A stretch of 64,000 nucleotides of DNA from a virus, in the IMG/VR virus record IMGVR_UViG_3300044511_000233, positions 14,751 to 78,750 of that record. The stretch is one strand, 5' to 3'. Shown in pieces: positions 1 to 64,000 of the stretch (position 1 is its first letter; the number at the start of each line of letters is the position of its first letter). Under the pieces are notes generated by a model that ran no database searches, was not told where the DNA came from, and saw nothing but the letters and a program-made list of their open reading frames with translations. Both the position numbers and the translations under genes were made by a program.

Positions 1-1
1 A

Positions 2-2440
2 CGCGGGTTGAGCGTGATTCCGGTGCTGGGTAAGCGGCCAGTTCAGAAAGAGTGGGCAAAGTGGGCTCTTGAGCTGCCTTCGGTTGAAGAGCGAGAACAG
101 TGGCTGCAGACGTTTAGTGAGAAGAAGTATGGAATAGGGCTCGTCTGTGGTCCTCAAAGCGGCATATGCGCGGTCGATATCGACAGCGATGAAGATCGTG
201 TGATCGGCGCCGTCGAGCGTGTTCTGCCACGGTCGGGATGGGAGCGCGTCGGCAAGAAGGGCAAAGTGTTGATCTATAAGTTCCGTGATCCACGGAACTT
301 TACTGTGAAGGGAGTCGATGGGAAGGGCATCATCGACGTTTTGTCGTTGAAGCGACAGTTCATCTTGCCCCCATCGATCCATCCCGACACTGGTAAGCCG
401 TATTGGGCTAATCGAGACCTACTCGAGATGCTTGATGGGGCTGAGGGGGAGTTGGCGGACCTTCCGAATGGGCTTGATCTGGTTCTGAAAGCTGCTCTGA
501 AGGATGTTGGTATTGAGACATCGTCAACGTCGGGCAGGGTGGTTGTCACCAATTACGTTAGTTCTGGGAATCGCGACAACACGTTGTTGCGGATATGTGG
601 TCTCTATTCGAAGGAGATTGTCGACGGAAACTGGACGTTTTTACAGCAAGTGGAGCGGCTGGAAGGTTGGGTCGAGGGTTTTGTTGAGAAGATTTGGGGT
701 GATGAGCTGACAATTGGTCATGCTGTTGAGCGACTTGTCTATTGTCTTCGGCGGGACGTCTTTGAGCACGGAAAAACGCTGCCGGTGGGGTGGGACGAAG
801 GATTGAGTGATGAGGCCAGAGAGGCGTTTGGGCTCGGAGAGTTCGATGACAGTCGGCGCCGGTGGTCTTTCAAAGAGATTCTGGATTGGTTCAACGGCGA
901 AGTGGCGGCCGGGGGGGGCGTCGATGTAAATGATGAGAGTCAGATGATGACTCTCGTCGATAAGGCCCTGGTTAAAATCGCCGGTAATACGGATCTGGTG
1001 TCGACCGAAGAAGACAGGTTGCTGAAGGTCATATCGGATACCGCACGAGGCGCATTTCGGCTTGTTTCTCTTCGAAAGCGTGTGAAAGAGCTGCGACGGG
1101 GGATTGTTGTTGGTGAAACCCATGCCGAGGTTGCCGAAGCTATCCTGAAACTGATTGAGGAGAACGGTGAAGTCCGGTTTTGTAACGGAAAATTCTGGCA
1201 GTGGGTGGGGTCGCACTGGCTTAGTCTAAACGATAGCGATCTCTTGAATCTGATAATAATGAACTCGAAGGGAATGCAGTCAGCAAAAAAGAACAGTGAC
1301 TATAATGGCGTGTTGCGCACGATGCAGGCGACTCGAACAACAGAGCTCATTCGAGTTACGATCAAGGGCGTCAATTTCGTCAATGGGTTTCTTGATGAAG
1401 ATCTAGTGCTTCGGGCTCATGATCGGGACTACGGATGCACCTATTGCTTGAATTATGCCTATGAACCAGGGTTAGCGAGTGAGTGTTTGCTATGGCAGAA
1501 CATGCTTCGCGACTTTTGGGGAGAGGATGAGGACTATCAAGACAAAATTCAGGCGCTTCGAGAGGCAATGGCTGCGACGATTTTCGGGGTCGCGACACGC
1601 TACCAACGTGCATTCATCTTCAAAGGCGTTGCTGGGGCTGGTAAAACCAGAATATTGCATCTGATGCGAGCGTTGATGCCCCCTGGAACCAGTAGTGCAG
1701 TTCCACCGGAGAAGTTTGCTGAGAAATTTGAGAGCACCGAGCTCGCTGGTAAGCTTTTGAACATGGCGGGAGAGCTCTCGAAGCAGAAAATCCCCGGCAA
1801 ACACTTCAAAACTATTATTGAGGGTGGTGAGCTGCAGGGTCAATTCAAAAATAAACCTGTTTTCAGCTATACACCCCTCTGTGCTCACTGGTTTGGATCA
1901 AATCACTGGCCGAAGGTGGACGATCCGGACGGAGGATGGCTCCGTAGGTGGCTCTTTTTCAGGTTTGATCGACCATTGCCGCCGGAGAAAAGGATTGAAA
2001 ATGTTGAAGAGATGATCCTTGGGCAAGAGCGTGAAGCCATTATGGCTTGGGCGGTTCAAGGAATTGTGAGTTTGAAGCTTAATCGAGAATATCGTTTATC
2101 GAAATCTCATTACGAATGCATCGAGGAGATGAATAGGAACGGTGACTCTGTGGGTTTTTGGTGGGGCCATTTTGTGGAGTCCGGGCGACTCAGGTACGGA
2201 ATGGCCCAACATACGCAGGTTACCCCGAAATTCACTTCAGTAGATCATCTCTTCCGCGCATATCGGCTCTTTTGCTCCAGCACGGCAGGTGCCTCGCATG
2301 TGGGGCTTCAGACCTTCATCGAGCGCATGGTGGAAGTAGGGGTGAAGAAGGGATTCTCACCGATACGTCAGGAAGGTGGGGGGATTACCGCGTTCTTGTT
2401 TCTCACACTGTGTGCGGAAACCCCGGTGGCGTCTCCATAA
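2..2440 (+). CDS. Primase-helicase: bifunctional prim-pol N-terminal domain plus D5/P4-type SF3 helicase (5' end outside window)
   Basis: N-terminal IGLVCG...AVDID...ILPPSIHPDTGKPYW prim-pol motifs; C-terminal Walker A GVAGAGKT, LAGKLLNMAGE, GSNHWP, WLRRW; frame open to the window edge. Confidence 0.9.
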   Translation, partial: RGLSVIPVLGKRPVQKEWAKWALELPSVEEREQWLQTFSEKKYGIGLVCGPQSGICAVDIDSDEDRVIGAVERVLPRSGWERVGKKGKVLIYKFRDPRNFTVKGVDGKGIIDVLSLKRQFILPPSIHPDTGKPYWANRDLLEMLDGAEGELADLPNGLDLVLKAALKDVGIETSSTSGRVVVTNYVSSGNRDNTLLRICGLYSKEIVDGNWTFLQQVERLEGWVEGFVEKIWGDELTIGHAVERLVYCLRRDVFEHGKTLPVGWDEGLSDEAREAFGLGEFDDSRRRWSFKEILDWFNGEVAAGGGVDVNDESQMMTLVDKALVKIAGNTDLVSTEEDRLLKVISDTARGAFRLVSLRKRVKELRRGIVVGETHAEVAEAILKLIEENGEVRFCNGKFWQWVGSHWLSLNDSDLLNLIIMNSKGMQSAKKNSDYNGVLRTMQATRTTELIRVTIKGVNFVNGFLDEDLVLRAHDRDYGCTYCLNYAYEPGLASECLLWQNMLRDFWGEDEDYQDKIQALREAMAATIFGVATRYQRAFIFKGVAGAGKTRILHLMRALMPPGTSSAVPPEKFAEKFESTELAGKLLNMAGELSKQKIPGKHFKTIIEGGELQGQFKNKPVFSYTPLCAHWFGSNHWPKVDDPDGGWLRRWLFFRFDRPLPPEKRIENVEEMILGQEREAIMAWAVQGIVSLKLNREYRLSKSHYECIEEMNRNGDSVGFWWGHFVESGRLRYGMAQHTQVTPKFTSVDHLFRAYRLFCSSTAGASHVGLQTFIERMVEVGVKKGFSPIRQEGGGITAFLFLTLCAETPVASP

Positions 2441-2905
2441 GTCAGTGGGACTGGCTTGAAGTGCTCGCAGGATTGAAGGCCTGGGAGAATGACTAAATCT
2501 GCTTAGTTAAGATGGAGGGTTAAATGGAGAGTAACAGCTCAGCACGTAATCCAGATCAACAGTTCCAGATCGGAGATTCCGTGCTTTATGTTCCTGAGGG
2601 TGTTTATGCGACGATTGATGGATATATTTGGATGCAGACTATAGGACAAGTTCCTAAAATTGCTGCTTATAAGTTATCTATTGGTATTTCGGTTCCAGAA
2701 AATAGCATTATTCACAAAGAGTCACGTAGTATTTAATTTCCATCTTCTAAACTGCGACTGTTTATTATCGATGGCCCTGGGGTCTGAAAAATAGGCTTAT
2801 TAAAGGGTCGTGCCCTAAGCGTGAACTTTAATGAATTGATGTAGAGTATTTGTGTCAGTGGGACTGGTTCGAAGTGCTTGCAGAGTTGAAGACCTGGGAG
2901 AATGA
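2441..2905. repeat. 52-bp direct repeat pair (2441-2492, 2854-2905), 46/52 identical
   Basis: GTCAGTGGGACTGG..GAAGTGCT..GCAG..TTGAAG.CCTGGGAGAATGA seen twice. Confidence 0.9.
2524..2736 (+). CDS. Small AT-rich hypothetical protein (moron-like)
   Basis: GGAGGG RBS before ATG; low GC; lies between the 52-bp repeats. Confidence 0.6.
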   Translation: MESNSSARNPDQQFQIGDSVLYVPEGVYATIDGYIWMQTIGQVPKIAAYKLSIGISVPENSIIHKESRSI

Positions 2906-3085
2906 TCAGATGAATGATTCCACTTTCGGCCCTGAAATCAAGCCTCCGGAAGGATGGGAATAAACAATTCGGGCCGAGACCCTGATTAGGTGAGGGTGAG
3001 TGTTTCTGCTTCCTATCAGGAACGAGGCCGAGAGCCCTGATTAGTTGAGAATGTACGTTTGTGTTGGGGGCTGTGGGCGTGGTTG

Positions 3086-3113
3086 AGGCCGTCTCTGGTA
3101 GAGACGGCCTTTT
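3086..3113 (+). terminator. Intrinsic terminator
   Basis: AGGCCGTCTCT-GGT-AGAGACGGCCT then TTT. Confidence 0.7.
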
Positions 3114-3424
3114 GCTATCTAGGCGCCCTGTGCTGGCGCCGTATGTTGATCGTGTTGGTTCACTCAACATGGAGCATAAAGAAATGAGAGGGATTACCTC
3201 AACAATACAAGTACTAGCATCTGAAAACTCAAAATTTTAGCTAGTATAGATGTGGCAGGGCGGTTCCTCCCAGCCCTCTTTTCCCCTATATTTTCATATA
3301 CTTATCCCCTCTCAACATCATTCTGACTTCTACCTTATCCCTCATTACTTTTAGTCCCATCGGTCACAAGCCGACACCAGCCCTCACTAGGCCGGAACGT
3401 CACTCCCTTGCCCACTGGCGAACA

Positions 3425-3438
3425 TTGCCAGTTGGCAA
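3425..3438. promoter_or_regulatory. Palindromic operator-like site TTGCCA-GT-TGGCAA (copy 1)
   Basis: Perfect 6-2-6 dyad 20 nt upstream of ATG 3459; recurs at 4294 and 4924. Confidence 0.7.
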
Positions 3439-3458
3439 ACAACACGAAAGAGAAACCA

Positions 3459-4181
3459 ATGTCCGCTACTTACTCCAAAGGGCTTAAAGCCAACTCCCTA
3501 CAAGCTGCTAAAACGTGGCAGTCGGCGAAGACGCAGGCTTACGTTGCGTTCACCTTGCAGGCTCTTGACGGCCTGAATTGGGGCGAAGGAAAGGGCCAGC
3601 AACAGGCCGCAATTCAGAACGCCATTCGCATGGTGATGTTTGATGCCGGCGTCAATCCGACCGATCGGAGCCGGGTCAGTTCAACCGCCGTGCGTCTCGC
3701 CGCTAAGGTGAGCAAGCATTACCAGCAGCACAAACTAATCACTGCGGCAAAGGATGCATCCTCAATCGAGGAAGCGACCGAAGCCCTTACGTCTTTCTTG
3801 TCCGGGCTCGGCGTCAAAGCCGCCTATCAATTCGAGGCTTGGGCGAAGTCCGCCGACGCAATGGCGCTGTCCAAGGCCGCATCCAAGGCGGCGCTGGCCG
3901 ACAAGGTTGGCGGAGTGGCAAAGGCCGCCACTCCCGCCCAGGATGACGCCAAGAGCGAGGAACCCGCCACCAGCGAGGAACCCAACACGATTGCCGTCAT
4001 CGATACGTCGGAGAAGGCGCTTGCCGCCATCCTGCCGGCCGTCGCTCGGCTCAACAATCGCGATCTGAAGCGGCTTGAGGCGGCTATTGCCGCCCGCCGC
4101 GAGAGCCTTACGGCTGCGGCGCAGACGAAGCGTGCGGCCAAGGCTGTGGACGTGGACGCTGAAATTAAGAAAGCGGCCTAA
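3459..4181 (+). CDS. First early gene, Ala/Lys-rich hypothetical protein
   Basis: Purine-rich RBS region and ATG 3459; strong GC3 codon bias; followed by a GC hairpin. Confidence 0.8.
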   Translation: MSATYSKGLKANSLQAAKTWQSAKTQAYVAFTLQALDGLNWGEGKGQQQAAIQNAIRMVMFDAGVNPTDRSRVSSTAVRLAAKVSKHYQQHKLITAAKDASSIEEATEALTSFLSGLGVKAAYQFEAWAKSADAMALSKAASKAALADKVGGVAKAATPAQDDAKSEEPATSEEPNTIAVIDTSEKALAAILPAVARLNNRDLKRLEAAIAARRESLTAAAQTKRAAKAVDVDAEIKKAA

Positions 4182-4293
4182 CACAATCAGGCGGGCGGGC
4201 GCCGAGAGCGCCCGCCTCAGCCTCAGCCTCAGCCTCACGCCCGCACACGTTCCGCTCCGCGATGCACGGGGGAAGTGTGTCCTTTGAAGGAGA

Positions 4294-4307
4294 TTGCCAG
4301 ATGGCAA
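4294..4307. promoter_or_regulatory. Operator-like site TTGCCA-GA-TGGCAA (copy 2)
   Basis: Sits between AAGGAG and ATG 4301 and overlaps the start codon. Confidence 0.65.
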
Positions 4308-4450
4308 ACCAGAACCGGCGCTCCCATCGCGCTCTGGCGGTGGCCCACAGCCCGCGCGAAAACGCCACATTCGCCTTGTCCGCGCTGCTCGTCGCGCTGC
4401 TCGCCCTGTGGCCCGTCGCCATCCTGCTCAGGCTGGCGGTGCGGCTGTGA
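4301..4450 (+). CDS. Small membrane protein
   Basis: AAGGAG RBS; hydrophobic C-terminal half. Confidence 0.5.
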   Translation: MANQNRRSHRALAVAHSPRENATFALSALLVALLALWPVAILLRLAVRL

Positions 4451-4923
4451 GCGGGCGCGTGTTGCGCGATCTGCGCGACCCTGGGGTCGAAGACGGGGAT
4501 TTCGTTCCTTTCACCAACTTCGGCTTCAGCGTGATGGTGAGCGCCGCCGTGCGCCATCAGGAACATATGGCGGCGCTGCGCAAGCAGGCGCATGCGCCGG
4601 CCGGTTATGGCTTTGAACGCGCCGACGCGGGGGCGATCGAGCATATCCCGCTCCCTCACTCTCCCACAAGCGTCAAGCCACGGTCAAAATGGAAAAAGCA
4701 GCCCTGGCGGCGTCGCCGCTGGGCGCAGGACGGTTATAAATAGGCGTGAGCCGCTCGGCGTCGTCGGGCGGCTTATGCGCATAGAGCCCGCTGGCTCTTT
4801 CACGCCCACACCCCCGCCCATACGCTCAACCCCCATTCCAGAGCCTGCTCTGGCTCAAGCACGTGCGTCCCGGCGGGGGTGTGGGCGCGATTTCGACAGG
4901 CGCAGTGTCTCGATCGCGGGACA

Positions 4924-4937
4924 TTGCCAGTTGGCAA
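4924..4937. promoter_or_regulatory. Operator-like site TTGCCA-GT-TGGCAA (copy 3)
   Basis: The 20 nt ACATTGCCAGTTGGCAAACA is identical to 3422-3441; upstream of ATG 4956. Confidence 0.7.
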
Positions 4938-4955
4938 ACAGAAAGGGCTCCTCCC

Positions 4956-5159
4956 ATGCGCTACGGCGCTCACCCTCACTTCACCCGCCCAGAGGACGAC
5001 CAACACGCCCTAGGGGCGCTCCTGGCCCGTCTGGAGGCCGAACGGGAACAGGAGCGGCTGCGTCGGCAGCGCCGGTTAGAGCTCGTCCGCGTCGACGAGA
5101 GCCTGTGGCGGTGTGCTGGACTTGGTTCTGGAATTCAGAGCCGAGGAGGGACCCGATGA
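4956..5159 (+). CDS. Hypothetical protein
   Basis: AAAGGG RBS; ATGA overlap with the next gene. Confidence 0.5.
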   Translation: MRYGAHPHFTRPEDDQHALGALLARLEAEREQERLRRQRRLELVRVDESLWRCAGLGSGIQSRGGTR

Positions 5160-5374
5160 AGATCGGCGACACGGTTCGCATTCACCCCGCGTGCGACGCC
5201 TTCATGCAGGGCATGACGCATGGCGTGATCAAGCACATCGGCAAGAAATGGATCACGGTGACGTGGACGCTAAATTGCGGCGTCAAACGACAGTTTCGCC
5301 GTTGGCATCTCATGGACATGGACGGCAACCCGTTCGAGGAGTGGCCAGAAGAACGGCCAGGGCGGGGAAAATAA
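5156..5374 (+). CDS. Small SH3/KOW-like hypothetical protein
   Basis: GAGGAGG RBS; MKIGDTVRI...G.I..IGKKWITV pattern. Confidence 0.65.
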   Translation: MKIGDTVRIHPACDAFMQGMTHGVIKHIGKKWITVTWTLNCGVKRQFRRWHLMDMDGNPFEEWPEERPGRGK

Positions 5375-5463
5375 GTGTAGCGCTTACCGAGCGCTTTGTT
5401 CGCGTTTTGTGCCAGTTGTGGTGGGTAGAAAGTGGCGCCCGGTGCGCGCGAGGGTAGGTCAGG

Positions 5464-5635
5464 AATATAGTGAAATCACTATATTGTTACCATTTGGGGT
5501 ATTTAGTAGTCCTCTTTTTTCTTGACATTGGCCTCTAAAGAAAAAAATAAACTCTAATAGAGATGTAATAAAAATAAGAAATAGGGTGTCGAGTTGGGGT
5601 TTGGGTTTGGCCTACCGTATGGTAACAATGGTAAC
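5464..5635. other. Candidate replication origin: AT-rich A-tract core with flanking inverted repeats
   Basis: AATATAGTGA-AA-TCACTATATT; ATTGTTACCAT (5483) / ATGGTAACAAT (5619) inverted pair around ~125 bp of AT-rich DNA. Confidence 0.45.
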
Positions 5636-6189
5636 CAACAAGGTCCAAGAAGAGGAAAATATTTTGACCAAACTCTCCCATTCACCTAATGTAATTCATC
5701 TTATTGAGCAGAAGCACGGGGTGGATTACCTTTCATTGCCTCATCTATTTCTCTACTTAGAAGTTCTGCCTATTACTTTATATGATGAACTGATTAAGGT
5801 TGCCCAACGGTTTCAGGTGTTATCAAGTGTCCAACAGGGGGATGTAGCCCCACAACTACCGTTATTCTGTCTACATCCCGAAAGGCTCCCTCTATCATGG
5901 CGTGCCATTGATTGGGGGGTCACTCAGTTTGGTTGTGAGCAGCTTCCTAAGAAGTTCGGAAGTAAGGAAGTGGCCTACCATCTCCACGCGGTCATTCTCT
6001 CGTTCCAGACGTTGATAAAAGAGCGTCAAAGCAAGTTTGAAGCTGATTGGCGCTCATAACTCGCCCACAGCCTGAACCACCAACACAACCACACATCGCC
6101 ATCCGATCAAGGTTCTCGCTTAGGGCCTCATCTTTAACAGAACCCGTCGTCTTTAACAGGGTCACGTCCCATTTGGCCTAGGTTTCAAA

Positions 6190-6630
6190 ATGTCGATCCG
6201 GTCGATTTTCTACGTCGTCGTCGCAAGCCGGTGGGCCAACCTGATCGAGAACCCTGTAGGTTTCCCATATCAACCGCCCAAGGACAACTGCTGGTTGTGG
6301 AAGGGTTATATGGCTCCTGGGGGCCGCCCGCGCGCCAAGTTATTGGGGCAGCAAGTTAACCCCCGTCGCATCCTCTACGAGCTTCATACGGGTAAAAATC
6401 CTCATCTTCGAATGACGTGTGGGTGTTCAAACTGTATCAACCCGTTACACGCGAAGGATCACAGTGAAGTAGAGGAAAGGGTCCCTATTTTTACAGTTTC
6501 AAACATCAATTGGGACCTTACTTTCAAAGGTATGCCGGACATCGACTTCGACAACATCACGGCTGAGGAACTCGCCGAGCAAACCGGCGCGCCCCTCGAA
6601 GCGGCTCAGAAATACCTCGACGAGAGGTAA
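6190..6630 (+). CDS. HNH/zinc-binding-loop endonuclease-like protein, degenerate active site
   Basis: CWLWKG...RRILYEL...MTCGCSNCINPLH; His expected before the first Cys is Met. Confidence 0.7.
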   Translation: MSIRSIFYVVVASRWANLIENPVGFPYQPPKDNCWLWKGYMAPGGRPRAKLLGQQVNPRRILYELHTGKNPHLRMTCGCSNCINPLHAKDHSEVEERVPIFTVSNINWDLTFKGMPDIDFDNITAEELAEQTGAPLEAAQKYLDER

Positions 6631-6764
6631 CACACTCTTACCCGCTTAATCCTCTGTGCCCCACTAGAGCAGGTCACATGATTATCTGGGCAACGTAGGA
6701 GGCAATCATGCGCTCGACCAATTAGCTAATAGATATCGGCATCAATGACAGTATTTTGAATGAG

Positions 6765-6794
6765 GGCTTCGTCACAATCGTGGCGAAGCCTTTT
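6765..6794 (+). terminator. Intrinsic terminator
   Basis: GGCTTCGTCAC-AATC-GTGGCGAAGCC-TTTT. Confidence 0.7.
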
Positions 6795-6923
6795 CACATC
6801 CCGCCCCCAGCCACACGCATTTCCTCGCACCAGAAAAAGCACTGGAGCGAGGAAGTGCGTCCCGCTCACGGCAACGAGCAACGAGCAAAGATTGCTCACG
6901 ATCACAAACTAGGAGAAACTAAC

Positions 6924-7304
6924 ATGTCTTGTAAAAGTTACGTCATCGACGCTATCAAACAATTCATCAACGATCCCCCGGACTCGCCTGTTCAGCGCGG
7001 CTATCTCCACGCGTTGATCGCGGTCGCCAAAGAGGCGCTCGAACTCGACCCCAACGATCCAGTGATCCTGGAAGCGAACGAGCTTCTCAAACCGCAGCCG
7101 AAGCTCTCGGCCTACCGTGTCTCGTTTCAGAGAGATTCCTTCGACCCGCGTCGTGAACAGGGCATCGCCATTACCCGTGAATACGGCGTCAACGATGCCC
7201 TCTTTATCATTCCAGATGATGCAACGACCCCTGTCGACATCCTTCACAAAGTCCACGACTACACCCTGGACTGGGCGCATCCAATCGATGGCCGACAGTC
7301 CTGA
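6924..7304 (+). CDS. Hypothetical phage protein
   Basis: AGGAG RBS, ATG 6924. Confidence 0.75.
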   Translation: MSCKSYVIDAIKQFINDPPDSPVQRGYLHALIAVAKEALELDPNDPVILEANELLKPQPKLSAYRVSFQRDSFDPRREQGIAITREYGVNDALFIIPDDATTPVDILHKVHDYTLDWAHPIDGRQS

Positions 7305-7664
7305 CCTCGAAGCGGTCCTAGACCGCTGGCACAACGCGATCCTGCAAAAGCGCCGTCTCTCCAGACGGCGCTTTCTTTTTGAGCCCTACGAGCATGGTGA
7401 ACTTTATGATGAAGAGTTTTTATCGTGTCGAAATCATCTTCGAGAGCGAACAGGCGACCTCACCGCAGGAAGCGTTCCGACAGGTTCTCGCTTGGATTAA
7501 CAACAATCCCAGCGACGTCAGCGCCTTCGTCTATAAGCTTGATGATTTCGGAAACTCTACAGACGAGCCACAATCTGTGATGTTGGGCGACCCGCCCACA
7601 GCCTGAACCACCAACACAACCACACATCGCCATCCGATCAAGGTTCTCGCTTAGGGCCATAAAC

Positions 7665-7889
7665 ATGACCAAAGAAGTTTCATGGAAGTCTCCGACCCTC
7701 GTCAAGGGACAGTTCATGTTCAAGAACCTTGGTGGTTACACCCTACAGGTGGAGCATTTGGATCGCACCATTGATCCGTATCTTGCACTAGTGATCTCGC
7801 CTCTCAGCACCGTCATTTACAGTGGTCTACATCCCACGCTCGCAAGCGCTCGTGAGAGGTGTGAGCGGACCGTCAGTAAAGGAGCTTAA
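7665..7889 (+). CDS. Hypothetical protein
   Basis: ORF directly after repeat copy 2. Confidence 0.55.
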   Translation: MTKEVSWKSPTLVKGQFMFKNLGGYTLQVEHLDRTIDPYLALVISPLSTVIYSGLHPTLASARERCERTVSKGA

Positions 7890-7892
7890 CCT

Positions 7893-8036
7893 ATGACCTA
7901 CTACATCCTCATCGCCCGCAACATAATCGACGACACGATGATCGTCCTCTGCCATTGGCACCACGAGTCAATCGACAAGATGTGGGAAACCTACGATGAC
8001 AGAAATCTGTCGGAGCGCCTGCTCGCGAAGGTGTGA
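7893..8036 (+). CDS. 47-aa hypothetical protein (not in ORF track)
   Basis: AAAGGAG RBS; MTYYILIARNIIDD...AKV*. Confidence 0.55.
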   Translation: MTYYILIARNIIDDTMIVLCHWHHESIDKMWETYDDRNLSERLLAKV

Positions 8037-8067
8037 TCCGCTTCCAACCTAAAGGAACCCAACAATC

Positions 8068-8457
8068 ATGATCATCTTCCAACATCGTATCTATCGCTCA
8101 GACCTCCAGAACAACCCGAGCGTCTATTATGTGTTCGGTGATAACCTTCAGCGCGAGGGCCTGGGAGGTCAAGCGGCCCACATGCGCGGCGAGCCAAATG
8201 CAGTTGGCATCGCCACGAAACGAATGCCTTCATGTGAAGAGGAGGCTTTCTTTTCCGACCAGCCGGGGGAGATGTCCGACGTCAGTGTCGACCTCATGCA
8301 TCTCAAACTGCATCTGACCGCCGGTCACACTTTAATAGTTCCGTCTGACGGCCTTGGAACTGGTCTTTCAGAACTTCCAACGCGATCTCCGAAGATTCAC
8401 GCTCTGATCAAGGACTTCTTCAAGAACGAGTTGGGTGTTGTGGTGCCATGGAAATGA
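8068..8457 (+). CDS. Conserved phage protein, possibly macrodomain-like (VFGDN...GGQA family)
   Basis: YVFGDNL..G.GGQA..MRGEPNAVGIATK and GLGTGLS motifs; AAGGA RBS. Confidence 0.6.
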   Translation: MIIFQHRIYRSDLQNNPSVYYVFGDNLQREGLGGQAAHMRGEPNAVGIATKRMPSCEEEAFFSDQPGEMSDVSVDLMHLKLHLTAGHTLIVPSDGLGTGLSELPTRSPKIHALIKDFFKNELGVVVPWK

Positions 8458-8810
8458 CAACGCAGCCCCGTCCCCAACCCCAAAAGCGTCCGATCTTCAT
8501 CCTCGAAGACTTCTCGACTGATGATCTCCACACTCTCGACGATTGCGACGAGGCGGAGCACATCCTCGACGAGCAGATCGCGACGATCACGCACCAGTTT
8601 GAGGACCCCACTCGTCTTCTCGACGAGCATTGGGCCTATAACGCCAAGCTGGCTTTGACACTCAAGAAGGTTGGACTGCGCATCACACAGCGCCGCCGAT
8701 CACAACTGAGACGCGAAGCCAAAGAATCTCGGGACGCCCAGTTCATCGATCTGACGCACAAGCTCTATCCTGAGATCGCGAAAGAAATCCGCACCAAACT
8801 CACAGCCTGA
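8448..8810 (+). CDS. Hypothetical coiled-coil protein
   Basis: Overlaps the previous stop; helical charged sequence. Confidence 0.65.
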   Translation: MEMTTQPRPQPQKRPIFILEDFSTDDLHTLDDCDEAEHILDEQIATITHQFEDPTRLLDEHWAYNAKLALTLKKVGLRITQRRRSQLRREAKESRDAQFIDLTHKLYPEIAKEIRTKLTA

Positions 8811-8845
8811 GCCTCGCCCTCAGCCACACGCACTATCGCTTCCAC

Positions 8846-8907
8846 AACTCACCGCGTCACTCCACGCGGTGAGTTTCTTTTTGTGCTCAAGCGTCACGCT
8901 CACAGCC
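8846..8907 (+). terminator. Terminator hairpin plus 40-bp repeat copy 1 (8868-8907)
   Basis: AACTCACCGCGT-CACTCC-ACGCGGTGAGTT-TCTTTTT; 39/40 identical to 10188-10227. Confidence 0.8.
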
Positions 8908-9279
8908 CAACCCTGTTGGCCCACGCCGGGCAACATCTGCCGCATGGACCGGCATCTCATCTCGGACGACCCGTCCGTCCATTGCGCTCCGGGCCTGCAC
9001 GTCGGCAGTTGGGGTTACGTCAAAGACTACGCGTCCTCTTCAAGCGACCAGATCATCACCGTCGCCTTCTGGCCTGAGCACGTCGTTGCCGTTCCGCTCG
9101 ATCTCACGACGAAAATCCGCGTGCAAGAATACGAGTCTCTATCAGTGTTGGACAGAGAGGCGGTTGATGTTTTCATCCGCAACAATGAAAACATAGTGGC
9201 GACGGATCGTATCGATCCAAATTCCACTGAGGATGAAATCGACGAAGGTGTCGACGACGATCCTTACTACTATGGATGA
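8908..9279 (+). pseudogene. C-terminal fragment of an rIIB-like protein
   Basis: PG..CRMDR..ISDDPSVHCAPGLHVGSWGY...VVAVP.D..KIRV.EY matches the T4 RIIB C-terminal pattern; no N-terminus, no RBS, no rIIA. Confidence 0.65.
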
Positions 9280-9686
9280 TCCCACTCATGGCATTCACGA
9301 AGGTCTCCCGAGAGCAGCATCGCGCTGCCCTTATCACTGAAATCCGCTACGCTATCGTCAAGAACCCGAAGAAGGACGATGACGCGCCCACGTTCACGGG
9401 CCGGCTGAAGATCCCGGTCAGCATCGTCTCTCTTCTTGGTTGGTCGAACGATGCTTCTCTCGACGTCGCGGTCGGCGATGGCGACGACGCGGGTTGGTTT
9501 TCCATCAACCCGGCGCCGGAAGGCGAGAAGCATCGTGCGAGGTTCAAGACCCAGAAGAACGGCGTCGGCGTCTATTCTTCGTCAGCAATCGTTCCGACCG
9601 GCACCGCGGCCCAGGTGAAGACCTATGCCCCCGAGGCGCGCTTGGACGAAGCGTCCAAGACGCTCTTCGTCAAGCTCGCGGCCTAG
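9276..9686 (+). CDS. Putative AbrB/SpoVT-fold DNA-binding protein
   Basis: GRLKIPVSIVSLLGW...LDVAV pattern; strong codon bias. Confidence 0.55.
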   Translation: MIPLMAFTKVSREQHRAALITEIRYAIVKNPKKDDDAPTFTGRLKIPVSIVSLLGWSNDASLDVAVGDGDDAGWFSINPAPEGEKHRARFKTQKNGVGVYSSSAIVPTGTAAQVKTYAPEARLDEASKTLFVKLAA

Positions 9687-9713
9687 ACCCGCCCACCCTC
9701 TAGGCCGTTTGAG

Positions 9714-9754
9714 AGGCCCACGACGCCGTCCAGAGCCGCGTCGTGGGCCTTTTT
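9714..9754 (+). terminator. Intrinsic terminator
   Basis: AGGCCCACGACGC...GCGTCGTGGGCCT-TTTT. Confidence 0.75.
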
Positions 9755-9783
9755 ATATCTACCTCACTTCAGGAGTCCTACGC

Positions 9784-10128
9784 ATGTCTCTCAATGATCG
9801 TTCGATCGAACATCGTATCGTTGACTACCTCGTCGACGTGCTCGGCAATCCCAAGGAGATTGAGACCGGGCCTCTCATCGCTCTTGTGAGTGATGCGATC
9901 GGCGACGCTTCCGAGGAGAAGCGTCTCGAATTTTTGAACAGATTGGAAAGCGAAGCTGTGTCGCATGTCCACGAGGCGTTGCATGCAACTTACATGGCGG
10001 CGGATGTCGTTGATCGGCATGTCGTCAACGCGAAAGCTGTTGTCGTCGATCCTGCTTTGAAGGAGATCGCTGATCGCGCCAGTGAAGCACTCGGTGAACT
10101 CTATCAGGCGATTGGAGCAAAGCTCTAA
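9784..10128 (+). CDS. Hypothetical protein
   Basis: AGGAG RBS; C-terminal HEALHATY..A..VD.HV...A..AL..LYQAIG motif. Confidence 0.7.
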   Translation: MSLNDRSIEHRIVDYLVDVLGNPKEIETGPLIALVSDAIGDASEEKRLEFLNRLESEAVSHVHEALHATYMAADVVDRHVVNAKAVVVDPALKEIADRASEALGELYQAIGAKL

Positions 10129-10165
10129 TCTACTCAATCACGCCCACAGCCTCACGCTCCCCCAC

Positions 10166-10227
10166 AACTCGCCTCGATCCACATCAAGGTGAGTTTCTTT
10201 TTGTGCCCAAGCGTCACGCTCACAGCC
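10166..10227 (+). terminator. Terminator hairpin plus 40-bp repeat copy 2 (10188-10227)
   Basis: AACTCGCCTCGAT-CCAC-ATCAAGGTGAGTT-TCTTTTT; different inner stem from copy 1 but still paired. Confidence 0.8.
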
Positions 10228-10402
10228 TGAACAAAGGACTGACACCTATGAACATCTTCGACATGAAGCGCAGTCGCATCTATTGGCCCTACGCCAGCCG
10301 CGTCCGTCAGTCGCGCTACACCGGCGAGATGCTGCGCATGATCCGCAAGCATGGACAGGAGCGTGAGTGTGAGCGGCGCCGGGCGCGAGATGGAGCACTG
10401 CT

Positions 10403-11047
10403 ATGAGCACACGGTCTGACATCATCGTTCACTGCACCGACAATAAGTGGCGTCGTGTTTATTGCCACTGGGACGGCTACCTGGAGCACAATGGTCGCAT
10501 CCTCTTCGACCATTACACAGACCGTGTTCTTGCAACGGATCTCGTCATGCCGGGGGATATGTCGTCGCTCGGCGCTAAAGGCGGCAAGCGAACCAAATGG
10601 TCAGATACTGAAGGTCCGTATTACACGCGGTTCACTGAAGGACCTCATCAATATGAGATGTTGCCTCAGTTTAAAGGCATCACGCTCTATTACGCCGGTC
10701 GTCAGGATCAGACGGTGGAGCAGAACGGACGCCTGGAAAAACTCACGGGTAAGGCCCTTATCGACGCTCACAAACCAATCGTTGGCGACTCACTCTTCGA
10801 TGTCTGGCCCCCTGAAGATACGTGGACAGAATACACTTACGTCTTTGCTGATCATCATGACGGGCGCGGGTTCACATGGTGGGTCGGAGACCCTGACGAG
10901 GGTTCGCAGACACTCGTTGATCTCGGCGAGGCCCTGCAAGGCAAACGCACCATCCGCTCGAACATCAAGATGTTCGGCGGCATCGTGCTTGGCAAGCACG
11001 GATCAGTCGATCCGACGCTCGATACGCGCGACGAGGCAAATCGATGA
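10403..11047 (+). CDS. Conserved phage early protein (YCHWDGY family)
   Basis: MSTRS.I...VYCHWDGY...G..L..HY...EYTYVF motif. Confidence 0.8.
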   Translation: MSTRSDIIVHCTDNKWRRVYCHWDGYLEHNGRILFDHYTDRVLATDLVMPGDMSSLGAKGGKRTKWSDTEGPYYTRFTEGPHQYEMLPQFKGITLYYAGRQDQTVEQNGRLEKLTGKALIDAHKPIVGDSLFDVWPPEDTWTEYTYVFADHHDGRGFTWWVGDPDEGSQTLVDLGEALQGKRTIRSNIKMFGGIVLGKHGSVDPTLDTRDEANR

Positions 11048-11328
11048 AACTCCGCTTCAACCCCTTCCATAAAGTCGACTGCCGCTACGGTGCTCCGCAC
11101 GGCAGACACGGCAACGCGATCGAAGACGCCCCGCATCCCCTCGACAAGCTCGTCGTCACGCACTGCGGTGGAGACGGGTTTTACGACAAAGGCGGAGCCT
11201 ACTGGGGCCACTCCAAAGTCTACGCCGTCCATACCAGGGACGGGTCCTACTGCACCTACGTCGGCGCCATCTCTCACAAGCAGGCGCTGCAGTTCGTTGA
11301 GGAGGCTTCCGATGCGCACGTTCGGTGA
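11044..11328 (+). CDS. Conserved phage hypothetical protein
   Basis: RYGAP.GR...YDKGGAYWG motif; ATGA coupling. Confidence 0.75.
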   Translation: MKLRFNPFHKVDCRYGAPHGRHGNAIEDAPHPLDKLVVTHCGGDGFYDKGGAYWGHSKVYAVHTRDGSYCTYVGAISHKQALQFVEEASDAHVR

Positions 11329-11505
11329 GATCGACCTCGTTCTCGACGGCGACACTGTAACGATCGCGTTCGATCGCGATGCGGATTGGTGGACGGACAC
11401 TCCTGTTGACGCCAAACACGCTGACTTCATTCAGACCAAGGTCAACGCCGAGTTCGAGGGCGCGGGATACATGCGCCTCATGGATGGTTCTATGAGGAGG
11501 ACACG

Positions 11506-11691
11506 ATGCCGAAGTTTGCTGTGAACATTGAAGAGACTTGTTCCTATAAGGTCGTCGTCGAGGCTTCTGATATAAACGAAGCTAAGGGGTTAGCGCTTGA
11601 CACGTTGATCAATGCTCCCGACCTGTCGGTGTTCTTTGTCGCGTGCAGTGATCGTGAGATCCTCAACGTCAAGGAGATTACCAATGGCTGA
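11506..11691 (+). CDS. DpnD/PcfM-like small protein
   Basis: KF.V.IEET....VVVEA....EA pattern; GAGGA RBS. Confidence 0.6.
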   Translation: MPKFAVNIEETCSYKVVVEASDINEAKGLALDTLINAPDLSVFFVACSDREILNVKEITNG

Positions 11692-11917
11692 ATACAAATC
11701 ACCCAACGGAGCCTACATCAAGGGCACGCTCGAAACACTCTCCGGCGTCGCGCTGATCAACGGCATCGACGAGAGCGGTGAGCCCGAACACTGCGGCGAG
11801 ACCGAAATTTATTGGGACGAGCAGAAGACTGTCGAACGCGACGGTAAGCCCGTCTACGTCGACACTGAGGGTTCCGAGTGGACCTTCGATCAGCTTACGA
11901 AGGTGGAAGATGATTAA
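11684..11917 (+). CDS. Hypothetical phage protein
   Basis: AAGGAG RBS; SPNG..I.GTLE...G.TEIYWDEQKT. Confidence 0.7.
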   Translation: MAEYKSPNGAYIKGTLETLSGVALINGIDESGEPEHCGETEIYWDEQKTVERDGKPVYVDTEGSEWTFDQLTKVEDD

Positions 11918-12185
11918 CGGCTTCATTATTGCCGCCCTCGCGCTCCCCAACGACAAAAAACGTGAGCTCGCCTGGAAATTGCTCGACAACCTCGGCATCA
12001 GCGTCCTTGTCGCGCTCGACGTTGAAGACCTGATTGAAGACCGCAGCGACGCTGATCTACCTCCGGTTCCGAGAGAACTCCTGCTCCAAGCAATGCGCAA
12101 CGTCGCAGAAGGCGACTGGAGCGACCAATCGACTGCCGCGAAGGAAGCCGTCGAGCGCGAGATCGAGAGGTTGACCAATGGCTAA
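11910..12185 (+). CDS. Hypothetical protein
   Basis: Translationally coupled ORF. Confidence 0.6.
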   Translation: MINGFIIAALALPNDKKRELAWKLLDNLGISVLVALDVEDLIEDRSDADLPPVPRELLLQAMRNVAEGDWSDQSTAAKEAVEREIERLTNG

Positions 12186-12516
12186 GATCGAACTCGTCTG
12201 TCCCACCCGCGGCGCCGCGGACATGGTGCGCGATGCTGCCGCGCGTTGGAATGCGGAGACCCAAGAATGGGAACGCTCGTCGATCTATGACGTGATGACG
12301 TGCGACTCCTGCGGTGAGGAGACTTACGAGTGCGGTGAGGTCGATCTCGATACGCTGCCGAATGAAGACTCGCACGACTGGATCGTGCTCGCGAACGCGG
12401 CCGAGAAGACACCCAATGACAAGCGCACGCTGACGCAGAAATACCTCATCTGGAAGGCCCACGAGGAAGGGTATGACTTGTCGGACGAAGCCGTCGAGTT
12501 GGAGGATTGTGAATGA
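12178..12516 (+). CDS. Zinc-ribbon-like hypothetical protein
   Basis: CPTR(G)...W....QEW...CDSC; first CxxC appears degenerate. Confidence 0.65.
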   Translation: MAKIELVCPTRGAADMVRDAAARWNAETQEWERSSIYDVMTCDSCGEETYECGEVDLDTLPNEDSHDWIVLANAAEKTPNDKRTLTQKYLIWKAHEEGYDLSDEAVELEDCE

Positions 12517-12710
12517 AATTCGCTCTTGAAATCGATTGCAACAATGCAGCCTTCGATGATGATGTCAGCGAAGTGGTCGACATCCTAAACCATTTTGCGA
12601 TCAAACTTGCTTCGGAACGTCCACCGATCGGCGCCCGCATTTTTCTACGTGACATCAACGGCAATCGGGTTGGGTTTGCTCAATTCATCGAGGACACCAA
12701 TGCTTGTTGA
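12513..12710 (+). CDS. Hypothetical phage protein
   Basis: IDCNNAAF...LRDINGNRVG motif. Confidence 0.7.
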   Translation: MKFALEIDCNNAAFDDDVSEVVDILNHFAIKLASERPPIGARIFLRDINGNRVGFAQFIEDTNAC

Positions 12711-13119
12711 GACCCACGGCTCCATCACGCTCCTACGCCCCGAGTGTGAGCTTGACGACGACTTTATCAAGACTCAGCTCTCGCCCGACAACTGGCAGCA
12801 TTTCGGCGGCGCCATCGCCGTTGAACCCCGCTGCGTCCCTGCAATTCTTGAGGGCCTTATCGAGTATGGGTGCGATTACGAGCATGCGTAGAGCGTTCCT
12901 CAACAACCTTCCGGCGCATCTAATCGCGACGCCGTGTCAATACGACCCTGACACGCTCTTCATTCACAACCGGAATCGGAATGACCTCCCGGAGGGGATC
13001 ATTCACTTTACCCCCGATAATTGCATCGACGATTACACGCCGCTGCTTGCTCCATACATCCCGACCGCACCCGCAGCCTCAGATAGCGTGTCGTCGAGGT
13101 TCAGAAACGCGAGAAAACT

Positions 13120-13647
13120 ATGACACTCGACCAAGCAAGAGACAATTTCAGAGATGACCCATGCCCAGCTACTGCGCAAGAATATCTTGAAAGGGCTACT
13201 TCTTATTGGGTGGACGGCATCATCTCTTGTGAAACGCGCGACAATGTTATCAGTGAGACCGCGCCCTATCGAACGACGAAGGGTTATTCTTACGCTGAAG
13301 TCGAAGCCGCGATGTGTGCTTGGGAACACGTCGACAGCAATACCACCACCGCGGCCCTTGAGCTGAAAGATTCCTATGCGCCTGTTCGAGCGCGGTTTGA
13401 TGGATGGCGTCAAGCTAACGGCACTGGCGCGATGCGTGAGGCTTGCATCAGGCTCGCGCCATGGATCGAGCATGTGTGGCTCGCATCTCGCGATAACTAC
13501 ACCATGTGTTTTGATTGGGACTTCGTCCCGTATCTCCTGGGCCTCGTAACGTGGCCCGATGATGGAACGTGGCCGATCCATCCATCAGTGGAATTCACCG
13601 CGAAGCTGGTCAATTTTCGCTTCGGCAACGCTGGCCTGAAGGGCTGA
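13120..13647 (+). CDS. Hypothetical phage protein
   Basis: EAAMCAWE...G...MR...FDWDFVP motif; coupled. Confidence 0.7.
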   Translation: MTLDQARDNFRDDPCPATAQEYLERATSYWVDGIISCETRDNVISETAPYRTTKGYSYAEVEAAMCAWEHVDSNTTTAALELKDSYAPVRARFDGWRQANGTGAMREACIRLAPWIEHVWLASRDNYTMCFDWDFVPYLLGLVTWPDDGTWPIHPSVEFTAKLVNFRFGNAGLKG

Positions 13648-13839
13648 GCTGATGGACCAGCCAGCAACGGTGACCAGGGTTGCCGTCACCTACGAGCAGC
13701 TTGGCACCTTCGACCGTGACGGGCGTCAGACCTCACGTCATGTCGGTCCTTGCAAACTGACGTGGTTCTCGCCGCCTCACACCGGCGTCTTTTTCCTTAT
13801 CAATGTCGAGCCTTTCGTGCCTGAAAAGGAGCCTTCCAA

Positions 13840-14121
13840 ATGAAGATCTGGATTCTCTTATCCTGTATCCCGAAGGACCACTATCCGTGCTTCCCACAAA
13901 TTTTCCTTGACGAGGACGTTGCAGAGGACGCGGCCGAGCGCGCGATCCTCGATGAGTGGTGGGTGTGGATGGGCCCGGATGAAGTGCCGCCGCTCGACTA
14001 TGCAGAGACGAAACGGCGTGCCCGTCCAGTGGTCGATTGGCGTAAAGCGCAACGTCTAATTATCGAGACTGACGACGAGATGCGCTACGGTGCGTGGGAG
14101 ATTACGGCGCATGGCATCTAG
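13840..14121 (+). CDS. Hypothetical protein
   Basis: AAGGAG RBS; coupled. Confidence 0.6.
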   Translation: MKIWILLSCIPKDHYPCFPQIFLDEDVAEDAAERAILDEWWVWMGPDEVPPLDYAETKRRARPVVDWRKAQRLIIETDDEMRYGAWEITAHGI

Positions 14122-14550
14122 CACTCCTGACCACTGTCTTGCATGCGCCGCCTGCGGGCGGCTTTTTCATGCCGAGGACCTCGACGCGAAACCTAATCCT
14201 GAGGACAAGCTTCCAGGGGAAACTGATGAGGAAGCTGCCGAGCGAGGCGTCAATTTCGAACGGCTTGAATGTCAGGAGTGTTACGGTCCGAACTTCAGCG
14301 AGATGTGAGAGGTTTCCATGTTTTCCCTCAAGACGTCGAAGGGCTGCGCTTGGCGCGCCTTTTATCTTTACTGGAATAATGTCCTGATACTTTACCTTGG
14401 GATTGACCCGACTTTCCAAACGAGTAGAGCCCGCGTTTTTGGCGCAGTTGCCGGTCGCAAAAGTTGCGTCGGCGGGCGAACCGCTATGTGGGGATTCTCA
14501 TTCCTAACGTGGCGCAGTCGTTATTGGTGGCGACTTGATGGGAGGCGCAA

Positions 14551-14910
14551 ATGACCGTGTTTGATCCGAAGACTGCGACTCATGCTGAGTGCGAACTGCA
14601 CATTATCTGCCAGTTCGCCACCGTGGCTCTCGAGAAGGGCTTCACTATCTCCGTTTGCGACGGCGAGGATTGGACGCTTGTGCGTTCCCGCGACCTCTCC
14701 GTGATTATGGGCGCGCTGCGGACGACGGATGAGGACTGGTTGGCGGTTCGTGACCCCACCCTCAAGGGAAAAAGGGTAGGTGTTGTCCAGTGTGTTTATG
14801 GCAATGAGCCATGGGTGGTGATTGCTGATTACAGTGACAATGAAGCAATGCGCGAGCTGATCCAACCTGCTGAAATTGCGGCGAAGCAGATTGAGGAAGC
14901 CAGATCATGA
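14551..14910 (+). CDS. Hypothetical phage protein
   Basis: GGAGG RBS; ISV.DGE.W...VYGN...VIADYS motif. Confidence 0.75.
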   Translation: MTVFDPKTATHAECELHIICQFATVALEKGFTISVCDGEDWTLVRSRDLSVIMGALRTTDEDWLAVRDPTLKGKRVGVVQCVYGNEPWVVIADYSDNEAMRELIQPAEIAAKQIEEARS

Positions 14911-15113
14911 TGGAAATGAAACCTCTTAACAGTTCGAACCTCAAGGCTGTTGGGTTCGATGACGGCACGCTCATCATCGAGTTCACCAACAACACGAAAT
15001 ACTCCTACAAAAACGTGCCGCGCCACGTTTACGACGAGCTTCTGGCTGCGCCGTCTCACGGCAAGTTCTTCCATGCCCATATCCGCAACGTTTATGAGGT
15101 GACGAAGCTGTGA
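14907..15113 (+). CDS. KTSC domain protein
   Basis: SSNLKAVGF...LIIEF....YSY.NVP..VY..LL.APS.GKFF...IR. Confidence 0.9.
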   Translation: MMEMKPLNSSNLKAVGFDDGTLIIEFTNNTKYSYKNVPRHVYDELLAAPSHGKFFHAHIRNVYEVTKL

Positions 15114-15301
15114 CCACCTACCACGTCGTGTGGGAGATCGACATCGAGGGCGACGATCCCCGCGAAGCTGCGATCAAAGCGCGCGAAGCTCAACAGCACC
15201 CCCGGCCCGGATATTGGGTCGGGGTTTTTGATGTGACCGATGAGAACGGCAACACCGTTCGTGTTGATTTGGATGAGGAGCCTGTCAGCGATGGAGCATG
15301 A
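15110..15301 (+). CDS. Hypothetical phage protein
   Basis: Y.V.WEIDI....PREAA motif. Confidence 0.7.
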   Translation: MTTYHVVWEIDIEGDDPREAAIKAREAQQHPRPGYWVGVFDVTDENGNTVRVDLDEEPVSDGA

Positions 15302-15800
15302 TTATACCAAGGTTGTCGTGCAGCCTGACATTCCGATTGAAGATATGACTCAGCTCGAGGAACTGGTTCTGCAGTATGTGTTTGAGAATGCTAAAGACGG
15401 TGATGGCAGATATTTCTACAGCTCCGTTGCTCCAACTGAGCAGGTCGCGGTCCTTCGTGAGGACCTGGAACTGTCTCTTGGCGAATCGCAGAACGCGGTC
15501 AATCTTCTTACACAGGTTGTGAGTAAGGCTCTTGCAAATCAGTCTGATGAATGGGTTGAGCTCGATCTGAATAACGACCTCCCCGACTCTTACCTCTATA
15601 TCCTTCAGCAGATCGTCGCGCGTTCCAAGACCCTCAAATACATCACGCTCCAGATCGCTTTCACCTGCGATAAGATGCGGCCAGGGTCGATCGGCGGCGC
15701 CGCTTATGTGGTCCTGCCGACTGAAATTGTGTCGATGAGCACGTTCAATTTCGCCGACACAGTGTTGATTGAGAGGGGTCTTCATGCTCAACATAATTAA
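15291..15800 (+). CDS. Hypothetical protein
   Basis: GAGGAG RBS; C-terminal AFTC.KMRP...GG.A motif. Confidence 0.7.
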   Translation: MEHDYTKVVVQPDIPIEDMTQLEELVLQYVFENAKDGDGRYFYSSVAPTEQVAVLREDLELSLGESQNAVNLLTQVVSKALANQSDEWVELDLNNDLPDSYLYILQQIVARSKTLKYITLQIAFTCDKMRPGSIGGAAYVVLPTEIVSMSTFNFADTVLIERGLHAQHN

Positions 15801-16464
15801 AGCGCTTCTCTCCAAAACTACGGAGAACGGCTGCACTGAAGCAGAGGCGTTCGCGGCGCTTCTTAAGGCTCGTCAGCTTATGGATGCGCATAACATTTCC
15901 CTTTCTGATCTGCAGGATGAACCGCTGATCGAGCAGCGGCAACGCATCCGCAACACGCACAAGATCAAGATTGGACTCGCGACTGCAATTTCGAGGTTCT
16001 GCGAATGCAGAGCGTGGAAATCTGCGGTCAACACGTCATCGTCCGATATCGTGTTCTTCGGTTATCCGCAGGATGTGCAACTCGCCGATTGGATGCTCGA
16101 GACACTTTCGAAGTTCATTGAACGACAGCGCGACGAATATCTCTCGACCCTCTCAACTCGGGACGATCGTAGGTATCACAAGAACGGGTTCGAGGTTGCG
16201 GCTGTGAACCGCCTTTCGGAACGACTCAAAGAGCTTGCTCCGAAACCCCCGGTCGTGTCGCCTAGCGACGGCAAGTCACTTATTGTGACGAAGCAAGCTC
16301 TTATTACCGAGGAGCTTTCGAAGAAAGGCGTTCGTTTCTCTCAATCACGATCACGTCGGGTTAATTGCTCACGTGATGCAATAGATGCAGGGCGCGCTGC
16401 CGGAGACTCGGCAACGATTGCGAGACCGATCGATGCTTCGTTCAGTCAGAAGCTGCTGAGATGA
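15784..16464 (+). CDS. DUF2786-like domain protein
   Basis: IKALL.KT.ENGCTEAEA.AA..KA..LM..HNI; FFG...DV..A. Confidence 0.8.
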   Translation: MLNIIKALLSKTTENGCTEAEAFAALLKARQLMDAHNISLSDLQDEPLIEQRQRIRNTHKIKIGLATAISRFCECRAWKSAVNTSSSDIVFFGYPQDVQLADWMLETLSKFIERQRDEYLSTLSTRDDRRYHKNGFEVAAVNRLSERLKELAPKPPVVSPSDGKSLIVTKQALITEELSKKGVRFSQSRSRRVNCSRDAIDAGRAAGDSATIARPIDASFSQKLLR

Positions 16465-16658
16465 TGTATCCAGGCAAGCTCTACAAATGGACCAAGGCGG
16501 CTCAAGAACGCGCCTTGGAACTCGACGTGAAAGGACACTCACGTCAGAAGATAGCTGAAATCATCAACCATGAATTTCCTCAGCCAGTCGCCCTGACTGA
16601 GGACGCTGTCACCGCCAAGATTTGGCGTATGCGCAATGTTAGGATGGAGGTTTTGTGA
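16461..16658 (+). CDS. GcrA-like N-terminal HTH protein
   Basis: WT....R..EL...G.S...IA.......T..AV..KI.R matches the GcrA DNA-binding domain pattern. Confidence 0.6.
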   Translation: MMYPGKLYKWTKAAQERALELDVKGHSRQKIAEIINHEFPQPVALTEDAVTAKIWRMRNVRMEVL

Positions 16659-17014
16659 TGGAATACCGTAAAGGTGACGTGCTTCTCGTGCGGGTAGTGG
16701 CTACGTATGATCACGACGGTCTCAAGTCGGACATCATGGCTCACCCTCCGGGTGAGGAGTGGAACTCACGAGCTGTCAAGCTCGCGAACATCGTCGGCGT
16801 CGAGCGATTGAAGTTCGAACCGGGCGAGACTGCGGTCTATGACAACGAACCCTGCGTCGTCAGGTTCGTTGACGCTGAGACGAACAAAGCATGGATCTCG
16901 TCAAAAGCTCTTGCAGTTGATGATCTTGTGGTTCCGGTTTCGACGTTGACCCGGCCGGCGCCGGGTGAAAAGGAGCCGAACACCCCTTCAGCAGTTTACG
17001 AAGAGGTCTTCTGA
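16655..17014 (+). CDS. Hypothetical protein
   Basis: GGAGG RBS; coupled. Confidence 0.65.
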   Translation: MMEYRKGDVLLVRVVATYDHDGLKSDIMAHPPGEEWNSRAVKLANIVGVERLKFEPGETAVYDNEPCVVRFVDAETNKAWISSKALAVDDLVVPVSTLTRPAPGEKEPNTPSAVYEEVF

Positions 17015-17035
17015 CCTCTCAACGTCACTCACAGT

Positions 17036-17067
17036 AAGAGCCCGTCTCTCACAGAGACGGGCTTTTT
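17036..17067 (+). terminator. Intrinsic terminator
   Basis: AAGAGCCCGTCTCT-CAC-AGAGACGGGCTTTTT; shares the CCGTCTCT/AGAGACGG stem with 3086. Confidence 0.8.
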
Positions 17068-17090
17068 CATTTTCATCTCGAGGCCGCATC

Positions 17091-17408
17091 ATGGCTACTG
17101 TCAAGGAACTGAACGACGCATTTCGCACAAGGTTCGACCGCAATCTTGGACGGGTTGTGTTGACACGGGGTGTTTCCGCGTGGGGGATCACACAAGAGCT
17201 ATGTCGAAGAGTTCGGGGGTTTTCTGATTTTACACCGGAAAATGACCCGAACGGCGAACACGACTTCGGAGCGTTCGAGGTAGGCAAGCAGCGTTTCTTC
17301 TGGAAGATCGACTACTACGACGAGAACATGGAATATGGCTCCAAAGATCCGTCCGATCCGTCGAAGACGATGAGGGTTCTTACGATCATGTTGGCAGAGG
17401 AGTATTGA
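17091..17408 (+). CDS. DUF3768 domain protein
   Basis: LNDAFR...F..F..ENDP.GEHDFG.F...FWKIDYYD...RVLTIMLAEEY. Confidence 0.9.
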   Translation: MATVKELNDAFRTRFDRNLGRVVLTRGVSAWGITQELCRRVRGFSDFTPENDPNGEHDFGAFEVGKQRFFWKIDYYDENMEYGSKDPSDPSKTMRVLTIMLAEEY

Positions 17409-17574
17409 TGCTGCTGATGCTTCTGATCCTGCTCTCGATCGTGCTCGAGGCAATCCTTCAGCTCGTTGTCTACGTTATTCTCCTCATCATCGGCTTCTTC
17501 GCTTTGTGGGGCATCTCGGATCTCACGGCAAGAACCTGTCGTAGCGTCTACGACTACATCAAAAGGAAGTGCTC

Positions 17575-17838
17575 ATGATTATCCAGAATATCGACCTTGT
17601 CGCGGCTCCTGCCGTCACGATCGCTGCGGGTCTCGTCGCCCTGATCGGCCGGCAGACGATCGTGAACGATATGCTGAACAAATTCGAGGCGAGGCGCCGC
17701 CCGGAGTTTAGGATTGTGATGCAACACATCGTCGTTCCTTACACTGGAGGTTTTGTCCAGGCGGTCCGTCCTCGTTTCACTATTCGGGAGCCAGTGTCTT
17801 ATTGGACGCGACTTTGGAACGCGGTGCTTGCTCGATGA
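17575..17838 (+). CDS. Small membrane-anchored hypothetical protein
   Basis: AAGGA RBS; N-terminal hydrophobic segment. Confidence 0.55.
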   Translation: MIIQNIDLVAAPAVTIAAGLVALIGRQTIVNDMLNKFEARRRPEFRIVMQHIVVPYTGGFVQAVRPRFTIREPVSYWTRLWNAVLAR

Positions 17839-17981
17839 TCAATGCCGTTATCTTCGACGTCTACGGCACCCTCGCTAACACAAGCCATCTCGAACAGACA
17901 TCGACGAATTGGGGTGGGCGGCACGCACAATCTACACATGATCCACAAGGATCTAATCAGGGATTAACGTTATGTCTGTAA
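17835..17981 (+). pseudogene. 5' fragment of a Pnkp-type HAD 3'-phosphatase
   Basis: MINAVIFDVYGTLA is a degenerate DxDGT motif I; runs into AT-rich sequence and stops. Confidence 0.7.
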
Positions 17982-18164
17982 CACATCTTGTAATCCACAT
18001 GCTTTCCGCACTGATTGGCTCGCTCGTGGGGTTAGCACTAATGATGTTTATGTATGAGAAAGGTTTCGATTGGTGTTATGACCATTGGCTTGATTTTCGT
18101 GCATGGACGAAAAAGAAGTTCTCTCGCTAATTAACCGGCTGACGCAACATCCGTGGAGGGAGCC

Positions 18165-18623
18165 ATGGCAACTCATCAGAAGCCTAGGGTTGGATGTGCG
18201 ATTATTTTGAAGGACAGCGGAGATCGGGTTCTTTTGGGGCGTCGTGCCAAAGAGCCATACTTCGGAGCGTGGGTATTGCCGGGTGGCGGCGTGGACCCAT
18301 TCGAATCATATAGCGATACAGCTGTTCGCGAGGCGAAGGAGGAGCTTGGCGTCGACATCAAGGTTGAAGGACTTTTTGACGTGGTGGAGATCATCAATCC
18401 GCCATCCGAGCACCGGATTGTTATCTACGTCAACTGTCGCCAACTATCGGGCAGTATCCGGCCATCTTCCGATATTTCGGAGGCGAGATATTTCGACAAA
18501 AGTGAAGCTTGGGCCATCGTGCGTAATGGGTTGACCACGCCGACCGTGCGATCAATATTGTGCTCCATATTTGACTTCGATGGTGGCTCGCAAAAGGCTG
18601 GGACGCTTCGGGCCGCCAGTTAG
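18165..18623 (+). CDS. NUDIX hydrolase
   Basis: Nudix box GGGVDPFESYSDTAVREAKEELG; GGAG RBS. Confidence 0.92.
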   Translation: MATHQKPRVGCAIILKDSGDRVLLGRRAKEPYFGAWVLPGGGVDPFESYSDTAVREAKEELGVDIKVEGLFDVVEIINPPSEHRIVIYVNCRQLSGSIRPSSDISEARYFDKSEAWAIVRNGLTTPTVRSILCSIFDFDGGSQKAGTLRAAS

Positions 18624-19518
18624 AGTCCGTTTGAGAATGTCGTTCAATGAGCGATCCTTCGCAAGATGAGGCCGCCCATTGCGACGTGGATCATGGCTTT
18701 TGAGACGTCGATGCGCTTTTCATAGTCTCGCACGAGGCGCCGCCAGCGGGTCATCCAGCCGAAGGTTCGCTCGACGACCCAGCGTCGCGGCAGAACCTTG
18801 AAGCCCGGATCGGCGTCGATCCTTCGCACGATCTCTACGACGAACTCCTTGAACGCCGCCTTGTCCATGAGTTTTCTGCGATCATAGGCGCCGTCGGCGA
18901 AGAGATGTTTGACCCATGGCCAGCGCTTGCGGATGGCGTCGAGAATATGCTGCGCGCCCGCGGAGTCGGAAACATCCGCTGTCGTCAGATTGACCATGAG
19001 CAGCCGTCCGTCCGTATCCACTGCAATGTGGCGCTTGCGCCCTTTGATTTTCTTGCCGGCGTCGTAACCCCGCGCTCGCGCCGCCGGGGCTTTGACCGAT
19101 TGGCTGTCGATGACGCCAGCCGAGGGGCTCGCCTCGCGGCCGGCGCGTTCCCGGTCAATCATCAGCGCCACGTCGTGGATGGTCTCGAACAGAAAGCGGC
19201 GCATGAAGCGGCGAAACCACCAGTAGACGGTTTGCCAGGGCGGGAAATCCTTGGGCAGCATACGCCAGCCACAGCCGGCGCGGGCGATGTAGCGGATGGC
19301 GTTCAAAACCTCGCGTGGGTCGACCGAGGGCCTGCGCCCTTTGCGCGCCGGCGAGGGCAGGAACGGCTCAACCCGCTCCCACTCCTCATCGGTCAAATCC
19401 GTCGGGTAACGTTTGGTTTTCTTCTCAATGGCGGCCATCTTGGCGCGATTCGCTCGGGTCCACATCCCGAGCTTGAATCACGACCCTCACTCCGTCGCAA
19501 CCATTCTCAAACGGTCAC
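18623..19518 (-). mobile_element. IS5-family insertion sequence, 896 bp
   Basis: Terminal IRs GAGTCCGTTTGAGAATG / CATTCTCAAACGGTCAC (15/17); TA on both flanks; single transposase. Confidence 0.93.
18644..19465 (-). CDS. IS5-family DDE transposase
   Basis: YPTDLTDEEW, GCGWRMLPKDFPPWQTVY, IDSQSVK, ADGAY, RWVVERTFGW. Confidence 0.95.
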   Translation of the reverse strand: MWTRANRAKMAAIEKKTKRYPTDLTDEEWERVEPFLPSPARKGRRPSVDPREVLNAIRYIARAGCGWRMLPKDFPPWQTVYWWFRRFMRRFLFETIHDVALMIDRERAGREASPSAGVIDSQSVKAPAARARGYDAGKKIKGRKRHIAVDTDGRLLMVNLTTADVSDSAGAQHILDAIRKRWPWVKHLFADGAYDRRKLMDKAAFKEFVVEIVRRIDADPGFKVLPRRWVVERTFGWMTRWRRLVRDYEKRIDVSKAMIHVAMGGLILRRIAH

Positions 19519-19634
19519 TAAGATCAGAACTGTTGCTTCAACCCGCCGTGGTGTTCGACGACCGCGACCGGTCGGTTACCATGTGGCGATCGGAAGGCAT
19601 TCGATGTTTGCAGGTGGCCCCGGGGAACTTTTGA
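19519..19634 (+). pseudogene. 3' fragment of the same Pnkp-type phosphatase
   Basis: VFDDRDRSVTMWRSEGIRCLQVAPGNF* matches the T4 Pnkp C-terminal DDR..V.MWR..G..C.QVA.G.F pattern. Confidence 0.8.
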
Positions 19635-20200
19635 TGAGCACACTATCAGACTGGACCAACGTGATTGAGCAGATTTCTGCAAAGAATGAGGCTGAGCGCC
19701 GCAAGCGCGTCTATGCATTTCGAAGACAGACGGATGAGAAGGATTTTTCGAAGGAGAGCGACGAAGACCTGCTCGAGCTGTTCGTTCGTGCGACAAATGG
19801 GGTAGGTTGTTTTCATATTGACGAGCGCAATGTGTGGGAGATCGCTCACGGAAAGATTCGTGACGAGTTGATGCGGCGGCTGCGTAAGAAGATTGTCTGT
19901 GTAGTTATGGGCAACGACTATCCCGATGCCGTTTTTGAAGATCCGACCGATGCTGAAGCTTATTGCGTTAAGGAGCGTGCGGCGAGTATCGAGCACCTGC
20001 GGCAGCAATACGGATCACAATACTTAGATACCAATTGTGCAACTTGCCAAGTTTGCGCTTCACCAAGGGTAGGGGGCACTATAATAGGGTTCCCTGCACA
20101 TGGCTCGCGTAAACGAAGCATGGATAGTGTGGTAGGGAGTTATATATGGACAAGGAGTTTCTTGAGATCCTCGCCGACGTCAGTGAGGATCTTGCAATAG
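19634..20200 (+). CDS. Hypothetical protein (3' end may be read-through into an inserted AT-rich segment)
   Basis: TGATG coupling to the phosphatase stop; codon pattern changes after ~20030. Confidence 0.55.
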   Translation: MSTLSDWTNVIEQISAKNEAERRKRVYAFRRQTDEKDFSKESDEDLLELFVRATNGVGCFHIDERNVWEIAHGKIRDELMRRLRKKIVCVVMGNDYPDAVFEDPTDAEAYCVKERAASIEHLRQQYGSQYLDTNCATCQVCASPRVGGTIIGFPAHGSRKRSMDSVVGSYIWTRSFLRSSPTSVRILQ

Positions 20201-20355
20201 AAATCCTCTCGGAGTTTACGGAGGACGATTATCGACATTTACGAAAATCATGTGACAGGCTTGGGCGGGCGGCAGACTTACTGACGCGTGAAACGTTTGA
20301 CGTGCCGTTCACTGTCCTGGAGGTATTAAGGCTCTTTCGAAAGGCGGCAAACTAA
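20146..20355 (+). CDS. Small hypothetical protein
   Basis: GGGAG RBS; upstream TATAAT at ~20080. Confidence 0.55.
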   Translation: MDKEFLEILADVSEDLAIEILSEFTEDDYRHLRKSCDRLGRAADLLTRETFDVPFTVLEVLRLFRKAAN

Positions 20356-20423
20356 GTCATTGACTCCGTCATACGCACTTGATTAGCTCATTCTGATCAA
20401 TGCTGATTGATTGGGTGATAGGT

Positions 20424-20762
20424 ATGACGAGTATAAGATTAGTTAGACTGTCGAAAATATATCATAAGCTGGGGGTTAGTAGAAAGGTAGTATATTATTG
20501 GGCCAGACATGGGTTGTTGCCTGGGGCCATTAATCACAACGGGGTTTGGTTGATGAATCTCGATGTGTTTAATGACTGGGTCTCACAGCAGACTCAACCT
20601 ATTGAGGTAACCCCATGCTCTTTCAACGTAAGGACAGCCCATTCTGGCATACGAAACTCTCGAACGGAAAGCGGGTCTCGACCGGCATCCCCTGCAGTCG
20701 ATCTCTTCGAGAAAGAGCTCTGCAGGCTGCAGCAGAAAAAGAACGAGAGCTGCAAGAGCTGA
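20424..20762 (+). CDS. Excisionase-like HTH protein
   Basis: KLGVSRKVVYYWAR.G.LPG.....G.W MerR/Xis pattern; overlaps the int start. Confidence 0.7.
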   Translation: MTSIRLVRLSKIYHKLGVSRKVVYYWARHGLLPGAINHNGVWLMNLDVFNDWVSQQTQPIEVTPCSFNVRTAHSGIRNSRTESGSRPASPAVDLFEKELCRLQQKKNESCKS

Positions 20763-21679
20763 TACAGGCGGCTAGGAGCCTGACGCTCAAACAGGCGACT
20801 ACGTTATTTCTTCGCGACTCGGCAGATACGCTCAAAGCGTCGACGCTACACCATTACGCGAAGAAATTGGCGGTCATCATTGATGTGATGAATTCGCCGA
20901 CGATCGCCGAGATCAATCTCGAGTGGTTGAAGGGGTTTGTGCGTGAACGACGCCGGCAGACGTCGGACATCCAGATCCGGCGCGAGATCACAGCCCTGTC
21001 TTCGCTCATGGAATATGCGATTGATCGGGAATTGGAGGGGGCGCCGGAGGTGAACCCTTGCCGGCTGTTCCGGAAGAAAGGGTTGAAGAAGCCCGTCAAG
21101 AAACCGCGGTGGTTGACGGTCGCACAGGTTCGGGCGCTGCTCCATGCGGCAGCGAGGCTGCCATCGATTATCTCACGGCGGTTTTGGGTCGCTTTCATCA
21201 CGCTTGTCCTCGAGACCGGCCTTCGCCATGAGGAGGCGCTTGGGCTGCTGTGGGATGAAGTCGATCTCAGCCGGCGGGTGATCTTCCTGCCGGCTGATCG
21301 TGAGAAGGCTGGCCGCGGTCGGATCGTGCCTCTCTCCGACACAGCGATGGACACACTCTTGCACGTTCCTCGAGACCCGCGCATCAATTACGTCTTCGTT
21401 AATCCGAAGACGCGGACCCGCTATAACTCGATCGGGAAGGGATGGGTTCAATTGCGTATTAAGGCTGGGGTTCCTCATGCGAGAATTCATGATTTGCGTC
21501 ATACGTTTGCGTCCTGGACCCGTCAGTCCGGAATGTCGCGCGAGGATCGAAAAGACGTCCTCGGGCACCTTGATGACACGACCCACGGAGGATACGCCAA
21601 TGCGTCAATCGAGTCTCTGGTAGAGACTGTGAACAAGCACAGCCCAAGCACATTGCTCTCACAGGAGCAGGAGTTGTAA
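20615..21679 (+). CDS. int: Tyrosine recombinase (phage integrase)
   Basis: TGLRHEE, K, HDLRH, LGH, Y catalytic residues. Confidence 0.95.
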   Translation: MLFQRKDSPFWHTKLSNGKRVSTGIPCSRSLRERALQAAAEKERELQELIQAARSLTLKQATTLFLRDSADTLKASTLHHYAKKLAVIIDVMNSPTIAEINLEWLKGFVRERRRQTSDIQIRREITALSSLMEYAIDRELEGAPEVNPCRLFRKKGLKKPVKKPRWLTVAQVRALLHAAARLPSIISRRFWVAFITLVLETGLRHEEALGLLWDEVDLSRRVIFLPADREKAGRGRIVPLSDTAMDTLLHVPRDPRINYVFVNPKTRTRYNSIGKGWVQLRIKAGVPHARIHDLRHTFASWTRQSGMSREDRKDVLGHLDDTTHGGYANASIESLVETVNKHSPSTLLSQEQEL

Positions 21680-21715
21680 GGTAGCTCACCGATGAAGAGT
21701 GAGGGAATTCAAAGA

Positions 21716-21754
21716 CGGGGTATGGCGCAGTCTGGTAGCGCGGAAGTTTTGGGT
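21716..21754 (+). other. attP core: 5' half of tRNA-Pro(TGG), ending at the anticodon loop
   Basis: CGGGGTA-TG-GCGC-AGTCTGGTA-GCGC-G-GAAGT-TTTGGGT, then non-tRNA sequence; 36 bp after the int stop. Confidence 0.85.
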
Positions 21755-21881
21755 TTTTCTGAACCTGCAACTCTAACCTCCTGAAATCTCACTTCCAACC
21801 TCATCGGCATCTTGGACTTTGTGGGTCCTGTGTGGGTGTTTTGTTCCACACAGTTCCTGCACACACGCCGCGGGCCAGTCG

Positions 21882-22331
21882 ATGTCGCTTCACTTCGATG
21901 AAATTAAACGTCTCCTCATTGAGGAGAGTCTATCTCAATCTGAGATCGTAAAACGCTACTCTCACACGCTGTCGGCATGGCAGGTAAAGCGGCTTATTCA
22001 AGAAGCGTATGAGGACGTCAAAAAGACGCGTCCTGAGTTTCAGATGCGTCGCGCCCCCAGCGGTTTCAAACCCCTGGGTGCTACGAAAACGTTGAGTCAG
22101 ATGCACCTAGCTATAGGTGTTAGGCTCAACAATCATCGGCGAGTTGAGATGGATATGCAGCCGATGGAGTATTGCTCAAAGTTTAATTTTTCCAACCATA
22201 TTAGGTTGAGAAAAATGGAGACTGGGCAATACGATTTCTCCTTATCTGAGATGCAACGGATCTCGGAAATTGTTGGCATTCCAATGGAGGAGCTGGTGAC
22301 ACCATTTATCAGAAACGCATATGCTTGTTGA
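21882..22331 (+). CDS. Cro/CI-type (XRE) HTH regulator
   Basis: IGVRL...R...LRKMETGQYDFSLSEMQRISEIVGIPMEEL. Confidence 0.75.
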   Translation: MSLHFDEIKRLLIEESLSQSEIVKRYSHTLSAWQVKRLIQEAYEDVKKTRPEFQMRRAPSGFKPLGATKTLSQMHLAIGVRLNNHRRVEMDMQPMEYCSKFNFSNHIRLRKMETGQYDFSLSEMQRISEIVGIPMEELVTPFIRNAYAC

Positions 22332-22533
22332 TCTTCGAGAGCTGTGGAAAGCTCTGAAGATATATTCATCTCTGACAGAAACAGATCAAAAGATGGCGGA
22401 CCTTCGGGGCCGCCTTTTTATTATGTCAGACATGAAGTCGCTCCCCCCTGTCGTTCGTAAGGGGTTGAAGCTATTTATCGAGAAGGAGACTCAACGCTAT
22501 GAGCGCGCCAAACGACTTGCAAACGATCGCTGA
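22321..22533 (+). CDS. Hypothetical protein
   Basis: Coupled ORF. Confidence 0.6.
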   Translation: MLVDLRELWKALKIYSSLTETDQKMADLRGRLFIMSDMKSLPPVVRKGLKLFIEKETQRYERAKRLANDR

Positions 22534-22537
22534 ATAA

Positions 22538-23092
22538 ATGGAACGCTTTGGCCTGCACATTGATGGGGATCTTCTGTTCCTGCATCAGCAGGATGAGGCT
22601 CGGTGTTTGACACCGGGCCTCGCCGGGCTCCCCAGCCCCTACTCGAGCCCGAAACGCGCTCGATGTCCGCACCGGATCGAGCCCAAGGCTGGGGAGGTGG
22701 GCCACGCCCCCAGTCCCTTCGACCCTGTTCCTGATGGGGGTGCCTATTGGGTAAGGGGCGACGTGCGCCGAGCGGCGCAGCTCTGTGCCCCGACGCAGGG
22801 GACCGGAGTCATTCGCCCGCTTTGGGCTTGGAGTGTCAAAGATCTGCTATCGGAGCTCCATCTAACCAATATCGCACCGCTGATCCTCACCGCTTATGAG
22901 GGGTCGCATCTGCGCTCGATCGCGCGGCTGCTCGAGCTCCCCCGTGTTCGAACGCTCATTTTCTGTGGGGACCTGCAGCCGGCGGGGGCCGAGGCTGCGT
23001 CTATCCCTGAGATTGAGGGAGATCCCCGTGCGGCGGGCGCCGCGGTGTTGTGGGATTTCGTGCAACGCACAGTCGAAGAGGCTCGGAAGTGA
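22538..23092 (+). CDS. Hypothetical protein
   Basis: Fills the operon gap; GTGA coupling to the next gene. Confidence 0.55.
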   Translation: MERFGLHIDGDLLFLHQQDEARCLTPGLAGLPSPYSSPKRARCPHRIEPKAGEVGHAPSPFDPVPDGGAYWVRGDVRRAAQLCAPTQGTGVIRPLWAWSVKDLLSELHLTNIAPLILTAYEGSHLRSIARLLELPRVRTLIFCGDLQPAGAEAASIPEIEGDPRAAGAAVLWDFVQRTVEEARK

Positions 23093-23607
23093 ACCGTATA
23101 TCAATCGAACATCTTCGGGAACGCCTAGATTATGATCCTGAAACAGGGGTATTGAGGTGGAAGATTTACCGCAGTCCTAAATACCCAGCAGGATCTGTCG
23201 CTAATGGGTATTTAAGAAAACGAGATAATCAGTATGTTTTTAATATAAATGATACTACGATTCTGGGTAAGGAGTTATGTTTTGCTGTATTTTACGGTAA
23301 ATGGCCGTGTAGACGTGTAATTCAAAAGGATGGCGATCCTTGTAATTTTAAGATTATAAATCTTATGGAGGAGACAGTTCGGGATTGGGAGGCGCGGCAG
23401 AGACGTCCTGTAGGTAAAAGTGGATACAGGGGGGTCACTAAACAACCTAACGGAAAGTATCGTGTATATGTTTGCAAAGGGTCAAAACTTATTTATGGGG
23501 GTTGTTATTCGATAGCAGAGAAAGCCGCACAGGTTTATGACGAGCTTGCGATTAAATATTTGGGGTCATCTGCTATAACTAATCGTAGTCTTGGATTGCT
23601 GAAATGA
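23089..23607 (+). CDS. HNH-AP2 endonuclease-like protein, degenerate
   Basis: LDYDPETG, SGYRGV, EKAAQVYD AP2 motifs; HNH core VIQKDGDPCN lacks the His; low GC. Confidence 0.8.
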   Translation: MNRISIEHLRERLDYDPETGVLRWKIYRSPKYPAGSVANGYLRKRDNQYVFNINDTTILGKELCFAVFYGKWPCRRVIQKDGDPCNFKIINLMEETVRDWEARQRRPVGKSGYRGVTKQPNGKYRVYVCKGSKLIYGGCYSIAEKAAQVYDELAIKYLGSSAITNRSLGLLK

Positions 23608-24980
23608 CATTTCAACTTCGACAGGATCAGATCGAGGACCTCGCTTACTTCCTGCAGAACCCCAGAGCGCTTTTTCTATCGGAACCCGGAACTGGAAAGA
23701 CCCCGCCGGTGTGCGTTCTTCAGCGCCATCTTTGGAATGAGTATCAGACTGGCACTGTTTGGGTGATGCCAGACAAGCTGCTGGGGAAGAACCGGGATGA
23801 GGCGCTAAAGTTTGGCCTTTGGGATAAAGGCGATGTGATTATCGTTGAGAAAGAGGCCGATATACGCCCCCCGGCGAGGCTTTTTCTTATGACCGCCGCG
23901 CGGTTTCGGCTGTCGTGGCAGAAGCTGCCGGATTATGTCACCGCTCTTCATATTGATGAGTATCATAAACTGTTTGGGGGGGTGACGTCAGCTCAGACTG
24001 CTGCCATGAATCAGTTTATGTGGACTCACGGCAAGTATTTTCTGCCGATGACTGGCACGCTTTACAACGGCAAACCGGACACTTGCTATTCGGCGCTCGC
24101 GATTATCGAACCTCGCTATTACGGGAACTATGATCAATTCAAGGCATTTCATCATGTGATCGATATGTGGACCGGGAAGGTTATCGATTACGACAACCTT
24201 GATCACCTGCGCAAACTTCTCGATCGCCACTCACGACGTCGGCTCTGGGCGGATGTTCATGGTGAGGCTGAGATCGTTATCCACAAGGAAGTGGTTGATA
24301 TGGAGCCGCAACAGCGCGAGCTCTACGACACGTTGAAAGACGAGGCTATTCTAGAGTTAGAGAAATTCTTTGTCGATGGAACCCTACCTGGGGTAGCGTT
24401 TACGCGCTGTCGGCAGATTATGGAACACCCGAACTCCTTTCCGGATCTTACCAACCCTAAACAGACGGTCGATCTTATTCCAGGAAAGCGTCCTGGGAAG
24501 CTCGACTTGATCGATCTTCACTTGGAAGATCATGCGGTCAATAAAGCCCCGTTGGTCATCTTCGCGTCACTGCTGAAGCAGCAGGACCAGCTACTTGAAC
24601 TAACCAAAACCTATAACTTGAGGTTCGATATCCTCAACGGTGAGGTGAACCATAAGGATGCCTATGCGATGAGCAAGGCATTTGAGAGAGGTGATCTCGA
24701 TGGAATAATTGCGAGCCCTATCGTGGCTGATATGGGCCACAACTGGCAGTTCTCGGCAAATAAAGAGGTCTCGCACGCAATATACGCTTCGTTAGATTTC
24801 CGTGACAGTTCATTTGTGCAGTCGTATATGCGCTTCATGCGCGAGAAGCGCAGAAGTGCTCTCAGACTCACTGTTATGAAATACCGGGATTCGCTCGACT
24901 TTCGGATCGCTACTCTCATCAATAAGAAGTCTCGCGACGCTAACAAGGTTGATCCGACACGTAAAATTCTGGATTTGTAG
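23604..24980 (+). CDS. SF2 (SNF2-like) helicase
   Basis: GTGKT, DEYH, MTGT, Q..R..R motif VI. Confidence 0.88.
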   Translation: MTFQLRQDQIEDLAYFLQNPRALFLSEPGTGKTPPVCVLQRHLWNEYQTGTVWVMPDKLLGKNRDEALKFGLWDKGDVIIVEKEADIRPPARLFLMTAARFRLSWQKLPDYVTALHIDEYHKLFGGVTSAQTAAMNQFMWTHGKYFLPMTGTLYNGKPDTCYSALAIIEPRYYGNYDQFKAFHHVIDMWTGKVIDYDNLDHLRKLLDRHSRRRLWADVHGEAEIVIHKEVVDMEPQQRELYDTLKDEAILELEKFFVDGTLPGVAFTRCRQIMEHPNSFPDLTNPKQTVDLIPGKRPGKLDLIDLHLEDHAVNKAPLVIFASLLKQQDQLLELTKTYNLRFDILNGEVNHKDAYAMSKAFERGDLDGIIASPIVADMGHNWQFSANKEVSHAIYASLDFRDSSFVQSYMRFMREKRRSALRLTVMKYRDSLDFRIATLINKKSRDANKVDPTRKILDL

Positions 24981-25003
24981 TCGTCTCTACTAGAGACTAC
25001 TTC

Positions 25004-25035
25004 AAGAGGGCTGGGGCAACACCTCGGCCCTTTTT
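25004..25035 (+). terminator. Intrinsic terminator
   Basis: AGGGCTGGGG-CAACA-CCTCGGCCCT-TTTT. Confidence 0.7.
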
Positions 25036-25077
25036 ATATTGAATTGCGTCTACTTCTGACAAAACTGGAGACTATCA

Positions 25078-25743
25078 ATGGTTGATGCTGTGACCGCCGC
25101 GATCGAAGCCGCTCGCGCGCAAGCTGCCAATGTTCCCGCGCCCATCGTCGCTCACGCCCCTCCGGCGCCCGTCATCGTCGGCTCCGGCCGCGTGAAGTCG
25201 CTCGCCGACGCGGTCGAGACCTACGTCGAACGTCCGGACCTGTTCATCAAAGTCGATGAATACGGGATGGAGGTCGGCGAGACGAAGCTGATCGGCGAAA
25301 TCGAGGGCGTCCTCAATCTCGCCGATCTGAAGTTTCCCGACGTCTGCCGTTACACGACCGCGGGTCAGCACACTTACCTGCGCACTTACGACGGCGTTCG
25401 CGAGGTTCGCACCGGCAAGGCGTGGTCTATCGCGCTGGACGAGGCGAAGCGGATCGATCCGAAGGCCGACACTTACCCGGCCGTCGAATACATGATCGTC
25501 GTGACCAAACCGATCGTGAACGGGATGAACAAGACGGCTGAGGTCGCGATCGGCCAGCGTGTGGGCAACACGACCTCCCGCACCGGCTTCGACCCGGTGA
25601 TGAAGGCTGTGAAGGAAGCGGCCAAGCTTTACGGCGTCGACGCTGTCGTGAACGTAAAGTTGATCCATGAACCGCGTAAGAAGGGCTCCAACAATTGGGG
25701 CGTCATCAAGCTCGAGGTCCTCGGCCCTGTCGTGGCTGCGTAA
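25078..25743 (+). CDS. Highly expressed replication-region protein, possibly SSB-like
   Basis: GGAG RBS, strong codon bias, flanked by terminators, between helicase and exonuclease; function inferred from position only. Confidence 0.6.
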   Translation: MVDAVTAAIEAARAQAANVPAPIVAHAPPAPVIVGSGRVKSLADAVETYVERPDLFIKVDEYGMEVGETKLIGEIEGVLNLADLKFPDVCRYTTAGQHTYLRTYDGVREVRTGKAWSIALDEAKRIDPKADTYPAVEYMIVVTKPIVNGMNKTAEVAIGQRVGNTTSRTGFDPVMKAVKEAAKLYGVDAVVNVKLIHEPRKKGSNNWGVIKLEVLGPVVAA

Positions 25744-25748
25744 TTGAT

Positions 25749-25780
25749 GAAGGCTCTGTCCAACGGACAGAGCCTTCTTC
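25749..25780 (+). terminator. Hairpin terminator
   Basis: GAAGGCTCTGTCC-AAC-GGACAGAGCCTTC. Confidence 0.7.
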
Positions 25781-25799
25781 CGTTTTACGGAGCCCGTAA

Positions 25800-25961
25800 A
25801 TGCCCGACGTTCTTTTCGCCTTTGTCTACACCTTCGCTGCTATCGGCGCCGTCCAGTCCGCTCTGTGGATCAGAGAACCCCTTCGCTGGATGTTCTTTGT
25901 CAACCGTGACGGTCGGTCGGGTCGAGCTGAGAAGCATGTGCTCGACGACTCGGAGGACTGA
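25800..25961 (+). CDS. 53-aa membrane protein (not in ORF track)
   Basis: GGAG RBS; MPDVLFAFVYTFAAIGAVQSALW... Confidence 0.5.
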   Translation: MPDVLFAFVYTFAAIGAVQSALWIREPLRWMFFVNRDGRSGRAEKHVLDDSED

Positions 25962-25963
25962 AC

Positions 25964-26173
25964 ATGTGGTTTCCTGTTCATATCCATATTCCCGACGCGG
26001 CTCTGCCGATCTTGCCACTCGAGGCGGCGCTCGCAATCCTGATCTGGTGGGTGATTTCGGACATTGGACTTCCGGAGCGTGAGAAGGGGAAAGAGCTGCC
26101 TTACGTGATCCTGGGCTACGTCGCGGTCTCGATCTTCATTGGAGCGGCGTCCCTCCATAGGTGGGCTCAGTGA
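25964..26173 (+). CDS. Two-TM small membrane protein
   Basis: GGAGG RBS; two hydrophobic segments. Confidence 0.6.
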   Translation: MWFPVHIHIPDAALPILPLEAALAILIWWVISDIGLPEREKGKELPYVILGYVAVSIFIGAASLHRWAQ

Positions 26174-26931
26174 GGATTGTCGACGCGCACAATTATATAA
26201 GCCGCGTTTTCGAAAAAGATCTATCAGGACGCGCTCCTCGCAACATCATCAATGACATGCTCACCCATCGCGGAGAGCCTGTCATTTGGGTCTGGGACTC
26301 TCCTGGCGCGAAGGCAACTCGGCAACGCATCCTGCCTTGCTACAAGTCGAAGCGACTACCGCCTCCTGAAAATATTTGGCCGATCATCTCTCTGATCAAA
26401 GAGTCTCTGCAGCACACACCTGTGTTGCAGATTGAGGTGCCACGCTTCGAAGCCGACGACGTTATTGCGACCCTCGTTCGTAAGTTTCCGCACGAGAAGA
26501 AGTTCATCGTGTCGAATGACGCTGACCTACGTCAGCTCCTCGTCGTGCCTAATACCGAGATCGAAGCGAAGGAGCCCGCATTCGCGGTGCAGCCTCAGCA
26601 CATTCGTTTGTTCAAGACGTGCGTTGGCGATCCATCGGACAACATTGGCGGCGTGCCGGGGTTTGGAAGGAAGACGTGGACTGACGTTAACAAAGTGCTC
26701 TTAGCCAAAATGCTCGACGACTTCTTTGCGGGAAACGATCCGCAATGGGAGCAACTCGGCATTCCGAAGCGCTGCATCAACTGGATCAAGGACAATCGCA
26801 CTGCACTGCGCGAGGTGTGGACAGTTGTTGGTCTATGGGATGTCCCACACGACTTGATCAATCGACACACGATCGTGGGCAAACGAGACCCTCTGAAGGT
26901 CCAACAGCTACTGGAGCCTTACTACTTATGA
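26170..26931 (+). CDS. 5'-3' exonuclease / flap endonuclease (Pol I N-terminal family)
   Basis: IVDAHN, YKSKR, EADDVIA, SNDADL, GDPSDNIGGVPGFG. Confidence 0.92.
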   Translation: MRIVDAHNYISRVFEKDLSGRAPRNIINDMLTHRGEPVIWVWDSPGAKATRQRILPCYKSKRLPPPENIWPIISLIKESLQHTPVLQIEVPRFEADDVIATLVRKFPHEKKFIVSNDADLRQLLVVPNTEIEAKEPAFAVQPQHIRLFKTCVGDPSDNIGGVPGFGRKTWTDVNKVLLAKMLDDFFAGNDPQWEQLGIPKRCINWIKDNRTALREVWTVVGLWDVPHDLINRHTIVGKRDPLKVQQLLEPYYL

Positions 26932-27245
26932 GTTCGAACGAAGAAGAGTGGCGTGTTCTGGAGGATATTCCAAACTATGAAGTGTCCTCACATGGACGTG
27001 TGCGTCACGTTAAACATCAGCGTATCCGGAAGCCGGGTCGGACTATTTCTGGCCTATTGAACATGACTTTTTCGTTGTGTGGGTTTCCTAAGACCTTCGT
27101 TCTCGCTCCTATCATCTGTGCTACTTTTCATCGGCCAAAACCGCATAAGAATGCGATCGTGCGTTATCGAGACGGGGACGGTGACAATTTGAATTTTCGG
27201 AATTTGTATTGGGGAAGGAGGGGGCATGCTGATCGATGCCCGTAA
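26928..27245 (+). CDS. NUMOD4-HNH-like protein, degenerate
   Basis: EEWR....PNYEVSSHGRVR NUMOD4; VRYRDGD..N....NL.W lacks the His. Confidence 0.8.
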   Translation: MSSNEEEWRVLEDIPNYEVSSHGRVRHVKHQRIRKPGRTISGLLNMTFSLCGFPKTFVLAPIICATFHRPKPHKNAIVRYRDGDGDNLNFRNLYWGRRGHADRCP

Positions 27246-29877
27246 TTGGGACGAACAGGCTTCCCTGCTGAATGAGCATATCGCAAAAGCCGATTTCATC
27301 GGTCTGGATTGTGAGACTCACGACGACAATCGGCACGAAGGTCTCAATCAGCTTTGCGGTTATGATGCGAAGACGAGGAAAAAGAGCAAAACTAAAAAGC
27401 TCGTTTTCGACATGCGTCGAACCGAATTATGCGGAGTCTCACTCTACACGGAGAGCATGTCGGAGCCCGTCTATATCAACGTCGGTCACGCCGATGTTGA
27501 GAACAGAGTCACGCATGACCAGTTTCGAGCCCTTCTGCCGGTCAAACGACAGGGTGCCTATTGGGTGGCGCACAACGCTCCGTTCGAGACTACAGTATTT
27601 CGATCAACCCTTGGTCACGATCTCGTCAAGGACGGTATCATCTGCACGATGCAGATGTGTGTATCTGCTTATGGACCTCAGCAGTACGATCACACAAAGT
27701 GGGTGACGTGCGGTGTGGGTGCGATCGAGACACTGATCCCCCAGCTCGTCGATCTGTCGCTGACTGAGTTCGATCCCGAAACCGGGAAGATGTCGAACAA
27801 GCTCGAAGAGTTCATCGGGAAGATTACCTCGAAAGAGAGCGACGCCGCACACTCCTACAACGGGCTAATCAACGCGATCTCTTATGGATATGGCTTGAAG
27901 CAGGCCGTGAAGTCGCATTTTGGCGTCCATATGACGACGTTCGAGGAGTGCCTGGGTGGCAAGGCCCATATGGGCCAGCTCACCGGCGCCGAGACCGCCG
28001 CTTACGGCGGTGATGACGCGTTCTGGGCGCTAAGATTGTTCCGCCATCTGCTCACGATGATGGATGCGGAGACGCTCAAGTGTTTCTTTGAGCAAGAGAA
28101 TCCAATGATCGGCACCTACGCCGACATCTGGGCCGGCGGCATGCGTGTCGACTTCGACGCGATCGAGCGACGTGTTGTCGTCGAGCGGGAAGAGGCGGCG
28201 AAGATCCTGCAGCGGCTTCGCGCCGCCGTGCGGGCGCTGCTGCCGTTCCCCGTGGCGCCCAACGAAGCGCTCGGGAAGCGGGATGAGTGGTATCAGAAGA
28301 ACCACGCCAAATATCGGACCAACATCACGAAGTGGGCCGAGCTCGATGACGCTTCGACACCGTTCGAGGAGCTATCTCGAGCTGCCGGATCTGTGTCACA
28401 CAACTGGATGAAGGAGGAGGGCAAGGTCAAATCGATGGGGCCGAACTTCTCTCATTACATGCCGATCAGAACGCTGATGTATGACCTGATCGGCGCCAAG
28501 CCGATCATCTATCAAGGTAAGACCCAGAGCGACGGCGAGACGCGCGGTCAGTTGCGTGACAAGCTGACTGACAAGAATGCGATTGAGATCATTGATTGCA
28601 TTAACGCCCTTTCGGGCGTTGATCAGCGGATGAAACTATTCATCGCGCCCTATCGTCTGCTTACTGATCCGGAAACAAATCGGCTCTATCCGGTGGTCAC
28701 CTCCATGTTGGCTACGCGCCGTATGGCTGCGAGAGACCCCAACCCAATGCAGCTCGCTAAGCGTGGCGAGTCGACTTATGTCCGGGGCTTTTTTCTTCCG
28801 GATGAAGAAGATCATGTGATGGTGTCGATCGACTGGTCGGCGATTGAGCTCGTGGAGATAGGCGAGTTTTCGGGCGATCCGAAATTCATTGAAGCCTTTA
28901 GTCAAATCCCCCATCAGGACCTTCATTCGGGCGCTGCGGCGTCGATCTTGGAAGTCGAATGCCCTGGTCTGACGGTTGAGGCCTTTAAGGGCTTGAGACA
29001 GGTGAAGGTGTGGGACGAATTCGCAAACCAATATGGGTTGAATGATGTCAACCGACTGGCAACGAACTTGAAGGGTGAAGCTCTCTCAATCGACAAGGCC
29101 TATAAGTATTGGCGCACAGAGGTTGGGAAGGGAGCGAACTTCAATTATTGGTATAGTGGATTTCTTACGACGATTGGTGAGCGACTAGGCTGGGGGTCGG
29201 AGACTACCCAGGCCGCAACAGAGAAATACGCCAACCACTTTGCTGCTGCTGAGCAGTGGCGTCGCGATACGATCGCACGAATTAAACAAGACGGATTTAT
29301 CCGTCTGCCTGATGGCCATTGCTATACCAAGTATGAAGCGACTGAGCAGTGGTTCCTCGAGTGGCTTGCTAAATTCGGCGCCGACACTCCCAATGATCAG
29401 TTGAGAAACTATCACTCGATCATTCGCAAGATTGGTCAGCGTATCGCTCGCCGCGCCGGCAATCAGACGGTGAATGCCTTCATTCAAGGAACCTGCGCGA
29501 CGATCGCGAAACGGTCTATTCGACGAGTCGATACGAAGATCAAGCAAGACGGGTTCCAAGCACGTTTCATGATCCCGGTCCATGACGAATTGATCTGGTC
29601 TGTTCATCGTAAGGAAGTCGCGGACTTCATTCCGATGGCTCGTGGCGTCATGATTGATCACCCAGACATCTTCCAGAAATGCAAACTCGACGCGTCTCCT
29701 TCGGTTGGACTCACGTTCGAACCGTGGAATGAGAACAAGGCGCCGACAGGTCAAGTCGAACTGTTCGAGTTGCCGAAACAGATTGTTGGCGAGGAGTGGG
29801 CCGACAAGCGTGCTGATTCTAACAAGACCCGAGAGGTGATCGATTGGCTCTTCGAGCAGAGGAAGAAAGCAGCTTGA
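27226..29877 (+). CDS. Family A DNA polymerase with 3'-5' exonuclease domain
   Basis: DCET, AHNAPFE, Y..DDA; motif A DWSAIE, motif B R....K..NF...Y, motif C VHDEL. Confidence 0.93.
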   Translation: MLIDARNWDEQASLLNEHIAKADFIGLDCETHDDNRHEGLNQLCGYDAKTRKKSKTKKLVFDMRRTELCGVSLYTESMSEPVYINVGHADVENRVTHDQFRALLPVKRQGAYWVAHNAPFETTVFRSTLGHDLVKDGIICTMQMCVSAYGPQQYDHTKWVTCGVGAIETLIPQLVDLSLTEFDPETGKMSNKLEEFIGKITSKESDAAHSYNGLINAISYGYGLKQAVKSHFGVHMTTFEECLGGKAHMGQLTGAETAAYGGDDAFWALRLFRHLLTMMDAETLKCFFEQENPMIGTYADIWAGGMRVDFDAIERRVVVEREEAAKILQRLRAAVRALLPFPVAPNEALGKRDEWYQKNHAKYRTNITKWAELDDASTPFEELSRAAGSVSHNWMKEEGKVKSMGPNFSHYMPIRTLMYDLIGAKPIIYQGKTQSDGETRGQLRDKLTDKNAIEIIDCINALSGVDQRMKLFIAPYRLLTDPETNRLYPVVTSMLATRRMAARDPNPMQLAKRGESTYVRGFFLPDEEDHVMVSIDWSAIELVEIGEFSGDPKFIEAFSQIPHQDLHSGAAASILEVECPGLTVEAFKGLRQVKVWDEFANQYGLNDVNRLATNLKGEALSIDKAYKYWRTEVGKGANFNYWYSGFLTTIGERLGWGSETTQAATEKYANHFAAAEQWRRDTIARIKQDGFIRLPDGHCYTKYEATEQWFLEWLAKFGADTPNDQLRNYHSIIRKIGQRIARRAGNQTVNAFIQGTCATIAKRSIRRVDTKIKQDGFQARFMIPVHDELIWSVHRKEVADFIPMARGVMIDHPDIFQKCKLDASPSVGLTFEPWNENKAPTGQVELFELPKQIVGEEWADKRADSNKTREVIDWLFEQRKKAA

Positions 29878-30284
29878 CTCAAGAACAGGTTGCTCATTTA
29901 GCGAATACCGTAATTTCTATTCTAGGCCCGACCGCAACTGACGCGAACGTCATTCTCCTTCTCACATCTACACTGATGACGTTTCTGAACTCACTTCCCC
30001 CAGATCGTCAGACAGCGTTCATCATATCGATTAATCGCAACCTGAACACGAAGCCAGTTTTCGATCCGAACTGTTGCTCCTCTTGCACAGATGGGAATGA
30101 GATCGTCGACACTCTTATCGACAAGCTAGCTCATATTCCGGAAACCGTTGCTCTTCGAACGCTCGCGCATCTCCTCCGCGGTCTTCTTAACTCTACCAGA
30201 GACGATGATCTGGCCGGGGACATTGAAGAGGAATTGGCGGAGATTTTATTTCCGACACCGAGTCCAGAGGAGATCCGACATTGA
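29874..30284 (+). CDS. Hypothetical protein
   Basis: Coupled ORF. Confidence 0.55.
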   Translation: MTQEQVAHLANTVISILGPTATDANVILLLTSTLMTFLNSLPPDRQTAFIISINRNLNTKPVFDPNCCSSCTDGNEIVDTLIDKLAHIPETVALRTLAHLLRGLLNSTRDDDLAGDIEEELAEILFPTPSPEEIRH

Positions 30285-30685
30285 ATGAAGTTCCAAACGC
30301 ATCTGAGTATGACCGCGCGGGTATGGCGTGGGCGCTGATTGAACACGTCTGTCACGGCGCCGCTGCTCGTAATGGGTGGTGGACCGATCTCAAGACGGGT
30401 GAGTCTCTGATCGGTAAGCGCAACGTCGGTGAGATGCTGTGCTTGATTCACAGCGAGGTCAGCGAAGCTCTCGAGGGGCACCGCAAGAACAAAATGGATG
30501 ACCATCTTCCGCATCGAAAATCAATGGAGGTCGAGCTCGCTGATGCGATTATTCGTATCGCTGACCTCGGCGCTGCTCTTGGATTGGATGTCGGCTCGGC
30601 GCTCGCAGAGAAGCTGCTCTACAACGATCAGCGACTGGACCACAAGCGCGAGGCTCGCCTTGCCGATGGGGGCAAGCAGTTCTGA
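30281..30685 (+). CDS. MazG-like nucleotide pyrophosphohydrolase
   Basis: LIHSEVSEALEG.RK...EVELADAIIRI.DL...EK..YN..R. Confidence 0.88.
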   Translation: MNEVPNASEYDRAGMAWALIEHVCHGAAARNGWWTDLKTGESLIGKRNVGEMLCLIHSEVSEALEGHRKNKMDDHLPHRKSMEVELADAIIRIADLGAALGLDVGSALAEKLLYNDQRLDHKREARLADGGKQF

Positions 30686-31764
30686 TGCTCAGCAACCCTA
30701 TCTATAAACGAGATGCGAGCGGCCGTGTGCGCATTTGGCAGTATGAAGTCCAAGGCCCATGCTGGCGCACGCTGTCAGGCCTCCCAGGGGGTGAACTTCT
30801 TACCACTGGCTGGACGACCTGCAAGCCGAAATCCCAGGACACTGCCGAAGAGCAGGCCCTTTTCGAGGCGCAGGCCGAGGAGAAGAAGAAGCTCGATCGC
30901 GATTACCGATCGACGATCGACGACGTCGATCGGCCTCGCGACAGTGTCGTCAAGCCGATGCTCGCGCACAAGTTCGAAGGGTGGGTTGCTGGGTGGAAGA
31001 ATATCTACTGCCAGCCCAAACTCGATGGCATTCGCTGTATCGCAACGGCGAACGGGCTGTGGAGCCGGCAAGGGAAGCCGATCGTCTCCTGTCGCCATAT
31101 TGAGCAGTCGTTGGCGCCGCTGTTCCAGCGGTGCCCGACGCTGATCCTCGATGGCGAGCTCTATAACCACGAGCTCAAGGACGACTTCAACACGATTACC
31201 TCAGTCGTGAAGAAATTGAAGCCGTCTGAGGAGGACTTCGAAAAGGCTCGATCACTGATCCAGTATCATGTCTATGACATGCCATCGCGCGATGGCATGT
31301 TCGGCGAGCGTCTCGAACAGATTAGGTCGTTCAATCTTGACCCCAATAGTCCCCTCAGAGAGGTGCATACACTCCATTGCGCGACTGAGCGGCTGCTCAA
31401 CGATCATTACGAGTGGTGTCTGCAGGATGGATTCGAGGGTCAGATCATTCGCCTGAACGGCGCCTACGAACAGAAGCGATCGAAGCTGCTGTTGAAGAGG
31501 AAAGAGTTCCTCGACGAGGAATTTGACGTGATCCGCGTCGAGGAGGGGCAGGGCAACTGGGCGGGATACGCCAAGCGCGCCGTGCTGCGTTTGAAGGATG
31601 GCCGCGAGTTCGGCGCCGGCATTCGTGGGACCCAGGGTTTCTGCTTGCAGCTCCTGCACAGCCCGACGCCGTCGAGCGCCACCGTGCGCTACTTCGCGCT
31701 CACGCCTGATGGCATGCCGCGATTTCCAGTCGTCACAGCGTTTCATGAAGGGACGAGGTTGTGA
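30685..31764 (+). CDS. ATP-dependent DNA ligase
   Basis: QPKLDGIRC, LDGEL, YHVYD, EGQIIR, LLKRK, PRFP. Confidence 0.93.
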   Translation: MLSNPIYKRDASGRVRIWQYEVQGPCWRTLSGLPGGELLTTGWTTCKPKSQDTAEEQALFEAQAEEKKKLDRDYRSTIDDVDRPRDSVVKPMLAHKFEGWVAGWKNIYCQPKLDGIRCIATANGLWSRQGKPIVSCRHIEQSLAPLFQRCPTLILDGELYNHELKDDFNTITSVVKKLKPSEEDFEKARSLIQYHVYDMPSRDGMFGERLEQIRSFNLDPNSPLREVHTLHCATERLLNDHYEWCLQDGFEGQIIRLNGAYEQKRSKLLLKRKEFLDEEFDVIRVEEGQGNWAGYAKRAVLRLKDGREFGAGIRGTQGFCLQLLHSPTPSSATVRYFALTPDGMPRFPVVTAFHEGTRL

Positions 31765-32120
31765 CGATCTACATCGCGAGCAAGACCTATCACGCTCCAC
31801 TGTGGAGAGATCTGAGAACACAAGGCATCCCCATCATTTCAACTTGGATCGACGAAGCTGGAGATGAGGAATCGTCCTCATTTGAGGACCTTTGGCGTCG
31901 GTGCATTGATGAGGCGTCCAGCGCGCAGTTCACGATTGTGTATCGTGCTTCTGGGGATGTTTTGAAGGGGGCGCTGATCGAGGTTGGAGCAGCGCTTGCA
32001 TCAGGACGTCAGGTGATTGCGGTTGGGTGTGAGGGTTTCACATTCACACATCACAAACAGGTTCAACACGCTGCATCGATGCAGGAAGCTCTCAAAATAT
32101 GTGAAGGAGAGAAACTATGA
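31761..32120 (+). CDS. Nucleoside 2-deoxyribosyltransferase-like protein
   Basis: IYIAS...STWID...GALIEVGAALA. Confidence 0.7.
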   Translation: MTIYIASKTYHAPLWRDLRTQGIPIISTWIDEAGDEESSSFEDLWRRCIDEASSAQFTIVYRASGDVLKGALIEVGAALASGRQVIAVGCEGFTFTHHKQVQHAASMQEALKICEGEKL

Positions 32121-32350
32121 AAGTCCTACTGGTTTGGGAAGAAGTTCCCGAGAACACCAAATTTTATGTGCTTGAAGGCGAGATTGCTGATCTCGCTCTT
32201 AAATGCGCAGGCCAGTATGTCAACACGGTCGAGGAGACCGACGAGATTGAGCAGTTGAGCGAGGCGATTGGTGGTCATCCCTCGTTCGGCATCGACGAGC
32301 CGATCGAGGGTCCGTTCGATAAGGTGGTTGTTGCAGGGTTCATAATGTGA
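32117..32350 (+). CDS. Hypothetical protein
   Basis: AGGAG RBS; coupled. Confidence 0.65.
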   Translation: MKVLLVWEEVPENTKFYVLEGEIADLALKCAGQYVNTVEETDEIEQLSEAIGGHPSFGIDEPIEGPFDKVVVAGFIM

Positions 32351-32850
32351 TGGCGAATCCTCAAATCACCATGACTGTCGGAGCTCCAGGCTCCGGCAAA
32401 ACGACCTATGCTCGATCGCTAGATCCAACCGAATGGGTCATCATTTCGCTCGACGATATTCGAGCGTCGCTCTTTGGGTCCAAGCAAGTTTACTGGAAAC
32501 ACGTTGGGGAAAATCCCTGGATGCGTGATCTGATTCACACAGTTCAGAGAGGGATGCTGAGATCGGCGCTCAAACTCGAAAAGAACGTCGTGCTTGCGAA
32601 CACTCACACCAATCCTGAGTCATGCCATGACGTCATAGACATACTCGTCACTCACAGGATCGAGCCCAAGATTGTCGTCTTTGATGTTCCTTGGGAAACA
32701 CTCGTAGCTCGTGAACAAGTGCGCACCGCGGAAGATGCGGTCGGCCAAACGTTCCTTCGACAATCATATGAGCAACAATGGGCACCCAATGCGTGGTGGA
32801 GGTCAATGCCGAATGTGGAATTTAACCACCAAGCAGAAACTCGCGCTTAA
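32350..32850 (+). CDS. Pnkp-like P-loop kinase (AAA_33)
   Basis: VGAPGSGKTT, SLDDIR..L, FDVPWETLVAR...R. Confidence 0.85.
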   Translation: MANPQITMTVGAPGSGKTTYARSLDPTEWVIISLDDIRASLFGSKQVYWKHVGENPWMRDLIHTVQRGMLRSALKLEKNVVLANTHTNPESCHDVIDILVTHRIEPKIVVFDVPWETLVAREQVRTAEDAVGQTFLRQSYEQQWAPNAWWRSMPNVEFNHQAETRA

Positions 32851-33049
32851 AGCGGTCGATGACCACATCAACGGTTATCGACCGCTCACGATCCAAGGTC
32901 AGTATTTCGGAGCGGTGAAGGCTCACCGTTTTCACCTCGACGATACGGATCTCACACATCAAGTCCGAGCGTTGATGAAGCAGGGCTACGTTCGGTGGCG
33001 CAACAAACAGCTAGCTTTTACTGAGAAGGGGAATGAGGCTCTAGGATGA
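32813..33049 (+). CDS. Small winged-helix-like protein
   Basis: GGAGG RBS; LT.KQ..AL...L.KQGYV....L.FTEKG. Confidence 0.55.
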   Translation: MWNLTTKQKLALKAVDDHINGYRPLTIQGQYFGAVKAHRFHLDDTDLTHQVRALMKQGYVRWRNKQLAFTEKGNEALG

Positions 33050-33978
33050 CCACTATCTCTGCACAAAGTGTTCTCGCGTCCAAGCACGCGATCACCGGCG
33101 ACCGGATCGACACGCTGCTGTTGCGCTATCCGCGCTGCATTCACTCCGAGTTTATGACGCATCGCATGTTCAGTCGGAACGCAGCGTCGTCGCGCGCGAT
33201 TCCTGTCGAGAAGCTGATACAAGATGTGCTCGACGACCCGTTCGTGCCGCTGCATTGGGGCAAGAACCAGAAGGGGATGCAGGCGAACGAGGAGTGCAAT
33301 GAGGAGGTTCGAGTCGATGACCGTCCAGGTTATGAGCCACTTCCGCGTCAGCTAGCTTGGCTGCTTGCTCGTGATCAAGCAGTTGAAGTGGCGCGGGCTT
33401 TTGCCGAGGCCGGCTATCACAAGCAGATCGTGAACCGGCTGCTTGAGCCGTGGATGCACATCACCGTCGTCTGCACCTCGACTAATTGGTCGAACTTCCT
33501 GGCGCTGCGCGATCATCCCGACGCCGAGCCGCACATTCAGATGCTTGCGCGCGAGGTTCGAAAGGCGCTTGAGGGCGCTGAGGTGCGGCTATTGGCGCCG
33601 GGTGAGTGGCATTTGCCGTTTGTGATTGACGAAGACCGCGGGAGGGCGTGGAAGCACACCTACCAGAGTGGAGTTCCTCCCGAAGGGAGGAAGTCGGAGG
33701 AGGTGAGACAGAGCCTGATCAAGCTCTCTGTTGCTCGCTGCGCCAGTACCTCGTATCGAACCGTCGATGGCTTCGACATGACGTTGGAGCGTGCTATCGA
33801 GCTTCACGACAAGCTGCTCAACAGTAACCCGATGCACGCCTCGCCGTTCGAGCATCAGGTTCAGGCGGACGAAGTCCTCGGAGATGAGGGTTGGGGGTGT
33901 TACGTGCATCCCGAGCAGCACGGCAACTTCACCGGCTTCCGTCAGTATCGAAAGATGCTTCCGGGAGAGTGCCGATGA
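33046..33978 (+). CDS. thyX: Flavin-dependent thymidylate synthase (phage type)
   Basis: HSEFMTHRMFSRNAASSRAIP, NRLLEP, NFLALR, HASPFEH. Confidence 0.85.
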   Translation: MTTISAQSVLASKHAITGDRIDTLLLRYPRCIHSEFMTHRMFSRNAASSRAIPVEKLIQDVLDDPFVPLHWGKNQKGMQANEECNEEVRVDDRPGYEPLPRQLAWLLARDQAVEVARAFAEAGYHKQIVNRLLEPWMHITVVCTSTNWSNFLALRDHPDAEPHIQMLAREVRKALEGAEVRLLAPGEWHLPFVIDEDRGRAWKHTYQSGVPPEGRKSEEVRQSLIKLSVARCASTSYRTVDGFDMTLERAIELHDKLLNSNPMHASPFEHQVQADEVLGDEGWGCYVHPEQHGNFTGFRQYRKMLPGECR

Positions 33979-34244
33979 TTCATGGCATCCCCGCAGACCG
34001 CGCTGCGCTTCTTCGCAATCCTACAATCGAAGGTGCGATGAAGTTCTGGAACCGTCAACTGCTCGGAAACCCTGTTGAGCAAGAGACTGCGCTTGCGGGT
34101 CTGTATAAGGCACGCCTGCAGTGGAAGGGTTAAACGAAGCAAATGATCAAAGAGAGCAAGAAGTGGCTCGCGGATCACGGCTATGGGCCGGTTCCGCATG
34201 TTGATCCTAACGCACCCATGGCTCAACCTCTTCGAAAGCAGTGA
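33975..34244 (+). pseudogene. Small conserved phage gene interrupted by in-frame TAA (34131-34133)
   Basis: ...LYKARLQWKG*TKQMIKESKKWLADHGY... continues in the same frame to TGA 34244, abutting the next gene. Confidence 0.55.
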
Positions 34245-34247
34245 CCA

Positions 34248-34706
34248 GTGAACTCTTGGGACCTCCGCTTCCTCCGGCTCGCCAAAGAGATTTCGACGTG
34301 GTCGAAAGACCCATCAACGCGAGTTGGCGCCGTCATCACGAACAACCGGAACCAAATCCTCTCACTCGGTTTCAACGGGTTCCCGAGGGGGGTCAATGAC
34401 GATGATCGTCTCAACGATCGGGACACGAAACTCAAGATGGTTGTTCATGCGGAAGCCAATGCGCTCTTGAATGCATCGTGCTCTCTGCGTGACTCGGTCG
34501 CTTACATCTATCCGTTCATGCCGTGTTCGAATTGCGCCGGACTCCTGATCCAGGCCGGCGTCAAGCGCGTCGTGTCGATCATGAACGATAACCCGCGGTG
34601 GCAGGAGAGCTTTAAGCTGACGCGGCGGATGTTCGTTGAAACCGACGTCGAGCTGATCCTCTATGACGCCGACTCTATCAGAGATTTGATTCAGATGAGT
34701 GCGTAG
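34248..34706 (+). CDS. dCMP deaminase
   Basis: SKDPSTRVGAVI, GFNGFPRG, HAEANA, PCSNC. Confidence 0.95.
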   Translation: MNSWDLRFLRLAKEISTWSKDPSTRVGAVITNNRNQILSLGFNGFPRGVNDDDRLNDRDTKLKMVVHAEANALLNASCSLRDSVAYIYPFMPCSNCAGLLIQAGVKRVVSIMNDNPRWQESFKLTRRMFVETDVELILYDADSIRDLIQMSA

Positions 34707-34724
34707 CTGTGTCATCGTGCCCGA

Positions 34725-35156
34725 ATGAAAAATTCGGGCAAGCCCTCAGAGCAAATATTTGAGGACTATTTTGCGTCGCTCGGCAAGCGAGCCTATCTGC
34801 ATCGCCTTGTCGACGCCGCAGAGGTTAGGGGCCGCACTGGAAAGATTGGGCAGGTGCGCTCGGCGCCTGCGGACTACATCGTTACGTGTGATGGTCAGAC
34901 CTTCTATGCGGAAGTGAAGTCGACCATTCACAAGACGCGCTTCGCCTTCTCCCTCTTACGAACCTCACAAACGGCTGCGGCAAAACAAGTGCTCGCGGCT
35001 GGGGGAGATTACTTTGTCTACATACACTCCATAGTGAGGAACGAATGGTTCAGGGTGCCATACAAGAGCTTGAAGTCGTTGCAGCCGGAGGCTTCATCGA
35101 TCAAGTGGTGCGACCTCAGTTGGTCGCAGACGAAGGTCGGTATTTTACCGACGTGA
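34725..35156 (+). CDS. PD-(D/E)xK nuclease, RecU-like Holliday junction resolvase
   Basis: GK.SE..FE...PADY......YAEVKS. Confidence 0.75.
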   Translation: MKNSGKPSEQIFEDYFASLGKRAYLHRLVDAAEVRGRTGKIGQVRSAPADYIVTCDGQTFYAEVKSTIHKTRFAFSLLRTSQTAAAKQVLAAGGDYFVYIHSIVRNEWFRVPYKSLKSLQPEASSIKWCDLSWSQTKVGILPT

Positions 35157-35683
35157 TGGTTGATCTTGAGACGACGGGAACGGACCCCTCTCACAACCAT
35201 ATTGTTCAGCTCGCCGCTGTTCGTTTCAATATTGAAACGAAGGAGATCGATGCGAAGGAGATGTTCGATCGTTGTCTCCTACCCGTTGGCAGTTCCCGTT
35301 TTTGGGATGAATCCACGAGAACATGGTGGAGTCAGCAGAAGGCTGGCGTTCTAGACGACATCCTTTTCCGTGGAGAAGATCCGAAAACGGTGCTGCTCGC
35401 CTTCACGAACTTCCTAGCTCGCACACGCTCGCCCAGGCCGGTGAGGTTGTGGGCGAAGCCGATCAGTTTCGAATGGCCGTTCCTGCAGAGTTACATGCGC
35501 GAATACGGTGTCGAGATGCCAATCCCATATTGGAATTGTGAAGACCTCAACAGCTTTATCGATGGACGCAGTCGCGTCTATCGCAGCCGAAAGGACTTTT
35601 GGGCTGACATTCCATTCGAGGGTGATCAGCATAACGCCCTTCATGATTGCATCCACCAAATTAAGGGAGCGTTTGCGGCGTGA
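35045..35683 (+). CDS. DEDDh 3'-5' exonuclease
   Basis: VMVDLETTG...HNALHD. Confidence 0.88.
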   Translation: MVQGAIQELEVVAAGGFIDQVVRPQLVADEGRYFTDVMVDLETTGTDPSHNHIVQLAAVRFNIETKEIDAKEMFDRCLLPVGSSRFWDESTRTWWSQQKAGVLDDILFRGEDPKTVLLAFTNFLARTRSPRPVRLWAKPISFEWPFLQSYMREYGVEMPIPYWNCEDLNSFIDGRSRVYRSRKDFWADIPFEGDQHNALHDCIHQIKGAFAA

Positions 35684-35895
35684 CGGCGCGCATGTCCGTT
35701 CCTTGCCCCGAACGGCCTGAGCTCGCAGCACTTATCGAGCGCACCAAGCAACTCTGGGGCACGCTCAGCGCCCCAGAGAAGGCCGAGCTCATTCAAGCTC
35801 AACGTCGCTCATGGGTGATTGGGGAGATGCTCCTCGAGCACCCAGAAATGACGCGAGAATATGCGGAGTGGATTCTTGATCAAGTTACGACTTAG
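35680..35895 (+). CDS. Hypothetical protein
   Basis: Coupled; QRRSWV.GE motif. Confidence 0.6.
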   Translation: MTARMSVPCPERPELAALIERTKQLWGTLSAPEKAELIQAQRRSWVIGEMLLEHPEMTREYAEWILDQVTT

Positions 35896-36298
35896 CACTG
35901 CACTCGTCGCTCTTTTTGTCGCGACGTCACCTGCTTCAGCCAACTTGCACCCTTTTAATTGGCAGTGGATGTTCCGCGGCCCTGAAGCGAGACAGCCTTA
36001 TAAGACCGCTGTTACGATCACGCGGGCGTCCTGGTATGGCGGAGGCGAACGCCTGAGCCGACATAGCGCCAACGGCGAGCGCTTCAGTCCGAATGGACTG
36101 ACGGCTGCACATCGCAGCCTGCCTTTCGGAACGCGACTTCGTGTCTCCTACAACGGACGATCAGTCGTCGTGCGTGTCACGGATCGCGGCCCCGCAAAAC
36201 GTACTGGACGGTCGTTGGATCTATCTCGCCGCGCCGCGGCGCAGATCGGTCTGATCGGCGCCGGCGTAGGCGTGGTGCAGATGGAGGTGCTTCGTTGA
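35861..36298 (+). CDS. RlpA-like (DPBB) lytic transglycosylase with signal peptide
   Basis: ASWYG...SANGERF....LTAAHRSLPFGT.LRV...VVRVTDRGP....LDLS. Confidence 0.92.
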   Translation: MRSGFLIKLRLSTALVALFVATSPASANLHPFNWQWMFRGPEARQPYKTAVTITRASWYGGGERLSRHSANGERFSPNGLTAAHRSLPFGTRLRVSYNGRSVVVRVTDRGPAKRTGRSLDLSRRAAAQIGLIGAGVGVVQMEVLR

Positions 36299-37242
36299 CC
36301 TTCAAATTGCTTGGAGACACACATCTTGGTCGAGAATTTATCCGGAATGTCCCCCTGTCCCGTCGCGGAGAGCGCGAGCGGCTTGTCTGGGCCGATTTCA
36401 AAGCCCAACTCGATCCTTCAGGTTATTCTCAGCACATCATGCTCGGAGATCTCTTCGATCATTCCCGAGTATCATTTGAAACCATCGTGCGCGCGGCCCG
36501 TATCTACCGACAAACAGCTTCCGCAAGTCCAGACTGTCGATTCTTTATTCTAGCTGGTAACCACGACCTGTCTCGCGATCTTGAAGCGGTCTCGGCGTTC
36601 GAAGTTTTTGAGCTGCTTGTTGCTTCGATGAAGAACATCGTGGTTGTGAGGGAACCTCTCGTCGTCGATGACATGCTGCTCGTTGGATGGCACCCGACGA
36701 AGTCTGCAGCAGAGCTGGTTTCGTCGGTCACGCAAACCAGCCTGACATATTACTTCGGTCACAATGACGTCGACGCACGGTCAGACCCATTCAACCTGAT
36801 CCCCACCAAGGAGTTGGCGGCGCTGGGCGTCACTCACGCCTACACAGGGCACGATCACACACCGCGGCAGTTCTCCAGAGATGGCGTCGAAGTCATTCTG
36901 CCGGGGTCTCTGCAGCCGTATTCGCACGGGGAAGACCCCTGCGGCTATTTCTACGTCACCGTTTCGCTCGACGAGGTCACGCAAACCCCTGAACTCTTCA
37001 AAGACAAATGCGTTCGAATCCGGCTGAAGCCAGGGGAGATCTTCGATCTGCAGCTTGATTGTCTGCAGCTTCAGGTCGAACGGGCTGAGCAAACAGATCA
37101 GAGCGAAGATCTTGATGTGTCGCTCGGCGATTTTAATCTCCAGAAGATTTTTGATGATGTCGTCGAGGAGTTTTCACTCCCTGCGACTGTTGCCGAGCCT
37201 TTGAGAGAGAAATGGGCAACGACTTTCCGCTCCGAGGGTTGA
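36295..37242 (+). CDS. SbcD/Mre11-like nuclease
   Basis: GDTHLG, GDLFD, GNHD, GHDH; adjacent to SbcC. Confidence 0.85.
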   Translation: MTFKLLGDTHLGREFIRNVPLSRRGERERLVWADFKAQLDPSGYSQHIMLGDLFDHSRVSFETIVRAARIYRQTASASPDCRFFILAGNHDLSRDLEAVSAFEVFELLVASMKNIVVVREPLVVDDMLLVGWHPTKSAAELVSSVTQTSLTYYFGHNDVDARSDPFNLIPTKELAALGVTHAYTGHDHTPRQFSRDGVEVILPGSLQPYSHGEDPCGYFYVTVSLDEVTQTPELFKDKCVRIRLKPGEIFDLQLDCLQLQVERAEQTDQSEDLDVSLGDFNLQKIFDDVVEEFSLPATVAEPLREKWATTFRSEG

Positions 37243-37472
37243 GACTGATCCGTTCTAAAGTAGTCCTAGACTACGCCGAGTTCCAACTTCTGGAATACCT
37301 TATCGAACGTGCGGAGCAGAGGAATTATTGGGATTCGCTACTACGGGCCCGAGCGCATGATCACGTTGATCTGATGCTTCAGAACATCATCATGAAGACG
37401 CGATGGGCGGGGCTTGAGGAAGCACTGAAGAGGTTGAAGGAAGAGGTCGATGCTGAAGAGCCTGTTGTATAG
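37212..37472 (+). CDS. Hypothetical protein between sbcD and sbcC
   Basis: Overlaps both neighbours. Confidence 0.45.
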   Translation: MGNDFPLRGLRLIRSKVVLDYAEFQLLEYLIERAEQRNYWDSLLRARAHDHVDLMLQNIIMKTRWAGLEEALKRLKEEVDAEEPVV

Positions 37473-39444
37473 TGTCACTTTTCCGGCTACTGGACGCTCC
37501 CTAACGGGAGCGTTTGAGTTTGAGAAGGGCACTTACGCTATCACCGGAGTCAATGAGTCAGGCAAGTCATTCTGCATCGAGATGATCAGGTTCTGCCTTT
37601 TTGGCTCGGCGGCGCTTCGAGGGAAGGCCGACGATTATAAAGGCCTCACAGCGACCCTTAGCCTCGCGCTCAAAAACACCGATTACACAATCACACGCAC
37701 CCTCACGTCAGCTAAGATTGAGAGTGAGGGCGCCACGCTCGCGGTGGGTGTGAGGCCCACAAATTCAAAAATCCTCTCGATCTTGGGTTTTGATCTCAAC
37801 GTTTTCGATGTCGCGTGCTGCGCTAACCAAGCTGACATTACACGGTTCGGGGACCTTGGTTCGGCGGAACGTAAGCGCCTCGTCGATGATGTGATCGGGC
37901 TCAGCAAAATTGACACGATCGTCAAATGGGCGTCGGAGCAGCGACTGCTCCTCGGCCGGGAGGTCGAGGTGCTCGAGCGCGGGCTAGTCGAGCCGATCGT
38001 GCCGACGAAACTCGACAACTATGCACCGGCTGACGATTTGCAGCGACACGTCGTCTCGCTTCGTGAGCAGAAGTCAGAGTTTGACCGGCTCGTCGGGTGG
38101 TTGGTGCATGACCGCGTGGCGCCGATCGAACCGGCGGCGCCTGCGGTCGAGATGACCGAGGAGCAGCTCGAGGCCGAACTGGCGGCGATCGACGCCGCGG
38201 CGGCCGAGCGCCGGCACATCGAGCGTCTACCGATTGTCGACTTCGACGTCGCTGCGGTGCGTGCTGATTGGGAGGCATACGACCGCTATTTGGAACGTGA
38301 GCGGTTCGAGAGGACCCATCCGCTACCGTCACTGACACGCGAAGAGCTCCTTGCTCAGGAGCAGCAGGCCGAGCAATGGAGCCGATTGCAGGACCTGCGC
38401 GAGCAACACACGCGCGCGCTCGAATCTCTTGAAGTCGATTGCCCGAGCTGCGGCCACCATTTCCACCTTGATCATGCCAAGATTGCTGAACTGGAGGCGA
38501 TGATCGCCGAGATTGGCGCCGTGTTCGAACCCGCGTCAACATATCTTGAACGGCAAGCTGCAGCGCGTGAGCTTGAAGATTGGAACAATCCCGCGACGCT
38601 TACTGATTGGGAGCGCGTCAAGGACACCCCGCCCGCTGAACGCCCGCCCGTGGCCCGTGAGCGTCTCAAGGACGCCGTGGAGGGCATTACGCCCGCCGAA
38701 CGCGAGCGACGACTCAGCGAGCTCCCGCAGGGCCGCGATAGGGGCATTGTCGCGGGCGAGCTCCAGAGCCTGCGCGAGTGGCGCGTCCGCTGCGATCGAT
38801 ACGTGACGGACCTAGAGCAATTTCAGGCATGGAAATTGGAACACAACATTAAGGGGGTCCGTGCCGCGGAGCTCGCCCCCCTTATCGGGACGCTGCCGGA
38901 CATCGAGCGCCGCCTGAACGAGGCCCGGATCTACGAGCAGCAGCTCCTCGCCATCCATAAAGCAAAAGCGGACTATGACGCGCGCACCGCGGAGGTCGCC
39001 GGCAAGAAGACTGAGGTCGAAGCTTGGAAGACCGCCGGCGCCGTCCTCGCCGAGGTGCGGACGCGTGTGAAAACCTATCTCGTTCCCAGCCTCTCCAAAG
39101 TGGCGAGCCATCTGCTTTCGCAGATGACGGGGGGTCAGCGATCATCGATCATGGTCGATGAGAACTTCGAGATCATGGTCGACGGGCAGCGGCTCGACAC
39201 ACTGTCTGGATCTGGGAAAGCGTGCGCCAATCTAGCGCTGCGCATTGGGCTCGGGCAGGTGCTGACGAACAACGTCTTGTCGCTCTTCATCGGCGACGAG
39301 ATTGACGCGTCAATGGATGAAGATCGTGCGGCATCGACACAAGACTCTCTAGGGAGTCTGACGCAATCGATCTCCCAAATCATTCTGGTTACTCATAAGA
39401 TTCCTCAAGCCGACAAGGTAATTCGCCTGATGGCTGGAGGATAA
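37450..39444 (+). CDS. SbcC/Rad50-like ATPase
   Basis: GVNESGKS, CPSC hook, LSGSGK signature, DEID, VTH. Confidence 0.9.
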   Translation: MLKSLLYSVTFPATGRSLTGAFEFEKGTYAITGVNESGKSFCIEMIRFCLFGSAALRGKADDYKGLTATLSLALKNTDYTITRTLTSAKIESEGATLAVGVRPTNSKILSILGFDLNVFDVACCANQADITRFGDLGSAERKRLVDDVIGLSKIDTIVKWASEQRLLLGREVEVLERGLVEPIVPTKLDNYAPADDLQRHVVSLREQKSEFDRLVGWLVHDRVAPIEPAAPAVEMTEEQLEAELAAIDAAAAERRHIERLPIVDFDVAAVRADWEAYDRYLERERFERTHPLPSLTREELLAQEQQAEQWSRLQDLREQHTRALESLEVDCPSCGHHFHLDHAKIAELEAMIAEIGAVFEPASTYLERQAAARELEDWNNPATLTDWERVKDTPPAERPPVARERLKDAVEGITPAERERRLSELPQGRDRGIVAGELQSLREWRVRCDRYVTDLEQFQAWKLEHNIKGVRAAELAPLIGTLPDIERRLNEARIYEQQLLAIHKAKADYDARTAEVAGKKTEVEAWKTAGAVLAEVRTRVKTYLVPSLSKVASHLLSQMTGGQRSSIMVDENFEIMVDGQRLDTLSGSGKACANLALRIGLGQVLTNNVLSLFIGDEIDASMDEDRAASTQDSLGSLTQSISQIILVTHKIPQADKVIRLMAGG

Positions 39445-39447
39445 GTT

Positions 39448-39849
39448 GTGAATGACGAGCTACTGCGGCAGGAGCTGAAGAGGCATAGTTATAACGTTTC
39501 AAAAACAGCCAGGGTTCTTGGGATCGATTACTTTGATCTAGTGAAACGACTTCACCCATCGAACGAGTCGATGCGCCAACTCACCATTCCGAAAGGAGGG
39601 TATCCCGAGGACATCACGACGCTTGGGAAGCCTGGGATGGAAAGTTATGTCATCGCGGTGAAGAAGATCACCTACAATTGGCCCGTCCAGTTCATGAATG
39701 CGATCCATAACGCTCGTCGAAAATACGACGACGGCACTCATGAGATGTGTCAAGAAACTCGTTCTGATGGGTGGATCGTTCTGTATCTCATCCCGCGCAA
39801 GCACCCCGACAAGAACCGTCAACCCTACTTCTTCAGGCGGGGGGTGTGA
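39448..39849 (+). CDS. Protein with N-terminal Fis-like HTH
   Basis: L.R..YNVSKTARVLGI....L..RL. Confidence 0.6.
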   Translation: MNDELLRQELKRHSYNVSKTARVLGIDYFDLVKRLHPSNESMRQLTIPKGGYPEDITTLGKPGMESYVIAVKKITYNWPVQFMNAIHNARRKYDDGTHEMCQETRSDGWIVLYLIPRKHPDKNRQPYFFRRGV

Positions 39850-40073
39850 TGCAGAAGAGACGTCACTCTATTTGGGAAGCCCTGCTGAACACAATATCGG
39901 GGTTTTTGGTCTCGTTCTTCCTATCGCTTGCTGTGCTTCCGCTGTTCGGGTTCCCTGCGTCGGCTGGACAAGCTTTCAGCATCACTATGATCTTCACCGT
40001 TGTTTCGATCGTGAGGTCATACTTCTGGCGCCGCCTGTTCAACTGGCTGCATGTGACGGGGAGGTTGTCATGA
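39849..40073 (+). CDS. Small two-TM phage membrane protein
   Basis: Q.RRHS..EA..N...GF...FT..SI.RSY..RRLFN. Confidence 0.75.
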   Translation: MQKRRHSIWEALLNTISGFLVSFFLSLAVLPLFGFPASAGQAFSITMIFTVVSIVRSYFWRRLFNWLHVTGRLS

Positions 40074-40483
40074 GCGCTCTTCGTTTCAACAAGGGAAAGT
40101 TCTTGATGTCGCTCGTGCCGACGTCGCTGCTCCGCTACACTGCTGCAGGACTGACCTACGGCGCCATCAAGTATAACAAAGACAATTGGCGCACGGGGTT
40201 CGAATATCGATCCTTGCTCGACTCTCTCAAGCGCCACCTTTCGGACTTCGAAGACGGCAAGGACTTCGACGAGGAGAGCGGCCTTCCTTCACTGGCGCTG
40301 ATCGCCACCAACCTTGCGTTTCTGATCGAACATTGGGACAAGGGGCTGGGGAATGATGATCGAGTGATCGTCGGAGAGGGGAGAGTCCTGGAGTTCAAAA
40401 CGCCGAAGTTGGACTCGAAAGATCTAACGGCGGAAGAGCTTCAGAAGCTGTTGGAAGAGGGGACCGTCGTCCATGACCGCTGA
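40070..40483 (+). CDS. dATP/dGTP diphosphohydrolase-like protein (DUF5664 type)
   Basis: RFN.GK..SL.P...YGA.KY..DNW..G...SL.RH....G.D.DEESGL. Confidence 0.85.
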   Translation: MSALRFNKGKFLMSLVPTSLLRYTAAGLTYGAIKYNKDNWRTGFEYRSLLDSLKRHLSDFEDGKDFDEESGLPSLALIATNLAFLIEHWDKGLGNDDRVIVGEGRVLEFKTPKLDSKDLTAEELQKLLEEGTVVHDR

Positions 40484-40632
40484 GGAAGAACTCATCACGA
40501 AGGTTGCACTTGCGATAAGCGGATCGGGCGTCGTGTCTCCTGCATCACTGCGGAAGGCGCGCGCCGCCGTTGATGTTGCTCGCCCTATTATCGAGCGAGA
40601 GATACTGGAGAAGATGGGAACAAGCGCTACAG

Positions 40633-40869
40633 TTAGCGTGAAACACTCTCCAAGGGCACAACCTCTCCCCGAGGTGCCTTAAAGCTACATCGGATGGCCT
40701 GCAGCATACGCAGACCCTCCTTTTTCAAGTCCTCATTCTGAACTGTGTCCAGCGTCTTAACCAATGACGCGTAGGCCATTGCGCGCGCGGCTACCTGATC
40801 CTCGATCGCTAGAGGGTCGAGACCTTCACTCTCCGTCTCGTCGCTCACGGGCTTTTCTCCAGATCTCAA
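40633..40869 (-). CDS. Hypothetical protein at end of late operon
   Basis: Overlaps the holin 3' end; converges on the + strand operon. Confidence 0.5.
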   Translation of the reverse strand: MRSGEKPVSDETESEGLDPLAIEDQVAARAMAYASLVKTLDTVQNEDLKKEGLRMLQAIRCSFKAPRGEVVPLESVSR

Positions 40870-41071
40870 TCCAAACCTGGATGGTCTTGGACATCACGAA
40901 GACCCCCGCCAGCCACGGGCCGAGCAGCACGGGGATGTCGTGCGTTTCCTGTAACCATTTGACCCACCACGGAGCTGAGCCGACAGCCCCAGCCGCGGCG
41001 AGCGCGATCTTGTCGCTGATCGTTGGAAACAGGTCGTTCAGGGCCTGCAAATGATGCTGCGGAGTCGACAT
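40826..41071 (-). CDS. Putative holin
   Basis: 81 aa, hydrophobic segments, charged C-tail, within the lysis cassette. Confidence 0.6.
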   Translation of the reverse strand: MSTPQHHLQALNDLFPTISDKIALAAAGAVGSAPWWVKWLQETHDIPVLLGPWLAGVFVMSKTIQVWIEIWRKARERRDGE

Positions 41072-41388
41072 TAGAATATCTCCCACCACGCTTTGGTTTT
41101 GGGCTCAGGCGCCGCAAGCCGCTCGTCACGATCCTGACGCCAGTCGACAAGAGCCTTCTGACGACCGGCGCAGTCGACAAGGTATGCCCGATCGCGGCTC
41201 CAGAGCCTCTCCGCCTCGCCCGCGCTCACGGCGCGGCCCGGAAGCACGCCTGGACGACGACACGGCTCCTCCAGAGGAGCCGGCGGGGGCGAGAGCGTGG
41301 GTGGGGCGCTAACGTACTTTGTTGAGCCGGCGCATCCCGTCAGCGTCAAAACAAGCGCGAGCATCGTTGCGGTGCGAGTCAGCGTCAT
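41071..41388 (-). CDS. o-spanin (Rz1-like lipoprotein)
   Basis: Lipobox LTGC, Pro-rich, two further Cys; overlaps the i-spanin 3' end. Confidence 0.85.
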   Translation of the reverse strand: MTLTRTATMLALVLTLTGCAGSTKYVSAPPTLSPPPAPLEEPCRRPGVLPGRAVSAGEAERLWSRDRAYLVDCAGRQKALVDWRQDRDERLAAPEPKTKAWWEIF

Positions 41389-41680
41389 TTTCGGCAAGCC
41401 TCTTCTCAACGTCAGTCTTCTCGGCGCGCAGCGTCTTGATGGTGCGATCCGCCTGAATACGAGCAGCCTCGAGCGCGTCGAGCTGCCGTTCCTGTTCCGC
41501 CGCCGCGGCGGCAGTGATCTGCTGCTCACGCGCGTTGTAAGTCTCGCGCCATTTGGCGGAGGTCGAGAGGTGCGCCCAAAGAGCCCCGATGCTGAGGCCG
41601 ATGATGAGGGCGCCAATCCAGGTGGTGGCAAACTCGAAGACCTTGGACGCGATCGTCTTCAGGATCAGGACATAGCTCAC
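41309..41680 (-). CDS. i-spanin (Rz-like)
   Basis: N-terminal TM, coiled coil, C-terminal Cys. Confidence 0.85.
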   Translation of the reverse strand: MSYVLILKTIASKVFEFATTWIGALIIGLSIGALWAHLSTSAKWRETYNAREQQITAAAAAEQERQLDALEAARIQADRTIKTLRAEKTDVEKRLAENDADSHRNDARACFDADGMRRLNKVR

Positions 41681-42708
41681 TGTGGCAGATCCCCATTTTG
41701 CGCCTTCTTGACGCGTTCATCGATGATCGTGTGGATCGCGTTCCAGCCGTAGTAGAGGGTCACGAGGAACACGACGGCGGCGAGCGCGCCGAGGATGATG
41801 ATCCAGTGCGACGCAAACCACTCGGCGATGTCTGATAGGGCCGAGACGCTGTCCTTAGCCTGTGAGACGGCGTCAGCCGTTTCTGAGATGCTTTGCGCGG
41901 TAGTCTGAACCTGATCCAGCGTGCCTTGCGGATCGGACACTACCGTGCCAGCCGTGCCGGCGCCGGTGACGGCGCCAGTGACAACGACCTTCTTGAGCAT
42001 TGACGCCGCTTCCGCCGTCTTCGAGCCCATGGCGAGCAGATCTTTATTGGTCAGCTCCTCGAGGGGTTTCGCCTCGGCGGAACGGTCGTGCATGACGGCG
42101 GATTTGAAGTGCGCCATCGGGAATGCGGGACCGGGGTCGCTCTTGCGCGTCGGCGCAATGTCCTCGTGCCCGACGATATTCTCCTCGGCGATGTTATAGG
42201 TGTGCTGGATCGCGCGAGAGACCTCGATCAGAGCATCGAGCTGCTCCTGCGGATACTCCTGCCAGTGCGTCGTTGACGGCCACAGCTTCTGCCGACCTTC
42301 GACGGCTTCCTTCTTTGGACACTCACGCGACTTCGCGACCTCGAAATAGAACTTGCCATCTCCCTTCTTGACGAGCGGTCCGGCGTTGACAAGCTCGATG
42401 CCGATCATGAAGCCGTTGCACATTTGGCGCCCGCGCCAGGATGATGGTCCGGCGTGCCAACACACGGCGCTCAGGGGCGCGAGCTGGTAGACGGTCCCGT
42501 CCCGATCGATGACAAGATGCGCGGAGGCCTTTGCGGAGCCGGTTGTCAGAGTGGAGATAGCGCTCTCGGCGTTTAGAGAGGCTGTATAATGGATGGTGAG
42601 GCCTATAGGTGTTTTGAGAACACGCCCTGAAGACAACTTTTTCGTCGGCCGTTGGTCGACCTTCTCACCATTGTGATACAGGAGATGGTTCTTGATCGAG
42701 AAGGTCAT
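41677..42708 (-). CDS. Endolysin, N-acetylmuramoyl-L-alanine amidase (Amidase_2) with C-terminal TM region
   Basis: IHYTA, SAHLVI, WHAG, IGIE, GHEDIAP.RK.DPG. Confidence 0.93.
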   Translation of the reverse strand: MTFSIKNHLLYHNGEKVDQRPTKKLSSGRVLKTPIGLTIHYTASLNAESAISTLTTGSAKASAHLVIDRDGTVYQLAPLSAVCWHAGPSSWRGRQMCNGFMIGIELVNAGPLVKKGDGKFYFEVAKSRECPKKEAVEGRQKLWPSTTHWQEYPQEQLDALIEVSRAIQHTYNIAEENIVGHEDIAPTRKSDPGPAFPMAHFKSAVMHDRSAEAKPLEELTNKDLLAMGSKTAEAASMLKKVVVTGAVTGAGTAGTVVSDPQGTLDQVQTTAQSISETADAVSQAKDSVSALSDIAEWFASHWIIILGALAAVVFLVTLYYGWNAIHTIIDERVKKAQNGDLPQ

Positions 42709-42710
42709 AA

Positions 42711-43259
42711 TTAACTCCGTGCGAACTCGCCGAAATGCCTCTGCGCTGCCTCGGCGTATTTTGCTGAGGCAAGTTCTGCAGAAGTAAACGTGCCAAGATA
42801 GATAGGCTTACCCAGAACGGTAATGCGGGCGATGTAGTTCCCAGATGTTACCTGTCGGACACCCTTGACCCCGAGCTCATTATCGCAACGGGCGGTCATA
42901 TTCGCCTTGTTTTGGGAATGAGTAGCCTTGCGAATATTGTCCCACTTATTATTGTTCCGGGTAAGGTCTCGATGATCAATTTTGTCTGAGGGCCATAACC
43001 CTGTCATCCAGAACCATGCGAGTATGTGGGCTTTATAAGAACGTTCAAAAATTTCTATCTGGACATACCCTTCATTGTTAAGCGAACCTGCTTGGGTTCC
43101 AGCCCAGCAAAAGTTCCATTGCCGACAGGTTCGTTCAGCAGGACGTTTTTCCGTATTACGGAAAAGGTCAGGTGTCCGAACACGCCAAGTGAACACACCT
43201 GTTTCAGGGTCGTAATCCAGCAGCCGTTTGAGAAGCTCTTGGGTGAGTTCGCGCTTCAT
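42711..43259 (-). CDS. HNH-AP2 homing endonuclease
   Basis: LDYDPETG, AH..AW, IDHRD...NN...NIR, GVKGV, YLG.F. Confidence 0.9.
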   Translation of the reverse strand: MKRELTQELLKRLLDYDPETGVFTWRVRTPDLFRNTEKRPAERTCRQWNFCWAGTQAGSLNNEGYVQIEIFERSYKAHILAWFWMTGLWPSDKIDHRDLTRNNNKWDNIRKATHSQNKANMTARCDNELGVKGVRQVTSGNYIARITVLGKPIYLGTFTSAELASAKYAEAAQRHFGEFARS

Positions 43260-43435
43260 TTGCGTTCCCCCACAACCTGTGCAGGGGGCGCGTCTCCATA
43301 AATTTCGACGTAGGCCGCTCGGATTTGCTGCAACAGCCAATCGCTGGACGACGTCTTCTTCAGACGCGCAAGAGCCGCCAGCTTCAGGCGGTCTTCCAAG
43401 GTCCCGTAAGATGCGATCAAAACGCTGCGAGCCAT
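43256..43435 (-). CDS. 59-aa ribbon-helix-helix-like protein (not in ORF track)
   Basis: MARSVLIASYGTLEDRLKLAALARLKKTSSSDWLLQQIRAAYVEIYG...; ATGA overlap with the HNH start. Confidence 0.65.
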   Translation of the reverse strand: MARSVLIASYGTLEDRLKLAALARLKKTSSSDWLLQQIRAAYVEIYGDAPPAQVVGERK

Positions 43436-43455
43436 GCCAAACCATATGGTTTGGC
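43436..43455. promoter_or_regulatory. Perfect 20-bp palindrome abutting the RHH start codon
   Basis: GCCAAACCAT|ATGGTTTGGC. Confidence 0.7.
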
Positions 43456-43477
43456 GTGCTAGTAAGGTTTAGTAGGG

Positions 43478-44938
43478 CTACAACTCTGAGCTCGCTTCAA
43501 GCAATGTCGTGGACGTCAAACCGCCCAACGCAGGTTGACCTGCAATCAGACCGGAGAATCCCCCCAGCGATGTTTGAAAACTATTGACCGTCGTAGTGTC
43601 TCCCGTTTTACTCAGTGCAGCAGCAGCAGGGAATGATGTTCCGATCAAAAACTCGTTCGTCCCATTTAAGGATGTAACGATTAGCGCCAAAGTAGGGGAG
43701 GCTCTTTTGACGCTTAGTCGCCCGGCAACTCTCACTTGGGTGGTTGATGTGACAATGCCAGACAGGCCTTGCAGAGGGACCCTCTCATAATAGTGCAGAC
43801 AATCAGCAAGGATATGGGAGTAGCTACAATATTCAAAGGGTGTTGCAATCGAACCGATCTCACACTGCAGACTGCTGAACTTGGCGGTGATATTACCCGG
43901 AGCACCAACTTTCATTAGATATAACTGGAACGAACACCCATTAATGAGGTTGGCTGTATTCGCTGATGGGATTATAACCGTTACTTTCCCGGCACTACTG
44001 GGAGGAGTGAATGCAATTGTCGCGGCCGTTGTGGTATAATCATTTGAATCTACCCCAGAATTAGTCAGTAGAATTAGCTGCCCAGATATGGTTCCGGCAC
44101 TAGGCACTGCCTCAAGATCAAACGAGACGGCGATAGATTGTCCTGCAGCATGTCGAACCGCATTACTGGAAAGCCGTTGCTCTAAAATAAGATTACCATT
44201 TACAGCTACAGCCGTCGCCTGAAGTTGGATCGCTTTTGGGGAACGAAACCCTATCGGCGATGCTACTTGAGAAACTGACATCGAAGCGACGCTTGTCGAC
44301 AGTCTCCATCGATCCGTAAGATATTTAGGTGTCCCTGCCACTACGGTCGTCGCTGTTCCTCGTTGCCACACATCGAGAGAACCGTTGATGAAGAGGTTCC
44401 TTCCTGAGTAACCAGGAGAGCTAAGGCCGAATGGATGATCAACGACGCCGGTCGTCTTGTCGATCTGGATTGTGTCCAGCAGAGACCCATCAACGGCGCC
44501 CGAGGCGCCGACAGCGATCGAAGGAACGCCTCCAGATATTTTGATCTTCAGACGGGCCGTTGAGTCGTCGATCGTGCGACTAAGATCCGGATCTGTGTCT
44601 GTTCCCTGATTAAGCAAGTCCTGGATCGCCTTCGCCACCGAGCCCTGAGCAGGGATCGACATGCGGATGATCGCGTAGGCGACGCCGGTTTGAGCTGTTG
44701 CCGTCCATGGCCGCGCCAGTTTCAGATGCGTGGCATCCGTCACTTCGACGATCGGAATCGCGTCGATGCCGTCGACGATAAAAAGGTCGCCACGGCCGGC
44801 GACGTATTCTGAAACGAGTGTGTTGGGGTTTGTGGTGACGAGCTGCGTCCCGGCGACTGTAACGTCGCGAGAACCATTGGCGATCGTCGCCGCGCCTTGT
44901 GTCCAATCTGGGAGACCGCGGCCTGAAACGATCGGCAT
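43478..44938 (-). CDS. Tail fibre / receptor-binding protein
   Basis: N-terminal G..TIANGS..VT..GT anchor; RNLFINGSLDVWQRG carbohydrate-binding-like domain; lower-GC 3' part. Confidence 0.8.
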   Translation of the reverse strand: MPIVSGRGLPDWTQGAATIANGSRDVTVAGTQLVTTNPNTLVSEYVAGRGDLFIVDGIDAIPIVEVTDATHLKLARPWTATAQTGVAYAIIRMSIPAQGSVAKAIQDLLNQGTDTDPDLSRTIDDSTARLKIKISGGVPSIAVGASGAVDGSLLDTIQIDKTTGVVDHPFGLSSPGYSGRNLFINGSLDVWQRGTATTVVAGTPKYLTDRWRLSTSVASMSVSQVASPIGFRSPKAIQLQATAVAVNGNLILEQRLSSNAVRHAAGQSIAVSFDLEAVPSAGTISGQLILLTNSGVDSNDYTTTAATIAFTPPSSAGKVTVIIPSANTANLINGCSFQLYLMKVGAPGNITAKFSSLQCEIGSIATPFEYCSYSHILADCLHYYERVPLQGLSGIVTSTTQVRVAGRLSVKRASPTLALIVTSLNGTNEFLIGTSFPAAAALSKTGDTTTVNSFQTSLGGFSGLIAGQPALGGLTSTTLLEASSEL

Positions 44939-44942
44939 TTCT

Positions 44943-45248
44943 CTACCTCAATGCTTTCTCGGAAGTTGCATTGCGGATATGGTGCTTGCTCGCTTGACGA
45001 TCAACCTCGATCTGCGCAAGCACCGCGTTGGCGCGAGCCGCGTTCTGAATAATCAGCGCCTTCAGTTCACCCACGGTGATCCCGCGCATTGCAGCCTCAG
45101 CAACAAGAGTAGGGTGATTGCCTTTGCGCTTCGCCCACTTTAGCTTCTCGCTATAAAGCACCTGCAACAACGGGGCATATTGCGCATCGAGCTGAGTAAG
45201 CGCATTCTGCCGCAATGGCTCGAGATCAATTTTGGATGATAGCTTCAA
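44943..45248 (-). CDS. Tail fibre accessory/chaperone
   Basis: P.L.AEA..RGIT..EL...I pattern; position. Confidence 0.6.
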   Translation of the reverse strand: MKLSSKIDLEPLRQNALTQLDAQYAPLLQVLYSEKLKWAKRKGNHPTLVAEAAMRGITVGELKALIIQNAARANAVLAQIEVDRQASKHHIRNATSEKALR

Positions 45249-45630
45249 GAGTGAAATCCTTCTTGATGTAGCCCGAGCACTCGATCTCGAACCGATACGA
45301 CCCCTCGGTCTGCGGAGTGAACTCTAGTGTTGTGGAGGCATCCATAGTGCCCTGTGCCACGCCGTTGATTGAGATAAGACTCCCATCAGGCACGCCGGCA
45401 ATAATGGACTCGACGTTAACTGTAAGCGCAGGAGGAATAACAAGGCCCATAGGGACACGCTGACGAATAGTCAGATCAGGAAGAACCTCAATCTCATTAA
45501 TAGGAATGGTCTCATTAGTTAGAATAAAGTTGGTGATACCCTCTTGTTCGAGAAACTCTTGATACGTTGGGGGAGCAACATTGATAATATGCTGTACCTG
45601 ATACGTTGCCGGATCATAAAACACGAACAT
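45226..45630 (-). CDS. Tail accessory protein
   Basis: GGGAAG RBS; GVP.G..I.ING...LEF....G.Y Ig-like C-terminus. Confidence 0.65.
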   Translation of the reverse strand: MFVFYDPATYQVQHIINVAPPTYQEFLEQEGITNFILTNETIPINEIEVLPDLTIRQRVPMGLVIPPALTVNVESIIAGVPDGSLISINGVAQGTMDASTTLEFTPQTEGSYRFEIECSGYIKKDFTLEAIIQN

Positions 45631-45641
45631 TATCTTCCCCT

Positions 45642-46160
45642 TTATCGTTGAAGAACTGCATATGCAATATCCCAATTTAGTGTAGCACCTCCCGTTCCTG
45701 CGCTTGGGTATTCTACTGCAAGAATAACGTGAGTGGTTGTAGTTCCAACGGAAAAACATACTCCAACAGGATTGATAGTATCCCCTGCCAAATAAGAGTA
45801 TTTTGCGCGAGCATCCCCTCCTGCCGTGGGTCGCACACAATAAAGGACTTGAGGGGGTCTCGTAAACGTTTTACCAAATGGAATGTACTTTACGTAACGA
45901 TAATAGGCGGTTGAACCGAATATCCTAACGCTCCAACCGCTCCAACCGGAAAATACATTATACGTAGCAACTACAGTAGCTGCACCGACACCCTCAAATG
46001 CCCAACTCCCGTCAAGAGAGGCCACCCCAGTCATATAAACTCCATTATACTTATCAGAAAATCCATCAAAAGCTATACCCGTAAGAGGAGCAGATGTTAT
46101 ATCGTATCCAGGTCGAGAGACCTTAAAGGTCGTAGAAGATACAGCTACACGTTGAACCAT
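45642..46160 (-). CDS. Tail-tip accessory paralog 3
   Basis: RV....FKVSRPGYDI N-terminus; low GC. Confidence 0.7.
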   Translation of the reverse strand: MVQRVAVSSTTFKVSRPGYDITSAPLTGIAFDGFSDKYNGVYMTGVASLDGSWAFEGVGAATVVATYNVFSGWSGWSVRIFGSTAYYRYVKYIPFGKTFTRPPQVLYCVRPTAGGDARAKYSYLAGDTINPVGVCFSVGTTTTHVILAVEYPSAGTGGATLNWDIAYAVLQR

Positions 46161-46173
46161 TTTTTCGGATCCC

Positions 46174-46734
46174 CTAGACTAAAGACTGACGAAATAAACT
46201 ATAATGAATTGTAATATTACCCATTGTTAACGTTGAGGTTGGATATTGCAAACCAACAGTTCCATTCGGATATCGAGTATCAAGATCAGGAGTTGGTCCT
46301 GCCCACTCTATTCGAAATGTTATATAGATATAAGTCGCATCAATAAGTATACGAGGAACTGGGACACCCGCGGCATTTTTTAACACACTAATATTAGCGA
46401 GCGGAACAAATCCTAACCCATGTGCGATAGTGGTTTGATACAGTGCCCACCCATTTACATATAATGAAGCTCCATAGATCTCATCTGTATAACGATAGCT
46501 CGGAACTCCGTTTGTCCAATTGAGAACCTTCACTACAGCCCCTGGTTCAGCATAACTTATTAAGCTCAAAAGAACTGGGGTCATACTTCCTTGCAGGATG
46601 GGTTGGGTATTAATCCTATCAGTATCAACTAAATAGTCATCAAAATTCATTGACGATGAAACATCTTTTGTCGCCTTTGTCACCCATAACCCTGTGCTGG
46701 AACCCTTCTTTCCAAGAATTACCCGAGCGACCAT
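46174..46734 (-). CDS. Tail-tip accessory paralog 2
   Basis: RVILGK....GLWVTK...DV N-terminus; HGLGFVP. Confidence 0.7.
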   Translation of the reverse strand: MVARVILGKKGSSTGLWVTKATKDVSSSMNFDDYLVDTDRINTQPILQGSMTPVLLSLISYAEPGAVVKVLNWTNGVPSYRYTDEIYGASLYVNGWALYQTTIAHGLGFVPLANISVLKNAAGVPVPRILIDATYIYITFRIEWAGPTPDLDTRYPNGTVGLQYPTSTLTMGNITIHYSLFRQSLV

Positions 46735-47336
46735 TAGAATGCCCTCACGCCATACACGATGTATCTTACAGTTGCTGTCAGTTGTGTATAGAGGTATAGA
46801 GAGGTTGTTGCGATATTGACTTGAAATAGGGGCATTGTAGCTTCCGTCTGAACATACGCAAAATTTATATAATCAGTATAGCTAGCTCCATTAGGTGGAG
46901 TCCTTGCCCGATAACGATAAAAATACCCAAGAGGGGTCATTCCTCCCTCGTACAACAGATCATCAAGAACCCCCGCAATTCTATAAAAGGTCCCAGGAGA
47001 CCCCCCATATGTAGAAATACTCGTTGTACCAAATCCCATAGCAGCGATAGCGGAGCTTGTCTGATACAGCTCCCACCTCGATTCTCCGTTACGTAAAATG
47101 AAAATTTCAACAAAAGGAATATACCCAGAGCCAAGAGCAGCAAAAGGTATCGTTACGGAACTACCGGATAGATTAACCACGCCAGTTAAATAAAGAGGGA
47201 GCATGGAGGGCCAATCTGAATTAAACACCATCCTCTCATTATCGACAGGATTTGACGCAACATCATATCCCGGCTCACTCACACGAAGCCCGTAATGTCC
47301 ATCAGGAAACTTGCCGAGTAGAACCCTCTGCATCAC
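46734..47336 (-). CDS. Tail-tip accessory paralog 1
   Basis: RVLLGK....YGLRVSEPGYDV N-terminus; LG.GYIP. Confidence 0.7.
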   Translation of the reverse strand: MMQRVLLGKFPDGHYGLRVSEPGYDVASNPVDNERMVFNSDWPSMLPLYLTGVVNLSGSSVTIPFAALGSGYIPFVEIFILRNGESRWELYQTSSAIAAMGFGTTSISTYGGSPGTFYRIAGVLDDLLYEGGMTPLGYFYRYRARTPPNGASYTDYINFAYVQTEATMPLFQVNIATTSLYLYTQLTATVRYIVYGVRAF

Positions 47337-50300
47337 TTAATCCGAGATTGTGAGAGTTGCGTTCGTGAAATTGATCACGAACTTATTATCGGCCGATTTC
47401 GCGATGCCGGCAGTGACCGTTCCCAGGTCAGCAACGATCGCCGACAGCTCATTGACATCTAATGCTTGAGCTGTGATCGAACCGTCAAGAACAAGATCAC
47501 CATGGATGCCTACTGAAGCAAGACCCCCATGAGTCCCGACCGCAAAAACAGGTTTACGAGCAACCGGATTTAGAGAGTCATAGGCCGGGATCACGGAGAA
47601 TGTATTAGCCTGCACAACAAAATCGGACGTAACTCCGCCCGGAGAGCTGAACTGATTAAGCCCGAAGCCCGCGATCACTTGATAGGGTGGGTCAACTCCA
47701 GGAGCCTGCTGGGTCTGAATCTGAACATACCATGTTCCCTCGATAGTCTGCTTAATGGCGTCAATGTCGACGGAGATTGTTTGAGTGATAATACCGGCTA
47801 GTTGCCCCATCTGCGCAGTGACGTAAGTCTTATACTCAGCAAACGCTCGACTTGAATCGAGGATACTCTTTTGAGTTTCCACAACACCAGCTAGAGCCTG
47901 TTCTGCTTTCTTCACAGCACCGGCAGTATCAATTCGATTGATGAGGTCGGTAAGCTCAGTCTCATCTCGGAAAATTGGAGTCGAAAGATCCTGAGAAAGA
48001 TTGTCAAACGAGATAGTGTGAGGGTCTAGCCCAAAACCCTTGCCACTGAACTCACTAGAGTAGCTGATAGTTTTATCAAAAGTGTCGTAGAAGCCTACTC
48101 TTACATAAAGTGTCTCGCCATCCTTAATAGGAGTCCGGCACGTTACATTAGGCCCGTCATAAATCAGGTTAGCGCTATCGGGCGTGAACCCACTCGCGGG
48201 TGATGCATGCACTTTAGCCCCGGCCCAGTCTCTAACGAGCGTAGGTTTAATCCAGGTAATATCGAGAAGAAATAGATGAGCATCAAGAGAAAGAGTCCCA
48301 GGGGGGGAGGGGGGTGGATTCGATACGATGAGAGCAACCGGATCAGACATACTGTCGGTTGCGTCAACAGCCCGAATTTCCACTCTAAACGCTCGTGAAG
48401 CTGCTCCCCCAAAATCAAACTTGTTCGATTCAAAATCGTAAGTAAATTGAAGTTCCTTAGTATCAAACTGGCGCTTAATATCACCCGTGCCCTGATCGAC
48501 AACTCTGACGTGATAATGATCAAAGTATGTGTCTAGGGAAGCGTCCCACGCGAAATGGGGGGACAACGTGTCAAATTCAGTCGGCGAAGCCCCGTCAATG
48601 AGGTGAAGGTTCGTTGCAGGTTGAACCTCTCGTATATCCCCACTCACCATATGCTCAATAGAAACAGGTAAACTCTCTCGACCAGTAAGTGAAACCGCCA
48701 CAACGGTTAGAATGTATTCACCAAGCTGCACATTATCGATGCGGAAGAAGGTGTCACGAACTTCTCCTACATTGATCGGAGCTCCCCCGTTGAGTTGCGA
48801 ATAAATCCGATAGAAACGAAATAATGGCGTCGTGGTTGCTACCCACGACAACTCCAAAGAGTGTTGCCCAGGTGCAGGGGTGCGAGCTCGAACTGTAAGA
48901 CCAGATATGGGATTGATCTGCTGCGTTACATTCCCCGAACTTGACGTCGGTGGAGGAATATATACGCCATCTACAAAAGCCCATTTGTTTCGATTGACCT
49001 CGAGAGCTGACACAAGGATATTGTCAGGATCGCCGTCCGCTTCATCAATGGCTGTGATGCGGTAAGCTTTTGGAACTCCGACTGTATCCAGACACTCGAT
49101 CGAGAATACGGCTTGGTCAGGTAGATCAACCCCGGTGAGCGGTGTTTGAAGGTTCAGCACGGTGGTGCTGCCCGACCCTGTAATCAATGGAACAGAGACA
49201 GGCACTCCCGACTTGGTCGTAATTGATAGAACGTAATTGAACCCGGCCTCAAACGCGACTGCATCGCGAAGCCTTAGTGTCGAGCTGTCTATGACCTGTT
49301 TAATACGACCAGATATACCAAACCCAGAAGTTTCATCAGCGATCAGAATGATGTCAAAGGGAGACGCATAAAACCCCTGACGGTTTGTCTTGAAGCTGAC
49401 GATGGCCTTCTCAGTCTGTGCAGTGATCAGACGTAACCGTGCGCGCTTGATAGCTTCCGTCTCATCGATGCAGCCAACTGCAATGAACTCTTCAGGAACA
49501 CGTCCGAAGCGAGAAATGGCGTCGTCATCAACGATCCTACGACGATCTTCTCGCCAATTGAGTTGCGGATTGAGAAACGAGACCGTGATGTCGTTCTTTC
49601 GCGTCGTTATGTCCGTGAAGGAGTAGGTGAAGATCCCCTCTTCGACATTCTCGGGCGTAAAAAGAAGCACAGCCGGCTGATCGTCGGCGTCAAACAGGAT
49701 CGTGGCATAGCCGTTCCCCAGATCAACATATCGCCCGCCCGCTAAACCGCAGATGTAGTCGATTGAGTCCTGGATCGATCTTGGATCTTGAATAAGATCA
49801 TTATACGTGAACCCGTGTGCATCACAGTGTTGCCCGAACGCGTAAGTTGCGAACTTGTCCAGTAGGATTGGTTGATAGGCAGAGATCCCGTAACGATCAT
49901 TGGTCACGAGATCATATACAATCCAAGCAATGTTATTTGAATATTCCAGCTTAAACAAACCGTCCCAAACACCTGTATAAGTCTTGGTGATAGGATCATA
50001 ATTCGTCGGCACGCGAATAATTCTACCCTCACACTCGCTTGTGAAGGTGGGGATGCTTGAGAATTGCTCCGATGCGCGGAAAACCCCCTGTAATATGGAT
50101 AGATCATTAAATGTTAAAGGGGTTTGAGCAACTTCCTGGAAGCTCTCCCACGATAGATCACAAAAGTACTCAGCGGTGTTGGGGATACCAAGCTTCGTCA
50201 CTCTCACATCATAGGGTTCATTGATGCGAGCAACTGGAATTCTTAACTCCTTAATATAAGGAGAAGTTGTCTTCCCATAGACTTGAAACGCACCAGGGGG

Positions 50301-51224
50301 GCTAAACTGAAGAACTCCCCAGTCGAGAGAATTTACCCATGATGACCCGTTCCACACATATGCTATATGATCAATGGAACCATGGACCCCAGGAGGGACA
50401 ACCCAATAATCACGGGGGTCCATGCCAGCAGGGGATGTCTCCGACCACCCTAAATAAGCACGGCGAGTCATCCCGTTGTCTGTCCAGGTCCAGTAAGCAT
50501 ATGCAGACCCAGATACCGGATGAAAAACCGCATCCGGGAAGACTACCCATGCAGAACCGTTCCAGGTTCTGGGAGTAAAGTTTGTGTCAGACTCAAACCA
50601 CATAGCGCCAATAGCCAAAGCCGTAGGAGCTATAGCCTGAGTATAAACTTCATGTTGGATTGGGTTAGTAACCGAATTATTAGGGGCCAGCATCCCAAAA
50701 TAGTGGGTAATATCACCAGTAGTGGTAATTGGGGGAGGGGGAGTAATCGCTCCTATATTATTCCACACCGCTGAAGAGTGTGGCTTAATATCGATGACCC
50801 AGGTTGCCGGAGCAGGAAACTCACCCCACTGATTTGTAATGATCAACCGCTGAATGACGACACGGACATCAATATAGTCGATATTTATTTGAGTTCCGCT
50901 TCTCACAACAGGAAGATTAAGGTCTAAATTAACCCCTACCGTAGTCGAATTCCCAAAACCTCCGAGTTTTGGCACAACAGGGGATGCGGGGCTCTCCCCC
51001 GTATAGAACTTGATATCAAAGGGCCCGATATTTGGTATTCCAGCCGAGTTCGCTAAAGGTGTATCATTCAGAAATATCGATTCAACCCCATCGACAGGTC
51101 CTTTAATTGGCCCTTCCGACACAGCCATAATGGTCTCCAACACATCATTGGAGAACAGCGTGTCAGGAAAATGGATCTGTGGAATGGGAGGAGAGACGCC
51201 AAATTTGCGTCCTTGAAACGTCAC
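47337..51224 (-). CDS. Central tail fibre / tip protein J-like
   Basis: SEGPIKG, IFLNDTPL, RVPTNYDP..KTY.G.WDG.FK..YSNN.AW, FN3-like repeats, AGFGL. Confidence 0.93.
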   Translation of the reverse strand: MTFQGRKFGVSPPIPQIHFPDTLFSNDVLETIMAVSEGPIKGPVDGVESIFLNDTPLANSAGIPNIGPFDIKFYTGESPASPVVPKLGGFGNSTTVGVNLDLNLPVVRSGTQINIDYIDVRVVIQRLIITNQWGEFPAPATWVIDIKPHSSAVWNNIGAITPPPPITTTGDITHYFGMLAPNNSVTNPIQHEVYTQAIAPTALAIGAMWFESDTNFTPRTWNGSAWVVFPDAVFHPVSGSAYAYWTWTDNGMTRRAYLGWSETSPAGMDPRDYWVVPPGVHGSIDHIAYVWNGSSWVNSLDWGVLQFSPPGAFQVYGKTTSPYIKELRIPVARINEPYDVRVTKLGIPNTAEYFCDLSWESFQEVAQTPLTFNDLSILQGVFRASEQFSSIPTFTSECEGRIIRVPTNYDPITKTYTGVWDGLFKLEYSNNIAWIVYDLVTNDRYGISAYQPILLDKFATYAFGQHCDAHGFTYNDLIQDPRSIQDSIDYICGLAGGRYVDLGNGYATILFDADDQPAVLLFTPENVEEGIFTYSFTDITTRKNDITVSFLNPQLNWREDRRRIVDDDAISRFGRVPEEFIAVGCIDETEAIKRARLRLITAQTEKAIVSFKTNRQGFYASPFDIILIADETSGFGISGRIKQVIDSSTLRLRDAVAFEAGFNYVLSITTKSGVPVSVPLITGSGSTTVLNLQTPLTGVDLPDQAVFSIECLDTVGVPKAYRITAIDEADGDPDNILVSALEVNRNKWAFVDGVYIPPPTSSSGNVTQQINPISGLTVRARTPAPGQHSLELSWVATTTPLFRFYRIYSQLNGGAPINVGEVRDTFFRIDNVQLGEYILTVVAVSLTGRESLPVSIEHMVSGDIREVQPATNLHLIDGASPTEFDTLSPHFAWDASLDTYFDHYHVRVVDQGTGDIKRQFDTKELQFTYDFESNKFDFGGAASRAFRVEIRAVDATDSMSDPVALIVSNPPPSPPGTLSLDAHLFLLDITWIKPTLVRDWAGAKVHASPASGFTPDSANLIYDGPNVTCRTPIKDGETLYVRVGFYDTFDKTISYSSEFSGKGFGLDPHTISFDNLSQDLSTPIFRDETELTDLINRIDTAGAVKKAEQALAGVVETQKSILDSSRAFAEYKTYVTAQMGQLAGIITQTISVDIDAIKQTIEGTWYVQIQTQQAPGVDPPYQVIAGFGLNQFSSPGGVTSDFVVQANTFSVIPAYDSLNPVARKPVFAVGTHGGLASVGIHGDLVLDGSITAQALDVNELSAIVADLGTVTAGIAKSADNKFVINFTNATLTISD

Positions 51225-52297
51225 GGCAAGCGACCCTTATAGATCGAGCCTTCAGACGGATCCCCAACCTGAACTTTCCAACGCCGAGTGACCCCATGAA
51301 CGGGGTGCATCGTCAGCATCCATTGAGATGCTGGCGCCGATCCCATGCGACCTGCGAGAGAATATTCAGACGGCCCTGAAAGAGATCCATTGACGAAACC
51401 CTCTTCAAGCTCAACCGCGGTGTGGAAATGGCCAATGACAATCGTGTCGAGAATGACTCCTTCGGCCGCATAGTCGCGGACAAGACGCTTCATCCCGCGC
51501 GCGGCTGTCGCCGCGGGGCCAACGAAGCCCGTGCCGCCGCGCGAGCCGATGCGGTCGCCGTGTGTAAAGAGCACGTTCCAACCCATGATATTGATGAGCG
51601 CATCGCCGCTCATAGGCGCTGAAAAAGATAAGCGCTGTTCACCGGTCGCGGAGAACCAGCTCTCGAGCATCCAGAAGACAAGCGTGTCGTAAGAATGAAG
51701 CGCAACGCCCTTGGCTTCTGGCTTCCGCGTCAGGCGCCCGTGGTTGCCTGGAACCGAAATAATCTTGATCGGGCAATCGAACGTCTCAAGCAGAAGTCGT
51801 ATACCAGAGATCAGCCACTCGGTCAGTTCACGCACTGCAGGAAGCGCCAAGAGATCATTCGTCTTAGCGAGCTCATCGTGAATCTCACCGCTGATCAAAT
51901 CTCCACCAAGCACGAGATAGATCACTTCGGGGGCAGGGCCCGACCAATGGTCGGTGCCTAGCTTCACAACTCTCTGGAACAGCCGTTGAAGTCGGGCGCG
52001 AGCAATCTTTCTATTGAAGGAGTTTCGCCCATTCATTTGTGCGAGATCGATAACCTCACCCATATGAAGGTCGCTCAGGAACAGGACGACTGCTTCCCCG
52101 TGTGCGCGTCGCTTTGCTGATTTCGGAGCCCACGATGGAGGTTTTAAAGGTTGAGCTGTGAGAGAGAAGACGGACTCTCGAAGAGCCTCGGCGCGTACAG
52201 CGCGTCGTTCCGCGTCTTTGCGAGCGGAAAAATGACGCGCCGCGTCGTCTTTAAGACGACGAATGAGGATCTTGTCTGAGGATATCTTTGTCATCAC
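51221..52297 (-). CDS. Calcineurin-like metallophosphoesterase inserted in the tail operon
   Basis: SDLH, GGD, GNH, THGD, GHFH. Confidence 0.85.
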   Translation of the reverse strand: MMTKISSDKILIRRLKDDAARHFSARKDAERRAVRAEALRESVFSLTAQPLKPPSWAPKSAKRRAHGEAVVLFLSDLHMGEVIDLAQMNGRNSFNRKIARARLQRLFQRVVKLGTDHWSGPAPEVIYLVLGGDLISGEIHDELAKTNDLLALPAVRELTEWLISGIRLLLETFDCPIKIISVPGNHGRLTRKPEAKGVALHSYDTLVFWMLESWFSATGEQRLSFSAPMSGDALINIMGWNVLFTHGDRIGSRGGTGFVGPAATAARGMKRLVRDYAAEGVILDTIVIGHFHTAVELEEGFVNGSLSGPSEYSLAGRMGSAPASQWMLTMHPVHGVTRRWKVQVGDPSEGSIYKGRLP

Positions 52298-52842
52298 ACC
52301 GCATTCACGTTTATTGAGAGAATATGTCCTCCGACTTTCCGTCGCCCGTAAAGGATCGGAATACGCGTTCCGATCCCCACAGTATTCTGTGGAGGTCCGA
52401 GGTAGTGATTGGTCTGTTGAGCATTCGTCGCGGCGTTGCTGCTGTCACGCTGAGGCGCAGCAAACATCTGCAGGACACCGCCAAGAATCACCAGGGTGCC
52501 GACCTTCAGTAGAAGGGGAGAAAGCGGAGCGAAAAAGGGGATGAATGACGCAACGACGAGAGCGCTCCCTATCAGGATTTGCAGGAAACCACCGCGCTTA
52601 CCACCACAGAACTGCGGGAATAAATGGATGTCAGTCTGATCGTTCCCAGCGAATAGATCTTCGACCGTGTTACAGCCGGCTACCTGGATTTTTTGGTAGC
52701 CCGTCTTCGCGTTCGGCCGAAATCCTGGGAGCTGGAGACTTACGAGACGGATCGCCTCAGCGACAGTGTCGGCGTTGACCTCAATCGGGCCATCATGGAG
52801 TTTTTTCAGAGGACCGTGGAGATGGACTCTACGAAGAGTCAT
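52294..52842 (-). CDS. Tail assembly protein I-like (ubiquitin-like fold)
   Basis: LHGPL, TVAEAI, GGKRGG, IPILYG...VGG. Confidence 0.88.
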   Translation of the reverse strand: MTLRRVHLHGPLKKLHDGPIEVNADTVAEAIRLVSLQLPGFRPNAKTGYQKIQVAGCNTVEDLFAGNDQTDIHLFPQFCGGKRGGFLQILIGSALVVASFIPFFAPLSPLLLKVGTLVILGGVLQMFAAPQRDSSNAATNAQQTNHYLGPPQNTVGIGTRIPILYGRRKVGGHILSINVNAV

Positions 52843-53351
52843 CCATACCTCGCGAACTCACCATGTTGTTCATACCTAGCTCTATAAACAGCCTCTTGCG
52901 CTTCAACTACTGTATCAAATAGACCTATATATTTCCTACCATATTTAGCTTGAAATTTCCTATAGTGTCTGGTGACTCCTAATGGCAACCTCTCAACTTT
53001 ATTACTATTAGCGATACGATTAGCTCCATTCTGGGCGCGTGAGCAGCTCCTCAAATTATGAAGCCTATTATCATCAGTTACTCGATTTTTATGGTCTATC
53101 AATTCTGGTTCATCCCCATAGACCATCTTCCAAATGATACGGTGTGAGGCCCACAACACATTATTTATCGCGACGTATCTATATCCTAGCTTATTAAGAT
53201 TTCCAGCCTCTTTCCCAGTCCACTTAGAGTTCCATGATTTAGAAGCATCTATTCTGTGTTTCCAAAATAACTTTCCACTTTCCGGATCATAATGAAAAAC
53301 TGCAAGGAGACAGTCTCTTGGAGGCAGCGGCCTAAATCGTTCCGACTTCAT
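52839..53351 (-). CDS. HNH-AP2 homing endonuclease
   Basis: YDPESG, HRIIW, IDHKNR...DNR..NLR; low GC. Confidence 0.9.
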   Translation of the reverse strand: MKSERFRPLPPRDCLLAVFHYDPESGKLFWKHRIDASKSWNSKWTGKEAGNLNKLGYRYVAINNVLWASHRIIWKMVYGDEPELIDHKNRVTDDNRLHNLRSCSRAQNGANRIANSNKVERLPLGVTRHYRKFQAKYGRKYIGLFDTVVEAQEAVYRARYEQHGEFARYG

Positions 53352-53670
53352 CCGAGATAAGTCTTCCTTTAACTACCCGGTAAACGGAAATCCCATCATG
53401 GCCTAAAATATAGTGACGCCAATCCGGATACGCCATAAATGATTGAAAATCGCCGATTGATGGGTTGGAACTCGCGCTCGGATGAGTATGCCACGTAGCT
53501 ACAACACGATCCTCATACGCCAGTAGATCATCACCCTTGACCTCGAACCCATTGATGGGGTCTGAACAAATGTTTTCGAGCTCGACGATCGAGTTATCGT
53601 CAAGAACGAAACCAACTCGTTCATTCTCACCCTTGTTGAGGAGCAGCAGGGAGTTTGCGTCGAAATCCAT
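53332..53670 (-). CDS. JAB/Mov34 metalloprotease (tail K-like half)
   Basis: E..GF...HTHP.....PS..D. Confidence 0.88.
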   Translation of the reverse strand: MDFDANSLLLLNKGENERVGFVLDDNSIVELENICSDPINGFEVKGDDLLAYEDRVVATWHTHPSASSNPSIGDFQSFMAYPDWRHYILGHDGISVYRVVKGRLISDEVGTI

Positions 53671-54109
53671 CGGGGAGTAGCTCCATGAGTTCGAGAGTGT
53701 TCTGCTCATTGGTGAGCTTGACGTCCTTATGTCGAAGCACCGCAAGAGTGGTATTGCGATAGAGACCGCGGTAGTCGTCAACGCGCGAAAGCTGACCGAC
53801 AACGTGGTGAATGATTTTTCCACGTTCTATAAGAACCGCACAATGATTGGCGACCTTTGCTCGGATCGCCATCAGGATAAGATCGCCGGGCTTCCACTCT
53901 GAAGGGTGATCATCGAGAGGACGAAAATTGTTCTCGTGAAAGTAATCCATATAGAAATTGAGTCCGTGATTCCAAAAGTCCTCAACACGAGCATAATTCG
54001 GGAGCGTGATATTGAAATTGTCATGGTAGAAAGAACGAACGAGGCCATAGCAATCGGTCGAACCGTAATGGAAAGGTCGACCAAGGAGGTGATCGTATCG
54101 AATGCTCAT
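53627..54109 (-). CDS. NlpC/P60 peptidase (tail K-like half)
   Basis: DCYGLVR, PGD, NHCAV, IHH. Confidence 0.9.
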   Translation of the reverse strand: MSIRYDHLLGRPFHYGSTDCYGLVRSFYHDNFNITLPNYARVEDFWNHGLNFYMDYFHENNFRPLDDHPSEWKPGDLILMAIRAKVANHCAVLIERGKIIHHVVGQLSRVDDYRGLYRNTTLAVLRHKDVKLTNEQNTLELMELLPDGFRRKLPAAPQQG

Positions 54110-54111
54110 TG

Positions 54112-54609
54112 TCACAGCGTCACGAACGGAAATTCAGGAGACATGAACTTTCGAGCAGGTATCACTAGATCAGGACCGTCACTCAGACTCCTCAGTTCCA
54201 TCGTGATACCTTGACCCGCTACTACCTCTTTGATCCTAGCCACATACCAAAAATTTGGATCGGAAAGATTCACGTTTGTCTCTAGATGTTGACGCAACAC
54301 TCGTCGACGAACCACCTGAGCACCATCAAGATACCCTGCAAAGACGAACGAGTTAAAAAGTCCTGCTGGGTTGGCGATCGTCAACGTCGGGCGCGACTTA
54401 CCCCCGTCCGCACTTACCTGATATCCCATCAACCTAACAGCCATGCTCTCATAGACATTAGCTTGCCACGTAACTTGTGGGCCATCTCTGAAACGCACGA
54501 CCGTAGGAGATGACGTCCCTACGGGCGTAATCTCAAACAGATCAACAAGCGCATCAGCAGTAAGTTTCTGTGCTTCTTCGACGTGAGACGCAGGAGCTCC
54601 AGTGGTCAT
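54112..54609 (-). CDS. Minor tail protein L-like (short)
   Basis: VDLFEI, VTWQ..Y, RPTLTIAN, GA.V.R.R; no C-terminal Cys cluster. Confidence 0.8.
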   Translation of the reverse strand: MTTGAPASHVEEAQKLTADALVDLFEITPVGTSSPTVVRFRDGPQVTWQANVYESMAVRLMGYQVSADGGKSRPTLTIANPAGLFNSFVFAGYLDGAQVVRRRVLRQHLETNVNLSDPNFWYVARIKEVVAGQGITMELRSLSDGPDLVIPARKFMSPEFPFVTL

Positions 54610-55022
54610 GGCAACAGTACCAAGTCGATTTGAACAGGCTCAATCGCATGCCCGCGGCGCCCGAGGTCCGGCCTCTCAACAATCGCAGCCTTAATCCCCC
54701 GAAATGCTGGAAGTGGCTTCGAGAACCGAACAGTCACAAGACCTCGAGAAGGATGCACATACTCGAAAGGTTCATAGAGCCGATGGAACTCATAGAAGTC
54801 TTGTAAATGGGCCGCGTTCGTATTGGGGAACGTCGTGCGATCAATTACGTTCAACACGTTCGTCCACCAACAAAGACCTTGGACTTCCAGATGGAAAATG
54901 ATCTGATCCGGTCCTCGCGGTTTCGATGCAAATGAATAGCCCTTGCCGAACTTGATGACCTGACTGCTCTCGGGATACTCGTCACCGACAGTATGGTAAC
55001 GATAACCAAACCGTTTCATCAC
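54606..55022 (-). CDS. Distal tail / minor tail protein M-like
   Basis: KFG.GY...L.DFY..H....PF.Y..P; follows the TMP. Confidence 0.7.
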   Translation of the reverse strand: MMKRFGYRYHTVGDEYPESSQVIKFGKGYSFASKPRGPDQIIFHLEVQGLCWWTNVLNVIDRTTFPNTNAAHLQDFYEFHRLYEPFEYVHPSRGLVTVRFSKPLPAFRGIKAAIVERPDLGRRGHAIEPVQIDLVLLP

Positions 55023-58000
55023 GCAGCTCCTGAAGCAACAGAGCGAATAAGCGTTCTCAAGGCGCCTTTGTTCTGAATATCGCGAGCAATGGTCACCACA
55101 ATATCCCGCTCGCTCGGCGGAGGAACCTGATCAGGCGAAACGACCCAAACGTTTGTGATGGACGGTTGCGCGGAGGAGGTGTTGTTGTCCGATTGAGAGA
55201 TACGATTCGGCCCCATCGCGTTCAACTGCGCCAGTCTCTCACGACCGATTGCATCGACCGCGCTCTTGCGCAGAACATATTCACCAGGGGTGAGCATCGC
55301 CGGTACAACGTCTCCACCACCGGCAAAGTATTGAACCGGGACAAGTCCCCCCGAGTTAAAGCCAAGAATGCCTTTAAGCCCGCCGATGGCATCGCCGATG
55401 AGACCTCCACTGTCAGTTACTTTCCCCCCAGCAATAGCGCCTCCACCGAAAAGACTTCTCAAGACTTGATGCGTCAGTGTCGTGCTGGCAATCTGTAAGA
55501 GTGACGCGATAATAGATTGTGCAAATGTGCGAAACGCATCCTTCCCTTTAACAGTTCCCGACACTAGGTTAACAAAGAACTGTTGAGACGAGGAGTCCAT
55601 CACTCCAAGTGACTGAGCCCAAATCCCCTGGATCTCCTCTGCAAAATTCTTAAACTTTCCTTGGGCATTAAAGTAACCATTCTGACTAAAGAACAATTGA
55701 GTTCCGCTAGAGAACGCATTACCAATGGAGCCCGAACCCGCCGACTGATCCTGTGTGTTCTTTCTCCCCTCAAGAACCCCAATCTCTTTCTCGAGCGCAG
55801 CCTGCTTCTCCTTAAGCGACGTGATCTTATCCTCGTCGATCAACCCAACCGAACGCGCCGCGGCGATCTGCTGCTCAAGCAATCGCTGTTCACGACGCCG
55901 CGCTTCGAGCTGAGTTTCAACTTCCAGCTTCCGTTCCGCATCAAAAAGCTGCTGCTGCGTTGATCGAATCTGTTCACCAGAATAACGACCAGGGAATCGC
56001 TCCTGTTCACGCACCTGCAGTTGCAGATTATCAACAATGCGCTTCTGTTCCTCCACGATCCGTTGTGAAATCAAGTCGGCGTTCTTAATAATCGTGTCTT
56101 GCGCTCGCTCACCGAACTTACGACGAATCTCCTCAATATCAGCAGTCTGCTGACCAGCCTCTTTGTCCTTGTTCGCGGGGTTGGCGCGGTAATCGGCGAT
56201 TTCGCGGTCCATCAACCCCTTCAAAGAACCGATCATCCCCGCGACGAGGTTCTGCACCTGTTGTGAGTCGACGGTCTGTTTGAGCACCCCCTGGGCCGTC
56301 TGCAGTGACTGCTCATCAGCCTTATTGGCCGCGCGGCCCCGAACCAGTCTCTCGAGAAAATCCTTACGCTCGACGACCGCTGCGGTGGCCTCTCGCGCCG
56401 ATCGTGTGATCGCTCCCTGTCCCTCGATCTCGGCCGCCAATTTCGGCGTCTTCTTATCGAAGAAGTCCGCGACCAGTTGCACGAAGTCACGCGCCAGAAT
56501 GTCAGGGTTCTTGTTTCCGCTGTTGAAGACGGCGCCTTGCCCAACAATATCCGCGGCGCGGCGCCCAGCGTTCGCCGGATCGAGGAGATCCAACCCTCCG
56601 CGCTGCCCCTGCTGATGAAGCAAGTAGAGATCGCGGTCGCTCGCCGCGCGGCCGAAACGAGCTTGGAAAGCCCCCTCGTCCTTGGCAATCTTCGCGAGAA
56701 CGTTCCGAACCTGATCCTCGACCGAGAAAATGTTGCCGCCGCCGTTCTCAGCAAAAGTGTCGGACCTGAACTGGAAGAGGCCACTGTGTTTTCCGTTCTG
56801 CGCATTCGGATTGAAGCCACTCTCGGCATTCGCGAGCGCAAGGAGGTAACCAAGTCGGTTCTGCGGAGCGAAGTGGGCGAGCTGCTGAGCAGGGGCGCCA
56901 CCAGCCTGCAGCAGATCTCTAGAGGACTGCACAGTAGAGCCGGAGCGGACAATGCCGGTGAGTTGATCGAAGAGCTTGTTCAATTCCTCGACGAGAATGC
57001 GAGCACGATCCGCCGTCGTGCCCGGCCGGTTCAATTCCCGTGTGATTTCGGTGATGTGCTTTTGCAGAGCGTCCTGCTCAGCCTTGATCGTTTCACCTTC
57101 ACGAGCAAGCAAGCGATCGATGATGCTTTTGCGGAGCTGACTCATCGTCTCCTCCGCGCTCTTAACGTTCTCCTCAGCCTTTTCCTTGATCTGAACAACA
57201 GCTTCGCGCTGCGAGTCGTTCAACTCCTTATTGAACCCGGCTTGGATCTCAACCTTCTCGATCTCAAGGTCACGACCTTTCTGGATGAGGGAGATGACCT
57301 CCGTCTCAATCTGATCAAGATCTCCTACATTGACCGCATTTCTTGCCCTCTTATTTGCGAGTGAGAGGGCAGCGCTGTTGGCTCGTTGACTCTGTGAATT
57401 GACAAGCTCCTGGAGCGGACGTGCAGCCTTTTCCAGGTCCCCTGCTTGATCAAGAGCAAACGTCCTGATCTTCGCCAAATCATCCTTGAGCTTCTGAAAA
57501 GCGATCTTTACGTCCTCAGGGTTCTTGCCTTCCCGCTGTAAATCCTGACTGACAACAGCGACCTGATATGCGTCTTCATTAACACGAGAAATAAGATCAG
57601 CGCGCAGCCGAGCGAACTGAGCAAGCTTGGCGACAGGAGAGTCCTTTGAGCCCTGAAGTTCTGACAGTCCTCTCTGAGCAACTCCCAAAGAACCCTCGAG
57701 CCGAGACTGCAGGCCACCGAAACGTGGATCGCTCTGCAACTCCGCAATACGACCGTTACGTTCCGCTTGATTGATGTCTACCTGCGTGCCCTGCAAGCCG
57801 GAAAGACGATTGATCTTCGCATTGAACTCAGTAAGAAGCGCCTCGAGAAGCTTCGTATCTCCTCCAGAGGTTCGGAGGGCACTCAAACCTGATGTGAGCG
57901 ATCCAGCCAAAGAACCATAAGAGCCGCGAACATCCGATAAGTTCAGCGTCGATGAGTTTGCGAAGAGGAAGGAGAGCAGGGGACCGAACTCGCTTCCAAG

Positions 58001-60451
58001 TCGGGAACGTAGTGCTCTCTCATTGTCCCCACGGAAAGCAAAACCGCTCTCTCCAATACCGCTGAAAATACGCCCCGCAGCACCAGCATCCTGCAGATCA
58101 GCGGCCTGAACATCGAGCCCCAACTTGGTTCTCAGCGTCTCACGCTGAATGGCAAAATTCTGGGGGAGAGCCTGCGAGAGCTCACCGCGGAGGGTGCGCA
58201 ACGCCGAAATCAGTTCAGAGACCGTTGTGGTGCTGAGCTGTACGTTCAGCCCGAAATTCGAGAAGTCTTTCTGCGCCTGCAGAATCGCTTCTCGACGTGC
58301 GAAACCATCTTTGTTCAGCTTGTCCTGCTTATCGATGAGATCGCCGATCGTCTTGTCCAGCGTGCTCAGCGTCGTCTCAGTCTGTTGTTGCTGCGACATG
58401 AGGTCGTTAAGCGACGTCTGGGCGTCATCGATGCGTTTCTGGAGTGGGGAAGGGCCAGAGAAGGCAGCAACGCCGGCGATGGCTCCAGCGGTCGCCGTAG
58501 CGATCCCCAGGGCAATAGCAACCGGATTGGCGGCGAGCGCCGCCAAAGAAACGTTGAACGCTCCTGCCGCTGTCGTAGCGGAAATGAAGCCCGCCGCGAG
58601 GCTGCCGATTCCTCGAGCGACCTGAACCGCCCATGCCCCTGCGGCGCCCGTCGCGCCCGCGATCCCGAGCGTCCCCAGGATCGGCAGCACAGGACCAAGC
58701 TTGTTGGCGGCGTCAGCCACGACACCGAGGCCGACGCCGAGAGCCTTCAGCGCTTCGACCATAGGCGCCAGTCCGCGGTCGGTCAGAGCAACAGTCTTGT
58801 TCCCTAGAGCCGTCCAGATCGCCGTTAAGCTCTCAGATGCTTTGGCGGCCCCCTCTACTGCCGCGTTAGAGAGCTGCATCGACTCCTGGAGCGCCTTCAC
58901 ACGATCAAGACGGCTCGTTAGTGTCGTGAACGCCGAGGCGGCGCGAAGATCGAGCGACTTCAGCGCTTCAGCGGAACCAAACCCTTTCGATGTCAAATTC
59001 TCAAGAACACCGACCAAACCGTTTGCTCGGATATCGATCTGATCCAGTCCGATACCGAGATCCTTTAGCAGGGCCTTCAGTTTGTCAGTCGGAGAGATCA
59101 ACTCTTGAATGAGCTGCCGCGTGCCGGTGCCGGCGGTCGAGCCGCTCTTGATGCCACCCTGCGCAAGTCCCGCAAGAACAGATGTGAGTTCAGTAAACGA
59201 GACACCACTCTCATTGGCGATGTTCGCCGCGTAGGATAGACCTTGTCCAAGCTGCGTAACCGTCAGGCGCGTCTTGTTGAGCGCCGTGGTGATCGTGTTG
59301 GCAATGTCGGGAGTTTTCTCAGCCGCCAGATTGTAAGCACCAAGCGCAGTTGTCAGAAGCTCGGTCGACTCCTTCAAGCTCGCGCCTGATGCCGTGGCCA
59401 AATTGATGACCGTTGGGAGTGTCTTCGTGACCTCCGCGGCAGAGAGACCAGTCTGGCCGAGGGTGGTTGCGACCTCAGTCAGATCCTTCAGTGAGAACCT
59501 CGAGGCAGCGCCCAGATCGAGAAGCTGACCTTTGAAGGTCCCCATCTCCTTATTGGTCGTCTGCGTGATCGCCTGAAAGCGGATCAGTCCGTCATCCAGC
59601 TCATTGACGGCGCCGAGGAGCTGACGAATGGCGAGGATGGAGGCGCCGATTGTCGCGTAATCGGCAAAGATCCGGATGCGGTTCTCGAAGCCGGAGGCGA
59701 TTCCCTCCGGCGATGACTGGTAAGCCCGACGATCCACGTCGCGCTGACGACGCTCGTCCGCCGAGCGCGCTAAACGGTCAGCGCGCCGAGCGGCCGCATC
59801 AGCCTCACGTTGCGTCTTCGCGTCGGCCCGCTCCGCATCGCGTTCAGCCTTACGCGCCGCGCGATCAGCATCCTCCCTCGCCTTGAATTCCGCATACGAC
59901 GTGATGCCGGCAAAACGCTCGGTGCGCTTCCCTTCCGACACAATACGCTGACCGATAACTCCGCTGACCGCTCTCGGATCATTGAAGACACGAGTCAACG
60001 CCTCAACGTCGGTAACAGACTTAGTGAGACGCGCTTGAATAGCCTCAGCAGTTGTCTTGAGTAGCCGCTCGGTGGCTTTCGTGGACTCTTCAATGAGCCT
60101 AGCCTGGACCTGCTGTGTGGTCGTGTTAATTGAGTTCTTAAGGGCACCTACGTGGAAGTTGACAAGCTGATCGTCACGAAGTGTGCCCTTATTGACGGAA
60201 GGACTATCCAGAATCGATTGCTTGGCACGATTATCGCCTGCGGACTGTGCCCTTAGACCGTCAAGGATTTGCTTGAGCGCTTTTGCTTCAGCAGCAGTTT
60301 TCTTGGCAGCCGATGCGGCATTGACGAATTGATCTCGAAGTTGGGCCGCATTCGTCAGGGCGTCTTCTAACTGACTCGTTAGTTGCGCTACACCCTGACC
60401 AATATCTTTGGCCTCAGCTTGAACATCTAATTCGAGTTTACCGTCTGCCAC
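55019..60451 (-). CDS. Tape measure protein with internal lytic transglycosylase domain
   Basis: 1810 aa, TP901-like core, AESGFNPNA....SGLFQF SLT motif, VPAMLTPGEYV. Confidence 0.95.
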   Translation of the reverse strand: MADGKLELDVQAEAKDIGQGVAQLTSQLEDALTNAAQLRDQFVNAASAAKKTAAEAKALKQILDGLRAQSAGDNRAKQSILDSPSVNKGTLRDDQLVNFHVGALKNSINTTTQQVQARLIEESTKATERLLKTTAEAIQARLTKSVTDVEALTRVFNDPRAVSGVIGQRIVSEGKRTERFAGITSYAEFKAREDADRAARKAERDAERADAKTQREADAAARRADRLARSADERRQRDVDRRAYQSSPEGIASGFENRIRIFADYATIGASILAIRQLLGAVNELDDGLIRFQAITQTTNKEMGTFKGQLLDLGAASRFSLKDLTEVATTLGQTGLSAAEVTKTLPTVINLATASGASLKESTELLTTALGAYNLAAEKTPDIANTITTALNKTRLTVTQLGQGLSYAANIANESGVSFTELTSVLAGLAQGGIKSGSTAGTGTRQLIQELISPTDKLKALLKDLGIGLDQIDIRANGLVGVLENLTSKGFGSAEALKSLDLRAASAFTTLTSRLDRVKALQESMQLSNAAVEGAAKASESLTAIWTALGNKTVALTDRGLAPMVEALKALGVGLGVVADAANKLGPVLPILGTLGIAGATGAAGAWAVQVARGIGSLAAGFISATTAAGAFNVSLAALAANPVAIALGIATATAGAIAGVAAFSGPSPLQKRIDDAQTSLNDLMSQQQQTETTLSTLDKTIGDLIDKQDKLNKDGFARREAILQAQKDFSNFGLNVQLSTTTVSELISALRTLRGELSQALPQNFAIQRETLRTKLGLDVQAADLQDAGAAGRIFSGIGESGFAFRGDNERALRSRLGSEFGPLLSFLFANSSTLNLSDVRGSYGSLAGSLTSGLSALRTSGGDTKLLEALLTEFNAKINRLSGLQGTQVDINQAERNGRIAELQSDPRFGGLQSRLEGSLGVAQRGLSELQGSKDSPVAKLAQFARLRADLISRVNEDAYQVAVVSQDLQREGKNPEDVKIAFQKLKDDLAKIRTFALDQAGDLEKAARPLQELVNSQSQRANSAALSLANKRARNAVNVGDLDQIETEVISLIQKGRDLEIEKVEIQAGFNKELNDSQREAVVQIKEKAEENVKSAEETMSQLRKSIIDRLLAREGETIKAEQDALQKHITEITRELNRPGTTADRARILVEELNKLFDQLTGIVRSGSTVQSSRDLLQAGGAPAQQLAHFAPQNRLGYLLALANAESGFNPNAQNGKHSGLFQFRSDTFAENGGGNIFSVEDQVRNVLAKIAKDEGAFQARFGRAASDRDLYLLHQQGQRGGLDLLDPANAGRRAADIVGQGAVFNSGNKNPDILARDFVQLVADFFDKKTPKLAAEIEGQGAITRSAREATAAVVERKDFLERLVRGRAANKADEQSLQTAQGVLKQTVDSQQVQNLVAGMIGSLKGLMDREIADYRANPANKDKEAGQQTADIEEIRRKFGERAQDTIIKNADLISQRIVEEQKRIVDNLQLQVREQERFPGRYSGEQIRSTQQQLFDAERKLEVETQLEARRREQRLLEQQIAAARSVGLIDEDKITSLKEKQAALEKEIGVLEGRKNTQDQSAGSGSIGNAFSSGTQLFFSQNGYFNAQGKFKNFAEEIQGIWAQSLGVMDSSSQQFFVNLVSGTVKGKDAFRTFAQSIIASLLQIASTTLTHQVLRSLFGGGAIAGGKVTDSGGLIGDAIGGLKGILGFNSGGLVPVQYFAGGGDVVPAMLTPGEYVLRKSAVDAIGRERLAQLNAMGPNRISQSDNNTSSAQPSITNVWVVSPDQVPPPSERDIVVTIARDIQNKGALRTLIRSVASGAA

Positions 60452-61080
60452 TTACACTCCTCGCATCATTTCCTGGATACTGGACTCCATATCCTCAATG
60501 GAAGAATGTTCTTCAGCGGTTTTATTATTCCCAAAGATTTGTGATGCGACGAGGATAAGAGATTCTGTAAAAGAGTTCGCTCTCACTATCTCCTGCTCCA
60601 TCCTCAACCGCACCATAGTCTCGAGATCATATTTGGTGTGAGACCAATAGATGGTATCGAGAGCGGAGGGTCGAGTATTGAACGTAAGAACGATAGACTG
60701 CTCGAAACTTAGGGAGCTAATCCACTCAACAACGACCCGAGTTTCTCCAGGTCCCCCCTCCGACCCTCGATCGCCCCCAGGCTCGACTGAAGGCGCCTCA
60801 TAAAAAAATCGAGAAGATGCGCCTTCACCCAGTCGAAAATCTGATAGGCCTCGTCTGGAGTAAGTTCAGGCATGACGAAATCTTCACACTGCCCAGACTG
60901 ACTCCTCGGCGCCAACACTGTCACGAGAACCTGCATTGCAAGTTCCGGTTCGAGGTCCAGCACCGTAGCTTTGTTAGGGTCTCCAACAAGCTTGGTGAGC
61001 TCGTTGAGAAGTCCATAGGACATCAGGATTTCGCGGCCCTCGACGGCAATTTTTGGATTGAGTGTTTTTGGATCAGACAT
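60452..61080 (-). CDS. Tail assembly chaperone GT via -1 frameshift at 60802-60808
   Basis: T-TTT-TTT slippery site; -1 frame open to TAA 60452-60454, directly before the TMP start. Confidence 0.85.
60709..61080 (-). CDS. Tail assembly chaperone G
   Basis: Between the major tail and TMP genes; GAGGG RBS. Confidence 0.85.
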   Translation of the reverse strand: MSDPKTLNPKIAVEGREILMSYGLLNELTKLVGDPNKATVLDLEPELAMQVLVTVLAPRSQSGQCEDFVMPELTPDEAYQIFDWVKAHLLDFFMRRLQSSLGAIEGRRGDLEKLGSLLSGLAP

Positions 61081-61131
61081 GAAACCCTCACAGCGCGGCC
61101 TAAAGAAGAAATGGGAAAACAGCGCACAAAT

Positions 61132-61160
61132 AAAAAGAGCCGCCTCCTGGCGGCTCTTCT
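61132..61160 (-). terminator. Intrinsic terminator after the major tail gene
   Basis: AAGAGCCGCC-AGGA-GGCGGCTCTT-TTT on the - strand. Confidence 0.8.
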
Positions 61161-61176
61161 CGCGAACCAAGAGGAA

Positions 61177-61980
61177 TTACCCCTTGGTGATGTGCAACCT
61201 CTGCGAAAAATCGGCATGGTAGCCGACGTCTGACGCAAGGGGCGTGTAGCAAGTGAACTCGAAGGGCATGCTGCCGAAGTTCTCGGTCAAAAACCGGAGG
61301 TTGAAACCCTTCAGAATACGGATTTTCGGAAGATGCAGGACGAACGGGCGCTTCGTCCCCTTCTCCGTGCCGACGATGCGAGCACAGTGGAACTGCGAGA
61401 TCGCCTCCGGGTTATAGTCGATCTTGCTGAGCAGACCAACGCGGCCGTTCGCAGCCGAGAAGTTCATGCCGGTAGGGACCGGGTAGCCTGTAAAGGTGAC
61501 CGTCGTGTCCGGCGCCGAGTAAGCGCTCGAGACCACCTTGGCGATATGCACGACAGAATCGGTACCTTCCTGGATGAAGAAGTATTTGCCTACCGTGAAC
61601 TCCGTCGTCACATCCGTGGCGATCTTGAGAGTCGTAGCCGCCGGCGCCACCGCTTCCACAAGAGCATGCGGCGTGGTGACAAGCTCGTCAAAATTCGTAA
61701 GCGTTCCGTCCAGCGCGAGCCCATACGCAAGATTGCGAGCCGTGTATTCGAAGACGTTCAACGACACCTGAATGTTGTTGGCCGTGACCTGCTGATCGAC
61801 GACGTCGTTAAAAATGCCCTGGGTCAAACTGGCGATCTGGGGATCCGAATTGATCACAACATCCTTGACAAGGCCAAGGGAGTGAGCCGCTTCATTGAGC
61901 GTCAGAAAATCAGCCTGCTTGGCGACGAGCACCGAAGCCGACGAGAACAGAAATTTGTTGGTCTTCGCGTAGCCGGCCAT
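61177..61980 (-). CDS. Major tail tube protein
   Basis: Position, AGGAG RBS, strong codon bias, FGSMPFEF motif. Confidence 0.8.
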   Translation of the reverse strand: MAGYAKTNKFLFSSASVLVAKQADFLTLNEAAHSLGLVKDVVINSDPQIASLTQGIFNDVVDQQVTANNIQVSLNVFEYTARNLAYGLALDGTLTNFDELVTTPHALVEAVAPAATTLKIATDVTTEFTVGKYFFIQEGTDSVVHIAKVVSSAYSAPDTTVTFTGYPVPTGMNFSAANGRVGLLSKIDYNPEAISQFHCARIVGTEKGTKRPFVLHLPKIRILKGFNLRFLTENFGSMPFEFTCYTPLASDVGYHADFSQRLHITKG

Positions 61981-62041
61981 TTTGGTCTCCTGAAACAGGG
62001 CTCGAGCGCTGGCCCTGATATCGGGAGAGACAAAGAATAGA

Positions 62042-62464
62042 TCAAGTTAATGTAATAAGAGCTGACCCTTGAACTGCTTGAGCAACGCGTGTTTCAAAAC
62101 GATTTAATGGGTGTACAGCAGCCCCGTTAGTAAAGATGGCCTTACCAATCTCCAACCCTGTATCAGGATGATAGATAGGAAACTCTTGCTCAGGCTGCAT
62201 AAGTCGATAGAAAAAATCGGTATACTCACTAATGCGAAATAGATTAGGATCATTGAGAGTGCCTGCAATCACACCGAAGGTGATTCGATGCAGCTTCCCT
62301 TCATTATTGATTGAGAACGCTGAAAGACCCACTAAATCAGTGGATGGAAGCGACTGTATGTCTGAACCTTCATCCCAATCAATATACTCAGTGCCTGCAG
62401 GCTTGTTCTCGTTAATGAACGAGATCGTGGAAAGACGCGCGGCGCGGAAGAAGGGTAGGGTCAT
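62042..62464 (-). CDS. Putative tail terminator/completion protein
   Basis: ~140 aa directly upstream of the major tail gene. Confidence 0.5.
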   Translation of the reverse strand: MTLPFFRAARLSTISFINENKPAGTEYIDWDEGSDIQSLPSTDLVGLSAFSINNEGKLHRITFGVIAGTLNDPNLFRISEYTDFFYRLMQPEQEFPIYHPDTGLEIGKAIFTNGAAVHPLNRFETRVAQAVQGSALITLT

Positions 62465-62859
62465 GAAGAGGATGTGGGGCGTTGCAGAAGCTCTTTGAAG
62501 GGAGAGTAAGTGCGTCCGGAACACGTTCCGATAACTGAAATCAAACTATTCTGATCAATATTCGAAACAATGGTCTCCCCTGAGAACCCATATACAACAT
62601 AACTTAATCCAGCATACCCGCCGTAACTATTTTTTGCATTCACCCTAATACATACGAGCCAATGATCGAAGCCCCTATCGTTTCCACGAAACGGCTCACT
62701 GATCGTCGGGTCAAGAATCGAGCTTGGGTCCTTGAAATTCTCACGAACATTTTGAACTATCGCCGCTCGATATTTCGTAGGAGGTGAGGTCACCAGGGCT
62801 TGGTGGGTTGACGAACACGCCGAAAGAAACAAAAAAGTAACAAGGGGGATCAAGCGCAT
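62461..62859 (-). CDS. Lipoprotein moron
   Basis: Lipobox LSAC; KDP.S...C..VNAKNSYGGYAG. Confidence 0.8.
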   Translation of the reverse strand: MRLIPLVTFLFLSACSSTHQALVTSPPTKYRAAIVQNVRENFKDPSSILDPTISEPFRGNDRGFDHWLVCIRVNAKNSYGGYAGLSYVVYGFSGETIVSNIDQNSLISVIGTCSGRTYSPFKELLQRPTSSS

Positions 62860-63305
62860 GGTTCAAACCTCACCAGATATTCGTCATTATACCCATCCCG
62901 ACGACCACCGTATGTGGTTCTTGTTACATCCACAATCCGAAGGATGCCAGTAGGAAGATGAAGTTCCGTGCCTCGTCGGTGTTCACGCGAGAAATGACGC
63001 ATGTCCTCAAGCCACGAGGGGTCTTTGATACTACGCTTTACCCATTTTCGGTTATACCGGTGCTTAAATGCTAATGTAGGCTGATAAATAGTGACCCAAG
63101 TGTCATGAGGGGACCAACCCTCTTCAAGAGTCGAAACCTCGAGCCCAATCTTGGTCTTCTCTAAATCCTTCGTCCATTCATGACACTCTGGAGACAGAAG
63201 AATAGTTCGATCGGGGAGTTGAGCTTTCAAATACTCAATAAAAACAACCCCAGCTTCAGATATTAATCTCCCATAAGAGGCTGCTAGAGCCGTGATATCA
63301 CTCAT
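62850..63305 (-). CDS. Hypothetical protein
   Basis: Overlaps both neighbours. Confidence 0.55.
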   Translation of the reverse strand: MSDITALAASYGRLISEAGVVFIEYLKAQLPDRTILLSPECHEWTKDLEKTKIGLEVSTLEEGWSPHDTWVTIYQPTLAFKHRYNRKWVKRSIKDPSWLEDMRHFSREHRRGTELHLPTGILRIVDVTRTTYGGRRDGYNDEYLVRFEPCA

Positions 63306-63999
63306 CACCAACCTTGCCTAGTTTGAAGCGGGTCTTGAGAGACGTAGCCACCACATCAGGAAAACGTTGAAGAACATAATATGCTATTAGAGGCGCGACA
63401 AGTGGTCTCTGCACTGGCCGACCGAAATTTTTCAGTTTATCAGCGACCTCTGCCTCCATGAGGCGAGCAAGAAGACCTTTATCCGAATCTCTTGCTCCGA
63501 GCCCGACTAGTTTGTTTGCCGAGAGACCCGATTCATCTTTCAAAAACGGAAAGCTCGTCAGATTGATTCCCGTCTTCTTGGAGCCCAGCATTGCGATTGT
63601 AATCTTACCCACTTTTCCGGGTTCGTCTGTTGGTATGAAAGAGATCGTGGGACGTAGCACATTCTGCAGAAAGGGAGCAAAGCTCGTCTGCATTTTCTCG
63701 AGCAACTCACCAGTATGTACGAAGTAGGTCGTCAGTCCCTGCTTGTTGCGGATCGTACGCGTCGAGAGGGCAGGCCATGACATGGTCAGATCAGGGTTCG
63801 ACACGCCAACAGGTGAGAATGCCGATTTGAAGGCGTCGCCACTCTCATATGAAGGCATTTGAATGCGAAGAGGGGTCTTACCGTCAGTATTGGATTTCAA
63901 ATGGAAGAAAAACTGGAGCATCTGACGCGCATAAATCTCGATGTCGTTCCTGACATGGTCCTGAACCGCAGCAAGTCGCTCGACCGTTTTCTCTTTAGC
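63298..63999 (-). CDS. Putative neck/tail-completion protein (5' end outside window)
   Basis: Frame open to the window edge; W.ALS..TI..K and RPL..P motifs. Confidence 0.55.
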   Translation of the reverse strand, partial: AKEKTVERLAAVQDHVRNDIEIYARQMLQFFFHLKSNTDGKTPLRIQMPSYESGDAFKSAFSPVGVSNPDLTMSWPALSTRTIRNKQGLTTYFVHTGELLEKMQTSFAPFLQNVLRPTISFIPTDEPGKVGKITIAMLGSKKTGINLTSFPFLKDESGLSANKLVGLGARDSDKGLLARLMEAEVADKLKNFGRPVQRPLVAPLIAYYVLQRFPDVVATSLKTRFKLGKVGDE

Positions 64000-64000
64000 A

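Follow-up and report, generated by a model that had tools for sequence, protein, structure and literature searches.

The front half of a tRNA-Pro(UGG) gene behind a phage integrase gene: a probable reversed attachment site

Results

Genes and features of the attachment region

The window, i.e., the whole analysed stretch of 64,000 nt, corresponds to bases 14751-78750 of the 78,750-bp virus record IMGVR_UViG_3300044511_000233. The region around its putative attachment site (attP) contains the following features, all on the plus strand.

20400-20762, +, excisionase-like HTH ORF (candidate xis), overlapping the start of int; weak profile matches
20615-21679, +, tyrosine integrase gene int, 354 aa (PF00589, phrog_1), with the TAA stop at 21677-21679
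21653-21682, +, candidate promoter TTGCTC-N18-TAAGGT (TTGCTC at 21653-21658, TAAGGT at 21677-21682), its -10 hexamer containing the int stop
21680-21715, +, 36-nt spacer, the predicted 5' leader of a rebuilt tRNA; the same spacing is seen at attR of the relative G378
21716-21754, +, attP identity block, bases 1-38 (39 nt) of the host tRNA-Pro(UGG); exact matches in tRNA-Pro(TGG) genes
21743-21759, +, putative core: GAAGT, loop TTTGGGT and the degenerate right arm TTTTC; identity with attB stops at 21754
21755-21881, +, P' arm with candidate arm-type sites (direct and inverted repeats)
21882-22331, +, first gene right of attP, probably a small XRE/Cro-C1-type HTH protein of 149 aa (HTH_3, Atlas)

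The integrase is strongly supported by PF00589 (E 6e-24; 85 bits at a cut-off of 27) and phrog_1 (E 6e-53). Residues R204, K231, H292, R295, H318, and Y327 are invariant in the alignment of 19 family members (A2) and make up the tyrosine recombinase pattern R..K..HxxR..H/W..Y. The ORF overlapping its start matches Pfam HTH_17 more weakly (E 9.6e-6; 26.2 bits, just missing the cut-off of 27) and phrog_66, "excisionase and transcriptional regulator" (E 5.7e-4).

The 78,750-bp genome has about 151 bp repeated at both termini (126 bp exact), and codes for a primase, DNA polymerase, ligase, thymidylate synthase, and SbcCD-like nuclease; and also for a J-type tail protein, tail fibre, and endolysin. 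The terminal repeat, together with the replication, tail, and endolysin genes, marks it as the free form of a complete or nearly complete tailed phage. The closest integrases in sequenced bacteria are 86% (P0002), 84% (P0003), and 64% (P0004) identical to that of the phage. A protein search of IMG/VR viral contigs yields no relatives of the int protein, and the 2-kb att region has no match among GenBank phages; a metagenome scan with the int alignment, which relies on generic motifs, gives integrases that are 25-39% identical among the matches listed. The search with int for a lysogen of the window phage gives none at E <= 1e-50 in 401 sampled genomes from the family of MAG G001, a Xanthobacteraceae-type bin that is one of those with an exact match to the tRNA half (see below), so that the sampled family is one candidate host family.

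A tRNA 5' half downstream of int

The block at 21716-21754 begins 36 nt past the TAA stop of int and reads as an acceptor strand CGGGGTA; TG; a D-arm GCGC-AGTCTGGTA-GCGC with A14 and G18G19; G; the anticodon-stem strand GAAGT (21743-21747); and the loop TTTGGGT (21748-21754) with the anticodon TGG at 21750-21752. The reverse complement of the 3' half of another tRNA was considered and excluded, as the 4-bp stem and 9-nt loop (AGTCTGGTA) form a D-arm rather than a T-arm. The 39-mer is found exactly, and always at the gene start, in complete tRNA-Pro(TGG) genes on six MAG contigs of Rhizobiales/Hyphomicrobiales/Xanthobacteraceae. In alignments with these host genes identity extends from tRNA +1 through loop base 38, while both flanks are unrelated, and the presence of the half is far beyond chance. 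An attP that rebuilds its target has to carry a block from the crossover region to the mature tRNA end; here such a block is seen at 39/39 identity.

The first-pass annotation of this DNA had described a clean tRNA 5' half that starts 36 nt past int, stops at the anticodon loop, and lacks a 3' half in the window. The six host genes and the end of identity at base 38 bear out the first two points, and the third extends to the whole phage genome: ARAGORN detects no tRNA in the window or in the 78,750-bp sequence, and BLAST of the full host tRNA-Pro against the genome gives the 39-nt half as the sole match. Rfam yields matches around attP at the chance level only, e.g., IS009 at 21700-21781 (E 0.17), and no tRNA model.

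The motif TTCAA(A/C)G just 5' of tRNA +1 is kept in the window and in the related elements G378, G651, G829, and L146; it is missing from the flanks of host attB sites.

Integrated relatives and empty sites

The most informative relative is G378, probably Methylocystis sp. ATCC 49242, with an integrase 63% identical to that of the phage. Its int is followed by 36 nt and the full tRNA-Pro(TGG), tRNA-Arg(TCT), and tRNA-Arg(TCG) genes, constituting attR. At attL, the host flank and the native promoter block precede a lone 5' half and DNA homologous to window positions 21755-21960, including the CTGTGTGG..GTTTTGTTCCACACAGTTCC block of the P' arm and the first part of the gene orthologous to ORF 21882-22331. 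Both copies lie on one 4,316,162-bp contig, on the same strand and with int between them (the 5' half at C6:858854-858892, the tRNA at 835066-835142); the attL half is 23.75 kb upstream of the rebuilt tRNA, and the element size is 23.75 kb. The element shares its gene order with the phage to either side of attP, through xis-int on one side and about 5 kb with the HTH gene and a helicase on the other.

Empty attB sites in the examined Methylocystis congeners show the same flank gene followed directly by an intact tRNA-Pro gene, with the two tRNA-Arg genes after it in the six congener loci long enough to show them. In G535 (int 42% identical), the int frame ends 5 nt before the full tRNA-Pro gene, and the 5' half, followed by unrelated DNA, is on a contig other than that of the full gene. 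A second free phage, the 73-kb IMG/VR contig L146 (int 47% identical), carries the 5' half after int but lacks a tRNA; its attP is the same.

The reversed arrangement, with a displaced 5' fragment, is thus seen in G378 and, on two contigs, in G535. The first-pass annotation had proposed that, upon integration, the host promoter would precede a dead half and the intact tRNA would come to lie behind int; the corresponding attL (promoter, half, and DNA homologous to 21755 onward) and attR (int and full tRNA) are both present in the relatives, and the congeners supply the empty attB. For the window phage itself, integration of this kind is predicted from these relatives, which are 42-63% identical in int.

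A more distant member of the integrase family, G666 (38% identical), is convergent to tRNA-Gly(CCC) in the classical layout. Since this member uses the convergent arrangement, both polarities occur within one integrase family.

Proposed mechanism

We consider it highly probable, for the explanation as a whole, that the locus is a working reversed attP and that the rebuilt tRNA is run from phage DNA. The integrase would join the attP core within 21716-21754 to the single tRNA-Pro(UGG) gene of the host, strand exchange most likely occurring in the 7-nt anticodon loop between the stem arms. With the phage 5' half co-directional with int, the native promoter and the dead half would be left at attL, facing the phage HTH gene, while at attR, 36 nt past the int stop, the 5' half from the phage and the 3' half from the host would together form a working tRNA. 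Having lost its native promoter, the rebuilt tRNA would be transcribed from phage DNA; in our preferred reading, the promoter would sit within the final ~65 nt of int, its -10 hexamer overlapping the stop, the alternative being read-through from xis-int with RNase P processing. By the same explanation, and with the same high probability, the phage would be temperate with a host in the Rhizobiales (Hyphomicrobiales); the predicted hosts of this uncultured 79-kb phage are those Rhizobiales/Hyphomicrobiales whose tRNA-Pro(UGG) begins with the 39-mer.

Copy number of tRNA-Pro(UGG) and its native promoter

BLAST with the full tRNA gene gives one full tRNA-Pro(TGG) in each of G378, G535, G004, and G005, so that both lysogens, G378 and G535, have a single full copy. 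The other Pro match identified by ARAGORN has the anticodon GGG in G378 and in G535; CGG is identified in the non-lysogens G004 and G005. One further weak Pro match (71%), with its anticodon unassigned, is seen in each of G378 and G535. MAG G001 has two near-identical tRNA-Pro(TGG) loci on separate contigs, so that a single copy need not hold in every candidate host; the two loci may reflect redundant strains in the bin. CCA codons cannot be read without the UGG isoacceptor of tRNA-Pro.

In Methylocystis, the DNA ahead of the tRNA is variable except for a conserved block, TTGTGA-N14-TGn-TAGCGA(A), at a distance of 24-52 nt (seven empty sites and three attL flanks), which is probably the native tRNA-Pro promoter. 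Because this block stays with the dead half at attL, and because tRNA-Pro(UGG) is single-copy in the lysogens, we infer that element DNA must provide for expression of the rebuilt tRNA.

Candidate promoter and read-through

As a replacement, the first-pass annotation had suggested a sigma-70-like promoter, TTGCTC-N18-TAAGGT, overlapping the 3' end of int. The hexamers are indeed where it placed them, and their place is conserved; by score, the site does not exceed the chance level, and a sigma-70 consensus scan does not call it. Of the PWM sites in the window within 200 nt before the tRNA start, this one ranks first; the homologous site is tied best in G378; and the best site of L146, TTCTCC-17-TAGAGT, is at the homologous place, always overlapping the int stop codon. 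Between the window and G378, nucleotide identity is 90-100% at 21636-21682 and 48% right after TAAGGT, with about 60% for the whole gene; this conservation is judged on relatives that are 42-63% identical in int. The two hexamers agree with the sigma-70 consensus at 6 of 12 positions, and 20% of shuffles and 17% of 100-nt tiles of the window match or exceed their PWM score. In G535, a better-looking TTGCCG-17-TATAAA occurs at a more upstream position within the longer int frame of that element. The hexamers of the window also lie within codons of the conserved C-terminus (..STLLSQ..L*), which could partly explain the conservation.

We tentatively favor transcription of the rebuilt tRNA from exactly this site, at somewhat less than even odds. 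Less probable, though still a serious alternative, is that no dedicated promoter exists, and that the rebuilt tRNA derives from xis-int or other upstream prophage read-through, followed by RNase P and 3' processing. No terminator-like site is found between int and the tRNA; the int frame of G535 ends just 5 nt before tRNA +1; and the chance-level score of the candidate promoter agrees with such transcription, as does an RNA-library contig of uniform depth that reaches from the tRNA 5' half across int to a point about 1.2 kb further on. However, an essential, highly used tRNA would then hang on transcription of the int operon, and in lysogens such transcription is normally low (lambda-type int regulation). 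Moreover, int-less remnants in G651 and G829 still have the final ~60 nt of the left arm in front of a tRNA that has to be expressed, and the patch of 90-100% identity stops exactly at TAAGGT, suggesting a signal at the DNA level. The weight that remains beside these two sources goes to another element-borne start.

RNA libraries of the natural lysogen G378 contain the junction, with contigs unbroken from the tRNA 5' half through int. In runs X2-X4 contig depth is 127-525 at both element ends versus 8-27 in the interior (one contig 66), as counted on assembled unitigs that break at the repeated 39-43-nt block and carry no strand, ends, or local depth. These contigs hint at expression across the element ends; since strand and ends are absent from them, they fit the promoter and read-through equally.

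Crossover region

In attB, a perfect inverted repeat GAAGT/ACTTC surrounds the 7-nt anticodon loop. In the window, the right arm is degenerate (TTTTC), and so it is in the relatives (ATTAC, TTCGC, TTTCC, TTACC). The identity block always starts at +1 and ends at base 38 in the window, 39 in G378, and about 41-42 in G535; in all elements identity stops at the anticodon loop or 1-4 nt past it. Crossover is thus most likely placed in the 7-nt loop, between the arms of the anticodon stem, judging by these alignments.

A single difference is seen in G651: position 9 is G in the displaced attL half, as in the window phage, and A, the base typical of the genus, in the rebuilt tRNA. Strict crossover in the anticodon loop does not predict this unless the dead half mutated later, and G9 may be such a mutation. 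Crossover near the tRNA 5' end, in the acceptor stem, with the rest of the 39-nt block kept for another role, e.g., Int binding, would predict G9 at attL and A9 at attR if exchange occurred 5' of position 9 and the element carried G9. We nevertheless regard such crossover as very unlikely: every identity block ends in or just past the anticodon loop, where the symmetric stem gives paired core sites; an element exchanging within bases 1-8 would not need bases 9-38 to rebuild the gene; and a later mutation readily accounts for a single changed base in a dead half that is free of selection. That the half tRNA is a passive relic (host DNA from aberrant excision or a decayed phage tRNA) rather than a working attachment site is hardly credible, since, even though searches of GenBank phages, IMG/VR, and the 401 sampled genomes give no lysogen of the exact window phage, the block matches exactly, has tRNA +1 and the anticodon loop as its precise limits, lies 36 nt past an intact int with all catalytic residues, recurs in the same layout in the independent phage L146, and is the very place where relatives are integrated with matching attL and attR.

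Occurrence of displaced 5' halves in one bacterial family

Among 401 sampled genomes of the family of G378, 180 contain the tRNA pattern, and in 7 of these 180 the 5' half occurs a second time. Six of the seven (G378, G535, G651, G588, G524, and G569; G617 is left out) have a confirmed 5' half ahead of an intact tRNA. G651 and, from a genus sample, G829 are int-less remnants of about 1 kb, reduced to the P' arm, an N-terminal portion of the HTH gene, and the final ~60 nt of the left arm. A second element type, G588 (69 kb), G524 (46 kb), and G569 (6.2 kb), has the same 5' half with the integrase on the other side and on the opposite strand. The IMG/VR contigs L149 and L147 probably belong to this second type, as judged from similar flanking motifs only. 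Taken together, the survey indicates that the 5' side of tRNA-Pro(UGG) is a recurrent target in one bacterial family, used by at least two integrase arrangements.

P' arm and the first gene right of attP

The P' arm contains TGTGGGT direct repeats at 21820-21826 and 21831-21837 and an 8-bp inverted repeat at 21828-21835/21846-21853; these repeats are conserved in G378 and are candidate arm-type or operator sites. The IHF-like site reported earlier at ~21774-21788 is not recovered: the consensus WATCARNNNNTTR has no match within 21600-21900, and its four matches in the window (2.8 expected) are all away from that place. A lambda-type attP with a host-factor site would have the IHF consensus WATCAANNNNTTR in an arm. 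The RNA fold of 21716-21885 is not unusual (z -0.84), and no terminator-like site is found on the plus strand between the tRNA half and ORF 21882-22331.

The HTH assignment of this ORF comes from sub-threshold HTH_3 matches at residues 109-138 in three orthologues (E 0.002-0.03) and from an Atlas lead for a Cro/C1 HTH (0.88). Its orthologue adjoins attL in G378, and the N-terminal part survives in the G651 and G829 remnants. After integration, the ORF is directly downstream of the displaced host tRNA promoter.

One may ask whether the reversed geometry acts as both a switch, with the orphan native promoter driving the HTH gene, and an anchor that keeps the int end in place; we think this unlikely. 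If the switch exists, the strong native promoter, with no terminator detected, would give high constitutive expression of 21882-22331 only when integrated. If the anchor exists, imprecise loss of the int end would be counter-selected, since the only tRNA-Pro(UGG) depends on it, and the remnants in G651 and G829, having lost int and kept just both ends, would be a footprint of this selection.

Discussion

Docking at the front half of tRNA-Pro(UGG) is documented here by two free phages with the same site, two integrated relatives, unoccupied sites in congeners, and decayed remnants. The cultured natural lysogen, probably Methylocystis sp. ATCC 49242, offers a system for studying expression of an essential single-copy tRNA with a swapped promoter, and the effect of the orphaned host promoter on the prophage. 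Finders of prophages and islands that are restricted to 3' fragments will miss or misplace elements with a 5' half.

Several features are shared with known systems. The lambda-type module likewise combines a xis-like HTH gene, int, and attP immediately downstream, with flanking repeats as possible arm-type sites; it differs in that the target here is a tRNA gene, not an intergenic site, the arm and host-factor sites are candidates, and no IHF consensus is found. Attachment sites in tRNA genes are said to include an anticodon-loop class, set out by Williams in 2002 and exemplified by P22 and HP1. Common to this class and the window phage are a tyrosine integrase, a block ending at the loop, a symmetric stem in attB, and a block that reaches the mature tRNA end so that the gene is rebuilt; however, the block of the window phage runs to the 5' end (+1), not the 3' end, and its int is co-directional, not convergent.

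Integrative elements that reverse the usual orientation of the tRNA target were reportedly described by Zhao and Williams in 2002. By citing accounts, they too carry the 5' tRNA part, displace a 5' fragment upstream, and supply upstream signals; the present case differs in being a free complete 79-kb tailed phage, in its target, tRNA-Pro(UGG), and in having int directly upstream and co-directional.

The configuration of the 5'-fragment islands mapped by Islander/TIGER is seen at tRNA-Pro(UGG) in G378, G535, G651, G829, G588, G524, and G569; unlike those islands, which are integrated, the window phage is free and circular or terminally redundant. A 5' fragment located ahead of an intact tDNA passes the configuration filter of Islander (Hudson, Lau & Williams, 2015; PMC4383910), and PMC6563490, citing Zhao & Williams (2002), describes recombination with the 5'-distal part of a tRNA gene as known and "considerably less frequent." Because the reversed 5'-fragment class is described there and accepted by Islander, no new mechanism needs to be invoked: attachment by a front half is an already known, uncommon mechanism, to which the window phage adds a well-supported example.

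Sequences upstream of tRNA-Pro

The DNA upstream of tRNA-Pro is variable around a conserved block, TTGTGA-N14-TGn-TAGCGA(A), which lies 24-81 nt upstream of the gene in eight loci (L130, L131, L132, L136, L137, L139, L140, and L019) and probably serves as the gene's native promoter, one of the extended -10 type. An identical TAGCGAAATG is seen in the element-borne arm of G829, a genome with an int-less mini-element, at the same 44-nt distance to the tRNA; in this arm it looks as if it opens with the stop codon of int (TAG).

The integrated relative in genome G535 shows ~100 nt of visible homology between attL, in the host flank that precedes the dead half (L027 ~1540-1650, minus strand), and attR, in the int 3' end that precedes the rebuilt tRNA (L022 ~1403-1520, minus strand). 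The homologous stretch includes TTGCCC-17-TATACG at attL vs. TTGCCG-17-TATAAA at attR. Either the host promoter region has been captured by the element, or an older element remnant abuts attL.

Metagenome-assembled genome DATMEW01 has two tRNA-Pro(TGG) loci on separate contigs (L001 7370-7446 and L004 6136-6212), both flanks being almost the same between the copies; this reflects either redundant strains within the bin or a true duplication.

Int-less mini-elements

Two genomes carry mini-elements lacking int between the 5' half and a full tRNA-Pro:

L141 1482-2604 (G651:C2), ~1.0 kb
L142 1459-2423 (G829:C1), ~0.9 kb

Each still has its P' arm and the final ~60 nt of the left arm, together with a shortened homologue of the small ORF at window 21882-22331. 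They are products of decay or else cassettes that lack an integrase. The sole difference seen within any identity block is at position 9 in G651 (L141 1482 vs. 2528), where the displaced half reads TATGGCG (G9) and the rebuilt tRNA TATAGCG (A9).

A second element type at the same tRNA half

The 5' half of tRNA-Pro(UGG) is also used by a second, unrelated kind of element, to which IMG/VR L147 and L149 probably also belong, judging by similar flanking sequence motifs:

G588:C22:29499-98546 (L151, L152), 69 kb
G524:C3:7278020-7324270 (L153, L154), 46 kb
G569:C12:27572-33886 (L155), 6.2 kb

The integrase of this type, at 27-31% identity over the C-terminal part, lies on the P' side and on the opposite strand; ACGGGACT-type motifs are repeated in the arm adjoining the rebuilt tRNA.

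Other features of the phage genome

The contig ends share a repeat of ~151 bp (window 63850-64000 vs. genome bases 1-151), exact over the first 126 bp and with several mismatches thereafter. The repeat could be terminal, could stem from an error-containing overlap of a circular assembly, or could reflect mixed variants. Further ORFs of the window are:

18644-19465, minus strand, long ORF matching transposase PHROGs (phrog_4716, E 1.6e-18), just upstream of xis
18905-20200, plus strand, long ORF with a DUF7227 match, just upstream of xis
23050-23607, plus strand, HNH endonuclease (phrog_99, E 5e-33), which also matches an AP2 domain weakly; its gene immediately precedes that of the helicase

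The first two overlap on opposite strands, and likely at most one is real; the region may represent an IS-like insertion adjoining the integration module.

Other members of the integrase family

No tRNA was found within 1.5 kb of int in L020 (G517) or L021 (G716), both family members with 47-48% identity; in L021, TAATATATAAT and further sequence follow the int stop. The family integrase of G666 (38% identical; L023, G666:C63, 1501-2740) and a complete tRNA-Gly(CCC) are convergent, as in the classical 3'-side arrangement.
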